Source: Candidatus Jordarchaeales archaeon
GTDB lineage: Archaea > Asgardarchaeota > Jordiarchaeia > Jordiarchaeales > Freyrarchaeaceae
DNA length: 7,653 nucleotides
Direction of reading: 5' to 3'
Assembly (NCBI GenBank): GCA_038858525.1
Contig: JAWCFL010000013.1
Coordinates: forward strand, 40,764-48,416
Part shown: piece by piece, positions 1 to 7,653 of the stretch
How positions within the stretch are numbered: the stretch's first letter is position 1
Layout: every line of letters begins with the position of its first letter
Program-made: the position numbers and the translations under genes
The notes under the pieces: generated by a model
The model's database searches: none
Seen by the model: only the letters and a program-made list of their open reading frames with translations
What the model was told of the DNA's origin: nothing

Positions 1-1651
1 TCCGTCTCTTCCTGACTTTCTCCACTTCAATGTGGCGGATTATCCTTTCGAAGTAAGCTTCAACAGCCTCATGGGGATATATTATGTCTCCAACTTTCCA
101 AGCATCTACCCGCCTCAAATCCTCCCTGAAGAAGAGATCCTCGACTTTCTTCTGGTCTGAGCGTGAAAGGTCGAAGCCGTCAGAGTCGAAGAGCCTTATG
201 CAAACTTTTTTCGCGTTATCTTGACTTATCGATATGAAAACGCCGCCATCCGTCCTGAATGACTGTATCGCTGCCTCGACTATTGGGACCGGTTGAACTT
301 TCATGTTGTAAACGTTGACGCCCGCCGACTGCAGGCCAGCTATTATTGCCCTTTTCACCATGCGCGACGCGATATGGGAGTCCCTGCCAACCACGACCGT
401 GCATCCTTCTCCGAGGTAGGTGGCGAAGGCTGACCCAAGCTTCGTGGCGAACTCCGGCGTGACCTCTATGTTTACCAGACCCTGTATTCCGTACTCCGTG
501 AAGAGGCTCTTCTTCCACATGACGCCCCACTTGAGGTTCATGTTAACGACGGCGTTCTTCTCCACAACCTTATCCGGCCAAACGTAAACTTCAGGCATGA
601 CTTTGGCTCCGGGACCAAATATGCAGTCGTCTCCTATGACGGCTCCTTCAAGGATCTGCGCTCTTTCTCCAACCTCACAGCGGGCGCCGACAACGCATCC
701 CCTCAGCTCAGCTCCCCTATGGATCGACGTGTTGCCCCAAACTATGGAACGCGAGACAAATGCCTTCGCTGCGACGTAGCATCCTCCACCTATAATGCTG
801 AACCTGTCTATGACAGCGCCTTCATCCACTCTGCAGAACCTGCCTATGACGACCGGTGGACGGACGTCGCATGCGTCGGGGAGCTCTGTTCCCTCTCCAA
901 CCCAGACACCCTCCCTAACCTGCCTGTGAGGTATCTCAACGTTGACCCGCCCCCTGAGTATGTCGTAGTTAGCTTGAATGTATTTTTGGGGGTTCCCTAT
1001 GTCTATCCAGTACTCCTTCATACGGTAACCGAAAAGCCTCTTCCCATCCTTGAGGAGGCGGGGGAACAAGTCTTTACTGAAGTCGTATTCCTTCCCGTTT
1101 GGAATGTAGCTGAAGACTTCGGGCTCTATCACGTATGTTCCTGTGTTTACGAGGTCGCTGAAAACTTCTCCCCACCCTGGCTTCTCGAGAAACTTCTGTA
1201 TTCTCCCGCTGTCGTCCGTCATCACTATGCCGTATGCGACGGGGTTGTCAACGCGCGTCAGGGCTATGGTGATCATTGCATCGTTCTCTTCATGTGTTCT
1301 CACGAGGCGGGTTATGTCTATGTCTGTTAGGACGTCACCGCTCATCACGATGAACGTGTCATCGATCTGTTCTTCGAGAAGCTTGACTCCTCCAGCTGTG
1401 CCGAGCGGCTCCTCCTCGTGCGAGTAGATTATGCTTACGCCGTACCTTGAACCGTCCCCGAAGAACTTCTCTATCTTGTCCCCGAGGTAGCTGACTGTGA
1501 CCATTATGTCTCTTACACCATGCTTCTTGAGAAGTTTTATCGTGTGCTCCATCATTGGTGCATCAACTATGGGGACTATCGGCTTCGGAATGTTAACCGT
1601 CAAAGGTCTCAGTCTAGTCCCCTTTCCTCCCGCCATTATCACGGCCTGCAA
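1..1651 (-). CDS. Sugar-phosphate (mannose-1-phosphate guanylyl-type) nucleotidyltransferase + left-handed beta-helix + phosphoglucomutase/phosphomannomutase-like domain fusion; 3' end runs off the window
   Basis: Manual minus-strand translation from TTG at 1651: MQAVIMAGGKGTRLRPLTVNIPKPIVPIVD (GGxGTRLxPLT..PKP motif), EEEPLGTAGGVK, SGDVLTD, FLEKPGWGEVFSDLVNTGTY, YWIDIG, hexapeptide repeats (VVGARCEVGERAQILEGAVIGDDCIFGPGAKV). PGM-like start SLFTEYGIQGLVNIEVTPEFATKLGSAF...VVVGRDSH at about aa 383. GAGGGGT RBS-like motif 6 nt upstream of the TTG. Both ends are in the same frame (550 codons in the window). Missing from the ORF track, presumably because no stop lies in the window. Confidence 0.92.
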   Translation of the reverse strand, partial: MQAVIMAGGKGTRLRPLTVNIPKPIVPIVDAPMMEHTIKLLKKHGVRDIMVTVSYLGDKIEKFFGDGSRYGVSIIYSHEEEPLGTAGGVKLLEEQIDDTFIVMSGDVLTDIDITRLVRTHEENDAMITIALTRVDNPVAYGIVMTDDSGRIQKFLEKPGWGEVFSDLVNTGTYVIEPEVFSYIPNGKEYDFSKDLFPRLLKDGKRLFGYRMKEYWIDIGNPQKYIQANYDILRGRVNVEIPHRQVREGVWVGEGTELPDACDVRPPVVIGRFCRVDEGAVIDRFSIIGGGCYVAAKAFVSRSIVWGNTSIHRGAELRGCVVGARCEVGERAQILEGAVIGDDCIFGPGAKVMPEVYVWPDKVVEKNAVVNMNLKWGVMWKKSLFTEYGIQGLVNIEVTPEFATKLGSAFATYLGEGCTVVVGRDSHIASRMVKRAIIAGLQSAGVNVYNMKVQPVPIVEAAIQSFRTDGGVFISISQDNAKKVCIRLFDSDGFDLSRSDQKKVEDLFFREDLRRVDAWKVGDIIYPHEAVEAYFERIIRHIEVEKVRKRR

Positions 1652-1810
1652 CCCGTAACCCCTCTCGCGAAGGGACTATTTAAAATAAAGCGTGTAGTCT
1701 TCCTTTTAAAAAGGTATCCTTAGCATGATGCATCCTTTTTGAGACGGGTGCTGTTTTAGCCGGATGCGATGCAAACATTAATAACTGGGTTGCGCACAGT
1801 TTAGTGTGAG

Positions 1811-1818
1811 TTTAAAAA
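1811..1818 (+). promoter_or_regulatory. Putative TATA box (TTTAAAAA) for the Zn-ribbon/abfD-like unit
   Basis: TTTAAAAA begins 25 nt upstream of ATG 1836, the typical archaeal TATA-to-TSS distance for a leaderless or short-leader transcript. Confidence 0.45.
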
Positions 1819-1835
1819 ATAAATTGGTGTCTCAA

Positions 1836-2165
1836 ATGCCGCAGGAAGAACAGACGAAGAACATGCCATCCAAGGTTTACGCTCCCCTAGGCACTAGGGG
1901 GAGAGAAGCTATCTCCATAAAGGAGTGCCTCAAGTGTGGAGGCGAGAACACCGTTGAAGTCGTGGATTTTAGCAGCAACGACGAAACCTCAGGGGAAAAC
2001 ATACTCGAAACCCTAGACTACACTGTAAAGTGCACCAAGTGTGAGGAAACATACGTTGTCAGGGTAAGGTCAATGTACCTTGAAGACAAGAAAGAGGAGA
2101 ACAGACTCGTATCCACGGTCTTCATAGTAGAAAACAACCAGGAGTACTGGCTTGGAGTACTTTAA
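1836..2165 (+). CDS. Hypothetical Zn-ribbon protein (CxxC-x31-CxxC)
   Basis: CLKC...CTKC pairs in a beta-rich acidic protein, with codon style matching its neighbours. ATG 1836 is preferred over GTG 1806 because the TATA-like box lies between them and GGTG precedes 1836. ATG 1863 is also possible. Confidence 0.7.
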   Translation: MPQEEQTKNMPSKVYAPLGTRGREAISIKECLKCGGENTVEVVDFSSNDETSGENILETLDYTVKCTKCEETYVVRVRSMYLEDKKEENRLVSTVFIVENNQEYWLGVL

Positions 2166-2241
2166 AAACCCTGAAGTGTTGAAAACGCTTAAGTAGTGGA
2201 GTTGTTGAAGTCTTGAATTAGACCTTAAGGGTGGGGATGGA

Positions 2242-3669
2242 GTGAGAACCCCTGAAGAGTACCGGGAAAGTTTATTCAAAATGAAGCCCAACATTTACCT
2301 TGAAGGAAAAAGGGTTGGAAGAGACGCTCCGGCGCTTCAAGGAGGAATAGGCGTCATATCTAAGACGTTCGAGCTAGTGGACAATCCGGAATTCAAAGAC
2401 CTGCTTGTGGCGACATCCCACATAACGGGAGGAAAGATAAACAGGTTCACTCACGTAAACCGTAGCCCCGAGGACCTCCTCAAGAAGCAAGAGATGATAA
2501 GGAAACTCTGCCACCTCACCGGAGGATGCATACAGAGGTGCATGGGATGCGACGCTATAAATGCTCTCTCCGTCATAACATACGAGGTTGACCAAGCCTT
2601 CGGAACAGACTACTACAAGCACTTCCTCAAGTACCTTGAGTACTTCCAGAAAAACGACCTCGTAGCTGCCGGCGCCCAGACCGATGTTAAGGGGGACAGG
2701 AGCCTCAGGCCGCACCAGCAAAAAGACCCAGACCTTTACGTGCGCGTGGTAAAGAAGACGGATGAGGGCATAGTAGTTAGAGGAGCAAAAAACCACATAA
2801 CCATGGCTGCCTACGCGGATGAAATCATAGTGCTACCAACAAGAATAATGACGAAGGAAGACGCAGACTGGTCAGTTTCCTTCGCCATACCAGCCGACAC
2901 GGAAGGGGTCAAGCTCATCACTAGGGCCTCTTCCTTCAGGCCGCGGAAAAAATTCAAGGCGCCCATAGCTGAAATAGGCTCAACGGACTCGTTCGTCGTA
3001 TTCGAGGACGTTTTCGTTCCGTGGGAGCGAGTCTTCCTCTGCGGCGAGTGGCAGTTTGCAGGGCTACTAGCACACCTCTTCGCCTTGTTCCACAGGCATA
3101 GCTATACCGGATGCAAGCCAGCACTATTCGATATACTCATGGGGGCAGCCGCACTGGTAGCAGACTACAACGGGGTGGCGGACAAGCCTCACGTCAGGTC
3201 GAAACTCGCCCACCTGGTTAGCCTAAGCGAGCTAGTCTACGCTGCAGGGATAGCTTCAGCCGTTAAGTCGCAGACCTATGGGTCAGGAACATGCGTGCCA
3301 AACGTAGTCTACGCAAACGTTGGCAGGAGACACGCAGGACTAAACGCCCACAACGCAATAGAAATCCTAACAGACCTCGCAGGAGGACTCCCAGCAACGT
3401 TGCCCTACGAGGAGGAATTCATAAACCCTGAAACAGCACCTCTAATGGAGAAATACATAGCCAGACGCTCAGAGGTCCCACCAGAAAACGTCCACCGCTG
3501 CTTCAGAATGCTCTCCGACATGCTGTGCTCCTCTCTGGGAGGAGTCATGGCGGTCGCAGACGTCCACGGAGGAGGCTCCCCCGTAATGGAGGAGATAGCG
3601 ATAATGGCAACATACGACATAGAGGAAAAGAAGAAAATAGCAAAATACCTCGCGGGAATAAAAGACTAA
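2242..3669 (+). CDS. abfD: 4-hydroxybutyryl-CoA dehydratase / vinylacetyl-CoA isomerase (AbfD)-like [4Fe-4S]/FAD protein, HpaB/4HBD superfamily
   Basis: 475 aa. Motifs INRFTH, GGCIQRCMGCD (C96, C100), QTDVKGDRSLRPHQQ.DPDLY, GIVVRGAKNHIT, VVFEDVFVPWERVF, HRHSYTGCK (H284, C291) and HGGGSP. All four cluster ligands of 4HBD are positionally present. The symbol denotes the family; exact substrate is unproven. Confidence 0.85.
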   Translation: MRTPEEYRESLFKMKPNIYLEGKRVGRDAPALQGGIGVISKTFELVDNPEFKDLLVATSHITGGKINRFTHVNRSPEDLLKKQEMIRKLCHLTGGCIQRCMGCDAINALSVITYEVDQAFGTDYYKHFLKYLEYFQKNDLVAAGAQTDVKGDRSLRPHQQKDPDLYVRVVKKTDEGIVVRGAKNHITMAAYADEIIVLPTRIMTKEDADWSVSFAIPADTEGVKLITRASSFRPRKKFKAPIAEIGSTDSFVVFEDVFVPWERVFLCGEWQFAGLLAHLFALFHRHSYTGCKPALFDILMGAAALVADYNGVADKPHVRSKLAHLVSLSELVYAAGIASAVKSQTYGSGTCVPNVVYANVGRRHAGLNAHNAIEILTDLAGGLPATLPYEEEFINPETAPLMEKYIARRSEVPPENVHRCFRMLSDMLCSSLGGVMAVADVHGGGSPVMEEIAIMATYDIEEKKKIAKYLAGIKD

Positions 3670-3961
3670 AAACACCAGCCAACCGAGTAGCTCTACAGCA
3701 ATAATCTAGCAGGTTAAACACAGCCAACACAAGAAGATAGTAACTCTAACTTATCCATATTTATTTTTTAGAAAGAAAAGTTCACCTGTAAAAATTGTGA
3801 AGTTATTTCTGGCTTCATCTTAATTATTTAACTTTCACTGGAGCAAGTCCACTTCTAGTGGAAGAAATGAAAAAACTGGGAAGCGAGGAGAAGTTGACAG
3901 GTAAAAAAGAATAAAAGAGAGATAAAGTAAATGTATCTTTCGCTTAACTTTTAGAGGAAAG

Positions 3962-4333
3962 GTGAGTGAGCTGCAGCCGGCGCTTAAGGGCATAATAACG
4001 ACAGTTAAGAGGTCTTCGCCGAGTATTCATTCGATCTTCGTGATAGACCAGGAGGGAAATGTCTCTTCGGCTTCAGATCTTCCGCCAACTTCTTCTGAAT
4101 TTCCATTTTTCTCGTCTTTGCTGTCAATCGCCCAACGAATAGCGTCAGGATTCGATTTAGGAGAAGTTAACCATGTTTTCCTAGAAGGAAAAGACAAAAG
4201 CATAATACTCATGAAGGCGACTGACAAAAGCAGTATTGTTGCACTCGTGGAAAGCAACGTGTTTGTCCCCCAAGTGCTCGTTGGCCTTAAAATGATCGCA
4301 AGCTACCTCGAATCCCTTGAAGAGTCTAAATGA
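3962..4333 (+). CDS. Roadblock/LC7 (MglB-like) domain protein
   Basis: 123 aa with the roadblock layout: N-terminal helix, IHSIFVIDQEG (vvd.dG), SSLLSIAQRIASGFDLGEVNHVFLEGKDKSIILM (a...L..G.l..v.ie...g.i.l), SIVAL, C-terminal helix. GAGGA lies just upstream of the GTG. Confidence 0.8.
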   Translation: MSELQPALKGIITTVKRSSPSIHSIFVIDQEGNVSSASDLPPTSSEFPFFSSLLSIAQRIASGFDLGEVNHVFLEGKDKSIILMKATDKSSIVALVESNVFVPQVLVGLKMIASYLESLEESK

Positions 4334-4482
4334 AGAATGAAGAGTGGAAAGCAGGAGCTTCCTTGAGCACATCGCATTAATTTACAGACAAAAAGGCGAC
4401 AACCAGCCTTCATCACCTAGGTAGAACGCCAGAATCTCATTCAAATGGGAGATGAGTGCTGAGGTTGCGGTTTAACGACAAA

Positions 4483-4490
4483 TTTAAATA
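4483..4490 (+). promoter_or_regulatory. Putative TATA box (TTTAAATA) with upstream purine-rich BRE; GGAGGAG RBS at 4525-4531
   Basis: CGACAAA-TTTAAATA lies about 47-54 nt upstream of GTG 4537. A strong SD sits 5 nt before the start, consistent with a leadered transcript. Confidence 0.6.
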
Positions 4491-4536
4491 AAGAACGTAA
4501 GATGTTGATTCGAAACCGACCATTGGAGGAGTTGCC

Positions 4537-6039
4537 GTGAGTTATAACCACGTTACGCCCGACATAGTTAAAACGCTTGAAAGTATAGTGGGGAAAGAGT
4601 ACGTTTCAGCAGACGTAGCAATGAGGCACAGCTACCTCTCAAGGGGCATAATGGGGCTCGAAGCGACAACGCCTGAAGTAGTAGTAAGGCCGAGGTATGT
4701 GGAGGAAGTGCGGAAAGTCCTCATTCTCGCAAACGAAAACCACATACCTGTAACCCCCGCTGCAGGAGGATTAAGCGGCGGTTACGCGGCACCCCTCATT
4801 CAACCCGGAGGAATACTATTAGACCTCTCACGAATGGACCGCATAATAGAAGTTAACACCGACGCTAGGTACGTTGTTCTCGAGCCGGGAGTAAGGAGCG
4901 GCAAGGTCTGGGCGTACTTCAGAAAGGCAATGTGAAATTGCCCTGAAAAATACTACCCAGACTGGGCGCCCCCGGTTCCCGACGGCGCACCGCCAGCTGC
5001 AACCGTGGTAGGCGATGCTATTGAAAGAGGATTCAGCATGGTAACCGCAAGATATGGTCCACAGGCAGACATGGTTCTCGGCATGGAGGTCGTCCTTCCC
5101 ACAGGCGAAATAGTCAGGACGGGGAGCTGGGCTCTGCCTGGAGCAAAGCCCTTCTACAGGTGGGGTCTGGGGCCAAACTTCGACGGGCTCTTCTTAGGGT
5201 CCCAAGGAACAATGGGTGTCGTCACAAAGCTAGCCATAAAAATAGTTCCCCACCCACACTACAAGACGATAGTTGCCTACGGCATGGACAACCCATACGA
5301 CATGCAGGACTTCACGCTGGAAGTCTCCAAGTACGAGCTCGGCATAGCGGACCACCTAGTGATGGTTCAGGGAGGAAACTGGCCGCTCGTCATGACTAGG
5401 TGGCCGAAAGAAAAGGTTCCAACAGACTACGAGTTCTACAAGAAGCTCGGCATACCCCCATGGTGGATGAACTTCGAAATATGGTGTCACAGCAAGGAAG
5501 AGCTCGACTTCACAGTCAACAAGATACATGAGCTAGCTAAGGAGTACAACGCTAAAACCGGGCATGAAATAAAGGAATGGAAGCTGCACCCCAAGCAGAT
5601 AGCCAGCAGGCTCAAGAAGCCCAACAAGATAGCCATACCCTACTCGCTGTGGAAGGCTGGATTCCTATTCATCACGTGGTACACGCCTTGGAAGGATTGC
5701 GCCGAGTTCGCCGAGATCTACAACCAGAAGCTTGAGGAGTACGGGTTCCCGCCGGTAATGTGGATAGCTAGCATTGACCACTGCAGGCAAGCTATATGCA
5801 TGCCGATAGTTTGCTTCGACTACACTAACCCGGAAGACGTGCAACGCGTGCAGGAAGTTAACCGAATCACTACGGAGATATTCCTGGACAAAGGATGGTT
5901 GAACTACAGGCCTGACCCATACGTGCACGCTCCACTAACATTCGCCAGGGCGAAAGCGTACTATGACCTGCTCGTAAGACTGCGAAAAGTCATTGACCCC
6001 AACATGATAATGCACCCAGGCAGACTAGCAATGCCCTAA
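4537..6039 (+). CDS. FAD-binding oxidoreductase, VAO/PCMH/GlcD family; join(4537..4924,4949..6039), 492 aa after removal of a 24-nt intron
   Basis: Exon 1 has the FAD_binding_4 N-half (PEVVVRP...V.KVL.LAN...IPVTP..GG.SGG, GGILLDLSRMDRIIEVN.DARYVVLEPGV). Exon 2 continues in the same frame with YYPDWAPPVPDGAPPAATVVGDAIERG, YG...DMVLGMEVVLPTGEIVRTGS, DGLFLGSQGTMGVVTK and the C-terminal IDPNMIMHPGR. The two track ORFs are complementary halves of one domain in the same frame. Confidence 0.88.
4925..4948 (+). other. Putative 24-nt bulge-helix-bulge (EndA-type) mRNA intron
   Basis: Central 4-bp helix TCAG(4919-22)/CTGA(4943-46). 3-nt bulges AAA(4923-25) and AAA(4947-49), each 3' of the helix on its strand. 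Inner stem GGCAAT(4926-31)/ATTGCC(4937-42) with loop GTGAA containing the in-frame TGA. Outer pairing T4918-A4950, GTA/TAC and GTCTGGG(4906-12)/CCCAGAC(4956-62). Cuts after the 2nd bulge nucleotide give ...TTC AGA A|AA TAC... = FRKYYP, in frame. Confidence 0.8.
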
Positions 6040-6045
6040 AACAGC

Positions 6046-6062
6046 TCTCTCTTTTCATTTTT
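6046..6062 (+). terminator. Pyrimidine/T-rich archaeal terminator-like tract
   Basis: CTCTCTCTTTTCATTTTT starts 7 nt after the TAA of the oxidoreductase. Confidence 0.45.
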
Positions 6063-6234
6063 ATAGCGAAGTTTCTTCTTAGTTTGGGAACTTCCTTTCG
6101 TTGAACGCCAAGTTAGGCGCGGTTTGCTGGTTTGATTTCGTCTCTCATCTTTTTAATTTATTATCCCATTTTCTTCTGGCGACCGTTAAGCCAAGTATGT
6201 TTTCAATCATACCTTTTGAAGTAAATGATCTATT

Positions 6235-7023
6235 TTACTTGGAGGAGAAGTCTTGTTTTTGGATGTTTTCAGCGTATTCCATCATCGCCTTCCAGTGCCG
6301 AAGCGTGTGGAATGATACTTTTAGCAGCCTTAGGTTTCCAAACTTATCGGCAGCCCTCTTCCTATACCTCTCGAAGCAACGTCTAAGTGAGCTGAGACTC
6401 CTATAATGACTAAATATTTTTCCCCGTTTCTGGGCAGCTTGTTCAACATAGCTATTACTTTTCCGTGATTTTGAAGGCTCCCGGGTGTCCCTTTTCCGGC
6501 ATTATGGTTACTATGCCGTTCTCGAGGTTTATGTTAACCGATGCTGAACCCATTTAAGGTTGAATATTTCCCACTTGCTCCCGTCTCTTTTGCCATTTGG
6601 AGAAAATTTGCTACATATTTATTGCATGAGGCTATGAGGTCATCAATTTCCCTCTCGAGCAGTATGAAGGGAAACTTCTTTGGAGGTTTATAAGACGGTC
6701 TCTCCCACTGAATACCGGCCCACCTGGCCCATAAGTCATATGTGTAAACCATTGCTTCCTTCCGGGCTTCGCTCCAGCTCTGGTTTGCGATAACTTCCTT
6801 CACGCTCTCTGGATCAAAGAGATTTGCGCCGAGCTTTATAAGGCTCCTTAGTCTTCTAACTCTATCAGTTATTGTGCTCTTATAAACCATCTTTCTTCAT
6901 CCACCAGAGGGAACTCTAGAATCTTACTCTGTATGTCGCCTGTTTTCTGTGTGGCCCCCGCAGCCCGGCTTTCTGCATCAGTCTCCTCCACTAGGGCCTG
7001 CACAGCCCGGCCAAGTTTTTCGC
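6235..7023 (-). pseudogene. Degraded tyrosine recombinase/site-specific integrase (archaeal XerD-like family), multiple frameshifts, C-terminally truncated
   Basis: Minus-strand fragments in different frames join into one integrase: AKNLA / ETDAESRAAGATQKTGDIQSKILEF / LWWMKKDG / YKSTITDRVRRLRSLIKLGANLFDPESVKEVIANQSWSEARKEAMVYTYDLW...KKFPFILLEREIDDLIASCNKYVANFLQMAKETGA / EIFNLKWV / NINLENGIVTIMPEKGHPGAFKITEK / IAMLNKLPRNG / KIFSHYRSLSSLRRCFERYRKRAADKFGNLRLLKVSFHTLRHWKAMMEY. The HxLRH motif is at 6295-6309. No LGH...T..Y segment follows. Confidence 0.85.
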
Positions 7024-7260
7024 CAGGTTCACTCCCCAACACGGTGGCTCCCTGTGAGGTTGCGCTGGGAGGCATATTCCGCAGGTGCTCAAAGCCAACC
7101 TCGATGGCTCTAATGTCAAGAAGTATACGTTGAGCAATGCCTAGGTCTTTCATCATAACATTATATTCGACTGGGAAATCGCCTATTAATGGTGGTTGTA
7201 GCAAAGAATTAATTCTAATAAGCCCACCCATTATATTCTGACGTTCCTCATTAATTTGGT

Positions 7261-7653
7261 TTAGATTGTGTCGGGTTTGATACGCGTTAAACCCGGCACT
7301 TTATCGTATGCTTTGTCGAATGAGATTATTTTTCTATCTAGGCTTAGTGCTGTCGCAGCATAGTGAGAATCGAAGAACGAGAGGTTTAATGTCTGCCTTA
7401 AATATACGCTTGCAACTGCTGTATCAGGGGTTAATGGCACATATTCTACATGCGGCAAAGCCGCCAAGGCCGCTAAGTCCCTCAGAAGCCTTTCTTCCAT
7501 CCTCTCGCTTCTATAAATTAGCTCCATTTCAATCAGGCTAACGCTTGAGATGTGAACACTTATCTCTCCTTCCTGAAGTTTCCTAAATATTCTCTCCGCA
7601 ATAGGGTGATTGGGATCATACTCGTTTAGATAGGCGAAGATAACGTCATTTTC
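7261..7653 (-). CDS. vapC: PIN-domain ribonuclease, VapC-family toxin; 5' end just outside the window
   Basis: The frame is open from the window edge: ENDVIFAYLNEYDPNHPIAERIFRKLQEGEISVHISSVSLIEMELIY...VPLTPDTAVASVYLRQTLNLSFFDSHYAATALSLDRKIISFDKAYDKVPGLTRI. Acidic PIN residues (END, E of LIEM, FFD, SFD) are present. The track ORF 7261..7527 is only the C-terminal part. Confidence 0.88.
   Translation of the reverse strand, partial: ENDVIFAYLNEYDPNHPIAERIFRKLQEGEISVHISSVSLIEMELIYRSERMEERLLRDLAALAALPHVEYVPLTPDTAVASVYLRQTLNLSFFDSHYAATALSLDRKIISFDKAYDKVPGLTRIKPDTI

What the first reader, a model, noticed from the sequence alone, without database searches (positions are those of the whole stretch)
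4906..4962. Canonical bulge-helix-bulge intron inside a metabolic protein-coding gene
Seen in sequence: the oxidoreductase reads ...FRK-AM*NCPEK-YYPDW... in a single frame. The extra 24 nt fold into a textbook 3-4-3 BHB (TCAG/CTGA helix, two AAA bulges, 6-bp inner stem, extended outer stem). Cutting after the second nucleotide of each bulge removes exactly 4925..4948, deletes the TGA and gives an in-frame FRKYYP junction. Established: BHB is the substrate of archaeal splicing endonuclease EndA followed by RtcB ligation, and mRNA introns of this kind are documented mainly in crenarchaeal cbf5. Inference: this is an EndA-spliced mRNA intron in an FAD oxidoreductase, in a lineage probably outside those cbf5 cases. 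If so, archaeal mRNA splicing is more widespread than thought, and such genes are being mis-annotated as split genes or pseudogenes.
Basis: partly seen in the sequence, partly recalled or inferred. Interest (0 to 1): 0.95.

Follow-up and report, generated by a model that had tools for sequence, protein, structure and literature searches.

The report
tRNA-type intron splitting an Asgard flavoenzyme gene
A 24-base insert that breaks an FAD-dependent oxidoreductase gene of an Asgard archaeon has the shape, cut sites and evolutionary behaviour of an intron removed by the tRNA-splicing enzyme. Published cases of such introns inside archaeal protein genes are so far limited to one gene (cbf5), and this genome carries at least five more.

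Summary

- **Structure.** Window 4925-4948 is a 24-nt insert with an in-frame TGA, inside the FAD_binding_4 domain of a VAO/PCMH-type oxidoreductase gene (4537-6039). It folds as bulge-helix-bulge: 4-bp TCAG/CTGA helix, two AAA bulges, a 6-bp inner hairpin and an imperfect outer exon helix. Folding energy is -33.1 kcal/mol, z -4.9.
- **Homologues.** All 17 full-length homologues aligned lack these 8 codons.
- **Relatives.** All five genomes of the same GTDB family, plus four independent metagenome contigs, carry an intron at exactly this site. Lengths are 22, 24, 27, 29, 29 and 36 nt, so frame is not preserved. The core is invariant, the hairpin tip is variable, and one pair shows a compensatory change.
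- **Junction.** Cutting after the second bulge nucleotide always gives the same junction, FRK|YYP.
- **Selection.** Both exons are under strong purifying selection (dN/dS 0.01-0.055, dS 0.55-2.2).
- **Machinery.** The genome encodes a crenarchaeal-type alpha+beta EndA pair and RtcB.
- **Other genes.** The same genome has equivalent introns in ppsA, cbf5, EF-2, rpl44e and a PurM-like gene.

This scan has reported similar introns before, on other Asgard DNA.

The parts
4537..4924 (+). Exon 1 of the FAD-binding (VAO/PCMH family) oxidoreductase gene. It ends with the first base of the junction Lys codon.
   Evidence: 4537-4923 matches Pfam FAD_binding_4 profile positions 1-80; dN/dS 0.02-0.055 against relatives.
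4925..4948 (+). 24-nt BHB intron: third base of the 5' bulge, inner hairpin, 3' strand of the central helix, and first two bases of the 3' bulge.
   Evidence: Absent from all full-length homologues. Relatives have 22-36 nt versions at the same site.
4933..4935 (+). In-frame TGA inside the intron (in the hairpin loop).
4905..4918 (+). 5' strand of the outer (exon) helix. It pairs with 4950-4963; C4913 and C4917 are unpaired.
   Evidence: all changes among six relatives keep pairing (U-A to U.G, G-C to G.U), except one cell.
4919..4922 (+). Central 4-bp helix, 5' strand (UCAG, exon 1).
   Evidence: invariant in six variants.
4923..4925 (+). 5' bulge AAA. Predicted cut is after 4924.
   Evidence: The cut rule is established knowledge, also stated in PMC2738675.
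4926..4942 (+). Inner hairpin: stem 4926-4931 with 4937-4942, loop 4932-4936.
   Evidence: the sixth pair is U-A, U.G or C-G in relatives. The tip varies by indels.
4943..4946 (+). Central 4-bp helix, 3' strand (CUGA, intron).
4947..4949 (+). 3' bulge AAA. Predicted cut is after 4948. The second base is A, U, G or C in relatives.
4949..6039 (+). Exon 2, including the stop codon. It begins with the last two bases of the junction Lys codon.
   Evidence: 4951-6036 matches FAD_binding_4 positions 93-139; dN/dS 0.011-0.039. The first in-frame start codon is only at 5005.

Best explanation
[quoted passage not shown] The host is a Freyarchaeia/Jordarchaeia-like Asgard archaeon.

Proposed mechanism:
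1. The transcript folds so that exon sequence (UCAG plus the outer helix) and intron sequence (the hairpin plus CUGA) build the motif.
2. The heterotetrameric (alpha-beta)2 splicing endonuclease EndA cuts after the second base of each 3-nt bulge.
3. RtcB joins the exons, and probably circularises the 24-mer.
4. The mRNA then reads ...AYFRK|YYPDW... and encodes an uninterrupted 492-aa enzyme.

Shown here: the fold, the exact match between BHB cut sites and the insert boundaries defined by homology, conservation of the motif across relatives despite frame-breaking length changes, purifying selection on both exons, the presence of the enzymes, and sister cases in the same genome.

Inferred: that cleavage and ligation actually happen, and that EndA and RtcB carry them out.

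History (parsimony): the intron was gained once in the ancestor of the window's GTDB family, after it split from the sister family.
For: 1. **Insert against homologues.** The 8 codons are absent from every full-length homologue aligned. The nearest intact homologue is 492 aa, which is 500 minus 8. Six of six genomes of the sister family read TTCAGAAAA(C/A)ACTACCC without an insert.
2. **Fold.** The minimum-energy structure is the BHB, z -4.9. Five other variants fold the same way on their own, z -3.2 to -5.1.
3. **Length variants at the same site.** Introns of 22, 24, 27, 29, 29 and 36 nt occur in five of five genomes of the family (two genera) and in a Logan contig. The alleles recur in three JGI contigs. 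After BHB excision, all give open frames of 493-531 codons (387 in the contig-truncated L019) with the identical junction.
4. **Pattern of variation**.
   - The central helix, the 5' bulge and five inner pairs are invariant.
   - The sixth inner pair is U-A, U.G or C-G.
   - Outer-helix changes are wobble-preserving.
   - 99.2% of cells are paired, against 45.5% or less when the partners are slid.
   - Variation is confined to the hairpin tip and to the second base of the 3' bulge. That base is the last intron base under the cut rule.
5. **Selection.** dN/dS is 0.011-0.055 in both exons at dS 0.55-2.2.
6. **Translation of exon 2.** The 18 codons between the intron and the first possible start codon (5005) change only synonymously. 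In the 22- and 29-nt variants they can be translated only after splicing.
7. **Machinery.**
   - Two EndA paralogues are present.
   - One is 1.6e-48 to chain B of PDB 3p1z. By my recollection that is the catalytic subunit of the Aeropyrum pernix heterotetramer.
   - The other lacks the catalytic His in a pairwise alignment.
   - RtcB is present.
8. **Same genome, other genes.** BHB excision restores abutting Pfam coordinates in four further genes:
   - ppsA: PPDK_N 2-113 | 115-317.
   - EF-2: GTP_EFTU 2-80 | 82-187.
   - rpl44e: Ribosomal_L44 1-36 | 38-74.
   - A PurM-like gene: AIRS 2-48 | 49-100.
   - In cbf5, excision restores the GTLDP motif.
9. **Context.** Aragorn recognises only 12 tRNA genes in a 92.7%-complete genome, 8 of them with introns. 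This fits the heavy tRNA interruption reported for this clade (PMC11291895; bioRxiv 10.64898/2026.10.13.758758).
Against: - No RNA-level evidence exists.
- No contig with the spliced junction was found in JGI metagenome contigs.
- No full-length protein with 90% identity or more to the spliced form is in the 5.8-billion-protein collection.
- Covariation statistics are weak, because only six closely related variants exist: one compensatory pair, and 154 of 500 shuffles reach the observed score.
- The outer helix is imperfect, and the minimum-energy fold prefers a register shifted by one base.
- BHB-like motifs alone are as common as mirrored decoys in this genome.
Confidence: 0.88

Rival explanations
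1. Translational bypassing, as in phage T4 gene 60 or the mitochondrial 'byp' elements. The ribosome would take off at the Lys codon AAG (4924-4926), skip the hairpin and its stop codon, and land on AAA (4948-4950). The protein would be the same, with no RNA splicing.
For: The coding gap is short, contains a hairpin and a nearby stop codon, and in the window itself has matching Lys triplets on both sides. The protein product would be identical, so selection on the exons does not discriminate between the two readings.
Against: - In three of the six variants, the triplet before exon 2 is UAA, GAA or CAA (3' bulges AUA, AGA, ACA). These do not match a Lys peptidyl-tRNA, and one of them is a stop codon.
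- Under the BHB cut rule that variable base is removed, so the junction codon is always AAA.
- The exact 3-4-3 geometry, conserved in six variants, has no role in bypassing.
- The same geometry bounds the inserts in five other genes of the genome, which have unrelated flanking codons.
Confidence: 0.03
2. The gene is dead or genuinely split. In this reading a hairpin insertion created a pseudogene, or two separate polypeptides (132 aa and about 344 aa from GTG 5005) are made and assemble.
For: Gene callers report two ORFs. There is no RNA evidence for joining.
Against: - dN/dS is 0.01-0.055 on both sides over dS up to 2.2, in lineages that all carry the insert.
- The break lies inside the FAD_binding_4 domain.
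- The 18 codons between the insert and the first start codon, including the conserved DGAPPAAT, change only synonymously, although a separate exon-2 protein would not contain them.
- No other copy of the gene was found in the genome (one match).
Confidence: 0.03
3. The insert is removed from the RNA, but by a route other than EndA and RtcB, such as another nuclease and ligase pair.
For: The assignment to EndA rests on motif geometry alone.
Against: The cut sites needed to restore the frame are exactly those of the EndA rule, in six length variants and in five other genes. EndA alpha and beta and RtcB are all encoded. No other activity is known for 3-4-3 BHB motifs.
Confidence: 0.04
4. The TGA is recoded (selenocysteine or read-through) and the 8 residues are a real insertion in the protein. 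Alternatively, the insert is an assembly error.
For: Relatives of this clade have selenocysteine machinery according to PMC11291895. The window's insert is in frame.
Against: Relatives have TAG, TAA or frame-breaking inserts at the same place. No homologue has the 8 residues. Nine independent assemblies carry the insert.
Confidence: 0.01

Closest known systems
cbf5 pre-mRNA intron of Crenarchaeota (Desulfurococcales and Sulfolobales; Watanabe 2002, Yoshinari 2006, Yokobori 2009 = PMC2738675)
   Same: A short BHB-bounded intron inside a coding sequence. The predicted cut falls between the second and third bulge bases. The host has a heterotetrameric (alpha-beta)2 EndA. The intron is too short to encode anything. 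The gene is annotated as split.
   Different: The gene is different: a metabolic VAO/PCMH flavoenzyme rather than an RNA-modifying enzyme. The phylum is different: Asgard, Frey/Jordarchaeia-like. The motif is near-canonical, whereas most cbf5 introns have relaxed motifs. This intron is one of at least six such introns in one genome. Splicing of cbf5 was shown by cDNA and in vitro cleavage; here it is only inferred.
Non-canonical tRNA introns of Freyarchaeia, Jordarchaeia and Atabeyarchaeia (PMC11291895; bioRxiv 10.64898/2026.10.13.758758)
   Same: Same size class (about 20-30 nt), the same hairpin-plus-BHB architecture, the same presumed enzymes and the same lineage. [quoted passage not shown]
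   Different: The host RNA is an mRNA. The exon half of the motif therefore also has to encode protein, and mis-splicing changes a reading frame. Neither paper, as far as I searched them, reports mRNA introns.
HAC1/XBP1 unconventional mRNA splicing in eukaryotes (Ire1 cleavage; ligation by Trl1 in yeast or RtcB in metazoans). This comparison rests on established knowledge and was not tested here.
   Same: Spliceosome-independent, protein-catalysed excision of a short intron from an mRNA. The intron is bounded by RNA stem-loops, ligation is by a tRNA ligase, and the reading frame changes on splicing.
   Different: The nuclease is different (Ire1 rather than EndA or Sen). The motif is different (two 7-nt loops rather than a 3-4-3 BHB). 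That system is stress-regulated; nothing here indicates regulation.
Translational bypass elements (phage T4 gene 60; mitochondrial byps)
   Same: A short, hairpin-containing coding gap with a stop codon, absent from homologues.
   Different: Matched take-off and landing codons are required there. They are absent in three of the six variants here.

Membership tests
Archaeal BHB (splicing-endonuclease) intron | [quoted passage not shown] | tested here: met
   UCAG/CUGA with AAA bulges at 4923-4925 and 4947-4949. The same is seen in five other variants. The minimum-energy fold offers a register one base off because of the A-run.
Archaeal BHB (splicing-endonuclease) intron | Flanking helices h (exon) and h' (intron) next to the bulges | tested here: met
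   h' is 6 bp (up to 9 bp in relatives). h is 1 bp, then a 1-nt bulge, then 3 bp, an internal loop, and 7-8 bp. The outer helix is imperfect.
Archaeal BHB (splicing-endonuclease) intron | Cuts after the second base of each bulge give an exon junction that restores the gene | tested here: met
   Removing 4925-4948 gives FRK|YYP, matching FRK(K/H/N)YP of intron-less homologues. The same junction results from introns of 22-36 nt.
Archaeal BHB (splicing-endonuclease) intron | The host encodes the splicing endonuclease EndA, of the broad-specificity (alpha-beta)2 type for non-tRNA substrates | tested here: met
   Two paralogues carry tRNA_int_endo_N plus tRNA_int_endo. One matches crenarchaeal catalytic subunits (3p1z_B, 1.6e-48). 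The other lacks the catalytic His in a pairwise alignment. The quaternary structure itself is inferred.
Archaeal BHB (splicing-endonuclease) intron | The host encodes the RtcB ligase | tested here: met
   PF01139, E 5.4e-181, an open frame with no stops.
Archaeal BHB (splicing-endonuclease) intron | Spliced RNA and/or circular intron observed; cleavage by EndA in vitro | not testable with these tools
No spliced junction was found in JGI contigs.
cbf5-type pre-mRNA intron (as a homologous intron) | Located in cbf5, between the first and second base of the catalytic Asp codon | tested here: not met
   This intron is in an FAD oxidoreductase gene. A separate intron of the same genome does sit at that cbf5 position.
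Translational bypass element | Matching take-off and landing codons flanking the gap | tested here: not met
   The landing triplets are UAA, GAA and CAA in L003, L009 and L019, against the take-off codon AAG.
Selenocysteine or read-through recoding site | A conserved in-frame TGA, with the surrounding residues conserved as protein | tested here: not met
   The stops are TGA, TAG or TAA and the frame is broken in relatives. The 8 residues are absent from homologues.

The most novel reading that the evidence does not exclude
This intron is one member of a genome-wide, spliceosome-independent mRNA splicing system in Freyarchaeia/Jordarchaeia-type Asgard archaea. In these lineages tRNA genes are saturated with BHB introns. 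The same EndA/RtcB machinery would routinely splice many protein-coding transcripts, both housekeeping (EF-2, L44e, Cbf5) and metabolic (PEP synthase, this flavoenzyme). New introns would still be gained at family level, as this one was. Expression of essential genes in close archaeal relatives of eukaryotes would then depend on mRNA splicing.
Probability: 0.75. Interest if true: 0.9.

Novelty: new member of a known kind. Interest (0 to 1): 0.78.

Why it matters
In the literature I could search, splicing-endonuclease introns inside archaeal coding sequences are documented for a single gene, cbf5, in Crenarchaeota.

A well-supported case in a metabolic gene of an Asgard archaeon, sitting beside at least five more in the same genome, has several consequences:
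- Protein-only mRNA splicing may be a regular part of gene expression in the archaeal clade most often linked to the origin of eukaryotes.
- Intron gain into coding sequence is recent enough here to be dated: present in one family, absent in its sister.
- Standard annotation of these genomes systematically reports such genes as split, truncated or pseudogenes. That distorts metabolic reconstructions.
- The case gives a concrete, testable substrate: a 77-nt transcript and two EndA subunits.

Tried and rejected
- **RNA evidence.** An exact-pattern scan of JGI metagenome contigs for the spliced junction found nothing.
- **Structure-only census of the genome.**
  - Loose or strict BHB motifs were no more frequent than a mirrored-geometry decoy: 8050 against 7990, and 18 against 10 after energy filtering.
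  - Adding ORF-restoration and codon-usage filters still left true and decoy counts equal: 423 against 431, and 44 against 50. Ordinary gene junctions pass these filters, and the codon-score cut-offs drop true cases.
  - I therefore do not use motif counts as evidence. I switched to a homology-based census against a complete reference genome, G021.
  - That census is insensitive, at 35-70% identity. It gives a lower bound only.
- **A second intron site in the same gene family.** I first suspected that several N-truncated homologues marked one. This held for only one of them:
  - P0091 and P0096 are simply cut by contig ends.
  - P0069 is an alternative gene call of the intact P0001.
  - L005 has many stops and a frameshift, so it is degraded or error-rich.
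  - Only L004 has a clean insert at another site.
- **Mobile repeat.** The 24-mer is unique in the genome, even allowing 4 mismatches.
- **Other readings.** Selenocysteine, read-through, assembly error, pseudogene and translational bypass were considered and rejected. See the rival explanations.
Full report
**What is in the window**

The + strand between 4537 and 6039 is one reading frame of 500 codons with a single TGA at 4933-4935. Read through, it matches Pfam FAD_binding_4 over the full 139-position profile. Its nearest solved relatives are p-cresol methylhydroxylase and vanillyl-alcohol oxidase type flavoenzymes, at E about 1e-31. NCBIfam gives only sub-threshold GlcD-like matches. The upstream neighbour at 2242-3669 is HpaB-like, so a role in phenolic or hydroxy-acid metabolism is plausible but was not pursued.

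**Check of the observation**

The minimum-energy RNA fold of 4896-4972 is the proposed structure, at -33.1 kcal/mol against -19.3 +/- 2.8 for shuffles (z -4.9, none of 200 as stable). Its elements are:
- an outer exon helix;
- a central helix, UCAG/CUGA;
- two AAA bulges;
- a 6-bp inner stem with a 5-nt loop that holds the TGA.

Two qualifications apply. The outer helix has a bulged C and a small internal loop. The A-run also lets the 3' bulge slide by one base in the minimum-energy fold. Only the canonical 4-bp register gives cuts (after 4924 and 4948) that remove 24 nt.

**The insert is foreign to the protein family**

Seventeen full-length homologues were aligned, at 50-76% identity, from Njord-, Sigyn-, Thor-, Loki-, Baldr-, Aig- and Bathyarchaeota-labelled sources. 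All lack exactly these 8 codons. The best intact hit is 492 aa, which is 500 minus 8. After excision the junction reads FRK|YYPDW, against FRKKYPEW, MKKKYPGW and so on in homologues.

**Relatives give the decisive comparative evidence**

A search of 40 related genomes found the gene in all four other genomes of the window's GTDB family, which spans two genera. In each it is interrupted at this place. Six of six genomes of the sister family, and ten more distant Asgard genomes, have it uninterrupted (L010, L014 and L015 read TTCAGAAAA(C/A)ACTACCC).

A Logan contig (L003, 98% protein identity) and three JGI contigs (L033-L035) also carry the intron. The six distinct versions are 22, 24, 27, 29, 29 and 36 nt long. 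Three of them break the reading frame, so the insert itself is under no coding constraint.

In all six versions, BHB excision gives an open frame with the identical junction: 493-531 codons in five, and 387 in L019, which is cut by its contig end. Each version folds into the same BHB on its own, with z from -3.2 to -5.1.

Variation is confined to two places:
- The tip of the hairpin, where indels lengthen the stem to 9 bp or add a second small stem.
- The second base of the 3' bulge, which is A, U, G or C. Under the cut rule this is precisely the last base removed.

Elsewhere:
- The central helix, the 5' bulge and five inner pairs never vary.
- The sixth inner pair is U-A, U.G or C-G.
- Changes in the exon helix are synonymous and wobble-preserving.
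- 99.2% of cells pair, against 45.5% or less when the partners are slid.

With only six close relatives the shuffle control is not significant (154 of 500), and I do not lean on it.

**The gene is alive**

Nei-Gojobori dN/dS between the spliced coding sequences is 0.021-0.055 for exon 1 and 0.011-0.039 for exon 2, at dS 0.55-2.2. The 18 codons between the intron and the first possible start codon of a stand-alone exon-2 ORF (GTG at 5005) change only synonymously. In the 22- and 29-nt variants they can be translated only if the intron is removed. Only one copy of the gene was found in the genome.

**The machinery is present**

- The genome has two EndA paralogues, each with both Pfam endonuclease domains.
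- One is closest (E 1.6e-48) to chain B of PDB 3p1z, and it also matches 3ajv_B, 2zyz_B and 2cv8_A. By my recollection these are catalytic subunits of crenarchaeal heterotetramers.
- The second paralogue is 32% identical to the first and lacks the catalytic His in the pairwise alignment.
- This fits the (alpha-beta)2 type with the L1 loop reported for Asgard archaea (PMC5829648), the type linked to cbf5 pre-mRNA splicing (PMC2738675).
- RtcB is intact. Its best named relatives are Freyarchaeota (93%) and Jordarchaeales (90%), which places the organism.
- In that clade 92-95% of tRNA genes carry introns (PMC11291895), with 2.0-2.4 intervening sequences per tRNA gene (bioRxiv 10.64898/2026.10.13.758758).
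- Consistently, Aragorn recognises only 12 tRNA genes here, 8 of them with introns.

**The same genome has more such introns**

A strict scan combining structure, energy and ORF restoration found two more cases before I consulted earlier notes. They are a 20-nt intron in ppsA and a 30-nt intron in cbf5.

I then ran a homology-based census against a complete, more distant Asgard genome (G021). It added EF-2 (29 nt), rpl44e (30 nt) and a PurM-like AIRS gene (30 nt).

In four of these genes the two exon translations match abutting positions of one Pfam profile:

| Gene | Pfam profile | Exon 1 | Exon 2 |
|---|---|---|---|
| ppsA | PPDK_N | 2-113 | 115-317 |
| EF-2 | GTP_EFTU | 2-80 | 82-187 |
| rpl44e | Ribosomal_L44 | 1-36 | 38-74 |
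| PurM-like | AIRS | 2-48 | 49-100 |

In cbf5, splicing rebuilds GHAGTL-D-PKVTG.

Two further probable cases have one mismatch in the central helix: a LeuD-like gene on C10 and an EndoQ-like gene on C5.

First-stage notes of this scan list still more in this genome, and follow-up reports describe similar introns in other Asgard genomes. Those are leads, not evidence.

**What does not support the claim**

BHB-like motifs alone are not enriched in this genome over a mirrored-geometry decoy, with or without ORF and codon-usage filters. The evidence lies in the coincidence of the motif with homology-defined boundaries, about 7e-5 for this site by the counts, and in its conservation.

No RNA data could be examined. 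No spliced junction was found in JGI contigs.

**Rivals**

- Translational bypass would give the same protein, but the landing triplets are UAA, GAA and CAA in three variants.
- Pseudogene or two-polypeptide readings conflict with the selection data.
- Selenocysteine or read-through recoding conflicts with the relatives' stop codons and frames.
- Assembly error is excluded by nine independent assemblies.
- The 24-mer is unique in the genome, so it is not a repeated mobile element.

**Comparison with what is known**

Mechanistically this is the same kind of element as the crenarchaeal cbf5 intron (PMC2738675), and it meets every sequence-level criterion of a BHB intron. It differs in three respects: the gene is a metabolic enzyme, the phylum is Asgard, and it is one of several in the genome. 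I found no paper reporting BHB introns in Asgard protein-coding genes. The two papers on Asgard tRNA introns do not mention them where I searched.

**Verdict**

This is a real feature and a new member of a known kind. The intron interpretation is strongly supported by comparative evidence (confidence 0.88). Direct RNA and enzyme evidence is still missing.

Noticed in passing
G000 C1:177182-177211 (+); L030:883-912: cbf5 of this Asgard genome carries a 30-nt BHB intron between the first and second base of the catalytic Asp codon (GTL-D-P). According to PMC2738675 this is exactly where the crenarchaeal cbf5 intron sits. The cause is either an ancient shared intron or repeated insertion at one favoured site.
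   Followed up: partly
G000 C1:42657-42676 (ppsA); C4:81118-81146 (EF-2); C1:178227-178256 (rpl44e); C2:6357-6386 (PurM-like AIRS gene): Four further protein-coding genes are interrupted by 20-30 nt hairpin introns with BHB cut sites. The exon translations match abutting positions of a single Pfam profile. In EF-2, rpl44e and the AIRS gene the outer helix is missing (relaxed HBh' form).
   Followed up: yes
G000 C10 (- strand, about 2705 from the end of the reverse strand) and C5:+:about 70253: Two probable further mRNA introns have one mismatch in the central helix: 29 nt in a LeuD-like gene and 24 nt in an EndoQ-like gene. They were not checked with Pfam.
   Followed up: partly
L004:2965-2994 (JGI 3300033148, contig labelled Promethearchaeota): The homologous oxidoreductase of a distant Asgard lineage has a 30-nt in-frame insert with two stops at a different site (GPQGD|NFMCGE). 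By my hand fold it forms a relaxed BHB (GGCG/CGCU helix, AUA and AGA bulges, no outer helix), and the predicted cuts restore GDNF. The region's folding energy is not unusual (z -0.3). Other truncated homologues that seemed to share this site are only contig ends.
   Followed up: partly
L005:2485-3000: Another homologue, on a 109-kb ENA contig, has several in-frame stops and a frameshifted stretch in its first third. It is either a degraded gene or an error-rich assembly, and is not a clean intron case.
   Followed up: no
whole genome G000: Aragorn finds only 12 tRNA genes in a 92.7%-complete genome, 8 of them with introns and some with implausibly long ones. Most tRNA genes are probably interrupted too heavily to be recognised.
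   Followed up: no
window 2-1651 (- strand): A long ORF fuses a sugar-nucleotidyl transferase with a hexapeptide-repeat domain to the N-terminal domain of a phosphoglucomutase/phosphomannomutase. It runs off the window.
   Followed up: no
window 4906-4912 with 4956-4962, against L010, L014 and L015: The exon-exon outer helix (GUCUGGG/CCCAGAC, inside the codons for VW...PD) is fully paired in intron-bearing genomes. By my own count, only 5 of 7 positions pair in L010, one intron-less genome of the sister family. This suggests that synonymous sites of the exons have been tuned to the splicing motif.
   Followed up: partly

Follow-up and report, generated by a model that had tools for sequence, protein, structure and literature searches.

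The window examined here is a 7,653-nucleotide stretch of one contig from a Candidatus Jordarchaeales genome (G000, C13:40764-48416; coordinates given without a contig label are window positions), an Asgard archaeon by its closest named relatives, which are Jordarchaeia/Freyarchaeota. Its forward strand carries a gene for a FAD-linked oxidoreductase that starts with GTG at 4537 and whose reading frame is closed by a TGA at 4933-4935, codon 133; the same frame is open again after this triplet, up to 6039. We read the gene as two exons on the plus strand: exon 1 (4537..4924; 129 codons plus 1 nt), which holds the N-terminal part of the FAD_binding_4 domain, and exon 2 (4949..6039), which holds the remaining FAD domain and the cap domain and ends with TAA at 6037-6039. 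Databases annotate the gene as two proteins, of 132 aa and 333-344 aa. The FAD_binding_4 match (PF01565, E 1.9e-25, residues 46-196 of the read-through) runs across the intervening DNA, 12 homologues are without exactly these 8 codons, and the spliced product aligns gap-free to intron-less orthologues. The closest PDB structures are PCMH/VAO relatives (E 2e-35 to 1e-24); by these matches the spliced product is a VAO/PCMH-type flavoprotein, distantly related to the solved enzymes. The dN/dS ratio is 0.038-0.048 in exon 1 and 0.015-0.039 in exon 2, and values of 0.015-0.05 in both exons indicate purifying selection, so the gene is no pseudogene.

Upstream lie an HpaB-family gene (2242-3669) and a Roadblock/LC7 gene (3962-4333); some relatives (L058, L059) have no Roadblock gene in the interval that separates HpaB from the flavoenzyme. 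In a sister family (L066, L067) the flavoenzyme follows a gene related to the small one at window positions 1806-2165, and the gene 3′ of the flavoenzyme bears Fe-S and CCG domains in L067; in the window, a CCG partner of the flavoenzyme is not adjacent. The end of the window (6534-7653, minus strand) holds a PIN-domain gene and apparently two fragments of one integrase-like gene.

The DNA between the exons has the anatomy of a canonical BHB intron. In the predicted fold a 4-bp central helix, formed by the strands TCAG (4919..4922, plus strand, invariant in five of five orthologues) and CTGA (4943..4946, plus strand), separates two 3-nt bulges on opposite strands, both AAA, at 4923..4925 and 4947..4949. 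Flanking it on the outside is an exon-exon helix with arms at 4906..4918 (98% of cells paired over five orthologues) and 4950..4962, and on the inside the intron hairpin, 4926..4942, made of a 6-bp stem (4926-4931/4937-4942) and the 5-nt loop GTGAA (4932-4936), in which the in-frame TGA is located. The 61-nt region folds with -26.1 kcal/mol (z -5.59), and none of 200 shuffles was equally good. According to PMC2738675, cleavage falls between the second and third bulge base; this rule places the predicted cuts after 4924 and after 4948, defines an intron of 24 nt (4925..4948, plus strand), a multiple of 3, and restores the frame. Base 4948 is A, C or G among the orthologues and 4949 onward is conserved, which fits 4948 as the last intron base and the predicted 3′ cut. 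A second TGA, within CTGA at 4943-4946, is out-of-frame and imposed by pairing to the exon. The original prediction, which described a 3n intron with an in-frame TGA in its hairpin loop, thus holds in every feature it had seen, and in silico removal of 4925-4948 bears out the two products it named: 492 aa with no internal stops when spliced and 132 aa when unspliced. A stop in frame also turns up in 43% of shuffles of this 24-nt intron; the lone stop is unremarkable, and only comparison with orthologues and with other introns lifts it above chance.

The exon-exon helix of 4906-4962 persists after splicing and is partly present in intron-less orthologues (L004, L008, L011), which suggests that the intron inserted into the loop of a hairpin already present in the exon. 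A search of the G000 genome for the intron sequence turned up no other copy, and hence no donor.

An insert occupies this one site in all five genomes of the family, with lengths of 22, 24, 27, 29 and 36 nt, and it is absent from all 6 sister-family genomes and from the other Asgard loci recovered. Given this distribution, gain in the ancestor of the family is most likely. Further contigs carry repeats of the five variants. Through five orthologues of five lengths, 99% of the BHB pairs are kept and the loop varies freely in both length and sequence; in the intron hairpin there is one compensatory change, U-A to C-G in G004, and covariation alone is not significant (92/500 shuffles). The original prediction had proposed checking whether orthologous introns keep a stop, and they do, at one codon position and with all three stop codons: codon 133 is TGA in three variants (G000, G001 and G002), TAA in G003 and TAG in G004. 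Two of the orthologous introns are frameshifting, and their genes would depend on splicing even without a stop, yet the stop is retained. Two annotated proteins of 143-144 aa (P0139, P0143) were considered as stopless variants and rejected, having merely longer annotated N-termini; L066 is intron-less, and L067 has a 1-nt frameshift elsewhere. We are highly confident that the insert at 4925-4948 is a real intron.

The cutting and joining of the flavoenzyme mRNA are predicted from the precedents of cbf5 and of tRNA. G000 encodes two EndA subunits (two PF01974 genes) and RtcB. A broad-specificity (alpha-beta)2 EndA type with an L1 loop has been reported for Asgard (PMC5829648). ARAGORN finds only 10 tRNA genes in this 93% complete genome, most of them intron-bearing, which suggests many multi-intron tRNAs and agrees with a published report that tRNAs of Freyarchaeia are rich in introns (PMC11291895). 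A junction pattern allowing 0-60 nt matched three metagenome contigs, all unspliced; no close full-length or junction-spanning protein and no spliced contig was found in the collections searched, which are mostly DNA.

The flavoenzyme is one of many intron-bearing genes. After orthologue comparison we accepted 17 intron sites in G000, so that at least 16 other genes carry such an intron. Two routes led to these sites, a genome-wide BHB scan and a homology scan that is blind to stops, the latter added because the BHB scan detects frame-breaking introns only. In the homology scan, ORFs from 680 kb of G011 and 520 kb of G021 (outgroups, both partial) were aligned to G000 with an intron-aware aligner. 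Some 133,000 codons were compared in this way, or roughly 20-25% of the coding genome, and the true number of introns is thus probably several dozen. By names assigned from motifs, not by family search, the interrupted genes comprise EF-2 (G000 C4:81118-81146, plus strand), aIF5B (C1:147521-147549, plus), eL42 (C1:178227-178256, plus), cbf5 (C1:177182-177211, plus), GatE (C2:68773-68802, plus), DnaG, a Kae1-like gene, ppsA, PIMT, HypD, and NuoD-like, PflX-like, PHP-like and AIR-synthase-like genes, together with an ATP-grasp gene, a conserved hypothetical gene and the flavoenzyme. The cbf5 intron, located in the codon that follows the GTL motif, is common to all 11 genomes of the order that were searched. 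The PflX-like and Kae1-like introns fold poorly in prediction, and their registers could be shifted by a few nucleotides. Of the further candidates, C2x and C5y were discarded as alignment artefacts, and two scan matches proved to lie antisense to the introns of EF-2 and DnaG and not to be new sites. On the minus strand of C1, at about 112600-113250, the alignment of one helicase-like gene shows several frame breaks of 10-26 nt without hairpins, which reflect a decayed gene or alignment noise.

Introns come and go in this order. A methyltransferase/ATP-grasp fusion gene of G000 contains one of 30 nt with a relaxed BHB and no stop (C1:199508-199537; L132, L145), which none of the 9 relatives recovered has; being confined to G000, it is probably young. 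The 50-nt NuoD-like BHB intron (C2:about 3086-3135, minus strand; L137), likewise confined to G000, appears from its distribution to be a second recent gain. Conversely, clean absence relative to close relatives is seen in EF-2 of G003 and G004 (L178, L179), in aIF5B of G004 (L278) and in eL42 of G006 (L174), which points to precise loss or patchy gain, that is, to turnover. In the sister family, EF-2 of G005 (L185) has a 217-nt insert at or near the intron site, either a long intron or an assembly artefact, which we excluded from all counts.

The stop codons of these introns follow a rule. We compiled 97 distinct variants of the 17 sites from 11 genomes; for each site, as many as 10 relatives supplied orthologues. 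Among the 3n variants, which come from only 10 sites picked by eye from alignments of non-independent relatives, 24 of 25 have an in-frame stop, compared with 4/25 and 7/25 in the other two frames. Weighted by site, the in-frame fraction is 0.90 versus 0.22 and 0.33 off-frame (random-frame permutation p 0.002), and shuffling gives an expectation of 0.35. When the three sites that had been found via their stop (FAD, GatE and AIR-like) are left out, the rule holds for 12 of 13 3n variants at 7 sites (p 0.02). With the last 3 nt of every intron ignored, p is 0.016 for all sites and 0.07 for the unbiased set; part of the signal stems from the T-AA with which these introns commonly end and which provides some of the stops. 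The sole 3n intron variant without an in-frame stop is the ATP-grasp insert of G000; some 150 related loci that we mined yielded no other stopless 3n hairpin insert. In the flavoenzyme and in GatE the identity of the stop codon changes and its position is kept, and in the PflX-like, ppsA, AIR-like and cbf5 genes 3n variants with a stop have close non-3n sisters without one. Selection for stops in 3n introns is supported statistically. Lengths divisible by three make up 14 of 48 site-length classes, where 16 are expected.

In-frame stops are also enriched, less strongly, in the non-3n variants, which break the frame even with no stop and of which 44/72 have one, against 28 and 25 with stops in the other frames (p about 0.02); weighted by site the fractions are 0.64 versus 0.39 and 0.36 (p 0.02-0.03, and 0.006-0.02 without the last 3 nt). 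This enrichment fits descent from 3n ancestors and also another cause, such as early release of ribosomes.

As to why such selection should exist, we favor, with moderate confidence, the idea that the in-frame stop is a lineage-wide fail-safe against translating unspliced message and not a switch for this enzyme. The transcript of the flavoenzyme gene would fold into the BHB, the two-subunit endonuclease would cut after 4924 and 4948, and RtcB would ligate the exons into the message for the 492-aa flavoprotein. Translation can presumably begin before splicing, and some ribosomes would then meet the unspliced message; these would terminate at codon 133, releasing a fragment without the rest of the FAD domain. 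If the stop were missing they would carry on to a full-length protein that has 8 additional residues adjoining the conserved FAD-binding loop. Most introns of the set interrupt conserved motifs, which suggests that insert-bearing products are likely to be dead and possibly harmful. Selection would on this account maintain stops in nearly all 3n introns of the order, much as in the short introns of ciliates. A wider proposition follows these lines: in Jordarchaeales the tRNA machinery splices many mRNAs, and these archaea already obey a eukaryote-like premature-stop rule for unspliced messages, hence exercise translational quality control in a prokaryote that has neither nucleus nor spliceosome, perhaps with decay of the terminated message. 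We offer this more tentatively, as a proposal whose chances we put slightly below even. A genome search with the Upf1 profile PF09416 gave no match, a result to be read with the fact that the control likewise matched nothing anywhere.

The main rival to the fail-safe holds that the stop serves splicing itself, by keeping ribosomes off the 3′ half of the BHB and off exon 2 so that the structure can refold and be cut. Clearance of this kind would account for the enrichment in non-3n introns and for the stop kept in both frameshifting variants of the flavoenzyme intron; in stopless non-3n variants, moreover, the first stop, judged by raw position alone, mostly lies no more than about 50 nt from the 3′ cut. 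A ribosome ending at 4933 should, however, still sit over most of the hairpin, to judge from the usual footprint. Several introns, in ppsA, DnaG, the Kae1-like gene and the sister-family PIMT, get by with no internal stop, and enrichment is the stronger in 3n introns. We regard ribosome clearing as rather unlikely. A neutral origin, in which the stop arose by chance in an A/U-rich loop and was simply passed on to descendants, has in its favor that shuffled introns of the flavoenzyme variants contain an in-frame stop 31-47% of the time and that three of the five variants are identical in their first 12 bases, leaving only about three independent states. It does not readily explain why off-frame stops stay at chance level when 24 of 25 3n introns have one in frame, or why in the flavoenzyme and GatE the codon varies and its place is constant, and we consider it very unlikely.

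The original prediction had gone further than its observations, proposing that the intron ties the output of this flavoenzyme to EndA/RtcB capacity or to temperature. The part of that interpretation that stands is that the enzyme depends on splicing and that EndA and RtcB are encoded; the gene-specific switch or thermosensor does not find support. Intron and stop are indeed kept in all five family members, and a negative-regulator role has been proposed, not shown, for the cbf5 intron (PMC2738675). But at least 16 other genes are splicing-dependent, including the core genes EF-2, aIF5B and eL42, so that the dependence is normal here and nothing special to the flavoenzyme. The sister family has the flavoenzyme gene without the intron, the loop is free to vary, and introns turn over among close relatives, as those of EF-2 and the NuoD-like gene do. 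A thermosensor would require a marginal structure, whereas the BHB of the flavoenzyme is predicted to be among the most stable of the 17 at 65-85 °C, in the top three, with a helix probability of 0.97, 0.92, 0.80 and 0.59 at 55, 65, 75 and 85 °C by nearest-neighbour prediction only. A switch thus seems quite unlikely to us. That no splicing occurs, with the gene expressed by selenocysteine read-through or ribosomal bypass, working as a two-piece enzyme or decaying as a pseudogene, would agree with the two annotated proteins and with the failure to find a spliced transcript in what are mostly DNA collections. Read-through is excluded by TAA and TAG in orthologues and by the two frameshifting variants. 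Bypass of the T4 gene 60 type calls for matched take-off and landing sites, but here the landing triplet differs (AAA, CAA, GAA) and the stop lies three codons past the junction, not next to the take-off. A second piece restarting at GTG 5005 would lose the conserved stretch around the PDG loop; the low dN/dS of both exons speaks against a pseudogene, and the preservation of the BHB pairs speaks against all of these. We hold the absence of splicing to be highly improbable.

A lineage near the root of eukaryotes thus probably has dozens of such introns, and nearly every 3n one contains an in-frame stop. This makes Jordarchaeales a living test case for the old question of how cells with coupled transcription and translation handle introns in coding genes, and for whether selection on premature stops predates the nucleus and nonsense-mediated decay. 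There is a practical consequence as well: genes with these introns are annotated as broken pairs, such as the 132 and 333 aa proteins at this locus, and Jordarchaeia proteomes are misread as a result. The narrower claim of a thermosensor for one enzyme, besides being unsupported, would matter less.

A BHB intron in the cbf5 pre-mRNA was reportedly described by Watanabe in 2002. For Desulfurococcales and Sulfolobales, it is treated in Yokobori 2009 (PMC2738675), and a word search of that paper finds no mention of stop codons or of frame in the introns. The flavoenzyme intron resembles it in being a short BHB within coding sequence with the same cut rule, a variable inner part and a two-subunit EndA. 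It differs in that it resides in a metabolic flavoenzyme gene of an Asgard archaeon, with splicing predicted, that its BHB is canonical where that of cbf5 is relaxed, and that its genome, which has a cbf5 intron as well, contains at least 17 such introns. In Haloferax, HVO_1309 has a BHB intron in its 5′ UTR, and the spliced form is reported as the major product (PMC7714728, PMC10485636); there too an mRNA is a substrate of the splicing endonuclease, as we predict for the flavoenzyme, but the HVO_1309 intron lies outside coding sequence and the one described here interrupts a reading frame. These two, cbf5 and HVO_1309, are the archaeal mRNA substrates of the endonuclease that are named in the literature searched, and that literature, in which few subscription papers were included, has no report of coding-sequence introns in Asgard or of a stop rule for archaeal introns. 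The protein itself shares the FAD_binding_4 domain with p-cresol methylhydroxylase, vanillyl-alcohol oxidase and eugenol oxidase, to which it is a distant relative. For the stop rule, the closest parallel is found in Paramecium and other ciliates, whose short spliceosomal introns, about 25 nt long, are enriched in in-frame stops when their length is 3n, so that retention ends translation, in connection with NMD (PMC5014332, citing ref. 20). Unlike the ciliates, Jordarchaeales would use EndA in place of a spliceosome and have no nucleus, their 3n lengths are not clearly depleted, and the link to NMD is one described for the ciliates. What the two share is an intron size of about 25 nt and the enrichment of in-frame stops in the 3n class.
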